Shown piece by piece: positions 1 through 36,104 of a stretch of 36,104 nt of DNA. The position numbers were made by a program, and so were the translations under genes. The notes beneath the pieces were generated by a model, which was given only the letters and a program-made list of their open reading frames with translations, did not search any database and had not been told where the DNA came from. Within the stretch, counting starts at the first letter, position 1, and the number at the start of each line of letters is the position of its first letter. This DNA comes from a virus: IMG/VR virus record IMGVR_UViG_3300031414_000061, positions 1 through 36,104 of that record. One strand, given 5' to 3'.

Positions 1-127
1 GGTGCACCCGGTCGGCCACGGCGCCGACGATGAGGGCGCCGAGCTTTACCAGGGCATGATTCGCCAGATCGAGAACGGCAGCAACGCCGACACCGCCTAC
101 GACACCGCCGTGAACAGCGCCGCGGCC
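1..127. repeat. Terminal direct repeat, copy 1 (identical to 35978..36104); circular-assembly overlap
   Basis: Read directly. Bases 1-127 (ggtgcacccggtcggccacgg...aacagcgccgcggcc) recur exactly at 35978-36104. The portal reading frame is continuous across the join. Confidence 0.95.
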
Positions 128-1858
128 ATCGGCTTCGGGTTCTGGCGCCTGATCACCGAGTACGAAGGCCCGACCAGCTTTAACCAGGTGATCAAGTACC
201 AGCGCATCCGCGACGCCCTGAAGGTCTATTTTGACCCGGCCAGCGTCGAAGGCGACGGCAGCGACGCGAAGGAATGCGCGATCGTGTCGGACATGCCGCG
301 CGCCGAGTTCGACCGCACCTATCCGGGCAAGCTGGGCGAGTGCCGCACGGCGATCAGCGCGCTGGGCAACAGCATCCAGCCCGGATGGATGACCGACAGC
401 ATGGTGCGCGTGGTGGAGTACTACTGGTTCGAATACAAGGCCGCGACCCTGTACCTGCTGGGCGACGGCACGACCACCACCACCGAACCGCCGGCCGGCA
501 CCATCGTCAAGAACAAGCGCGAAACCCAGATCCCCCAGCTGAAGTGGGCGAAGGCGCACGCGGGCGGCATCCTGGAAGAAACCGACATCATGTGTCAGTG
601 GATTCCGGTCTTCCCGGTATGGGGCGAAGAGTTGGACATTCAGGGCAAGGTGATCCGCAAGGGCATCATTCGCGACGCCAAAGACCCGGCGCAAATGTAT
701 AACTTCTGGATGACCAGCGCGACCGAAGAGGTCAGCCTGCGCCCGAAAACGCCGTTCATCGGTGCTGAAGGCCAGTTCGAAGGGCACGAAAAGAAGTGGG
801 CGCAGGCGAACAAGCGCAGCTTCGCATACCTGGAATACAAGCCGGTCACGATCGACGGCGTGATGGCGCCGCCGCCCCAGCGTTCCCCGATGGCCGACGT
901 CCCGACCGGCATGCTGCAGATGGCGCTGCACGCCGCCGACAACATCAAGGCGGTCACCGGCCTGTTCGATTCCAGCCTGGGCGCCCGCGGCAACGCGACC
1001 AGCGGCGTGCAGGAAGCGCAGCAGCAGCGCCAGGGCGACGTGGCCAACTTCCACTTCATCGACAACCTGCACCGCAGCATTCGCCATTGCGGCCGCTGCC
1101 TGGTCGACATGATCCCGCACTACTACGACGCCGCGCGCGTGGTCGAGATCATGCGCGAGAACGGACAGATCGAATCCAAGCCGATCAACCAGCCCGCCAC
1201 GAACGAAGCCGGCCAGCCGGTCGACGTGCAGGGCATGCCAATCGTGGATCCGACCGCGCAGGTCCAGAAGATCCTGAATGACGTCACCGTGGGCCGCTAC
1301 GGCGTGACCTTCGACGCCGGCCCGAGCTTTGCCACGCAGCGCGAAGAGACCAAGGCCGCGATCGTGGAGCTGGGCGGCAAGTGGCCGAAGCTGCTGGACG
1401 TGGCCGGCGATATCGCGATCGAGAACATGGACTGGCAGGGCGCCGACAAGATCGCGCGCCGCCTGAAGGCCAGCATGCCGCCTCAGATCACCGCAGGCGA
1501 TGAAGGCGAGGATGGCCAGCCCGCCGGCCCGGCGCCGCTGCCGCCCGAGATCGAGCAGCACATTCAGAAGGCCGACCAGCTGATCGACCAACTGCAGCAG
1601 CAGCTGGCCGAGGCCGAAGCCGGCCACCAGGCCGCGCTGGACGAGGCCCGCATCAATGCCACCAGCCGCGAAGAGGTCGCGCGCATCAATTCGCAGGGCA
1701 AGGCCGACGCCGAAGAGATCAAGGGCCTGATCCAGCTGCTGCTGGCCAAGATGCAACCGCCGGCCGCCCTGGTGTCCGCTGCCGCACAAACCGAAGATTC
1801 CCGCCCCGCTGCCAGCCAAGCAGCGGAACCGGCGCAAACCCTGGCCCAACCGGAGTGA
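2..1858 (+). CDS. Portal protein (P22/Sf6-like), C-terminal ~618 aa of a ~704-aa protein
   Basis: Long ORF with high GC3, located upstream of scaffold and coat. The C-terminal ~120 aa are strongly helical/coiled (EIEQHIQKADQLIDQLQQQLAEAEAGHQAALDEARINATSREEVARINSQGKADAEEIKGLIQLLLAKM), which resembles the P22 portal barrel. Confidence 0.85.
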   Translation: MHPVGHGADDEGAELYQGMIRQIENGSNADTAYDTAVNSAAAIGFGFWRLITEYEGPTSFNQVIKYQRIRDALKVYFDPASVEGDGSDAKECAIVSDMPRAEFDRTYPGKLGECRTAISALGNSIQPGWMTDSMVRVVEYYWFEYKAATLYLLGDGTTTTTEPPAGTIVKNKRETQIPQLKWAKAHAGGILEETDIMCQWIPVFPVWGEELDIQGKVIRKGIIRDAKDPAQMYNFWMTSATEEVSLRPKTPFIGAEGQFEGHEKKWAQANKRSFAYLEYKPVTIDGVMAPPPQRSPMADVPTGMLQMALHAADNIKAVTGLFDSSLGARGNATSGVQEAQQQRQGDVANFHFIDNLHRSIRHCGRCLVDMIPHYYDAARVVEIMRENGQIESKPINQPATNEAGQPVDVQGMPIVDPTAQVQKILNDVTVGRYGVTFDAGPSFATQREETKAAIVELGGKWPKLLDVAGDIAIENMDWQGADKIARRLKASMPPQITAGDEGEDGQPAGPAPLPPEIEQHIQKADQLIDQLQQQLAEAEAGHQAALDEARINATSREEVARINSQGKADAEEIKGLIQLLLAKMQPPAALVSAAAQTEDSRPAASQAAEPAQTLAQPE

Positions 1859-1887
1859 TTCCGGGTTCTAAATTCTTGGGATGATCC

Positions 1888-2835
1888 ATGCAAACTGAAA
1901 CCACCGCCCCAGCAGTCGACACCACCGCCACCGCGCCAGCCGCGCAGGCCGCGCCGACCCAGCAGACCACCACCACGCCGCCGGCCAGCGGTCAGGAAGG
2001 TGCGCCCGCAGGCCAGGCCCAGCCCACCGGCACCACCGAAACACCCGCGAATGGCCAGAACGCCGACCAGGGCACGCAGCAGGCCGACGCCGGCCAGGCT
2101 GACGGCACCGCCACGAACGAACAGGACCGCGACGAGCGTGGCCAGTTCAAGCCGAAGATCCAAAAGCGCATTGATGAGCTGACCCATGCGCGCCGCGCCG
2201 CCGAACGAGAGGCGGCACGCTGGCGCGCCATCGCGGAGGGAACCCAGAAGGGCAACCCCGCGCCCCAAGCGCATGAATTCGCATCGGACGACGACTACGA
2301 GGCCGCCCTGCAGCAGCACCGCATTGACGAAGCTGCGCGCAAGGTCGCCGCCAACCAGGCCAACCAGGCCGCCGAGCAGTACCAGCAGGAGGCGGCCAGC
2401 GCCGTCGACGCCACCTACAACGAACGCGCAGCAGATGCGGCCCGCCGCATCCCCGACTTCGTGGACGTCGTGGGCAAGGCCGATATCCAGATCACGCACG
2501 ACATGCTGGCCGCCCTGAAGGCCAGCGCGCACGGTCCGGACATTGTGTACGAGCTGGCCAAGAACCCCGCCGAAGCGCAGCGCATCGCAGGCCTGCCGGC
2601 CGCGCAGATGTTCATGGCGCTGGGCGCGATGGAAGCCAGGGCCGCCGCCACGGCAACCACCGCCACTTCGGCACCTGCAGCTGCCGCTGCACCTGCTGCA
2701 CGCACCACCAACGCGCCACCGCCCGCCCGCCCGGCAGGTGCAGGCGCGTCTGCCCCGAACACCGACCCCGCAAACATGTCCATGGACGAATACAAGGCAT
2801 GGCGTAAGGGGCAGGGCTCCAAGTACATCAGCTAA
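1888..2835 (+). CDS. Putative scaffolding protein
   Basis: 315-aa ORF between portal and coat. It has a T/A/Q/P-rich low-complexity N-terminus, a charged helical core (DERGQFKPKIQKRIDELTHARRAAEREAARWRAIAEG) and a short basic C-terminus. The assignment rests on position and composition only. Confidence 0.6.
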   Translation: MQTETTAPAVDTTATAPAAQAAPTQQTTTTPPASGQEGAPAGQAQPTGTTETPANGQNADQGTQQADAGQADGTATNEQDRDERGQFKPKIQKRIDELTHARRAAEREAARWRAIAEGTQKGNPAPQAHEFASDDDYEAALQQHRIDEAARKVAANQANQAAEQYQQEAASAVDATYNERAADAARRIPDFVDVVGKADIQITHDMLAALKASAHGPDIVYELAKNPAEAQRIAGLPAAQMFMALGAMEARAAATATTATSAPAAAAAPAARTTNAPPPARPAGAGASAPNTDPANMSMDEYKAWRKGQGSKYIS

Positions 2836-2875
2836 CACCACCCATCCAACCCACCTGTTTTAGGAACCCGTAAAA

Positions 2876-4093
2876 ATGGCAAATCAACTTGCAACTTGCT
2901 CCGTCGTCGCGAAGGAAGCGCTGGCGATTCTGGAAAACCTGCTGACCTTCTCCAAGAACGTCAACCGCGACTATGAGGCCGAGTTCACCGACAACGTGAA
3001 CCGCGGCTACGCGCCCGGCCAGACCATCCAGATCAAGAAACCGCCGCGCTACCAGTACCGCGCCGGCCGCGTCGCCCAGCCGCAGGCGACCGTGGAACCG
3101 ACCATCCCGCTGACCCTGCAGCAGGGTGGTTGCGACCTGCAGTTCACCGCCGCCGAGCGCACCCTGTCGGTGACGAAGCTGGAAGATAAGATTGCGGCCG
3201 CCGTCGCCGTGGTCGCCAACGAAATCGACCGCCAAGGCCTGGCGCTGGCCCACTACGCCAGCCCGAACGCCCTGAACCCGACCGGCGGCATGCCGAATAC
3301 GCAGGATCTGGCGATCGGCGCAATGACCGACCTGAACGCCCGCCTGGACGAAATGGGCGCGCCGCGCGTCAAGGGCCAGCGCACCTTCATCACCGCACCG
3401 CGCCCGCACGGCAACATGGTCAAGGGCCTGGCCGGCATGTTCAACCCGGGCAGCAAGGTGTCCGAGCAGAACAACAGCGGCATGCTGGTGCCGTCGTTCG
3501 GCCTGAACCTGGGCATGGACCAGAACGTGGACGTGCACACCAACGGCACCCAAGTCGTGACCGGCACCGCCGTGAACGGCGCAGGCCAGGCCGGCGCGTC
3601 GATCAACGTGGCAGCGCTGGGCGGCACCATCACCCGCGGCACCGTCGTGACCTTCCCGGGCGTGTTCGCCGTGAACCCGCAGAGCCGCAACAGCACCGGC
3701 GTGCTGGCGCAGTTCGTCGTGACCGCTGACCTGGCCGCTGGCGCCACCGCTATCCCGGTCTCGCCGGCCCTGGTGATCAACGGCGCGTTCCAGAACGTGA
3801 CCGCATCGCCGACCGCTGGCCAGAACTTCCTGATCGTGGGCGCCGCGTCGACCAGCTACCAGACCAACATCGCCTATCACAAGGATGCGTTCACCCTGGC
3901 CATGGTGCCAATGTGGGCGCCGCCGGGTGGTAAGGGCGTCATCGACGTGCACCAGGAGACCAGCAACGGCTTCACCATCAAGGTGACCGAGTTCTACGAC
4001 GGCACCAACGACGTCCCGATCATGCGCCTGGACGCCCTGTTCGGCTGGGCCGCGCCGTATGCCGAGCTGTCGGCCAAGTACTACACCGCCTAA
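2876..4093 (+). CDS. Major capsid (coat) protein, P22/Sf6 coat family
   Basis: The N-terminus VVAKEALAILENLLTFSKNVNRDYEAEF...GQTIQIKKPPRY and the C-terminus NGFTIKVTEFYDGTNDVPIMRLDALFGW match the pattern I recall for Sf6 gp5 and P22_CoatProtein-family proteins. Position after the scaffold gene agrees. Confidence 0.85.
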   Translation: MANQLATCSVVAKEALAILENLLTFSKNVNRDYEAEFTDNVNRGYAPGQTIQIKKPPRYQYRAGRVAQPQATVEPTIPLTLQQGGCDLQFTAAERTLSVTKLEDKIAAAVAVVANEIDRQGLALAHYASPNALNPTGGMPNTQDLAIGAMTDLNARLDEMGAPRVKGQRTFITAPRPHGNMVKGLAGMFNPGSKVSEQNNSGMLVPSFGLNLGMDQNVDVHTNGTQVVTGTAVNGAGQAGASINVAALGGTITRGTVVTFPGVFAVNPQSRNSTGVLAQFVVTADLAAGATAIPVSPALVINGAFQNVTASPTAGQNFLIVGAASTSYQTNIAYHKDAFTLAMVPMWAPPGGKGVIDVHQETSNGFTIKVTEFYDGTNDVPIMRLDALFGWAAPYAELSAKYYTA

Positions 4094-4107
4094 GCCGGCA
4101 GCGTAGT

Positions 4108-4134
4108 GAAGCGCCGGGCCCTGTGCCCGGCTTC
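4108..4134 (+). terminator. Stem-loop immediately after the coat gene (attenuator or RNA stabiliser candidate)
   Basis: GAAGCGCCGGGC-cctgt-GCCCGGCTTC gives a 6+4 bp stem with one bulge. No T-tract follows, so it is not a classical intrinsic terminator. Confidence 0.35.
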
Positions 4135-4169
4135 ATCGAATCCATATCAATCTGAAGGAACCCCGCACC

Positions 4170-4571
4170 ATGGCAATCAATCTCAACCGCCAATATATGG
4201 GCCTGCTGGCCGGCACCGTCGTCGGCCTGTCCACCAACGTCGAAAACAACCTGATCGCGTCGGGCATGGCATCGGCCAACGCTTCGAAGGCCAACATCAC
4301 CCCGGGCAACGTCGCCTATGCCGGCATCCAGGGCACCGTGGCAATCCCCGCCGGCCAGTCGTCGGTGACCATCACCAACCCGCTGATCGACGCGAACACG
4401 AAGGTGATGGCCAACATCGCGCAGGCCGCCGCTGACGGCACCCTGACCAGCCTGGTGCGCGTGGTGCCGGCCGCTGGCTCGGTGACCATCTACGGCAACG
4501 CCAACGCGACCGCCGCCGTCGTGGTCGACTGGTCGATCGCCGCCGCCCCGGGCCTGACCGTCGCCAACTGA
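4170..4571 (+). CDS. Hypothetical virion protein (possible capsid decoration or beta-sandwich protein)
   Basis: 133-aa ORF directly after coat, with RBS ggaac...ATG. It is rich in short beta-type segments (GTVAIPAGQSSVTITNPLIDANTKVMANI..GSVTIYGNANATAAVVVDWSI). Function is inferred from position only. Confidence 0.7.
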   Translation: MAINLNRQYMGLLAGTVVGLSTNVENNLIASGMASANASKANITPGNVAYAGIQGTVAIPAGQSSVTITNPLIDANTKVMANIAQAAADGTLTSLVRVVPAAGSVTIYGNANATAAVVVDWSIAAAPGLTVAN

Positions 4572-4575
4572 TCCA

Positions 4576-4639
4576 TTCCCGCGTAAGCGGGAACCCACCA
4601 CCCGGCCCGGCCCATCACCACGATGCGCCGGGTATTTTT
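4576..4639 (+). terminator. Two hairpins; the second is a rho-independent terminator candidate
   Basis: First hairpin: TTCCCGC-gtaa-GCGGGAA (4576-4593, GNRA-type loop). Second hairpin: ACCCGGC...GCCGGGT (4600-4606 / 4627-4633), followed by ATTTTT (4634-4639). Confidence 0.55.
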
Positions 4640-4652
4640 GGAGCAAAAGCGC

Positions 4653-5198
4653 ATGAAAACCCTGCAATTTCCGATGACCCTGACCCACCGCAGCAACCCG
4701 CACGCGCAGGTGGTGGTGGCCAACGCCGAACAGCTGGCCGAGATCCCGGCCGAATACCTGCCCGAGACCACCGGCGACGCGCCGGCCGTGGTGACCGCTG
4801 CAGCCGCGATTCCAGGCGTGAACCTGGACGCCGGCACCGTCGACAGCGCCGAGGAAGCCGAACGCCGCCAGTCCCTGGATGAAGCCGTGGACGAGTTCAC
4901 CGCCCATGTGCAGGCCGAGACCAGCAAGATCGACGCCGCGCGCGCCCAGCTGGACGCCGACCGCGCCACCCTGGCCGAGCAGACCGCCGCCCTGAACGAA
5001 CAGATGGAAGCGCTGGCGCGCGATCGTGCCGACTTCGAAGCGCAGCGCGCGGCCGCTGCCGGCGTCGCAGGAACTGGCGATATCGGTGGCGACACCGGCG
5101 CCGCTTCGGCAGCTGCAGAGGGCGCCGCAACTGGCGACACCGCGACGCCGCCGGCAGCACCTGCCAAGCGTACGCGCGGCGCGAAGGCCGAGGGCTAA
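4653..5198 (+). CDS. Hypothetical coiled-coil protein
   Basis: I chose ATG 4653 (GGAG 9 nt upstream) over the track start 4623, which lies inside the terminator hairpin. The central region is helical (SLDEAVDEFTAHVQAETSKIDAARAQLDADRATLAEQTAALNEQMEALARDRADFEAQRA). Confidence 0.7.
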   Translation: MKTLQFPMTLTHRSNPHAQVVVANAEQLAEIPAEYLPETTGDAPAVVTAAAAIPGVNLDAGTVDSAEEAERRQSLDEAVDEFTAHVQAETSKIDAARAQLDADRATLAEQTAALNEQMEALARDRADFEAQRAAAAGVAGTGDIGGDTGAASAAAEGAATGDTATPPAAPAKRTRGAKAEG

Positions 5199-5201
5199 GC
5201 G

Positions 5202-5918
5202 ATGGCGACGGTTCTGGACCTGATCACCGCCGCGCTGGTGACCGTGAAGGCGCTGGCGGTCGGCGAAACACCTGGCCCCGACATGACGACGGACGCCCTG
5301 GACAAGTTCAACGACGTGCTGGAAGTGCTGTCTATCCAGAACCTGGCCGTGTACGCAAGCATCGACACCGTGGTGCCGCTGGTCGCCAACCAGGCGGCCT
5401 ATATTCTCGGCCCCGCCGGTGTCGGCCAGCGCCCGCTGTCCATGGATGCAATCGACTCGGCGCGCACCACCTTCGGCGGTGTCGACTTCCCGATCGAGAT
5501 CGTCGCCGACGTCGACTACGACGCGCTGGCGGTCAAGCAGGTACCGGGCATTCCGGAATGGGGCGCCCTGGACAACGACTTCCCGAACGCGACCCTGACG
5601 CTGTACCCGGTGCCGTACCAGGCCGGCACCCTGACCGTGACCCAGCGCCAGCAGTTCACCAGCGCCAGCGCGCTGACCGACACCTTTGCCATGCCGCCGG
5701 GCTATCGCCGCCTGATTCGCCTGATGCTGGCGTGGGAGCTGCGCACCGACTACCCGGGCATGGACGCGCAGGAGCTGCAGAACCTGAAGGACGACGTGGC
5801 CGGTGCGCTGGGCAGCGTCAAGCGCGCGAACATCGAGCCCGTACTCATGCGCAGCGAGGTCGCCGACCTGACGGCAGGCGGCGGTAGCGGATACGTCAAC
5901 TGGCGCGACGGCGCCTAA
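5202..5918 (+). CDS. Putative head-to-tail adaptor (P22 gp4 / T7 gp11-like)
   Basis: The N-terminus VLDLITAALVTVKALAVGETPGPDMTTDALDKFNDVLEVLSIQN follows the pattern of P22 gp4 (DLVRAALRKLGVASDATL...DAVDDLEAMMAEW) as I recall it. GAGGG RBS lies 8 nt upstream. Confidence 0.55.
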   Translation: MATVLDLITAALVTVKALAVGETPGPDMTTDALDKFNDVLEVLSIQNLAVYASIDTVVPLVANQAAYILGPAGVGQRPLSMDAIDSARTTFGGVDFPIEIVADVDYDALAVKQVPGIPEWGALDNDFPNATLTLYPVPYQAGTLTVTQRQQFTSASALTDTFAMPPGYRRLIRLMLAWELRTDYPGMDAQELQNLKDDVAGALGSVKRANIEPVLMRSEVADLTAGGGSGYVNWRDGA

Positions 5919-5943
5919 CCCGATTACACAAGGACACCACCCC

Positions 5944-6513
5944 ATGAAGAACTTCCTGCGCCTTTCCGGAGGTCTTGACGTCACCCGCCTGCTGCTGGCC
6001 ATCCAGCGCCGGCCCGAGTTGTGGAGGGAAGACACCTATTTGCGCGACTACCCGCAGGGCCCATTCGCCGCGATCGAGTCGATCATGCTGCGCTTCCCGG
6101 TCAAGACCGTGCACGAAACCGAAGAGGCGCTGCAGCAGCACCTGGCCACCTACGACCAGCACGAAAACGTGGACTATCCGGCCTACAAGCTGCTGCCCGA
6201 GGCGCGCCCGCTGGTGATGGACCTGATGACCTACGTGGGCGGCGAACGCCTGGGCCGGGTGATGATCAACAAGATCGCCCCGGGCGGCGTGATCTACCCG
6301 CACCGCGACACCGCAGCGCATGCCGAGTACTACGACCGCTTCCACATCGTCCTGCAGAGCAAGCCGGGCGTGGTCTTCCGCGCCGGTGATGAGCAGGTCT
6401 ACATGGCGCCGGGTGAGGTCTGGTGGTTCGACAACAGCGAAGAACATGAAGTGATCAATAACAGCGCCGAGGACCGCATCCACATGATTGTCGATATTCG
6501 GACGTCGAAATGA
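5944..6513 (+). CDS. Fe(II)/2-oxoglutarate dioxygenase, aspartyl/asparaginyl beta-hydroxylase (AspH/LpxO) family
   Basis: The core RVMINKIAPGGVIYPHRDTAAHAEYYDRFHIVLQSKPGVVFRAGDEQVYMAPGEVWWFDNSEEHEVINNSAEDRIHMIVD matches the family signature l.pG..I.pH.D...R.H..L....lrvG.e...w.eGe...FDds..HeV.N.s...R.hli.D. Confidence 0.8.
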   Translation: MKNFLRLSGGLDVTRLLLAIQRRPELWREDTYLRDYPQGPFAAIESIMLRFPVKTVHETEEALQQHLATYDQHENVDYPAYKLLPEARPLVMDLMTYVGGERLGRVMINKIAPGGVIYPHRDTAAHAEYYDRFHIVLQSKPGVVFRAGDEQVYMAPGEVWWFDNSEEHEVINNSAEDRIHMIVDIRTSK

Positions 6514-6965
6514 TCACCTGTCACGTCGAATCGTTCGAAGAGCGCCTGGACGAATTGAAGGCGCTGCTGCCGCTGCACTACCGGGAACTGGCCCTGAACC
6601 AGGACAAGGTGCCGCTGTCGCCGATCTACGCCCACTACATCGACCGCGAGCATGCCGGCGGCCTGCTGTTTGTCACCCTGCGCGACGCCGGCCAGCTGGT
6701 CGGCTACTTCATCGGCTTCATCGCCCCGGGCCTGCACTACAGCACCTGCCTGACCTGCACGATGGACATTTTCTACGTGCACCCGGACAAGCGCACCGGC
6801 AGCGCTGGCGTGCGCATGTTCCGCTTCGTAGAAACCGAATTGAAGCGCCGCGGCGTGCAGCGCTGGTTCATGGGTTCGAAGATCCAGGCCGACGCCAGCG
6901 CCCTATTCAAGAGGATCGGCGCCCAGCCGGTCGAAACCTATTACAGCAAGTGGATCGGAGGATAA
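6510..6965 (+). CDS. GNAT-family N-acetyltransferase-like protein
   Basis: The start overlaps the upstream stop (ATGA, 6510-6513). FYVHPDKRTGSAGVRMFRFVETELKRRGVQRWFMGSK...ALFKRIGAQ resembles GNAT motif A (beta4-alpha3) followed by a C-terminal beta/alpha segment. Confidence 0.65.
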   Translation: MITCHVESFEERLDELKALLPLHYRELALNQDKVPLSPIYAHYIDREHAGGLLFVTLRDAGQLVGYFIGFIAPGLHYSTCLTCTMDIFYVHPDKRTGSAGVRMFRFVETELKRRGVQRWFMGSKIQADASALFKRIGAQPVETYYSKWIGG

Positions 6966-6969
6966 ACAC

Positions 6970-7665
6970 ATGGTTGCTGCCGCAGTAGTAGCTGGTTCGA
7001 TCGGGGGCGCCCTGATCAGTTCCAGCGCATCCAAGAGCGCCGCCAACACGCAGGCATCGGCGGCCGATCGCGCCGCTGATCTGTCGTATCAGCAGTATTT
7101 GCAGACCCGCGAAGACCAGGCCCCATGGAGAAACGCCGGTACCACCGCGCTGTCGTCCCTGACCGGCGGCCTGGCGGCCGGTGGCGAGTTCACCAAGTCG
7201 TTCACCATGGACGACTACCAGGCCGACCCGGGCTACGGCTTCCGCCTGGCCGAAGGTCAGAAGGGCATCAACGCCGCGGCCACCGCGCGCGGGTCGCGCT
7301 ATTCCGGCGCCACCCTGAAGGCCCTGGCGCGCTTCAACAGCGACCAGGCCAGCCAGGAATACGGCAAGGCCTACGACCGCTATAACAACGACGTCACGAC
7401 CCGGTTTAACCGCCTGGCCAGCGTCGCCGGTGTCGGCCAGACCGCCACCAACGCGACCAGCGCCGCCGGCCAGACCTACGCCTCGCAGGCCGGTGATGCG
7501 ATCCAGAGCGCCGGCACCGCGCGCGCGTCCGGATACGTCGGTACCGCCAACGCGATCAACGGCGCAGTCGGCCAGATCGGGAATTACTACATGCTGAATT
7601 CGCTGCTGCCGAAGACCGCCGCCACCGGCGCGGCCAGCGGGTCGGTCGCCAACGTCCTGTATTGA
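6970..7665 (+). CDS. Putative internal virion / ejection protein
   Basis: Hydrophobic Gly/Ala N-terminus (MVAAAVVAGSIGGALISS). The motif DDYQADPGYGFRLAEGQKGINAAATARGSRYSGATLKALARF...EYGKAYDRY recurs in podovirus internal proteins as I recall. Function is uncertain. Confidence 0.55.
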   Translation: MVAAAVVAGSIGGALISSSASKSAANTQASAADRAADLSYQQYLQTREDQAPWRNAGTTALSSLTGGLAAGGEFTKSFTMDDYQADPGYGFRLAEGQKGINAAATARGSRYSGATLKALARFNSDQASQEYGKAYDRYNNDVTTRFNRLASVAGVGQTATNATSAAGQTYASQAGDAIQSAGTARASGYVGTANAINGAVGQIGNYYMLNSLLPKTAATGAASGSVANVLY

Positions 7666-7675
7666 GGGGAAAACC

Positions 7676-9091
7676 ATGCCGCAACCACTCGTAGCACTTC
7701 AGACCACGGCGCCGCAGTTCGAAGACCCGGTGACCCTGCAGACCAAGGCCTACAGCCTGCGCGACCTGGCCGCGAAGGCGCAGGCCGCCGACCAGTCGCG
7801 CACCGATGACCAGGCCGCGCGCGCCGCCTTCGCTGCCAACCCGACCGACGCCGCTGCCCGCCTGAACGCGCTGGCCGGCGTGTCGCCGAAGGCCTACGGC
7901 GACGAAGCGAAGCGCCAGGCGGATCTGGCCAAGGCTGACGCCGAAACCCGCGCCAAGACGATCGAAACGGCCCACAAGCAGATCGACCTGGCTGGCCAGG
8001 CCTTCGGCTACGTGCGCCAGTTCCCGACCAAGGAAAACGCGGTCGCCGCGGTGAAATGGCTGGGCCAGAATGGCGTGCTGACGCCTGATCACGTCGCCGA
8101 CCACCTGGCCAAGATCGACACCGCGACGCCCGAACAGATCCAGGGCCTGGCCACGCAGGCATTCCAGTCGGCGGTGGCCGCAAAAGATCAGCTGATGAAG
8201 ATCGAGACCAAGGACACCGGCGGCAACGTGCAGACCGTCGGCACCGACCCGATCACCGGCAAGACCACCACGCTGTCGACCCTGGCCAAGACCCAGAGCC
8301 CGGACAACAGGGCCACGAACGACCGGATCGCCGCCGAGGGCACCGCCAACCGTGCCACGCAGATCCAGGTGCAAAAGATGATCGGCGAGCGCCAGGACAG
8401 CAAGGGCGACGCCGAAGCATCCCTGGACGGCGACACGCTGGGCATGATGGCAAAGCAGTACCTGCGCGGAGACAAGAGCGTGCTGCAGAACCTGGGCCGC
8501 GGCGCGCAAGGCTCGGCGAACCTGGTGGCGCTGCGCAAGGCGATCACTACCGAAGCGAAGACCCAAGGCCTGGGCGGCGAAGACATTGCCGCGCGCATGG
8601 CCGACTTCCAGGGCCAGACCGCCGGCCTGCGCACCGCCAACACGATCAGCGCACGCATCGAGAATGCCGCCGCCGAGGCCGCCCAGCTGGCGCCGCTGGC
8701 GCTGTCCGCGTCCGAAAAGGTGGTGCGGTCGGGCTTCCTGCCGTTCGGCCGTGCGCAGGTGATGTTCAACAACCAGACCAACGACCCGGCCCTGAACGAG
8801 TTTGCGACCGCGAACATCGGCCTGGCCACCGCCTACGCTGGCGCGATGGCGCGCGGCGGCAAGGCCACCGTGTCGGACAACGAACACGCCCGCGAACTGC
8901 TGTCTACCGCGAAGAGCCACGAAGCCTACAAGGCGATCGTGAACCAGATGCTGCAGGAGATCGCCGCCGCCCAGCGCGCGCCGAAACAGGTGCGGGAAGG
9001 CCTGCGCGGTGAGGTCAGCGGCAAGGGCGGCGACCATGGCGCGCCGCCAGCTGGTGCCGGCAAGGTGGTCGACTTCGGGAGCCTCAAATAA
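7676..9091 (+). CDS. Putative internal virion / ejection protein (alpha-helical)
   Basis: 471-aa ORF, Ala/Gln/Lys-rich and helical, in the virion operon. Its stop overlaps the next start (TAATG at 9089-9093). Confidence 0.55.
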   Translation: MPQPLVALQTTAPQFEDPVTLQTKAYSLRDLAAKAQAADQSRTDDQAARAAFAANPTDAAARLNALAGVSPKAYGDEAKRQADLAKADAETRAKTIETAHKQIDLAGQAFGYVRQFPTKENAVAAVKWLGQNGVLTPDHVADHLAKIDTATPEQIQGLATQAFQSAVAAKDQLMKIETKDTGGNVQTVGTDPITGKTTTLSTLAKTQSPDNRATNDRIAAEGTANRATQIQVQKMIGERQDSKGDAEASLDGDTLGMMAKQYLRGDKSVLQNLGRGAQGSANLVALRKAITTEAKTQGLGGEDIAARMADFQGQTAGLRTANTISARIENAAAEAAQLAPLALSASEKVVRSGFLPFGRAQVMFNNQTNDPALNEFATANIGLATAYAGAMARGGKATVSDNEHARELLSTAKSHEAYKAIVNQMLQEIAAAQRAPKQVREGLRGEVSGKGGDHGAPPAGAGKVVDFGSLK

Positions 9092-11100
9092 TGGACGTCC
9101 GACTGCCTGACGGCACCGTGATCCGCGGCGTGCCCGAGAACATCACGAAAGCCGAACTGACCGACAAGCTGGCGCGCAACGGTTACGACGTGTCCAAGCT
9201 GGGCGGCGAGGCCGCGCCAAACCCGCAGCTGGCCGGCGTGCCCGGCTACGATGGCCAGGGTCGCCCAGAGAAACCGCAAAAGCCGGTGAAGGAAGAGCGC
9301 CCGACCAACGGCGTCGACGTCCTGACCGGAAAAAAGGGCCTGGCCGGCGACGTGTTCGACAAGGTGCTAGGCGTGGTCGAAGTGCCGGTCACGATGGCCA
9401 CCGGCGCGATCAGCAGTCTGGCCGGCGCCGCGGCCGGCGCCGCCAAGACCATCACCGGCGGCAAGTTCGGCACGCAGCAGGGCATCAACGAAGGCGAAGA
9501 ACTGGCCGGGAAGGTCGCGCAGGCCGGCACCTACCAGCCGCGCACGCAGACCGGCGCCAAGCTGTCCCAGCTGATCGGCGAAGCTGCCGAGCGTTCCGGC
9601 GTGGCCGGCCTGGCGCTGCCCGAGTTGAACGCCGCGGCCAATGCTGCCGGCAACGCGACGCGCGCCGTGCGCGGTGCTGCAGCGGCCACCGCCGCGACCC
9701 AGAACGCCGCCGACGCCGCTGCCGTGGCCACCAAGGGCCCGAGCCTGCGCGACCTGGTGCGTGCGCCATCGCAGCTGTCCGGTGTTGGCGCAGCGGCCAC
9801 CACCGACGCCACCCTACGCGCCACCCGGGCGCAGACCCTGCCGGCACCGATCAAGCTGACGCGCGGCCAGCTGACGCGCGACCGCACGCAGGTCGCCTTC
9901 GAACGCGAGACTGCGAAACAGAAGGAAGGCGCACCGCTGGCGGCGCACTACGAAGACCAGAACGCGACGTTTGCCCAGAACCTGGACGCCTATGCCGAAC
10001 AGACCGGCGCCGAAGCATACAGCGCGCGCGAGGTCGGCAAGTCTGTCGTGTCGGCCCTGGAAGCGAAGGATGCGGCAAAGCAGTCCGAGATCCGCAACCT
10101 GTACCAGCAGGCGCGCCAGGCCGGCGAAATGCAGGGCCAGGTCGACGTGTCGGGCCTGGTCGACTGGATCGCGAAGAACAAGGGCAAGGACAAGCTGGCG
10201 CCGATCATCAGCACCATCGAAAGCGAACTCAAGCAGAACGCGAAGGTGGAAGGCGGCGGCCTGGATAACCTGACGCTGACGCCGAAGCCGACCCGCACCG
10301 TGATGACGCTGGATGCATCGGAAGACCTGCGCCAGGCGATCAACAAGCTGGCCGAGCCTGGCACCCCGAACGTCGTGTTCGGAAAGGAAGCCAAGGCCCT
10401 GATCGACTCCGCGCAGGAAGGCAAGGGCGGCGACCTGTTCAAGCAGGCGCGCCGCGCCTACGAAAATTACAGCAACGAATTTACGAACCGCGACGTGATC
10501 GACAAGGCCCTGCGCACCAAGCCGGGCACGAAGGACCGCGCAGTGGCCTATGAAGACGTGTTCAAGCACGCGATTATGAACGGCAGCACCGACGACGTGC
10601 GCCACGTCTTCCGCGTGCTGGAAGCGCACCCGGTCGGCGCGGATCAGGCAGTCGTGCAGGCTGGCCAGCAGGCCGCGAAAGACCTGCGCGGCGCCGTGGT
10701 CAACCACATCAAGGACGAGATGCAGAAGAACCTGAATGTGGACAGCACCGGCGCGCGCACCGGGTCGCCGGCCAAGATCGACGCCATCGTTCGCGAGCTG
10801 GACAAGGATGGCAAGCTGGACGTGATTTTCGGGAAGGCCGACGCCGCAAAGATCCGCGACCTGCGCGACGTGGCGATCGACATTTACACCAGCCCGACCG
10901 GCACGGTGAACAGTTCCAACACCGCCAGCGCCCTGATGCGCAAGCTGGACGACATTGCCGGCTATGCGAAGGGCACCCCGATTATCGGCAAGGCGGTGAA
11001 CTACAGCGCGCAGGCTATCAAGTCGGCCGGCACGCGCCGCAAGGTGCGCGACGCGATCAATCCGAACCTGAAAGACCTGAACGCGAAGGGGGGCAAGTAA
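9091..11100 (+). CDS. Putative large internal virion / DNA-ejection protein
   Basis: 669 aa. The N-terminus MDVRLPDGTVIRGVPENITKAELTDKLARNGY is a motif common at the start of large podovirus internal proteins. I did not recognise a muralytic domain. Confidence 0.55.
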   Translation: MDVRLPDGTVIRGVPENITKAELTDKLARNGYDVSKLGGEAAPNPQLAGVPGYDGQGRPEKPQKPVKEERPTNGVDVLTGKKGLAGDVFDKVLGVVEVPVTMATGAISSLAGAAAGAAKTITGGKFGTQQGINEGEELAGKVAQAGTYQPRTQTGAKLSQLIGEAAERSGVAGLALPELNAAANAAGNATRAVRGAAAATAATQNAADAAAVATKGPSLRDLVRAPSQLSGVGAAATTDATLRATRAQTLPAPIKLTRGQLTRDRTQVAFERETAKQKEGAPLAAHYEDQNATFAQNLDAYAEQTGAEAYSAREVGKSVVSALEAKDAAKQSEIRNLYQQARQAGEMQGQVDVSGLVDWIAKNKGKDKLAPIISTIESELKQNAKVEGGGLDNLTLTPKPTRTVMTLDASEDLRQAINKLAEPGTPNVVFGKEAKALIDSAQEGKGGDLFKQARRAYENYSNEFTNRDVIDKALRTKPGTKDRAVAYEDVFKHAIMNGSTDDVRHVFRVLEAHPVGADQAVVQAGQQAAKDLRGAVVNHIKDEMQKNLNVDSTGARTGSPAKIDAIVRELDKDGKLDVIFGKADAAKIRDLRDVAIDIYTSPTGTVNSSNTASALMRKLDDIAGYAKGTPIIGKAVNYSAQAIKSAGTRRKVRDAINPNLKDLNAKGGK

Positions 11101-12536
11101 TGCCGCAAATTCCATTCGTCGGTGCGTCCTACCAAGCGCGCAGCAAGAATTTGGACGCGCAGGCCTGCATCAACCTGTTCCCGGTGCTGGGCGAGTCGGG
11201 CACCGCCAAGGCGGTCGCCGCGCTCTACGGCGCGCCAGGCACGCGCCCGCTGGTCCTGCTGGATGATGCGCCGGTGCGGGCGATCCATGTGCCGAGCGAT
11301 GGCGGTGCGATGATCGTGGTCAGCGGCGGCACGGTCTACCGCGTGACCGCTGGCCGCGACGTGGCAACGGTGGTAACGAAGATCGGCAGCATCACCCCGG
11401 GCACCACGCCGGTCGCCATCACCGACAACGGCACGCAGGGCATTATTGTGACCGGGCAGAACGGCTATGTGGTTGACCTGGCCGCCAACACGGTGAACAT
11501 GATCACCGACGAAGCATTTTATGGCGCCACCAGCGTCGATATTCTGATCACCTTTGCGATCTTCAACCGGCCCGGCACCAACCAGTTCTATATTTCAGGA
11601 TCGAACGAGATCACCTTCGACGCGCTGGATTTTGCCAGCGCAGAGAGCAACGCCGAACCGATCGTGCGCCTGCTGGTGAACCATGCGGACATTGTGATTT
11701 TCAAAAGCACGGTCACCGAGATCTGGCGCGCCAGCGGTGATATCGACTTCCCCTTCGCACGCGATACCAATGCCGCCATTGAACAGGGATGCGCCGCGCC
11801 CTGGTCGGCGGTCTCGATGGACAACAGCGTGTTTTGGATCGGGAACGCGGCCGAGGGCGGCGGCATCGTCTGGCGCCTGAACGGCTACACCCCGCAGCGT
11901 GTTTCAACCGATGCCATCGAATACGCGATCGCCAGCTATGGCGATATTTCCGACGCCGTGGGCTATGCCTACCAGCAGGAGGGCCACACGTTCTATGTGC
12001 TGACCTTCCCTAGCGCCGGGAAAACCTGGTGCTATGACGCCGCCACCCAGCTGTGGCATCAGCGCGCTTACCTGGACCCGAATACGGGCCTGCTGGGCCG
12101 CCACCGATCGAGCTGCCACGCCTATTACGGCGGCCTGCATATCGTCGGCGACTTCGAAACCGGCGACCTGTATGCGCTGGACCTGGATTACATGATGGAC
12201 GGCACCGCGCCACTGCCGGCGATCCGCGCCGCGGCACATATCGCCGACCAGGATTACAAGTGGATCGTGCATAACCGCCTGCAGGTCGACATGGAAACCG
12301 GCGTAGGCCTGAACGATGGCCAGGGTTCGGCGCCGATCGCGCTGCTGGACTGGTCAAACGATGGCGGCCACACCTGGAGCAACCAACACCCGGCGTCGAT
12401 CGGGCGCATCGGTGAATACCGCGCGCGCGTGCGCTGGAACCGCCTGGGCCGGGCCCGCGATCGCGTCTATCGCCTGACCATCACCGACCCGGTGAAGCGC
12501 GTGATCATCGGCGCCGCCTTGAATCCGGAGGAATGA
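11100..12536 (+). CDS. Tail hub / packaged-DNA stabilisation protein (P22 gp10-like)
   Basis: N-terminus: PFVGASYQARSKNLDAQACINLFPVLGESGTAKAVAALYGAPGTRPL. C-terminus: WSNDGGHTWSN...YRARVRWNRLGRARDRVYRLTITDPVKRVIIGAAL. The C-terminus parallels P22 gp10 (...VLWKRVGRIRRLIGFKLRVITKSPVTLSG...). TAATG coupling to the upstream gene. Confidence 0.7.
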   Translation: MPQIPFVGASYQARSKNLDAQACINLFPVLGESGTAKAVAALYGAPGTRPLVLLDDAPVRAIHVPSDGGAMIVVSGGTVYRVTAGRDVATVVTKIGSITPGTTPVAITDNGTQGIIVTGQNGYVVDLAANTVNMITDEAFYGATSVDILITFAIFNRPGTNQFYISGSNEITFDALDFASAESNAEPIVRLLVNHADIVIFKSTVTEIWRASGDIDFPFARDTNAAIEQGCAAPWSAVSMDNSVFWIGNAAEGGGIVWRLNGYTPQRVSTDAIEYAIASYGDISDAVGYAYQQEGHTFYVLTFPSAGKTWCYDAATQLWHQRAYLDPNTGLLGRHRSSCHAYYGGLHIVGDFETGDLYALDLDYMMDGTAPLPAIRAAAHIADQDYKWIVHNRLQVDMETGVGLNDGQGSAPIALLDWSNDGGHTWSNQHPASIGRIGEYRARVRWNRLGRARDRVYRLTITDPVKRVIIGAALNPEE

Positions 12537-13216
12537 TGCCGAATCCGTTGAACCTGTTCCCCGCGCGCGTGCCCATCGGCCGCGCCGTCACGCCGGATGG
12601 CCGCACCGTCGACGTCCTGATGACGCGCGAGTTTTCCAACGCGCTTGCGACCCTGCTGGTGCGTGTCGGCGGCGGAAATGCAATGGATAACGGCGAACTG
12701 GCGGCCCTGGCATCAAGCGATGCTTCCGGCGGCCTGCTGCAGGCGGTGCTGGGCGAACTGGCCGACTTGCGTGCGATGCTCGACCAGGTGGCGCCCGCGC
12801 TGGCCCTGCAGCGGCAGATCGAAGCCATGCGCGTCGAACTGGCCATGATCGAAGACCCGGCGGCGGCCGTGCGCTACATCCTGACCAACTACGCGCCCCT
12901 CCTGTCGCCCCATTTCAAGGGCATCCCGACCGCGCCGACCGCGGCCCTGGATACCGATACCGACCAGCTGGCGACCTGCCATTTTGTACTGAACCAGGCA
13001 GGCGACACCGCGCCGCTGATGAACGGCGCCTTGCCGGTGCCTGGCGGCAGCGAACGCTATGCACGCGCGGACCATGTGCATCCGAGTGACAGCAGCAAAC
13101 AGGGAGCCATCGCGGCGGCGACGGTGACCGGCTCACGCGGCGGAAACGCTGCGCTTACTTCCCTGTTATCCGGCCTGGCCGACCAGGGCCTGATTATCAA
13201 CAGCACCACCGCATAA
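12533..13216 (+). CDS. Tail fiber / needle-like protein
   Basis: A coiled-coil-prone middle region and a C-terminal GGSERYARADHVHPSD motif (G.S..yARaDHvHP), which is common in phage tail-fiber proteins. The start may be 12533 or 12536 (ATGATG). Confidence 0.6.
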   Translation: MMPNPLNLFPARVPIGRAVTPDGRTVDVLMTREFSNALATLLVRVGGGNAMDNGELAALASSDASGGLLQAVLGELADLRAMLDQVAPALALQRQIEAMRVELAMIEDPAAAVRYILTNYAPLLSPHFKGIPTAPTAALDTDTDQLATCHFVLNQAGDTAPLMNGALPVPGGSERYARADHVHPSDSSKQGAIAAATVTGSRGGNAALTSLLSGLADQGLIINSTTA

Positions 13217-13237
13217 AAACGAAAGGATTCCTGAAAA

Positions 13238-13558
13238 ATGGCTGTGACTCCCTACATCTACGACGGCGCAGTACTCGGCGCCGTCGCGACCCAGCAAGGC
13301 ACCACCGTGCCCGCCCTGACCAAGCGCGTCATTAAATCGGCGTCGCTGGTCAACACCACCGGCGCCCCGATTCCCGGCACCGTGCAGCTGGTAACCGCCG
13401 ACAGCACGGCAATCACGCACATTTCGGCGCGCCCGATCGCGGCCGGCGAAAGCTACCCCTGCCCAGAGCTGATTAATAAGGGTTTGAACCCGGGCGGCCT
13501 GGTGAAGGCGCTGGGCGATGGCCTGACCTTCATGTACACCGCAACCGATTTTGTCTAA
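13238..13558 (+). CDS. Hypothetical protein between fiber and tailspike
   Basis: 106-aa ORF with high GC3 and an upstream aaaggattcc RBS-like stretch. No recognisable motif. Confidence 0.65.
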   Translation: MAVTPYIYDGAVLGAVATQQGTTVPALTKRVIKSASLVNTTGAPIPGTVQLVTADSTAITHISARPIAAGESYPCPELINKGLNPGGLVKALGDGLTFMYTATDFV

Positions 13559-13567
13559 GGAGAGCAG

Positions 13568-15298
13568 ATGCCTACCACTTCCTTGATGCCGCTGCCGAAG
13601 CTGCATTTCACCACCGCGATCGGGACGCCGCTGGTCGGCGGCAAGGTGTACACCTACGCCGCCGGCACGACCAACCCGAAAACGACCTACACCGACGCCG
13701 CCGGCACCACGCCGCACGAAAACCCGATCCCGCTGAACCTGCGCGGCGAACCGCCCAGCGCGATTTATTGGAGTGGGAACTATCGCGTGGACGTGCGCGA
13801 CGCACTCGGCAACCTGGTCTATTCCGTCGACAACTACAACACCGACCCCGCTGGCCTGTGGGATACCTTCACGCGCCTGCTGGCATCGTCGGGTTCGTCC
13901 CTGATCGGCTTCATTCAGGCCGGCGCTGGCGCCATCAAACAGACCTTGCAGGATCTGCTGCGCGAGCGTGTAAGCGTGACGCAATTTGGCGCGGTCGGTC
14001 TGGACGGATCTGACGATACCGCCGGCATCCAGAAGACCCTGAACTACCTGGCCACGCTGGGCAGCGGCATCGCGACGTCGCCGGGCGGTCGGAATTACAA
14101 GCTGACCGCGGCCATCGACTTCAGCGTTCTGGGCAACCAGCACAAGCAATACACCATCGACTTTGGCGGCTCGACCATCACCTGGGACGGCGTGGTGCCG
14201 GCCGGGCAGGAAGACACGTTTGCAATGCTGAAGTTCTTCAATAACAAAAGCGTCACCCTGAAGAACTTCACGCTGCAGTGCACGCCCGACGTCGACGGCA
14301 TCAAGGTCGATTCTGCACAGCCGGATGGGTCTGACCAACTCGTTTTCAAGAACTTCAACATCAAGAATTACCGGAAGGCCTTCGCCCTGGGCAGCACCAG
14401 CGTGACCGGCCAGAACAGGGTTTCTGACCTGGTGATCAAGCGTGGCGTGATCGAGCTGGGCAACACCGGCATTTATACCAACTCCACCAATGTAGATTCC
14501 CTGATCATCACGAACGTGATCCTGTCCGGTAACGAAAAACATGTGCACCTGCACCGCGCCGGCTTCGTGAAGCTGGACACGGTGACCGGCTACGGCTACC
14601 AGGCGAACGGCGGCATCAATGCCTTCGTGTATCGGGATGGTCCGACCGGCCCGATCATCCTGGACAACTGCCAGCAGGAGAACGGCGGCTATGCCCCGGC
14701 CCATTTCTTCCGCCAGAACGATTACACCCTGGCCCGGCAAGGCGCGACCACCATGATCAGCTGCACCGTGGACGACGATATTTTGCTGGAAGCTGGTGCT
14801 GGATCGGATGCCTACATTCTCAACATCGAAGGCGGCCGCATCGGCAATCTGACGGTCAACAACAACGACACGAACGTGAACCTGATCGGGACCGAGCTGG
14901 ATGCAGGTAAGACCCTGACCATGAACGCGATCAACACCAAGCTGTTCAACCACGGCAGCAAGCTTTACGGCACGGTGGTCGATAACTCGAAAGGCGGGAC
15001 TCTGCTGGCATCGAACGGCTACCGCAACACGCCAGACGGCATTGTCGAACAGTGGGGCGGCACCGACCTTTTCAATGTTCCTGCTGGTGGCGTGCGCGCG
15101 GAAATCATCACCTTCCCCAAGCCGTTCAACCAGATTTATTCCATCAATCCGACGCTGTTTACGCCAGGTGACGGCAACGTGAGCATGCATCGTGACCCAT
15201 TCGGGACCACGCTGAATTCGTTCAAGGTTGTCTTCCGTAATAACGACACTGGTGCCGCGCAGGACATGGGCGTGTGCTGGACCGCAACCGGCGTGTAA
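13568..15298 (+). CDS. Tailspike with pectate-lyase-like right-handed beta-helix (polysaccharide depolymerase candidate)
   Basis: The N-terminus GTPLVGGKVYTYAAGTTNPKTTYTDAAGTTPHENPIPLNLRGEPPSAIYWSGNYRVDVRDALGNLVYSVDNY is the conserved tailspike N-terminal module. It is followed by VSVTQFGAVGLDGSDDTAGIQKTLNYL (Pectate_lyase_3-type start) and repetitive beta-helix-like segments. Confidence 0.85.
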   Translation: MPTTSLMPLPKLHFTTAIGTPLVGGKVYTYAAGTTNPKTTYTDAAGTTPHENPIPLNLRGEPPSAIYWSGNYRVDVRDALGNLVYSVDNYNTDPAGLWDTFTRLLASSGSSLIGFIQAGAGAIKQTLQDLLRERVSVTQFGAVGLDGSDDTAGIQKTLNYLATLGSGIATSPGGRNYKLTAAIDFSVLGNQHKQYTIDFGGSTITWDGVVPAGQEDTFAMLKFFNNKSVTLKNFTLQCTPDVDGIKVDSAQPDGSDQLVFKNFNIKNYRKAFALGSTSVTGQNRVSDLVIKRGVIELGNTGIYTNSTNVDSLIITNVILSGNEKHVHLHRAGFVKLDTVTGYGYQANGGINAFVYRDGPTGPIILDNCQQENGGYAPAHFFRQNDYTLARQGATTMISCTVDDDILLEAGAGSDAYILNIEGGRIGNLTVNNNDTNVNLIGTELDAGKTLTMNAINTKLFNHGSKLYGTVVDNSKGGTLLASNGYRNTPDGIVEQWGGTDLFNVPAGGVRAEIITFPKPFNQIYSINPTLFTPGDGNVSMHRDPFGTTLNSFKVVFRNNDTGAAQDMGVCWTATGV

Positions 15299-15331
15299 GG
15301 CGCCTAAAAATAAACCTGAAAGAGAATAAAA

Positions 15332-15715
15332 ATGATCGAAAAAACCAACCCGGGCACCATGCCCGCCGAGCTTGCCGAACTGCTGCCGTGGGCCTGGGTC
15401 GCCTTCGTGTCGCTGCTGGGCGGCGTCGCATCCTTCCTGCAGAAGATGAAGACCGGGCATGTGCGCGCCTGGAACTTCACCGAGTTTGTCGGCGAGATCA
15501 CCGCCGCCGGCCTGACCGGCATTATCACGGCGAACCTGTGCGACTCGATCGGCTCTTCGGCGCCGCTGAAGTACGCCCTGGTCGGCATTTCGTCGCATAT
15601 GGGTTCCCGGGCGCTGTTCAAACTCGAGGCCATGTTCACCGCGAAGTTCAACCTGCCGGCCACGCCGATCGACCCGCTGGCCCAGCCGACGAAAGGGGAA
15701 GACCATGCCGCCTAG
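15332..15715 (+). CDS. Holin (LydA-like)
   Basis: WAWVAFVSLLGGVASFLQKMKTGHVRAWNFTEFVGEITAAGLTGIITANL....YALVGISSHMGSRALFKLE gives three hydrophobic segments. It resembles P1 LydA-type holins and lies directly upstream of the endolysin. Confidence 0.7.
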   Translation: MIEKTNPGTMPAELAELLPWAWVAFVSLLGGVASFLQKMKTGHVRAWNFTEFVGEITAAGLTGIITANLCDSIGSSAPLKYALVGISSHMGSRALFKLEAMFTAKFNLPATPIDPLAQPTKGEDHAA

Positions 15716-16181
15716 CGCCTTCCTTGCCATGATGGTCGGCCCGGCGCAGGCCTGCCAGCGTGCCACCGGGATCCCCGCTTCCTTCACCCTGGCGCAGGCG
15801 GCGCTGGAATCCGGATGGGGCGCGCGCTGCCCCGGTAACAACCTGTTCGGCATCAAGGCGGATAAGGCCTGGAAGGGCCCGACCGTCGACGTCGATACCC
15901 ACGAAGTGATCAAGGGCCAGCGCGTGGCCATCACCGACAAGTTCCGCGCCTATGCCAGCTGGGCCGAATGCATGGTCGACCACGCCGCGTTTTTCAAGGC
16001 GAACCCGCGGTACCGGGATTGCTTCAAGCAGACCACCGGCGAGGGCTGGGCGCGTGCGGTGGCGGCCGCCGGCTACGCGACCGACCCGAACTACGCCAGC
16101 TTGCTGATCTCCGTAATGGGCAATCGTCCAGGCGGTCGGAATATGGCGCAATACGACTTGCCGGCGAAGGTGCCAGCGTGA
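15705..16181 (+). CDS. Endolysin, mannosyl-glycoprotein endo-beta-N-acetylglucosaminidase (FlgJ-type glucosaminidase) family
   Basis: TLAQAALESGWGARCPGNNLFGIKA...FRAYASWAECMVDHAAFFKANPRY...AAGYATDPNYASLL is the classic glucosaminidase-domain signature. Confidence 0.9.
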   Translation: MPPSAFLAMMVGPAQACQRATGIPASFTLAQAALESGWGARCPGNNLFGIKADKAWKGPTVDVDTHEVIKGQRVAITDKFRAYASWAECMVDHAAFFKANPRYRDCFKQTTGEGWARAVAAAGYATDPNYASLLISVMGNRPGGRNMAQYDLPAKVPA

Positions 16182-16684
16182 CGGCCCTGGAACGGCTTGG
16201 TGCCGCCGTCCTGCTGGCGCTGGTGATCTTGGTGGCCAGCGTGTTCGGCCTGCGCCACTATAGCGCCGAACGATACCAGGCCGGCTATGACGCCGCGATC
16301 GCCGCCGGCAAAGAGCAGCACGACCGCGACGCCGCGGCCGCCCATAAAACCGAGTCGGACCTGCGCGCGCAGCTGCGTGCCAAGGATGCCGACGCCAAGC
16401 AAAAGGAAGATGAATATGAAACGAACCTGCAAAATGCTCAGCATCGCGTGCGCGTTGGCGCTGACAGCCTGCGCTGCCCAGCGGCCGGCCCCGTACCAGC
16501 CGCCGCCGCGCCCGACGATCGACCCGCTGCCGGCGGACCTGACCCTGAAGCCGACGGACCGCGCATTGTGCCAGAGACTGCTTCTGATCTTCTCGGCGTC
16601 GCCGCAGACCTTGCGCGAATCGTGCGGCAGTACGATCGACTTGAGCAGCGCTTCGAAGACTGCCGGGCCTTAAACGAAAAATAA
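16178..16684 (+). CDS. Rz: i-spanin (Rz-like)
   Basis: GTG 16178 overlaps the endolysin stop (GTGA). N-terminal TM segment LGAAVLLALVILVASVFGL, then a charged helical periplasmic domain. The track ORF 15968.. is an upstream extension. Confidence 0.75.
   Translation: MTALERLGAAVLLALVILVASVFGLRHYSAERYQAGYDAAIAAGKEQHDRDAAAAHKTESDLRAQLRAKDADAKQKEDEYETNLQNAQHRVRVGADSLRCPAAGPVPAAAAPDDRPAAGGPDPEADGPRIVPETASDLLGVAADLARIVRQYDRLEQRFEDCRALNEK
16416..16673 (+). CDS. Rz1: o-spanin (Rz1-like lipoprotein), fully embedded in Rz in the +1 frame
   Basis: MKRTCKMLSIACALALTAC|AAQRPAPYQPPPRPTIDPLP carries a lipobox (LTAC) followed by a Pro-rich mature part. GGAAG RBS lies about 7 nt upstream. The start could alternatively be 16410. 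Confidence 0.75.
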   Translation: MKRTCKMLSIACALALTACAAQRPAPYQPPPRPTIDPLPADLTLKPTDRALCQRLLLIFSASPQTLRESCGSTIDLSSASKTAGP

Positions 16685-16723
16685 CGGCAGGCCGGCGGCG
16701 CGCGCCCGCCGGTCCCACCCTGT

Positions 16724-16756
16724 ACGGCGCTCGGCTCTAAACCGGCGCCGTTTTTT
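16724..16756 (+). terminator. Rho-independent terminator ending the late/lysis operon
   Basis: ACGGCGC (16724-30) pairs with GCGCCGT (16745-51) and is followed by TTTTTT (16751-56). A further GC hairpin, CCGGCGG-cgcgcgc-CCGCCGG, lies at about 16692-16712. Confidence 0.7.
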
Positions 16757-16888
16757 CATCCAGCGGCGATCACCTTCATGCCGCATTTTTTTCCACGCAT
16801 CCCCAGCGGAATCAACGACTTCCGCCGCTTGGTAAATCGTGAACCACAACCTTTCCTGAAAACTGACCATCGCACGCCCCCTGTAGAA

Positions 16889-16909
16889 ACGCCGGCGCAG
16901 GGCCGGCGT
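16889..16909 (-). terminator. Hairpin downstream of the last leftward gene (weak terminator candidate)
   Basis: ACGCCGGC-5 nt-GCCGGCGT is a perfect 8-bp dyad. On the minus strand only TTCT follows it. Confidence 0.3.
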
Positions 16910-16950
16910 GTTCATGGTGCGCCAGGCGTGGCGCGGACTGTTGAGCCCGG

Positions 16951-17796
16951 TCAGGACGGCACCAGGCTTTCCGCAATGGTCGGCAGCGGTCCCATGTAGG
17001 TCAACCCCTCTTTCACGCAATGACGAATGAACGCATCTTCATGCAGTTCGCCGGGCCGCATGTTCATGCTACAGCCGACCGTGCCGCCCTTCCAGGAACC
17101 TTTACGCGGCCCGACCTCTGCGGAATAGTCGATCGCCAGGCTGCGCTTCACCAGCGACCGATAGAACAGGCTGAGCCAGCTGCACCACTTTTCCCCTCGC
17201 TTCCACTCGCGTTCCTCGATGTGCGTGGTCGCGATGATCTCGGCGCCATCGTAGTCGATGCACCGGAAAACGACCTTGGGAACGTCCTGTTTCGCCTTGT
17301 ACTGCGCGTCGAAGGAATCAATGCCCTTGCCGCGTTCGCGGTCCAGCTGGGTCCAGAAGTGCGCGCCGGCCGTGTCGTACATGCTGATGCGGATGAAGCG
17401 CCATTGCGTCCAGGGCAGATGGGTCGACCAGCTTTTCGTGGTGCTGCTGTCCATGGTTTGCGGTCCCTTGAACACCTGCAGGAAGCCGTCGCTGCAGGAA
17501 AAGCCGTAGCAACGATGGTGCACGTCCCAGTAACCATCCCCGGCTTTGCTCCACTCATAGCGCGACGTGTCGACCCAGCGGCGCCAGGGCGCCAGCAGGC
17601 CGGGCGCCTCGATGATCAGCACGCCGAAGTGCAGGTGGATCCGCACATGGGCGGTGTCTTCTTCGTCGCCGGAATCCAGCACGATCCCCACCGGCTTCCA
17701 GCTGTCGCTGGCGGCGCTCCATGTGAACGGCCCGAAGTGGCGATCGTGCCCACTCCACCGGCGGCGCTTCCCCTTCAGCCATGTCTTGATGCTCAT
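16951..17796 (-). CDS. Hypothetical Trp-rich protein (orphan), last gene of the leftward operon
   Basis: 281-aa ORF. Its start overlaps the upstream ORF stop (ATGA). RBS aaaggga. Many W/H/C residues (WDVHHRCYGFSCSDG, GSWKGGTVGCS). I recognise no family. Confidence 0.8.
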   Translation of the reverse strand: MSIKTWLKGKRRRWSGHDRHFGPFTWSAASDSWKPVGIVLDSGDEEDTAHVRIHLHFGVLIIEAPGLLAPWRRWVDTSRYEWSKAGDGYWDVHHRCYGFSCSDGFLQVFKGPQTMDSSTTKSWSTHLPWTQWRFIRISMYDTAGAHFWTQLDRERGKGIDSFDAQYKAKQDVPKVVFRCIDYDGAEIIATTHIEEREWKRGEKWCSWLSLFYRSLVKRSLAIDYSAEVGPRKGSWKGGTVGCSMNMRPGELHEDAFIRHCVKEGLTYMGPLPTIAESLVPS

Positions 17797-17963
17797 GTGT
17801 TCGTGTCCCTTTCAGTCGTGCCCTTCGGGTCGCGGAAGGGCGGCGCGTTCTTGTTGCGGCGCCGGTCTTGTCCGGATCGCCTTTCTGCCTCTTGCAGCCA
17901 AGGCCAGCGATAGAAACCGCGTCGATCAGGCACGCGGCGGCGCCGCGGCTTTGGCTGCTGCAT
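17793..17963 (-). CDS. Possible 56-aa Arg-rich micro-ORF
   Basis: MQQPKPRRRRVPDRRGFYRWPWLQEAERRSGQDRRRNKNAPPFRDPKGTTERDTNT. The ATG overlaps the TAA of the upstream micro-ORF (TAATG), and its TGA overlaps the ATG of the 281-aa gene (ATGA). GC3 is only moderate, so coding status is uncertain. Confidence 0.35.
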   Translation of the reverse strand: MQQPKPRRRRVPDRRGFYRWPWLQEAERRSGQDRRRNKNAPPFRDPKGTTERDTNT

Positions 17964-18091
17964 TACGGCGCCGGCTTCGGGCAGCGGCAGGGCTGGCGGC
18001 CCTGGTTGCTGTCGCAGGTGCAGCCCGGCGCCGTGCGCCAGAGATCGAGCAGCAGCAGGAACAGGAAAAACGGGTTCAGGTATGGGTTCAT
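17963..18091 (-). CDS. Possible 42-aa membrane micro-protein with a Cys-rich tail (absent from the ORF track)
   Basis: Minus strand ATG 18091. Translation MNPYLNPFFLFLLLLDLWRTAPGCTCDSNQGRQPCRCPKPAP, then TAA (17965-17963). GC3 is very high. The ATG overlaps the TGA of the 148-aa gene (ATGA). Confidence 0.5.
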   Translation of the reverse strand: MNPYLNPFFLFLLLLDLWRTAPGCTCDSNQGRQPCRCPKPAP

Positions 18092-18534
18092 GTCGGGCCA
18101 CCTATTTTCAACAGGCCAGCCGCTTCGGTATGCTCGGCCACCGTCTGGCCAGTCGGCAGCAGGATCTGGCCCAAGAATGCACCTTCAAAGCTGACCAGCC
18201 CGACTTCCACCGCCGTGACCTGTCCCTTGATCCAGTCGCGCAGGATGCTGCATGCGCTGACCTCGGCCTGCTCGAGCGCGCGCCGTTCGTGCTGGGTCTT
18301 TGTCGCCTTGATGCGCGGCCCGTAGGGATGCTCTTTCAGCCAGGCCGCCGCATAACCGCGCACGCTGGCCTTCACGCTCACATCGCGCCCGCGTGCCGTG
18401 AACTGCACAATGAGTTCGCCGGCTTCGCTGTCGGTCATGGTGCCGAACCTGGTGCAGCCGAAGCGCTTCAGCACCTTACCAATTTCTTCTAGGGCGCCGG
18501 CCCCGCTGGTGGCGTTCTCGTAGGGTAGGCTCAT
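18088..18534 (-). CDS. Hypothetical protein (148 aa)
   Basis: The real start is MSLPYENATS at 18534, ATGA-coupled to the upstream gene. The Arg-rich 98-aa N-terminal extension in the track looks spurious. Confidence 0.8.
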   Translation of the reverse strand: MSLPYENATSGAGALEEIGKVLKRFGCTRFGTMTDSEAGELIVQFTARGRDVSVKASVRGYAAAWLKEHPYGPRIKATKTQHERRALEQAEVSACSILRDWIKGQVTAVEVGLVSFEGAFLGQILLPTGQTVAEHTEAAGLLKIGGPT

Positions 18535-19469
18535 GTCGGGTCTTCCTTTGTCGGCACCGCATAGTCCTGATACAGCGCATCGCGCTGCAGCTTCGGCGGG
18601 AAGGCGGCCAGCTCGGCATAGTGGCGCTGGGCTTCCTTGCTCAATTCGACGTGTTCGGTGCTGCCGTCGGTGTTCACCTGGAATGCGCCGGTGCCGTGCT
18701 GGATCGCATCGGACAGGGCCGCGTCGACCGCATCGGGCGCCGGTGCGGTCAGCCGCGCGCCAACCAGTTCGGTGATCACGCTTTGGAGCTCGGCGGCGTC
18801 GCCGGTGGCGCCCAGATCTTCGGCCCACTCGCGATTCTTCAGCATCGCAACCATGACGCGCACCTGTTCGCGGAACTTGTACAGCTGGTCATACTTTGCA
18901 AACAGGCGGGCGACGTCGCGCAGCGGCACGGTGTCATAGTCCGGATGGATCGTGTCGCCTTCCTTCCAGTAGCCAAACGATGCGGTGCCGATCGCCGCCA
19001 TTTGCAGGCGGTATTGTTCGCTGTCGTCCAGCTTTGGCTTGCCGAACTTGGCCACCAGGTCGGCGGCCAGCGCTGGGTGCGTTTCGCTGCATGCCGAAGC
19101 ATAGGCCCGCATCGCTGCCGGCGCGTGCCTATCGTGGTCCAGGTCCAGCACGAAGTAGGCGCAACCGTGATGTTTTTCGCCCGGCGCGTCTTTCCCATCG
19201 GTGCGCATCACAATGAACTTGTTAAACAGGCCCTGTTCCTCTGCTGGTTTGTTCGGGTCGCGGTCAGGGAAGACCCTGGCGCCGGTCGGCAGCGCGCACA
19301 CGTCGATGCGCTCGTATTCGGCCGACTGATTCGGCCAGGTGCTGCCCAGCGGCCCGATCAGGCCCATGGTCGGGCCGGTCAGCAGCAGGGTCCAGCGGTC
19401 ATTCCAGCGCAGGGGCGTCTTCGGGGCTTGGTGGTCGGTGCGGCGGTTTTTCGGTTCGTCCATGGTCAT
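18531..19469 (-). CDS. Hypothetical protein (312 aa)
   Basis: Contains FIVMRTDGKDAPGEKHHGCAYFVLDLDHDRHAPAAMRAYASAC, a motif I have seen in many uncharacterised phage proteins. The start may be the second ATG (19463), given the position of the GAGG. Confidence 0.8.
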   Translation of the reverse strand: MTMDEPKNRRTDHQAPKTPLRWNDRWTLLLTGPTMGLIGPLGSTWPNQSAEYERIDVCALPTGARVFPDRDPNKPAEEQGLFNKFIVMRTDGKDAPGEKHHGCAYFVLDLDHDRHAPAAMRAYASACSETHPALAADLVAKFGKPKLDDSEQYRLQMAAIGTASFGYWKEGDTIHPDYDTVPLRDVARLFAKYDQLYKFREQVRVMVAMLKNREWAEDLGATGDAAELQSVITELVGARLTAPAPDAVDAALSDAIQHGTGAFQVNTDGSTEHVELSKEAQRHYAELAAFPPKLQRDALYQDYAVPTKEDPT

Positions 19470-19520
19470 CCTCTGTAATGGGTAACGGTGGCGCGCCAGC
19501 GCTGGGCCGGCGCGCGTGAA

Positions 19521-19907
19521 TTAAATTGCTTCCTTCGGTTTATGCATCCAGTGGTTTTCACCAGATCGCGCTTCGGCATTGTTTCTCCCCTTTTGCGCGC
19601 GATCGCGAGCATTATCAAGCGCAGTGCCTAAAAAGAAATGCTCGGGATTTACACAGCTAGGGTTATCGCATCTATGGAGGACAAGCAGTCCTTCAGGTAT
19701 TGGACCAATGTGTATTGCGTATGAAAGCCTGTGCGCTGAAACTGATTTGCCGTCTACATTAATCCGGCCATAGCCTCGGCGCTTGCTGCCATTCCAATTC
19801 CAACAGCTTTCAGTTTTTGTAATTCGTTTGAATAAGCGCTTATCGGCCGAGAGGCCGTGATAGCGCGGATTGCCCGCTCTATTTCCCATGTTTGTCCTTG
19901 CCGACAT
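19521..19907 (-). CDS. HNH homing endonuclease (HNH_3 type)
   Basis: CWNWNGSKRRGYGRINVDGKSVSAHRLSYAIHIGPIPEGLLVLHRCDNPSCVNPEHFFLGTALDNARD matches the HNH_3 signature CW.W.g....GYG....aHR.....G.ip.g..v.H.CdN..CvNP.HL..gt...N. Confidence 0.9.
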   Translation of the reverse strand: MSARTNMGNRAGNPRYHGLSADKRLFKRITKTESCWNWNGSKRRGYGRINVDGKSVSAHRLSYAIHIGPIPEGLLVLHRCDNPSCVNPEHFFLGTALDNARDRAQKGRNNAEARSGENHWMHKPKEAI

Positions 19908-19993
19908 TAATTGAAATTTCTGGCTATCTCGGGAGGCAAGTCCCTTGATACTTACGCGGGGCGCCCCCCGACCAGAAACTAAATAATCTCATA

Positions 19994-20206
19994 TTACAGC
20001 CCGACTTTCTCTTCCTTTATTCGCTGTATAACCTTTTCATGTATCCGGTGCGGTTTAAAAGGAATGGCTGGCCCAAACTCGCGCTCATGCTCTTCACGGT
20101 CTGCTTGCTCTATTTCTGCATAAAGTGCGTCATAGTGCATTGCTTCCCGCTCATCACGGTCTGCACGCTCAGCGGCAGTGAGTCTACGAATGCCATCACA
20201 CATCAT
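19994..20206 (-). CDS. Hypothetical 70-aa charged protein inside the AT-rich island
   Basis: MMCDGIRRLTAAERADRDEREAMHYDALYAEIEQADREEHEREFG... The start is ATGA-coupled to the ATPase stop. Codon usage is AT-richer than the rest of the genome. Confidence 0.6.
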   Translation of the reverse strand: MMCDGIRRLTAAERADRDEREAMHYDALYAEIEQADREEHEREFGPAIPFKPHRIHEKVIQRIKEEKVGL

Positions 20207-22005
20207 GCCGCCTGCTGCGCGGTGCCGTCGACGGTGGTGCTGGCGGTGATGCCGCCGTTCTCGACCCAGAACGCCGTGATGGTGTCGGCCAGGCCGGTCG
20301 GCAGCGCCTTGAAGGTGCCGAACAGCAAAGCGGTGTCGATGATGCCGTCGAAGGCCAGCACGTCCATCCAGTCCAGCAGCTGGGCGCGGCCCGGCAGGTC
20401 CAGCACGTCCACGCGGTCCAGCATCAGCACCTTCAGGCCCGAGATCTCGGCGACCACCTGGGCCACCATCGCGTCGACGCGCCATTGCTCCGACTCACTC
20501 AGCAGCTGATACGGGCGGCCGTTCGCGGTGATCGCCATGTCGGGTTCGATCTGGGCGGCCATCCACTCGGTATCCACCGAGGCCTGTTTCAGCAGCAGGT
20601 TCACCGGCGCCAGGGCTTCCAGCAGCATTTCGTTCGGGATGCCTTGCGGCGCCAGGGCGTCGGCCACCTTCGTCCATTCCTCGACGTCGACGTGGTGCGC
20701 GGTCGCGCCCCGGGTTTTCTTCTCGGCGGCGTCACGCGCCTGCTGGGCGGCGGCAATGTTCAGGCGCTTGTTCTCGGCGGCCTGGCGGTCTTCCTTCGCT
20801 TTGGCCAGCAGGCCTTCCACTTCGGCGATCTCGGCGCTGGCGTCCACGACTTCAGCAGCGGGCGCCAGGGCGTCGAACTGGCCCTTGGCCTGGGTGGCAG
20901 CGTCCAGGTCGCGCTGCAGGTTCTTCACGCGGTTCTGGACCACCTGCAGGCCGCGTTCATGCTCGGCCAGGGCCGCCACCGCTTCCGGATCGGGCTGGCC
21001 GGCGTCCAGTTTGCCGTGTTCGGCGGTGTAGGCTGCCAGCAGCTTCGCCTGCTGGGTCGCTTTCTCGGCGGTCTTGTCTTTCCCGGTCAGCTGCAGGGTT
21101 TCGATGAACTTGGCCATATCGTGCACCAGGCCGACCCGCACGGTGCCGCTGGCGCGCTTGCGCAGGTCTTCGACCTTCGGCGTGTACTCGGCCAACTCGG
21201 CGCGCGCGCGGTCCAGCTGTTCGGTCAGGCTGGCCACCTTGCCGGCGCTGTCGGCCAGCGCGTCGCGGCGCTGCGCTGCCTTCTGCGCCTCGATCGCCAC
21301 CGACTTGATGCGGCCCAGATTTTCATTCAGCAGCGCGATGTTCCGATCGATCCCGGCCACCTGGTCGGCCAGCTTCTGGACGTCACCCGGCGGCAGATCC
21401 GGCACCGGCGCTTCCCAGCTGGCCGCCTTGACGGCGCCGTAGGTCTCGCCGGTCAGCTGGCGCCACGCGCCCTTCGCTTCGGTCGCCTTGCCCTTCGCGT
21501 GATCGCACACGCCCGGGAACCCGGTGCGCAGCAGCGGCAGCACCGCGTCCACCTTCGCTTCCTGGCATCCGCGCACCAGCATGCGCGCCTTCACGTTGTC
21601 CGCCTTCGGCTTCAGCCCGGTCAGGCCGAACAGGAAGGTGCGGCGCTCGTCGGCGGTCATCTTGGCGAAGCGCTGGCCGTACAGGGCCACGCGCATCGGT
21701 TCGCTGATCTCAGGTCCGACGAATTCACCCTTGGGCATGTTGAACGCGAACGACTCGTCGGCATCGCCGTCGATCGTCACCACGGCGCCGCCGGCTGTCG
21801 CGCCTTCGTGCACCAGCATGCTGTAGGTCTTTTTTGTGGTCACGTCGCGCACGGTGTCCTGGGTGATGGCCATGCGCACGGCTTCCTGGATGGACGATTT
21901 ACCGGAACCATTGCGGCCGGCGAACAGCGCCACCGGAGTCGGCAGGCGGGCGTCAACGTCCTGCAGGCCCAGCACGTTCTGCGCTTGAATACGGGTGATC
22001 TTCAT
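20203..22005 (-). CDS. SMC/SbcC/Rad50-like ABC-type ATPase with a long coiled coil
   Basis: MKITRIQAQNVLGLQDVDARLPTPVALFAGRNGSGKSSIQEA (Walker A). A ~350-aa coiled coil follows. C-terminal signature-like LSESEQ, then LKVLMLDRVDVLD (Walker B/D-loop with R where E is usual). I chose ATG 22005 with GGAG 9 nt upstream; the track start at 22020 is a TTG. Confidence 0.8.
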   Translation of the reverse strand: MKITRIQAQNVLGLQDVDARLPTPVALFAGRNGSGKSSIQEAVRMAITQDTVRDVTTKKTYSMLVHEGATAGGAVVTIDGDADESFAFNMPKGEFVGPEISEPMRVALYGQRFAKMTADERRTFLFGLTGLKPKADNVKARMLVRGCQEAKVDAVLPLLRTGFPGVCDHAKGKATEAKGAWRQLTGETYGAVKAASWEAPVPDLPPGDVQKLADQVAGIDRNIALLNENLGRIKSVAIEAQKAAQRRDALADSAGKVASLTEQLDRARAELAEYTPKVEDLRKRASGTVRVGLVHDMAKFIETLQLTGKDKTAEKATQQAKLLAAYTAEHGKLDAGQPDPEAVAALAEHERGLQVVQNRVKNLQRDLDAATQAKGQFDALAPAAEVVDASAEIAEVEGLLAKAKEDRQAAENKRLNIAAAQQARDAAEKKTRGATAHHVDVEEWTKVADALAPQGIPNEMLLEALAPVNLLLKQASVDTEWMAAQIEPDMAITANGRPYQLLSESEQWRVDAMVAQVVAEISGLKVLMLDRVDVLDLPGRAQLLDWMDVLAFDGIIDTALLFGTFKALPTGLADTITAFWVENGGITASTTVDGTAQQAA

Positions 22006-22032
22006 TGTCTTTTTCTCCAATCGGTTTCAGTA

Positions 22033-22057
22033 GCGGGACCGCACCACGCGGCCCCGC
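22033..22057 (-). other. Strong intercistronic RNA hairpin (no T-tract)
   Basis: On the minus strand, GCGGGGCCGC-gtggt-GCGGTCCCGC forms a 10-bp stem with one G-U pair. It lies between the 292-aa gene and the ATPase gene. Confidence 0.5.
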
Positions 22058-22066
22058 GCATTGTTG

Positions 22067-22945
22067 TTATTCCAGGTTCGCGCCGCCGGTGGCCGAGCGC
22101 TTCGCACCACCGCGGCGGCCCTTGCCGATCGGCTCGACGTTGCTACCGGCCGGTGCTTCGTCGGTCTTCAGCGGGATTGGATCGGCAGCGGGTGCAGCTG
22201 CGCCTTCGCCCGGCGTGAACTCGGCGCCCACCACGTCGCTGCCCTGGTCGCCAGCCTGGTCAACGGCTTTTTGCAGGGTTTGCACCTGGTCTGTGCCGTC
22301 GTCCTGCAGGTTCGCCGTGATGGCGCCAGTTGCCGGCAGCTGGTCGACCGGCGCGCCCTGGTCGCTGAACATCGCCTCGGCCTGCAGCCGCGCTTCGCTC
22401 TTCGGCGCCTGCGCCTGTTGTTCGGCCTGCGCGAACAGATCGCCGCTGCCTTCCTCTTCGTCCTGGTCGCGGCATTCCAGCGTGATCGGCACCACCTGCT
22501 GCAGCAGTCCGGACAGCGCAGCAATGGCCACCGGGTCGGGCTTGGAGAACTGCACGCGGAACGACCAGCTGACGGTGCCGCCTTCCTTCAGGGTCAGCTT
22601 GAAATTGTTGGTTTTGCCGCCGCCCAGCACGACGTCGCCGCCTTCGACATGCAGGCGCAGCAGGGTGCGCGGCACTTCCAGCTTCCAGCCGATCGTCGGA
22701 TCCAGCAGCGGGAACTTGAGGGCCGGCAGGTGGTCGGACTCGATCAACTCGCGGTTATCATCCTTGCGGTAATAGGTTTCGCGCAGCTGCGGGTGCAGCT
22801 TGGCCAGCAGGTTGTTCGCGCTGTCGAATTCGAACTTCAGGTCGATCGCCGCGCTGGACTCTTCGCCGTGCAGTTCGCTGCGCAGGTTCATGTGCGCCAG
22901 CTTGCAGCGCTCTTTCTGCAGGTTGAACGGTTCAGTTTTGGACAT
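22067..22945 (-). CDS. Hypothetical protein (292 aa): globular N-terminal ~160 aa, acidic low-complexity linker, basic tail
   Basis: ORF with RBS aaagggaag. It lies between recT and the SMC-like ATPase. I recognise no family. Confidence 0.8.
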   Translation of the reverse strand: MSKTEPFNLQKERCKLAHMNLRSELHGEESSAAIDLKFEFDSANNLLAKLHPQLRETYYRKDDNRELIESDHLPALKFPLLDPTIGWKLEVPRTLLRLHVEGGDVVLGGGKTNNFKLTLKEGGTVSWSFRVQFSKPDPVAIAALSGLLQQVVPITLECRDQDEEEGSGDLFAQAEQQAQAPKSEARLQAEAMFSDQGAPVDQLPATGAITANLQDDGTDQVQTLQKAVDQAGDQGSDVVGAEFTPGEGAAAPAADPIPLKTDEAPAGSNVEPIGKGRRGGAKRSATGGANLE

Positions 22946-22982
22946 TGAGTACTTCCCTTTCTTGGGTGGTGGTGAAAAATCG

Positions 22983-24224
22983 TTATTCCGGCGCGCTGCC
23001 GGTGCTGCGCGTGCGCGTGCGGCGCGTCGGGCTGGCGGGCGGTGCTTCGGCCTGGGGCGCCGGGTCGCGCGGCGTCATTTCGGCCAGGCGCTGCTGGTAC
23101 AGCCTGTTCAGGGCGCCGCGCAGTTCCGTGTTCTCGACTTCGCCGACCAGTTCGTACACGTCGGCCAGCTGGTTCAGGTTGCCGGCGCGGTTCAGCTGGG
23201 CCATGAGGCGTTCGTACTGTTCGGATGCTTCCGGAGTCAGGGCGCCCGGTTTCGACGCGCTGGTGCCGCTGCTGGTGGTGCTGGCGGCCGCCGGCTGGGC
23301 TTCGCGCACTTCGACGGTTTCGGCATCAGCGGCGCGGCGCTGGTTTGCGCTCGGCTTCTCTTCGGTGGCCGCTGCAGCTGCCGGCGCCGGTGAATCGGTG
23401 CGCGGGATCTCGTCGCCCTGGTCGCCGCCCTGGTCGGCGTCTTCCTCATCAATAAACACGAAGTTGCCGTCGATCGTGTTTTCAACGTGGGCCGATTTGC
23501 CCGATGCACTTGCGTTCTCGGCGGCGACAGCGTTTTCCAGTTCCACCGACGTCGGCAGGTATTTGATCACCTGCAGCAGCACGACCTTGCGGCCATAGGC
23601 TTCGAAGTTGTCGTCGTTCTTCGCGGCGTAGTGCTTGCCGCCGACCTTGTTGTATTCCTTCAGGTGCTTGTGCACCTTCGCGATCGACCACACCACGACA
23701 TGCGGCCATTCCGATCCCTTCACGCGCCCGATCGCGTAGAAGTGCGTAATGTCGGCGAACTCTTCGCTGTCGCCCGGCTTGTGTTCCAGGAACGGGCTGT
23801 CGCCCAGCTGATAGGCGAAGTGGTCGCCCTTGCGCACCACGCCGGTCCAGGCGCTGGCGCGGCCGGTGCGGTTCACCAGGTCAATCAGGCCCTTCCAGCC
23901 CGGCACATAGGACACGTTGCCCTTGTACGCGACCAGATAGCCCTTGCCGTTCCCCAGCCCGATCCCGCTGTTGATCGCGATGCTGACGGCGACATAGAAG
24001 GACAGCGGCGTGGCGGCCTGCAGGTCTTTCGACTGCATCAGCATCACCGTCGCGGTGCGGATCTCGCGCTCCACCGTCATGTGTCCCGGGATGCCGGCGC
24101 CAAGCAGATCCTTGCGTTTATCCAGATAGTCGGTCTTGCCGGTGATCGGGTGCGCTGCACGGCGCGCCAGTTCGTTCGTGCCGGCCTGCTGGTCGGCTTT
24201 TATGTCCTGCAGATTGGTTGCCAT
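22983..24224 (-). CDS. recT: RecT-family single-strand annealing protein with a ~150-aa C-terminal extension
   Basis: SFYVAVSIAINSGIGLGNGKGYLVAYKGNVSYVPGWKGLIDLVNRTGR...HFYAIGRVKGSE...YGRKVVLLQVIKYLPTSVEL matches the RecT pattern. Start ATG 24224 has AGGAG 8 nt upstream. The 151-aa N-terminal extension in the track is spurious. Confidence 0.85.
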   Translation of the reverse strand: MATNLQDIKADQQAGTNELARRAAHPITGKTDYLDKRKDLLGAGIPGHMTVEREIRTATVMLMQSKDLQAATPLSFYVAVSIAINSGIGLGNGKGYLVAYKGNVSYVPGWKGLIDLVNRTGRASAWTGVVRKGDHFAYQLGDSPFLEHKPGDSEEFADITHFYAIGRVKGSEWPHVVVWSIAKVHKHLKEYNKVGGKHYAAKNDDNFEAYGRKVVLLQVIKYLPTSVELENAVAAENASASGKSAHVENTIDGNFVFIDEEDADQGGDQGDEIPRTDSPAPAAAAATEEKPSANQRRAADAETVEVREAQPAAASTTSSGTSASKPGALTPEASEQYERLMAQLNRAGNLNQLADVYELVGEVENTELRGALNRLYQQRLAEMTPRDPAPQAEAPPASPTRRTRTRSTGSAPE

Positions 24225-24253
24225 GTGGCGGTTCTCCTGGTGGTGGTGATGGG

Positions 24254-25057
24254 TCATTCGTGATACGGGCAGGCGGCCCAGCGCGCGCAAAATCGCTTGT
24301 CGCATAGGGTCGACTGTGGATTCGGCGGGAACAGCCCCGCCTTGAACATCTTGGCCGCCATTTCGATCAGGCCAGGGTGCTGTTCGGTGCCGACCAGCTG
24401 GCGCTTCGCGTCGAACACTTTGCTGATGCCGACCTGTGTGGTGCTGGTGGTCTGCAGCGCCAGGATCTGGGCGCCGGCCGTCTTCTGGCCGTCCGTGTAT
24501 TCGCTCAGCATCTGATAGGTGCCCAGCTGTGCGGCGCGGCCCTTGACGCTGACGACGCCTTCGGTGATCAGGCGCCCGCCGGTCTTCAAGTCGGCGATCA
24601 CCTTGCCGGCGTCGGTGCTGGCCACCCGGGCGCGGTCCATGGTGCCGGTCAGCTGGATGGTGATGCCGTCGCCGCAATCAATCTCAAACCGTTTCAGCGG
24701 CATTTCGATCGACTCGTAGCGCATCAGCGGCGCGATCTCGGCGCAGTAGCGGGCGTGCAGGGTCAGGCCGATGCGCTCGGCGTCGCGCAGCGCCAGCTTC
24801 GGGTCTTTAAAATCCACCGCTTCGTGCGGCTCGTACAGGGTTTGCACGAACACGTCGGCGGCATCGTTGGCGCTGATCGGGTTGCCGTCCAGCTTCGCCT
24901 GGTCGAACGCGGCGGTGCTGGCGTGGATGCTGGTGCCCAGCCAGGCGCGCAGGCTGGTCGCGCGGCTCAGCTTCATCAGCTGTTCGCCTTCGAACCTGTA
25001 GGCGCAGTCGAACAGGCCGCCGAAGGAACTGGCGCGGATGGTGTAGGTTTCGTTCAT
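24254..25057 (-). CDS. PD-(D/E)XK exonuclease, Cas4/RecB-like (partner of RecT)
   Basis: Motifs GTMDRAR (D), VIADLKTG (D-x-K) and QLGTYQML (QxxxY). One N-terminal Cys (FDCAY) plus C-terminal CDKRFCARWAAC gives four Cys arranged as in Cas4/AddB-type Fe-S nucleases. Confidence 0.8.
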   Translation of the reverse strand: MNETYTIRASSFGGLFDCAYRFEGEQLMKLSRATSLRAWLGTSIHASTAAFDQAKLDGNPISANDAADVFVQTLYEPHEAVDFKDPKLALRDAERIGLTLHARYCAEIAPLMRYESIEMPLKRFEIDCGDGITIQLTGTMDRARVASTDAGKVIADLKTGGRLITEGVVSVKGRAAQLGTYQMLSEYTDGQKTAGAQILALQTTSTTQVGISKVFDAKRQLVGTEQHPGLIEMAAKMFKAGLFPPNPQSTLCDKRFCARWAACPYHE

Positions 25058-25374
25058 GCCTCACCACCGGCTTTGAGGATCAGGTCGCGAATGTCTGGGC
25101 CAGAGGGCCAGCCGCCATATCCGAATTCAGCAGCATAGATTTCCTGCAGCATGGCCAGCAGGTCGGGCGCGGTGGCCAGCAGCTGCGCCGTGCCCTGCAG
25201 GCGCTTGGTTGATTCGCTATCAGGCTCGGCGTCGCTCAGCTGGACTACGACGACGGCGAAGGCATAGTGGTTTGCGGCCGGCGCATCCAGCGCGACAAAG
25301 CGGCCGCCTTCTGGGGCGCCCATCAAGTCGGTCGCATCGGCGCCGACGGCATAAGGGCCAGGTAGGAATTTCAT
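25054..25374 (-). CDS. Hypothetical protein (106 aa)
   Basis: Starts MKFLPGPY at 25374. It contains ..TAQLLATAPDLLAMLQEI.., a motif common in small uncharacterised phage proteins. The stop overlaps the exonuclease start (ATGA). Confidence 0.7.
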   Translation of the reverse strand: MKFLPGPYAVGADATDLMGAPEGGRFVALDAPAANHYAFAVVVVQLSDAEPDSESTKRLQGTAQLLATAPDLLAMLQEIYAAEFGYGGWPSGPDIRDLILKAGGEA

Positions 25375-25376
25375 GG

Positions 25377-25610
25377 TTATCCAATCCTTGGGTCGAAGGG
25401 AACACCCAGCAGGGTGCACAGCAGTTCGGCGGCGCCGATCGCGGCGAAGATCCCACCGAAGAACACCAGGCAGAAGCCGACCGGGTGGTCGACCACGCGA
25501 TTAAACAGGGACCGCTGTTCCTGCTGGCGCAGGCGTGCAAGGGCGTGTTCGATCTGTTCGTCTTCGGTCAGGGTCGGCTGGAAGACCAGGGCCAGCAGGC
25601 GGCGGATCAT
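25377..25610 (-). CDS. Small membrane protein (77 aa)
   Basis: MIRRLLALVFQPTLTEDEQIEHALARLRQQEQRSLFNRVVDHPVGFCLVFFGGIFAAIGAAELLCTLLGV has one clear C-terminal TM segment. The start is ATGA-coupled. Confidence 0.6.
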   Translation of the reverse strand: MIRRLLALVFQPTLTEDEQIEHALARLRQQEQRSLFNRVVDHPVGFCLVFFGGIFAAIGAAELLCTLLGVPFDPRIG

Positions 25611-25909
25611 GTCGCGCTCCGTTCGGCCATCATCGCGTCGGCGTACTCGCCGCGCAGCAGCGCCAGGGTCGCCACAATGTCCTGAATCGTCGGCTGGCGG
25701 CTTCCGCTGCCGTGCATCTTGTGCCAGTGGTTGCGGGCGTCGGCCAGGTCGATCGGCGCATGGGCGGCGAAGTAGTCGCGCACCGTCATTCCGTGCGCCA
25801 CGACCGTGACCGGATCGGCCGGCACCAGCTTGCCGGGCTCGGCGCCGATCGGTGCCGCCAGGGTCTGGAAGGTATGCGGGAAGGCCGGCCCGTCGTCGCG
25901 GCGCGTCAT
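25607..25909 (-). CDS. Hypothetical protein (100 aa)
   Basis: MTRRDDGPAFPHTF...GMTVRDYFAAHAPI... The PAFP...GMT.RDYFAA motif recurs in small phage/prophage proteins of unknown function. The start is ATGA-coupled. Confidence 0.65.
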   Translation of the reverse strand: MTRRDDGPAFPHTFQTLAAPIGAEPGKLVPADPVTVVAHGMTVRDYFAAHAPIDLADARNHWHKMHGSGSRQPTIQDIVATLALLRGEYADAMMAERSAT

Positions 25910-26082
25910 TGGATGCCACCCATCGGCAGCGCATTGATCGGCGCGCGATTGTCCAGGCGCGCGGCCAGGTCCAGCAGCATCAGCGCGCTGGCCAGGTTCA
26001 TCAGTCGTTCGCGGCGCAAGTGGGTCGCCTGCAGCGTGGCCAGCGCATCGCCGGCTTCCGCGTTCTGTGCGGTATGGTCCAT
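25906..26082 (-). CDS. First leftward ORF (58 aa, absent from the ORF track)
   Basis: ATG 26082 has AGGGGA 5-6 nt upstream. Translation MDHTAQNAEAGDALATLQATHLRRERLMNLASALMLLDLAARLDNRAPINALPMGGIQ. High GC3. The TGA overlaps the next ATG. Confidence 0.55.
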   Translation of the reverse strand: MDHTAQNAEAGDALATLQATHLRRERLMNLASALMLLDLAARLDNRAPINALPMGGIQ

Positions 26083-26134
26083 CTAATCCCCTGTCTGTTG
26101 TCAGGAAGCACCCCACGCGCTTCCTGTGGTCAAC

Positions 26135-26164
26135 ATCTTATGTGCATCGTTTGTTGCGTGTCAA
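26135..26164 (-). promoter_or_regulatory. Candidate leftward early promoter
   Basis: Minus strand reads TTGACA-18 nt-TAAGAT (-35 = 26164..26159, -10 = 26140..26135). The GTTG..CAAC dyad overlaps the -35. Confidence 0.5.
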
Positions 26165-26198
26165 CCCATAATTTATGGCGGATCAACAAATAAATGTA

Positions 26199-26226
26199 TT
26201 GCCAGCGGCAACTTGATTACTGTAAT
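26199..26226 (+). promoter_or_regulatory. Candidate rightward early promoter
   Basis: TTGCCA (26199-26204), 16 nt, TGTAAT (26221-26226), about 48 nt upstream of the ATG at 26275. Confidence 0.5.
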
Positions 26227-26274
26227 CTGTGTTGCGGTATCGCTATAAACCTTCACCACTTGAGGAACCCCAAC

Positions 26275-26547
26275 ATGGAAAAACAAATGACCTTCACCCC
26301 GCACCCGTTGTTCGACGCCCTGCTGGCCGACATGCGCCGCCAGAAGGGCGACGCCGTGCGGATCAACGATGCGGCCCTGTGCCGTGAACTCGACGTGCTG
26401 CCGCCGACGCTCAGCAAAATGCGCAAGGGGAAGCTGCCGGTGTCGGATACCGTGCGCGTGCGCGTGATGCGTAAATTCGGCTGGTCGATCAAGCGCCTGG
26501 ACGCCCTGGTGCCGCCGGCAGCTGCCGAGGAAGGGCAGGCGCACTAA
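26275..26547 (+). CDS. HTH DNA-binding early regulator (Cro-like by position)
   Basis: 90 aa. AALCRELDVLPPTLSKMRKGKLPVSD looks like a helix-turn-helix. It is the first rightward gene next to the operators. RBS gagga. The track start 26194 lies inside the promoter region. Confidence 0.7.
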   Translation: MEKQMTFTPHPLFDALLADMRRQKGDAVRINDAALCRELDVLPPTLSKMRKGKLPVSDTVRVRVMRKFGWSIKRLDALVPPAAAEEGQAH

Positions 26548-26780
26548 TGAAGGCCGGTCAGTTGGTAATGCTCGTCGGTATCGAGGACGGCATGGACATG
26601 CTGCGGATGGGGATGGTCGGCGAGATCGTGGAAGAGTTTGATGGCGAAGACTACGGCGTCGACTTCCCCGGCATCACCTGCCCCGCCGGGCCTGAACCCT
26701 ATTTCTACGTGCCGCCGCACATGCTCATGCCGATCACGGACGGCGAAGCGCTGCGCATCGTCACCATGGAGGCCTGCTAA
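26547..26780 (+). CDS. Small acidic protein (77 aa), SH3-like/DUF4926-like pattern
   Basis: MKAGQLVMLVGIEDGMDMLRMGMVGEIVEEFDGEDYGVDFPG... has about 15 D/E and 3 K/R. TAATG coupling at both ends. Confidence 0.7.
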   Translation: MKAGQLVMLVGIEDGMDMLRMGMVGEIVEEFDGEDYGVDFPGITCPAGPEPYFYVPPHMLMPITDGEALRIVTMEAC

Positions 26781-27307
26781 TGGAAATCGTGCTGGTCAAG
26801 CAGACCGACGCCCAGCTGTCCGAAGAGGACAAGGCCGCCGTTCGTCGCTTCCTGATGGGCCACCTGTCGGGCGCCACCGACAAGGACACGAAGGCCTGGA
26901 ACAACTTCATCCGCGCCATGGATGCCGCCGGCAGCGGCGAGTTCTTCACCTTCAAGATCGAGCGCCGCCGCCAGGGCTGGTATCACCGGAAGCACATGGC
27001 CACGATCTCGGCCGTGTTCAAGGCGCAGGAACGCATTGCCGACTTCGAAGCGTTCCGCCTGTGGTTGAAGGTCGGCAGCGGGTTCGTGACCTGGATGGCA
27101 GGACCGGCCGGCGGCGTGGTGCCCATCCCCAAGTCGATCAGCTACAGCAGCTGCAGCGAAGAGGAAATGCGCGAGTTCCACGACAACGCCGTGGCTTTCC
27201 TGCTGACCGAACGCGCGTGCACCTACCTGTGGCCGAAGGTCGACCCGCACGCCGCCCAGCAGGGCATGGACGCCATTTTGTCGAAGTTCGAAAAGGATCA
27301 ATTCTGA
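26780..27307 (+). CDS. Phage protein, possibly DUF1367/YbcN-like
   Basis: 175 aa. ...RRRQGWYHRKHMATISAVF...PKSISYSSCSEEEMREFHDNAV.. resembles my recollection of DUF1367. The ybcN-ybcO-rusA-like gene order supports this. The family call needs an HMM check. Confidence 0.75.
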   Translation: MEIVLVKQTDAQLSEEDKAAVRRFLMGHLSGATDKDTKAWNNFIRAMDAAGSGEFFTFKIERRRQGWYHRKHMATISAVFKAQERIADFEAFRLWLKVGSGFVTWMAGPAGGVVPIPKSISYSSCSEEEMREFHDNAVAFLLTERACTYLWPKVDPHAAQQGMDAILSKFEKDQF

Positions 27308-27747
27308 TGAAGCGCACCCAGATGCAGCGGAAGACCCCGCTGCGCACCAAGACCCCGATGCAACGCACCGGCACGCTGCGCGCCGCCAGCGCCACCATGA
27401 AGGGCACGCGCACGCCGCGCACGCGCCTGAAGGCATCCGGCCCGAAGATGACGCCGATCCGGCGATCGGCCCGCGGCGAGGCCTGCACCATGCTGATCCC
27501 GGGCATCTGCAACGGCGACCCCAGCACGACGGTGCTGTGCCATTCGAACCGCCTGGCCGATGGGAAGGGCATGGGATTGAAGGCCCCCGACACCGAGGCC
27601 TGCTACGGGTGCAGCGCTTGCCACGACGTCCTGGACGGTCGCCGGCCGCTGCCCAGCTGGCTGACGCGCGAAGTGCTGGACAAGGCTTTCGACCGCGCGC
27701 GCGCACACACACAAAAAAAACTGAAAGAGAAGGGATTGATGGCATGA
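27307..27747 (+). CDS. YbcO/DUF1364-like putative nuclease (Cys-rich) with a basic N-terminal extension
   Basis: ARGEACTMLIPGICNGDPSTTVLCHSN...GMGLKAPDTEACYGCSACHDVLD parallels E. coli YbcO (RGRECQVRIPGVCNGNPETSVLAHIR...ACSACHDEID) as I recall it. The long N-terminal part in the track (from 26638) is spurious. Confidence 0.8.
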   Translation: MKRTQMQRKTPLRTKTPMQRTGTLRAASATMKGTRTPRTRLKASGPKMTPIRRSARGEACTMLIPGICNGDPSTTVLCHSNRLADGKGMGLKAPDTEACYGCSACHDVLDGRRPLPSWLTREVLDKAFDRARAHTQKKLKEKGLMA

Positions 27748-28232
27748 ACAAGAATGTGATCCTGGTGCTGGACTATCCGGTGTCGGCCAACGTGTATTGG
27801 CGCACGCGCGTGATTCCAGCAGCGCCTGGCCGCCCCGCCATGGCGATGACCTACGTTTCCCCAGAGGCCAAGCAATACCAGAAGAAGGTGCTGGCCGCCG
27901 CGCGCGCTGCCGGCGTGGCCGCGCCGATGGAAGGGCGGATCCAGATCGACGTGCGCCTGTACCCGAACCGGCCGCAGGACTGGCAGACCCGCCAGCGCAA
28001 GCTGGGCGCGAGCTGGGACGACGGCGTGCGCTGCATCGACCTGGACAACGCGAACAAGGTGCTGCTGGATTCGCTGAAGGGCGTCGTGTTTGTGGATGAC
28101 AACTGGCAGGTGCGCCGGCTGATCGCCGAGCGCATGGAGCCCGACGAGCATGGCGCCCGGGTGGTGGTGCGCGTGCTGGCGCTCGAGATCAAGCAGCCGC
28201 AGCTTGCGCTGCTGGCCGAAGGTGAAGCGTGA
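27744..28232 (+). CDS. rusA: RusA Holliday-junction resolvase
   Basis: LDYPVSANVYWR...RIQIDVRLYP...RCIDLDNANKVLLDSLKGVVFVDDNWQVRRL is the RusA signature (D.DN..K...D.L.g....DD..v). ATGA coupling to the upstream gene. Confidence 0.9.
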   Translation: MNKNVILVLDYPVSANVYWRTRVIPAAPGRPAMAMTYVSPEAKQYQKKVLAAARAAGVAAPMEGRIQIDVRLYPNRPQDWQTRQRKLGASWDDGVRCIDLDNANKVLLDSLKGVVFVDDNWQVRRLIAERMEPDEHGARVVVRVLALEIKQPQLALLAEGEA

Positions 28233-29083
28233 AGGCGCCGACGCGCCCGGTTCTGCGCTATCACGGCGGGAAATTCCGCCTTGCACCGTGGATCCTTTCG
28301 TTTTTCCCGGCCCACCGGATTTACTGCGAGCCGTTCGGCGGTGCCGCATCGGTTTTGCTGCTGAAGGAACGCAGCTATGCCGAGATTTACAACGACCTGG
28401 ATAATGAAGTAGTGAACCTGTTTCGGGTGCTGCGCGATCCTGCCAGCGCGGAGCAGCTGACCACGGCGATTTACCTTACCCCATTCGCTCGAGAAGAATT
28501 CCGCGCGTCCTATGGCGAGACCAGCGACCCGATCGAAATGGCCAGGCGGACGATCACCAGGTCATTCATGGGGTTTGGAACGACCACCTTGCGGCATAAC
28601 CGCACTGGCTTCCGCGCGAAGGCAAACCGACAGAACCAGCCGGCCCAGATGGACTGGACCAAGTATCCGGAACATGTAGCCAGCTTCACCGAGCGTTTGC
28701 GCGGCGTGGTTATCGAACACCGTGATGCCCTTGAGATCATCGCGCAGCAGGACGGCCCAGAGACCCTGTTCTATGTGGATCCGCCGTATCCGCATGTGAC
28801 GCGAACGGCGATCAAAAGCCACAACGATACCGCCTATAAGCATGAAATGACGGATGCCGACCACCGTGCACTGGCGGACGTGCTGCGCAGCTGCCGCGGC
28901 ATGGTGGTGCTGTCTGGCTACCCCTGCGACCTGTATGACCTTGAACTTTTCAGCAGCTGGCAGCGCTTTGAACGGGCCGCCCTGGCTGATGGTGCCCGCG
29001 AACGGACGGAAGTTGTCTGGTTGAACCAGGCATGTGTGGCCGCGCTCGAGCAGCAGCCCGAACAACAAAGGATGTTTGCATGA
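28229..29083 (+). CDS. dam: DNA adenine methyltransferase, Dam / D12 class (alpha architecture)
   Basis: LRYHGGKFRLAPWILSFFPAHRIYCEPFGGAASVLL (motif I region) and LFYVDPPY (motif IV). The GTG start overlaps the rusA stop (GTGA). Confidence 0.85.
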   Translation: MKAPTRPVLRYHGGKFRLAPWILSFFPAHRIYCEPFGGAASVLLLKERSYAEIYNDLDNEVVNLFRVLRDPASAEQLTTAIYLTPFAREEFRASYGETSDPIEMARRTITRSFMGFGTTTLRHNRTGFRAKANRQNQPAQMDWTKYPEHVASFTERLRGVVIEHRDALEIIAQQDGPETLFYVDPPYPHVTRTAIKSHNDTAYKHEMTDADHRALADVLRSCRGMVVLSGYPCDLYDLELFSSWQRFERAALADGARERTEVVWLNQACVAALEQQPEQQRMFA

Positions 29084-30051
29084 GTACCAGAATCGTAAAA
29101 ATCGGGCCCGCCACCCTGTACTGCGGCGACGCCCTGGAAATCATCCCGACCCTGCCGAAGGTCGACGCAGTCATCACCGACCCGCCCTACGGCGTGCTGG
29201 ATGAAGAATGGGACGCCATGACATTCCGCGAGCTGGCGCGCTTCACCATGGGCTGGGTCTCGCAGGTGCGCGCGAAGTCGGACGTGCTGGTGTCGTTCTT
29301 CGCCGTCGACACCCGGGCCGCGCTGGACCCGCTGCTGCAGATGGTCTATGAGGACGTGCGCCAGCTGGTCTGGAACAAGGGCGGCGGCCGCGTCGCCGAC
29401 GGCGGCCTGTTCTACTCGTTCGAACCGATCTACCTGTGCCAGCCGCCGACGAAGTGGGAAGTGGTCGAGCCGAAGACGCTGGCAGTCGCCCAGCTGATCG
29501 CCAGCGCCCGCGAGCGCGCCGGGCTGTCGCGTGGTGCCGTCGACATGCAGGTACGAGGGAAGAAAACCGGCCTGTGCTACCGCTGGGAAGAGGCGGCATG
29601 CCTGCCCACGCTCGAGCAGGCGCACAAGCTGCGCCAGATCCTGCCGCTGGGCGTCGACTTCGACCAGGCCTACGTGGCCGCGCTGCTGGCACGCGACCAG
29701 GTGATGGCCAGCGCCCGCGCCAAGACGTCGGAGAACGCTGCGCGCGGCCTGGACGTGTTCACCTACCCGCCAACGCAGGGCGGACCCGACCGCCACCCCA
29801 CCGAGAAGCCGCTGGCGCTGATGGGCGACCTGGTGCAGGTGGTCACCGACCCGGGCCAGGTGGTTCTGGATCCGTTCATGGGCCGCGGCACCACCGGCGT
29901 CGCATGCGTCCAGCTGGGCCGCCCGTTCTACGGTATCGAGCGCGACCCGGGCCACTTCGATAACGCCTGCAGGCGCATCGAACAGGCGGTGGCGCAGGGC
30001 CAGCTGTTCGCGCCCGAGCAATCGAAACAAGTACAGGAATCGCTGTTATGA
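29080..30051 (+). CDS. Second DNA methyltransferase, N6_N4_Mtase family (beta architecture) with a central insertion
   Basis: AVITDPPYG near the N-terminus (motif IV). HPTEKPLALMGDLVQVVTDPGQVVLDPFMGRGTTGVAC near the C-terminus (motif I). The ~90-aa insert contains an HTH-like stretch LIASARERAGLSRGAVDMQV. Start ATG 29080 is ATGA-coupled. Confidence 0.85.
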   Translation: MSTRIVKIGPATLYCGDALEIIPTLPKVDAVITDPPYGVLDEEWDAMTFRELARFTMGWVSQVRAKSDVLVSFFAVDTRAALDPLLQMVYEDVRQLVWNKGGGRVADGGLFYSFEPIYLCQPPTKWEVVEPKTLAVAQLIASARERAGLSRGAVDMQVRGKKTGLCYRWEEAACLPTLEQAHKLRQILPLGVDFDQAYVAALLARDQVMASARAKTSENAARGLDVFTYPPTQGGPDRHPTEKPLALMGDLVQVVTDPGQVVLDPFMGRGTTGVACVQLGRPFYGIERDPGHFDNACRRIEQAVAQGQLFAPEQSKQVQESLL

Positions 30052-30476
30052 GCAAGCCGAAGAAAAAACGAGACAAACCGTTCCGCCAGAAGCTGGTGGT
30101 GACGCCGCTGGGCCTGCACAATCGCCAGCGCATGGAATTCCCGGGCTATTCCGCATCGCTGGCGCTGGGCCAGTCGCACCTGGAAGAGCAGCACATTTAT
30201 GACCTGCTGAGCAATGCCGACATGACGCGCCGACTGGCGCCAGATGGCCACCCGGTCCTGCCGATCGCGCAGGCCATGGTGGAAGCGGTGCGCGACATTC
30301 AGGTGCGATCGCAGGAGATCGGCAAACACGTCGTAAAGGGCGACGAACTGCGGATCCTGCGCGAGGGCGTAGGCCGCACGATGGACTTCCTGCGCACGGT
30401 GCCGGCCGTGAAGGTCGCCAGGGCGGCGCAGCAGGCGCTGGACGAGTTCAACCGCACCGGCGCGCTGCGGGTATAA
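30048..30476 (+). CDS. Hypothetical protein (142 aa)
   Basis: ATGA-coupled ORF with a basic N-terminus (MSKPKKKRDKPFRQK). I recognise no family. Confidence 0.75.
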   Translation: MSKPKKKRDKPFRQKLVVTPLGLHNRQRMEFPGYSASLALGQSHLEEQHIYDLLSNADMTRRLAPDGHPVLPIAQAMVEAVRDIQVRSQEIGKHVVKGDELRILREGVGRTMDFLRTVPAVKVARAAQQALDEFNRTGALRV

Positions 30477-30492
30477 AAACAGGGGACTGAAG

Positions 30493-31326
30493 ATGAGCAT
30501 TACTTTGATGACGCTGGCATGGAAGTCAGATTTTCAATCGGGTCGGAAGATGGTGCTGCTGGCGCTGTGCGACAACGCGAGCGACGAAGGCGTGTGCTAC
30601 CCGGGCATCCCGACGCTGGCTAGGAAATGCAGCATGGGGGAGCGCACCATTCAGGGCCACATCGCCGACCTGGAAAAGCTGGGCATTGTGCGCCGTGAAT
30701 TCCGGACTGGCCGCAGCACGCTGTACCAGATCGACGGCAGCAAAATCTGCCCCCCGCAGATTCTGCACCACCCCCCCGCAGTTTTCGCACCACCCCCCCC
30801 GCAGGATCTGCACCCCCCCCCCGCAGATCTCGCACCCATAACCACCACTGAATCATCAGATGAACCACCAGATAACCCAACCCCTGGGAAAACGGCGAAA
30901 AAGCATCATGGAACTGATGACGACTACAAGGCGGCGAAGTGGATGTTCGACCTGGTGCGCAAGGTGAACCCGACCGCTCGAGCGGCGAACTTCGACGTGT
31001 GGGCCAACGAAATCCGCTTGATGCGCGAGATCGACGGCCGCACGCATGCCGAAGTGTGCGAGCTGTTCCTGTGGGCTAAAAAGGATTCCTTCTGGTGCGC
31101 GAATATCCAGTCGCCGGCCAAGCTGCGCGAGAAGTGGAACACGCTGGCCGAGCGCATGCAGCGCAACCCGCTGACCCCGAAGCCTGGCGCCCCTGCTGGC
31201 CAGCCTTCCGCCGCCAGGTCGGTCGCCGAGCAGAACGCGGCCAACAGCGCCGAGGCGAAGCGCCTGCTGTTCGGCACCCCGGCCCCTGCCGATGAAGTCG
31301 ATAATGGAGTACTTGAAAATGCGTGA
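30493..31326 (+). CDS. Replication initiator / replisome organiser (winged-helix N-domain, DnaD/O-like C-domain)
   Basis: The N-terminus KMVLLALCDNASDEGVCYPGIPTLARKCSMGERTIQGHIADLEKLGIVRRE is a typical HTH_36-type phage replication protein. A Pro-rich linker is encoded by the iterons. The C-terminus is DYKAAKWMFDLVRKVNP...WANEIRLMREIDGRT..EVCELFLWAKKDSFWCANIQSPAKLREKW. Confidence 0.75.
   Translation: MSITLMTLAWKSDFQSGRKMVLLALCDNASDEGVCYPGIPTLARKCSMGERTIQGHIADLEKLGIVRREFRTGRSTLYQIDGSKICPPQILHHPPAVFAPPPPQDLHPPPADLAPITTTESSDEPPDNPTPGKTAKKHHGTDDDYKAAKWMFDLVRKVNPTARAANFDVWANEIRLMREIDGRTHAEVCELFLWAKKDSFWCANIQSPAKLREKWNTLAERMQRNPLTPKPGAPAGQPSAARSVAEQNAANSAEAKRLLFGTPAPADEVDNGVLENA
30744..30837. repeat. 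Iteron array (candidate replication origin) inside the initiator gene
   Basis: Four units at 22-23 bp spacing: GCAGATTCTGCACCA-C7 (30756), GCAGTTTTCGCACCA-C8 (30778), GCAGGATCTGCA-C10 (30801) and GCAGATCTCGCACCC (30823). A half unit ATCTGC-C6 precedes them. Each unit has a GCAGA.TCTGC dyad. An AT-richer stretch follows at 30838-30930. Confidence 0.7.
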
Positions 31327-32131
31327 GAACGACTTTGACGAATTCTCGCAGCTGCTGGACGCTGCCTTCGACATTCTGGGGAAGACGCCGGCCGCCAAGG
31401 TGGTCAGCCCGACCGCCAAGGCCCTGTTCTTCCAGGCGCTGGCCGAGTATCCCCTGCCGCTGGTGCGCGCGGCGATCGGTGCGCACGTCAAGCGCGGCAA
31501 GTTCACGCCCACGCCCGGCGATATCGTGGATCACATCGAGGCCAGCACCAACGGCGACGGCCGCCCCGGGCCGGAAGAGGCCTGGGCGATCGCGCTGGCC
31601 AGCCAGGACGAGCGCGACACGGTGGTGTGGACGTCGGAGACCGCGCAGGCCTGGACGGTGGCGCGCCCGGTGATGGAGACCAGCGGCCCGATCAGCGCCC
31701 GCAAGACCTTCACCGAGACTTACACGCGCCTGATCGCTGCCGCGCGTGCCCAGCGCCGCCCGGTGGCGTGGTCGGCCCACCTGGGCTGGGACAAGGCCAT
31801 GCAGGCGCAGGTGCTGCAGCGCGCCACCGAGCAGGGCCTGCTGCCGGCGCCCAGCGTGGCCGGCCTGCTGCCGCCGCCAGAAGTGCCAGATTCGGAACTT
31901 TCCCCCGAGGGTCGCGCGCAGCTGGCCAAGGTAAAGCAGATGCTGGCCGACAGCGCCGCCGAACGGGAAAGCCGGCTGCAGGCCAAGGTGGACGCCCGCA
32001 ACGAGACCGAGGCCGAGTTCAAGCGCAACCTGAACCAGCGCGTGGCCGAGTACCAGCGGTTCGCCAAGCTGGCCGACCAGGTGCAGGTGACCCGGGCCGA
32101 GGGCGAGCGCGCGCAGCCGGCGGTGGAATGA
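31319..32131 (+). CDS. Putative replication protein (lambda P-like helicase loader?)
   Basis: I chose start 31319 (GGAG 9 nt upstream). HVKRGKFTPTPGDIVDHI resembles lambda P RRQNRPFLPSPGQFVAW. It lies directly after the initiator. The C-terminal third is a coiled coil. Confidence 0.7.
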   Translation: MRENDFDEFSQLLDAAFDILGKTPAAKVVSPTAKALFFQALAEYPLPLVRAAIGAHVKRGKFTPTPGDIVDHIEASTNGDGRPGPEEAWAIALASQDERDTVVWTSETAQAWTVARPVMETSGPISARKTFTETYTRLIAAARAQRRPVAWSAHLGWDKAMQAQVLQRATEQGLLPAPSVAGLLPPPEVPDSELSPEGRAQLAKVKQMLADSAAERESRLQAKVDARNETEAEFKRNLNQRVAEYQRFAKLADQVQVTRAEGERAQPAVE

Positions 32132-32865
32132 AGCAGTTTTTTGTGGGGATGCATCAGCCGTCCGATGCCAAGCACGTCGACTTCCCCTTCATCAGCGTGA
32201 ACCGGCTACGCCCGCGCAAGGCGCCGTTCGCTGTCCGGTCCTGGATCATGGACAGCGGCGCCTTCACCCAGATCATGAAGCACGGCGGCTACACCGAGGG
32301 CGTCGAGGTCTACGCCGCCGAGATCAAGCGGTGGGCCAAGAACGGGCAGCTGCTGGCCGCGGTGGCGCAGGATTACATGTGCGAGGCCCACATGCTCGAG
32401 CGCACCGGCCTGACGATCGAGGAACACCAGCGCCTGACGGTCGAGCGCTACGACGCCCTGGTGGCTTGCGACACCGGCGGCGTCTACATCATGCCGGTGC
32501 TGCAGGGCTATTCGCCGGCCGACTACGTGCGGCACATCGACATGTATGGCGACCGCCTGGCGCCCGGCATGTGGGTCGGTGTCGGGTCGGTCTGTAAGCG
32601 CAACGGCGACCCGCGCGCGATCGAGGCGGTGCTGTGGACGATCAAGCAGCGCCGGCCCGACCTGCGCCTGCATGGCTTCGGGCTGAAGGCGACCGCGTTT
32701 TCGTCGTCCCTGGTGCTGGAACTGCTGCACACCGCCGACAGCATGGCATGGAGCTACGCCGCGCGCCGAGAGGGCCGCAACCAAAACGACTGGCGAGAGG
32801 CGCAGGCCTACGTCGACCGAATCAACAGCAGGCCGCTGCAGTACGGCCTGCACTTGGAGAACTGA
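32128..32865 (+). CDS. DpdA-like DNA transglycosylase (tRNA-guanine transglycosylase superfamily)
   Basis: MKQFFVGMHQP...FISVNRL....WIMDSGAFTQ...AVAQDYMCE...TIEEHQRLTVERY..IMPVLQGYSPADY...GVGSVCKR...LRLHGFGLK...LHTADSMAWSYAAR matches the DpdA pattern I recall (F.G.H.P....lFvS.rrl...WalDSGgFtE...pqDwmCE...eHq..Tv.ny...ipVlQG...dY...GlGSvCrR...lHgFGvK...ADSmAWS..AR). ATGA coupling to the upstream gene. Confidence 0.65.
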   Translation: MKQFFVGMHQPSDAKHVDFPFISVNRLRPRKAPFAVRSWIMDSGAFTQIMKHGGYTEGVEVYAAEIKRWAKNGQLLAAVAQDYMCEAHMLERTGLTIEEHQRLTVERYDALVACDTGGVYIMPVLQGYSPADYVRHIDMYGDRLAPGMWVGVGSVCKRNGDPRAIEAVLWTIKQRRPDLRLHGFGLKATAFSSSLVLELLHTADSMAWSYAARREGRNQNDWREAQAYVDRINSRPLQYGLHLEN

Positions 32866-32868
32866 AGA

Positions 32869-33066
32869 ATGACCAAACAGCACCACCGCGCCATCCTGAC
32901 CGCTGACCAGGTGCGCCAGATGCGCGCCGCCCACGTCCCCGGCAAGGTCGGATATGAAACCCTGGCCGCCAGCTTTGGCTGCGGCATATCGACCGCCCGC
33001 GATATCTGCACCTACCGGACCCGCCGCGACGTCCAAGAGCTACCACCACCACAAGAGGGAACCTGA
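32869..33066 (+). CDS. Small HTH protein (65 aa), candidate late-gene regulator by position
   Basis: GYETLAASFGCGISTARDICTYRT is HTH-like. It is the last sizeable gene before the terminator and late promoter. Confidence 0.65.
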   Translation: MTKQHHRAILTADQVRQMRAAHVPGKVGYETLAASFGCGISTARDICTYRTRRDVQELPPPQEGT

Positions 33067-33070
33067 AACC

Positions 33071-33205
33071 ATGAAAACCGCCGCTATCGTCCTGCTGTGC
33101 TGGGGCGCCGCATCAGTGCCTGTCTGCCTGTTCGTCGCCGCCTTCATCCGCGCTGGATACCGCAAAAAGTGTGTTGACACGCAGGAACATTCCGCCGTAC
33201 ATTGA
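33071..33205 (+). CDS. Possible 44-aa membrane micro-protein
   Basis: MKTAAIVLLCWGAASVPVCLFVAAFIRAGYRKKCVDTQEHSAVH has one TM segment. GAGGGA lies about 10 nt upstream. Confidence 0.45.
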   Translation: MKTAAIVLLCWGAASVPVCLFVAAFIRAGYRKKCVDTQEHSAVH

Positions 33206-33255
33206 ACACGTCGCCGGTCCCCAGCTCTGTCGACTGTCTCCAATCCCCACCCTTC

Positions 33256-33294
33256 GGGCCGCCCTTGCGAAAGCATCGGCGGCCCTTTCTCTTT
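33256..33294 (+). terminator. Rho-independent terminator ending the rightward early/middle operon
   Basis: GGGCCGCC (33256-63) pairs perfectly with GGCGGCCC (33278-85), followed by TTTCTCTTT. Confidence 0.7.
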
Positions 33295-33398
33295 CGGCGC
33301 AGCCGATCGCCGCATCTGCATAAATTCGCCCGATTCCGCGTAAAAACCGCATTGCCATGACATTCCGCACCTGTTTTTGAACTAAATACGCTCATCCG

Positions 33399-33427
33399 TT
33401 GACTTTTATTCCGCGCAGAAATACATT
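33399..33427 (+). promoter_or_regulatory. Candidate late promoter upstream of terS
   Basis: TTGACT (33399-404), 17 nt, TACATT (33422-27), 30 nt upstream of the terS ATG. It sits within a cluster of ATTCCGC repeats. Confidence 0.5.
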
Positions 33428-33456
33428 CCACCGGGAATCACGAACAGGGGAATGGC

Positions 33457-33897
33457 ATGGGACGCAAGACGACATACACGGAAAAGGCCGCAAGCGAGAT
33501 CTGCCGCCGCATTGCTGAAGGTCAGCCACTGCGCCAGATCTGCCGTGATGACCACATGCCCGCATGGCAAACCGTTTATGGATGGATCGAGGCCCGGCCG
33601 CCGTTTGCCGAACGCATCGCGCGTGCGCGCGAGCTGGGCTTCGACGCCATTGCCGAAGAGGCGCTCGAGATCGCCGACACGCCGCAGATCGGCGAGACCG
33701 AGGAAACCAGCGAGGACGGCAAAAAGATCAAGCGCGAGGACATGCTGGGCCACCGGAAGCTGCAGGTTGAGACCCGGCTAAAACTGCTGTCCAAGTGGGC
33801 GCCGAAGAAGTACGGCGAGTCGATCCGCCAGGAGCTGACCGGCGCGAACGGCGGCCCGATCCAGATGCAATTCAGCGCGACGGACGCCGACCTGTGA
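33457..33897 (+). CDS. Terminase small subunit
   Basis: MGRKTTYTEKAASEICRRIAEGQPLRQICRDDHMPAWQTVYGWIEARPPFAERIARARELGFDAIAEEALEIAD...HRKLQVETRLKLLSKWAPKKYG is the classic HTH-type TerS pattern. AGGGGA RBS. Confidence 0.85.
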   Translation: MGRKTTYTEKAASEICRRIAEGQPLRQICRDDHMPAWQTVYGWIEARPPFAERIARARELGFDAIAEEALEIADTPQIGETEETSEDGKKIKREDMLGHRKLQVETRLKLLSKWAPKKYGESIRQELTGANGGPIQMQFSATDADL

Positions 33898-35303
33898 CCA
33901 CGCCGACCGGCTTCAAGCCGACCCCGCGGCAGCTGCTAGCGCAGCAGGTGCTGGCCAGCGCATGCACCTGGATCATGCTGTTCGGTGGTGGCCGATCGGG
34001 TAAGACCTTCCTGGTTGTCCGGAACATGATCCTGCGCGCGCTGAAGGCACCCGGGTCGCGCCACCTGATCGTGCGGTGGCGCTTCAACCACCTGAAGGCG
34101 TCGATCATGCGCGACACCTTCCCGAAGGTGATGCGGGTTTGCTATCCCGACCTGGTGAAGGGCGACGGCTGGGACATCAACATGTCCGAGGGCTTCGCCA
34201 AGATCCGCACCGGCGTCGATGACAAGGGCCAGCCGATCTATTCCGAGATCTGGTTCCTGGGCCTGGACGACAAGGACCGCATGGAGAAGGTGCTGGGCAT
34301 GGAGTTCGCGACCATCTACGTGAACGAGGCCAGCCAGATCCAGTGGGAAGGCGTGCAGCTGCTGCTGACCCGCCTGGCGCAGCGCTGCATGCAGGTGATC
34401 AACGGCGTGCCCCAGCCGCTGAAGTTGCGGTACCTGTTCGACTGCAACCCGCCCAGCAAGATGCATTGGACCTTCAAGGTCTTCAAGCAGAAGCTGGACC
34501 CGGAAACGAAGCAACCGCTGGCCAATCCGGACAACTACGACAGCTTCCAGATGAACCCGCGCGACAACGCGGCCAATCTGTCGCCGGAATACCTGGCCAC
34601 CCTGTCGGGCCTGTCCGAACGCATGCGCCGCCGCTTCGAACGCGGCGAATTCTCCGAGGCCACGCCGAACGCCCTGTTCGATGAAGCGGTGGTCGACCGC
34701 TGGCGCGCCGATCCCGAGGACGTGCCGGCCCTGGTGCGCGTGGTGGTGTCCGTCGACCCGAGTGGCGCCAGCGATGACGCCCAGAACGCGGATAACGACG
34801 AAGTGGGCATCACCGTCGAAGGCCTGGGCGTCGATGGCAATGCGTACCTGCTGGAAGACCTGACCGTGAAGGCCGGCCCGACGACATGGGGCGCCGTCGC
34901 CGTCCAGGCGTACCAGCGGCACAGCGCCGACGCGATCGTGGGCGAGTCGAACTTCGGCGGCGGCATGGTCAAGTTTGTGGTGCAGGCGGCGGCCGCCAAG
35001 CTGGGCATGCGCGTGAACTTCAAGATGGTCACCGCCAGCCGCGGCAAGGCCCAGCGCGCCGAACCCTTCAGCGTCCTATACGACCAGGGCAAGGTGCGCC
35101 ACGTCGGCCTGTTTCCCAAGCTGGAAGACGAGCTTTGTGCATTTTCCACATCGGGCTACACCGGCCCGAAATCACCGAACCGTGCCGACGCCCACGTGTG
35201 GGCCCTGGCCGAACTGTTCCCGGCCCTGGTCAAGGCGCCGAAAAAAGAGGCGCAAGCCAACACCGAAGACGACTACATGGGAGAAAGCGCATGGATGGGA
35301 TGA
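33894..35303 (+). CDS. Terminase large subunit
   Basis: GTG 33894 overlaps the terS stop (GTGA). Walker A is MLFGGGRSGKTF. The C-terminal nuclease-like half contains VVSVDPSG...DEVGI. Position between terS and portal agrees. Confidence 0.9.
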   Translation: MTTPTGFKPTPRQLLAQQVLASACTWIMLFGGGRSGKTFLVVRNMILRALKAPGSRHLIVRWRFNHLKASIMRDTFPKVMRVCYPDLVKGDGWDINMSEGFAKIRTGVDDKGQPIYSEIWFLGLDDKDRMEKVLGMEFATIYVNEASQIQWEGVQLLLTRLAQRCMQVINGVPQPLKLRYLFDCNPPSKMHWTFKVFKQKLDPETKQPLANPDNYDSFQMNPRDNAANLSPEYLATLSGLSERMRRRFERGEFSEATPNALFDEAVVDRWRADPEDVPALVRVVVSVDPSGASDDAQNADNDEVGITVEGLGVDGNAYLLEDLTVKAGPTTWGAVAVQAYQRHSADAIVGESNFGGGMVKFVVQAAAAKLGMRVNFKMVTASRGKAQRAEPFSVLYDQGKVRHVGLFPKLEDELCAFSTSGYTGPKSPNRADAHVWALAELFPALVKAPKKEAQANTEDDYMGESAWMG

Positions 35304-35728
35304 ACCTGAAAAAGACCGCGCTGGCCGCTGCTGTGCTGGCCAGCACCACCACCGACACCCGGCCGCTGAAACCTGGCCGGATCGTCCTGGGCGGCGCCAG
35401 TCTGGACTTGAGCTACAGCGGCATCGTGCCAATCGCCGACCGCGACCGGGTGCTGGAAATATCAAACTTGTTTACTTTACGTGAGGAAAGAGGCAATAAT
35501 TGCGCCAATTCCTTGATGCAAGATGTTTGTGAGCAAGCCGACCAGGCGAACAAACTTCTGATGCTCATGCCCGAGGCATTCGACCACGGCGGTCTGACTA
35601 CCGCCCAGCTGGTCGACTGGTACAGCCGCAAGTTCGGTTTTACCACCCTCCAAAGCACCCCCAAAGTCATTTTGATCAGACTGCCGCGCACCGCGGCGCA
35701 ACAATGGGCTGCTGCACATGGGCAATAA
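35300..35728 (+). CDS. Hypothetical protein between terL and portal (weak GNAT-like C-terminal pattern)
   Basis: ATGA-coupled start (alternatively 35291). LEISNLFTLREERGNNCANSLMQDVCEQADQANKLLMLMPEAFDHGGLTTAQLVDWYSRKFGF loosely resembles a GNAT core. An AT-rich patch lies at ~35455-35545. The ORF overlaps the portal start by 11 nt. Confidence 0.65.
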   Translation: MNLKKTALAAAVLASTTTDTRPLKPGRIVLGGASLDLSYSGIVPIADRDRVLEISNLFTLREERGNNCANSLMQDVCEQADQANKLLMLMPEAFDHGGLTTAQLVDWYSRKFGFTTLQSTPKVILIRLPRTAAQQWAAAHGQ

Positions 35729-36104
35729 AACGAACAGCTGGACCGACAGCGACCTGCTGAAGCGCATTCGCACGTTCACCGATACGGCGATCAAGGGCGA
35801 CAACGAAAACCGCCTGAACGCCGTGGCCGACCTGAAGTTTCTGGCCGGCGACCAGTGGGACGAGCAGATCAAGCGCCAGCGCATGCTTGAGGGCCGGCCG
35901 TGCCTGACCTTCAACCGCCTGCCGACCTACCTGCACCAGGTTACGAACGACCAGCGCCAGAACAAGGTAGGCATCAAGGTGCACCCGGTCGGCCACGGCG
36001 CCGACGATGAGGGCGCCGAGCTTTACCAGGGCATGATTCGCCAGATCGAGAACGGCAGCAACGCCGACACCGCCTACGACACCGCCGTGAACAGCGCCGC
36101 GGCC
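35718..36104 (+). CDS. Portal protein, N-terminal part; continues at 128..1858 after circular closure
   Basis: ATG at 35718 is the first start after an in-frame TGA at 35673. Translation is MGNKTNSWTDSDLLKRIRTFTDTAIKGDNENRLNAVADLKFLAGDQWDEQIKRQRMLEGRPCLTFNRLPTYLHQVTNDQRQNKVGIKVHPVG. The motif DLKFxxGxQWD...R...GRPxLTxNxL...V.N is a P22-like portal N-terminus. The frame joins ORF 2..1858 exactly. This ORF is absent from the track because it runs off the window end. Confidence 0.85.
   Translation, partial: MGNKTNSWTDSDLLKRIRTFTDTAIKGDNENRLNAVADLKFLAGDQWDEQIKRQRMLEGRPCLTFNRLPTYLHQVTNDQRQNKVGIKVHPVGHGADDEGAELYQGMIRQIENGSNADTAYDTAVNSAAA
35978..36104. repeat. Terminal direct repeat, copy 2 (identical to 1..127)
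   Basis: Same 127-nt string as the window start. Unit genome length is therefore 35,977 bp. Confidence 0.95.

Follow-up and report, generated by a model that had tools for sequence, protein, structure and literature searches.

The locus studied here raises the question whether a phage that carries a lone dpdA-like gene, and none of the genes for making a 7-deazaguanine base, modifies the guanines of its DNA and, if it does, with which base. The window, which is the whole stretch of DNA that was analyzed, is 36,104 nt long. Its bases 1-127 are identical to bases 35978-36104, and the portal gene spans the junction. With this exact direct terminal repeat of 127 bp the window is a complete genome, circular or permuted, of about 35,977 bp, and because it is complete the genes that are missing from it are meaningfully missing. 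When the whole window was compared by megablast with 50,697 phage records, the sole match was a 250-nt segment of the portal gene of Rhodoferax phage P26218, which left no close relative with annotation to draw on. P26218 is the closest cultured structural relative of this phage.

The dpdA-like gene, coding for a putative DNA guanine transglycosylase, is at 32128-32865 on the plus strand (245 codons plus stop, 738 bp). It is a real gene: homologues of its 245-aa product number more than 6,499, and the best match is at E=1.9e-163. Its GC3 of 0.91 compares with a mean of 0.857 +/- 0.039 over the genes of this genome, and its codon composition is that of a native gene. The nine motifs on which the original prediction was built, namely, FFVGMHQP, FISVNRL, WIMDSGAFTQ, QDYMCE, EEHQRLTVERY, PVLQGYSPADY, GVGSVCKR, LHGFGLK, and ADSMAWSYAAR, are all in the translation. 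The gene had also been described as closing the replication block and as being coupled through ATGA to a P-like gene. The position and the coupling were confirmed: dpdA is the last gene of the rightward replication/early operon and is translationally coupled to the upstream gene (31292-32131, plus strand), the stop of which overlaps the dpdA start in the sequence ...GTG GAA TGA / ATG AAG CAG. The name P-like did not stand as more than a positional label, since the upstream gene had no Pfam match and matched only PHROG 6028, whose function is unknown. It is placed as a helicase loader would be after the O-like gene, but no homology points to such a role. The O-like replication initiation gene itself (30493-31326, plus strand; HTH_36; PHROG 391, E=5e-61) identifies the replication block at whose end dpdA lies. 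The same rightward operon codes for a D12-class (Dam-like) N6-adenine DNA methyltransferase (28229-29083, plus strand), which belongs to the DNA-modification gene set of the phage, and for an N6_N4 DNA methyltransferase (29080-30051, plus strand); a sibling phage with a differing methyltransferase set keeps dpdA at the same position. Directly 3' of dpdA is a small ORF of 65 aa (32869-33066, plus strand), with no family match and of uncertain gene status, which sits in the 590-bp gap ahead of the terminase small-subunit gene (33457-33897).

The assignment of the protein to the DpdA-like enzymes of the TGT superfamily held up in family profiles and in structure comparison. It matched the Pfam family PF23859, named DpdA, with 147.3 bits and E=6.2e-43 (residues 2-215 against positions 3-224 of the 291 in the profile), the curated gathering threshold being a whole-protein HMM score of 27 bits. 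The same model scores Mycobacterium phage Orion gp20 at 465 bits and Larva gp86 at 567 bits. The match to PHROG 1279 was at E=4e-69. An AF2 model of the protein (pLDDT 93.6, pTM 0.90) has the TGT-type (beta/alpha)8 barrel, and the 50 best PDB matches in Foldseek were all TGTs or DpdA 7ui4 at a probability of 1.00 (TMq 0.49-0.60); 7ui4, entitled 'DNA preQ0 insertase DpdA', was with TGTs among the top matches, which had a probability of 1.0 and a TMq of 0.57-0.60. The best viral structural match was the DpdA-like protein of Mycobacterium phage Bella96 (TMq 0.85). No NCBIfam model matched the protein, and PDB searches by the single sequence and by a profile of 67 sequences found neither TGT nor DpdA; the link to these structures was made by structure comparison only. 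The family and fold of the protein are established, and we conclude that within the tRNA-guanine-transglycosylase superfamily it belongs to the DpdA branch, as a minimal protein with the TIM barrel only.

Is this minimal protein likely to be an active enzyme? Conservation of the catalytic motifs is established. In an alignment of 67 homologues that are 67-88% identical, about 70 positions are invariant, and D42-S43-G44-x-F46, Q81-D82, Q126-G127, G151/G153, H182-G183-F184-G185, and D204-S205 are invariant in the clade. The stretch D42-S43-G44-A45-F46 is invariant not only in the 67 homologues but also in CAjan gp35, Rosebush gp2, Orion gp20, Larva gp86, and gp25 of Sinorhizobium phage phiLM21. 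Identical in CAjan gp35 and Rosebush gp2 are D42-S-G-x-F46, G127, G153, R158, H182, G185, D204-S205, and W208, and these residues do not vary among the 67 clade members. D42, F46, and D204 correspond to Asp95, Phe99, and Asp256 of the Salmonella Montevideo DpdA (SmDpdA). Of these, D42 and F46 match the general acid/base Asp and the gating Phe four residues on. The clade-invariant D204-S205...W208 aligns with the D-S-x-x-W of the CAjan and Rosebush DpdAs, and by this alignment D204 is the probable counterpart of the nucleophiles SmDpdA Asp256 and ZmTGT Asp280. The D95A and D256A changes abolish the activity of the S. Montevideo enzyme (PMC10164549). The base-recognition Asp of the reference enzymes is SmDpdA Asp130 and ZmTGT Asp156; the clade-invariant Q81-D82 comes right after a predicted strand (74-79), in a region that MAFFT aligns with DpdA1 only ambiguously. 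The structural Zn2+ site, a Cys/His cluster, is absent: the protein has three Cys (85, 114, and 156), none of them past D204, after which there is a tail of 41 residues. This tail has no Cys in 101 of 139 clade members. Orion and Larva keep a C-x5-HC-x2-C knuckle after the nucleophile, whereas the proteobacterial branch with the window protein and phiLM21 has lost it. The CAjan DpdA likewise has no Cys cluster, and therefore a Zn site is unnecessary for phage DpdA activity.

The phage enzymes validated by experiment are the DpdA1 proteins of Escherichia phage CAjan (gp35), Mycobacterium phage Rosebush (gp2), and Enterobacteria phage 9g, which have been tied to dPreQ0 or dG+ in DNA. Deletion of dpdA in CAjan abolishes dPreQ0, and in Rosebush 28% of G is replaced by dPreQ0 (PMC6884629). 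In alignment, DpdA1 and the window protein share D-S-G-x-F, G-x-G, H-G/A-F/W-G, and D-S-x-x-W and are of the same superfamily, but they are only 20-26% identical. For Rosebush gp2 the identity is 26% over 156 aa (BLAST E=3e-4). There were no reciprocal phmmer matches between the window protein and DpdA1 at E<=1e-3, and PF23859 did not match CAjan gp35 or Rosebush gp2 at E<=1. Comparison of a clade profile with CAjan gp35 by hhalign gave a probability of 42% with only the HGFG...DS..W region aligned, the profile being shallow (Neff 1.8). Judged at the sequence level, the window protein lies outside the DpdA1 cluster and is related to it only remotely. The DpdA1 proteins are also longer, 306-385 aa with long C-terminal tails, and their genes are within folE-queD-queC-queE clusters (Rosebush gp2-gp6, CAjan gp35-gp45), unlike the dpdA of the window. 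The bacterial DpdA of S. Montevideo (7ui4) shares the TGT-like TIM barrel of the window protein (Foldseek probability 1.0, TMq 0.57) but is 13% identical to it. That enzyme has 413 aa and a 128-residue Ins8 with a structural Zn site, and it requires the ParB-like ATPase DpdB (PMC10164549). The window protein, in contrast, has neither the Zn site nor the large C-terminal Ins8, through which TGT and bacterial DpdA contact nucleic acid. The bacterial Dpd system also has dpdC-K along with DpdB, whereas Pfam found no ParB-like or other dpd gene among the called genes of the window, and the Rosebush ParB-like gp1 found nothing in it.

Since the TGTs, whether bacterial, archaeal, or eukaryotic QTRT1, are top structural matches and share the fold and the double-displacement architecture with the window protein, the protein could be a phage TGT that alters the wobble modification of host or phage tRNA. 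PHROG 1279 and many GenBank records carry the name 'queuine tRNA-ribosyltransferase', and at 8776-8842 on the minus strand ARAGORN predicted a tRNA-Asn(GUU), one of the tRNAs that are substrates for queuosine, which had hinted at a queuosine-tRNA link. This call is a false positive: it lies inside a strongly coding structural gene, on the opposite strand, and Rfam found no tRNA there, whether with the gathering score or with the cutoff relaxed to E<=10. As to the protein, the TGT profile PF01702 had no match at E<=1, its identity to TGTs is 12-16%, and it is without the N-terminal lid, the Zn subdomain, and the C-terminal tRNA-binding region, the last two being the parts with which TGT grips the anticodon stem-loop. 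The gene is also, unlike those of TGTs, in a DNA-modification context, and related DpdAs are fused to, or adjacent to, DNA methyltransferases. A tRNA substrate is therefore very improbable.

If the substrate is DNA, the question is where the base would come from. The genome had been predicted to hold no 7-deazaguanine biosynthesis gene, and in this complete genome that absence is established. No GTP cyclohydrolase I (FolE), PTPS/QueD, QueE radical-SAM, QueC, QueF, or glutamine amidotransferase came up when about 57 called genes and gap ORFs were scanned with Pfam. A six-frame phmmer search of the window with the QueC, QueD, QueE, FolE, YhhQ, and ParB-like proteins of Rosebush and CAjan found nothing, and thus the preQ0 transporter gene yhhQ was not found in the window either. 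In the positive control the Rosebush and CAjan proteins detected each other for QueC (1e-25), QueE (1e-15), and FolE (1e-26), but for QueD neither protein found the other, pairwise phmmer being insensitive here; therefore the absence of QueD from the window comes from the Pfam scan only, and the QueD negative in related loci, obtained by pairwise phmmer, is weak. A base made by the host could be enough. In E. coli, phage DpdAs produced on their own put host preQ0 into plasmid DNA, but not when queD is deleted (PMC6884629, PMC10516641); the 9g DpdA alone is able to use host preQ0 in E. coli (PMC6884629).

Phages with DpdA only are already known as group 3, the largest group, with 76 phages, and uptake or host preQ0 was proposed for them in 2019 (Hutinet 2019, PMC6884629). 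The window phage falls in this group, since its complete genome codes for a DpdA homologue but for no homologue of the G+ or preQ0 biosynthesis proteins. Its protein, of the short singleton clade, is 58% identical to gp25 of phiLM21, which is in the table of DpdA-only phages (Hutinet 2019, PMC6884629), and 39% identical to Orion gp20 (E=2e-40). These singleton DpdAs are of the same short size class (245-294 aa) with the same catalytic motifs, and their phages likewise have a lone dpdA without FolE, QueD, QueE, and QueC. In phiLM21, which is in culture, a YhhQ transporter gene adjoins dpdA, whereas in the window there is none. Orion is the only phage of the clade whose DNA has been analyzed; it was unmodified, with no dPreQ0, dADG, dG+, dPreQ1, or dQ (PMC6884629). 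This negative is not decisive because the host of Orion, Mycobacterium smegmatis, makes no preQ0; the host of the window phage is presumably a preQ0-making proteobacterium. The other singleton phage that has been tested, the DpdA-only Salmonella phage 7-11, which is of a different cluster, has about 0.02% dADG (PMC6884629), and therefore the modification may be very sparse.

The trace of dADG in 7-11 and its absence from Orion are also what would be seen if the enzyme is competent but nearly idle, leaving trace modification only when precursors happen to be available; the gene would then be an accessory one with little effect. Among the tblastn matches there is no homologue from Rhodoferax phage P26218, and therefore the gene is dispensable for this type of phage. 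Against a marginal role, on the other hand, are the strong conservation of the 67 homologues, the size of the family (1,777 clusters at 50% identity), the native codon composition of the gene, and its retention in place by the sibling phage. We give this explanation a slim chance. Members of the clade abound in the phages and prophages of proteobacteria, cyanobacteria, and actinobacteria.

The neighborhoods of the related genes bear on both the substrate and the base. There is no universally conserved partner of dpdA in 113 dereplicated neighborhoods, the contexts being mosaic. In 11 loci, or 10 of the 113 dereplicated ones, a gene of the YhhQ/Vut_1 family (PF02592) directly adjoins dpdA on the same strand, and all the YhhQ-like ORFs detected in the set of related loci adjoin dpdA. 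YhhQ is the preQ0 transporter in E. coli (PMC5372724). DNA methyltransferases are frequent neighbors: a gene of the N6_N4 family is a neighbor of dpdA in 8 of the 113 dereplicated loci, and in two clusters there are fusions, DpdA being joined to an N6_N4 methyltransferase domain in one relative (P0126) and to a D12 methyltransferase domain in another (P0133). These are the families of the two methyltransferases in the operon of the window. This recurrent linkage of the clade to YhhQ and to DNA methyltransferases is established. The transporter linkage and the methyltransferase fusions favor DNA modification with a salvaged or host 7-deazaguanine. The conditional proposal in the original prediction, that an enzyme modifying DNA would have to draw on host precursors, thus gains support at the level of the family from the 11 loci with YhhQ.

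It could be argued instead that the singleton clade has diverged to a base exchange or glycosylase reaction with a substrate other than preQ0, or to a role on DNA other than anti-restriction; candidate substrates would be preQ1, CDG, queuine, or a purine analogue outside targeted mass spectrometry. About 400 mycobacteriophages keep intact copies with the full catalytic motifs even though the preQ0 pathway is missing from M. smegmatis, Orion DNA is negative for the five modifications screened, and divergence of the singleton DpdAs was left open by Hutinet 2019 (PMC6884629). DpdA2 enzymes are promiscuous and insert preQ1, preQ0, and CDG (PMC10516641), and the clade is a sequence family separate from the validated DpdA1, without the Zn subdomain. 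However, the linkage to YhhQ indicates 7-deazaguanine precursors specifically, the active-site motifs common with the preQ0-inserting enzymes are intact, and no other substrate-supplying gene recurs beside dpdA in the 113 neighborhoods. We therefore regard divergence as rather unlikely. The narrower form, that the short, Zn-less clade may insert another, unscreened base or carry out some other base-exchange or glycosylase reaction on DNA, would explain both the mycobacteriophage copies in a host without 7-deazaguanine and the unmodified-looking DNA of Orion, and we consider it less likely still.

We propose, with somewhat better than even confidence, that the gene codes for a DpdA-type enzyme that swaps guanine in DNA for a host-made or salvaged 7-deazaguanine and so protects the DNA against restriction. 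The enzyme would be expressed from the rightward early/replication operon and would act on double-stranded phage DNA after replication, replacing some of the guanines with a 7-deazaguanine base that the phage itself does not produce, most probably preQ0. The base would be supplied by the queuosine-precursor pool of the host, assuming that preQ0 is available there, or by salvaged precursors. The reaction would be a double displacement in which D204 is the nucleophile that forms a covalent enzyme-DNA intermediate, D42 would be the general acid/base, and F46 may be the gate that stacks on the base. The dpdA product together with the two DNA methyltransferases of the operon would shield phage DNA from restriction. 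It is in this sense that we infer DNA and preQ0 as the substrates, the roles of the residues, the extent of the modification, and the protective effect.

A phage with a lone dpdA is itself not new, such phages having been known since 2019, and the window adds a member. Solo DpdAs are not treated in two recent preprints that mention DpdA, and the clade is without a biochemically validated member. The 'DpdA' of Pfam and NCBI is this singleton clade, while the validated enzymes are a different sequence family, and the meaning of thousands of annotations depends on the function of this clade. The transporter linkage and the methyltransferase fusions yield a clear prediction for what the clade does. 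If the clade inserts another base or carries out another reaction on DNA, the window enzyme would point to a DNA modification of a new type. If our proposal is correct, restriction-evading hypermodification of DNA would be obtained from a single gene of 738 bp by way of the queuosine-precursor pool of the host, and this would be the cheapest known route to 7-deazaguanine DNA.

The 245-codon ORF at 32128-32865 (+), described in the original prediction as a DpdA-like gene, is borne out as real: all nine motifs quoted for it occur in the translation, its start codon and the stop codon of the preceding gene share an ATGA, as proposed, and its composition is native (GC 66.1% and GC3 91% versus gene means of 65.7% and 85.7%). 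Window positions 1-127 recur exactly at 35978-36104 as a 127-bp direct terminal repeat, and the reading frame of the P22-type portal continues through the junction. The window is thus a phage genome that is complete and closes into a circle of about 35,977 bp, and the claim that biosynthesis genes occur nowhere in this genome can be tested. Both its size and its portal sequence (75% nucleotide identity across a 250-nt stretch) are like those of the lytic Rhodoferax phage P26218. Pfam detects neither an integrase nor an excisionase nor a CI-type repressor in the whole window; many relatives with a dpdA of this clade are integrated prophages.

Genes were called with a GC3-based model, and about 57 genes and gap ORFs were scanned with Pfam, some also with PHROGs. 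The structural and lysis set comprises a P22-like portal and coat, a Sf6-type small terminase, a large terminase, tail genes, a holin, and an endolysin. Between the head and the tail genes, the structural module also encodes an Asp/Arg beta-hydroxylase-type cupin (5944-6513 (+); PF05118, E=2e-18) as well as a GNAT acetyltransferase (6510-6965 (+)), both possibly modifying virion proteins. The leftward early arm encodes RecT, a PD-(D/E)XK exonuclease, an SbcC/SMC-like ATPase, an HNH endonuclease, a 312-aa protein (18531-19469 (-)) matching PHROG 9572 'sulfatase-modifying factor enzyme' (E=9e-24), and a full-length homologue of the CBASS inhibitor Acb3 (16951-17796 (-); PF25187, E=4.7e-64, 217 bits). 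The phage carries an anti-CBASS gene alongside DNA-modification genes, and in a related locus, L005, Tad3 is close to dpdA. The rightward early arm runs in order through DUF1367, YbcO, RusA, a D12 (Dam-like) methyltransferase, an N6_N4 methyltransferase, an unannotated gene, an O-like replication initiator, a PHROG 6028 gene, and dpdA, which is last. The designation of the gene upstream of dpdA as P-like holds by position only, its match being PHROG 6028.

The window protein, the product of dpdA, matches Pfam PF23859 'DpdA' (E=6e-43) and PHROG 1279 (E=4e-69). The AlphaFold2 model built from 67 homologues is confident (pLDDT 93.6, pTM 0.90); its closest structures in the PDB are all either tRNA-guanine transglycosylases or 7ui4, the DNA preQ0 insertase DpdA, with probability 1.00 and TMq 0.57-0.60, and its top viral structural match is a mycobacteriophage DpdA-like protein (TMq 0.85). 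We give very little credence to tRNA as the target of the enzyme. A tRNA-Asn(GUU) called by ARAGORN at 8776-8842 (-), which could have spoken for that target, is a false positive that lies antisense in the structural gene at 7676-9091 and has no Rfam tRNA match at gathering score or E<=10. In S. Montevideo DpdA, Asp95 is the general acid/base and Asp256 the nucleophile, both Asp-to-Ala mutants are dead, and Phe99 completes the signature (PMC10164549). This signature is present in the window protein as D42-S-G-x-F46 and D204-S205, residues that are invariant in 67 members of the singleton clade, the short DpdAs of phages that have DpdA only. The same catalytic residues occur in both of the phage DpdAs that experiments have tied to dPreQ0, CAjan gp35 and Rosebush gp2 (PMC6884629).

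By sequence the window protein belongs with the singleton clade: it is 58% identical to phiLM21 gp25, about 42% to proteins of cluster K mycobacteriophages, and 39% to Orion gp20 over the full length (E=2e-40). In contrast, the validated DpdA1 proteins gave no phmmer match to it, the hhalign probability to CAjan gp35 is 42%, and Rosebush gp2 is remote (26% identity over 156 aa, E=3e-4). PF23859 scores 567 bits for Larva gp86 (L010 5995-6879) and 465 bits for Orion gp20 (L009 15866-16642) but at E<=1 misses CAjan gp35 (L011 28848-29768) and Rosebush gp2 (L008 789-1946). Therefore, the database 'DpdA' family is the singleton clade, and 'DpdA' annotations are mostly of this clade, which is without a biochemically validated member. 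Singleton DpdAs form separate similarity clusters whose function may have diverged (Hutinet et al. 2019, PMC6884629), and we regard a diverged substrate or function as a minority possibility, rather unlikely. The window protein is stripped down, ending 41 residues past the nucleophile without a Cys/His cluster, whereas Orion gp20 and Larva gp86 keep a C-x5-HC-x2-C knuckle together with every catalytic motif, and bacterial DpdA and TGT have the Zn subdomain. Loss of the Zn site is no disqualification because the functional CAjan DpdA also has no Cys cluster. Orion is the sole singleton-clade phage with DNA analysed, and 7-deazaguanine was undetectable; this outcome was to be expected, since preQ0 is not made by M. 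smegmatis (PMC6884629). That the enzyme is nearly idle is quite improbable in our estimate. About 400 mycobacteriophage singleton dpdA genes are maintained although the host makes no preQ0.

As had been claimed, GTP cyclohydrolase I, QueD/PTPS, QueE, QueC, and the amidotransferase are absent from the Pfam scan of the approximately 57 genes and gap ORFs, and QueF, ParB/DpdB, and YhhQ were likewise not found in the window. When pathway proteins of Rosebush and CAjan served as queries, six-frame phmmer searches of the window were negative, with cross-detection controls that were positive for QueC, QueE, and FolE and failed for QueD. Nor were QueC, QueE, or FolE found in 149 related loci, 79 of which have flanks of 5 kb or more on both sides (flanks totalling 2.1 Mb). 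This lone dpdA state is not new and the window phage belongs to a published category: DpdA phages without a G+ or preQ0 biosynthesis homologue were the largest group, 76 phages, in Hutinet et al. (2019; PMC6884629).

The clade exceeds 6,499 clusters at 90% identity (at 50% identity, 1,777 with E<=1e-3, 1,091 with E<=1e-10, and 214 with E<=1e-30) and occurs in phages and prophages of Paraburkholderia, Azospirillum, Sphingomonas, Rubrivivax, Hydrogenophaga, rhizobia, cyanobacteria, Chloroflexota, Verrucomicrobiota, and others. The dpdA neighbourhoods are mosaic; the commonest neighbours among 113 dereplicated loci are DnaB (11), YhhQ-like (10), N6_N4 methyltransferase (8), and Dam-like methyltransferase, RusA, and DUF5131 (6 each). 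YhhQ is the preQ0 transporter of E. coli (PMC5372724). All 11 YhhQ-like ORFs directly adjoin dpdA on the same strand (L001 15033-15560, which is phiLM21 gp26, and L030, L032, L053, L073, L089, L104, L136, L144, L145, and L148), and all five that were checked with Pfam passed the Vut_1 (PF02592) gathering score. These loci span Proteobacteria, Bacteroidota, and Chloroflexota, with DpdAs that share 42-70% identity with the window protein. In the supplementary table of Hutinet et al., phiLM21 is entered with YP_009221496, and the neighbouring YP_009221497 stands in an additional column for transporters (PMC6884629). DpdA is fused to a DNA methyltransferase domain in two 50%-identity clusters, to N6_N4 in P0126 (550 aa) and to D12 in P0133 (559 aa), both being families encoded upstream of dpdA in the window; P0186 (530 aa) and P0198 (432 aa) have extra regions without a Pfam match. 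In the contig of a sibling phage, whose DpdA is 87% identical, dpdA has the same position and a C5 methylase stands in place of the Dam-like methyltransferase. In a Paraburkholderia diazotrophica prophage (L003/L004 7893-13863) dpdA is flanked by PAPS_reduct (PF01507), which shares the PP-loop ATPase superfamily with QueC, a C5 DNA methylase, and DUF5131, and this group may be a larger DNA-modification module.

Expressed alone in E. coli, 9g DpdA and nt-1 DpdA2 each insert host preQ0 into plasmid DNA, and deletion of queD abolishes the insertion (PMC6884629, PMC10516641). The original interpretation, reliance on host preQ0 or queuosine precursors if DNA is modified, is supported as far as computation reaches: the fold, the family, and the catalytic motifs are shown, pathway genes are absent, and the clade has linkages to transporter and methyltransferase genes. 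The best-supported reading, to which we lean slightly, is that the DpdA-like enzyme would exchange guanine in phage DNA after replication, with preQ0 or a near relative, host-made or salvaged, as the base, and that DpdA and the two methyltransferases would form one anti-restriction DNA-modification set; here we infer which substrate is used, how extensive the modification is, and that it protects. What keeps the question of interest is that the entire singleton clade, the content of Pfam 'DpdA', is without any biochemically validated member, and that the placement of YhhQ genes beside dpdA, together with the fusions to methyltransferases, gives a clear and cheap experimental prediction.
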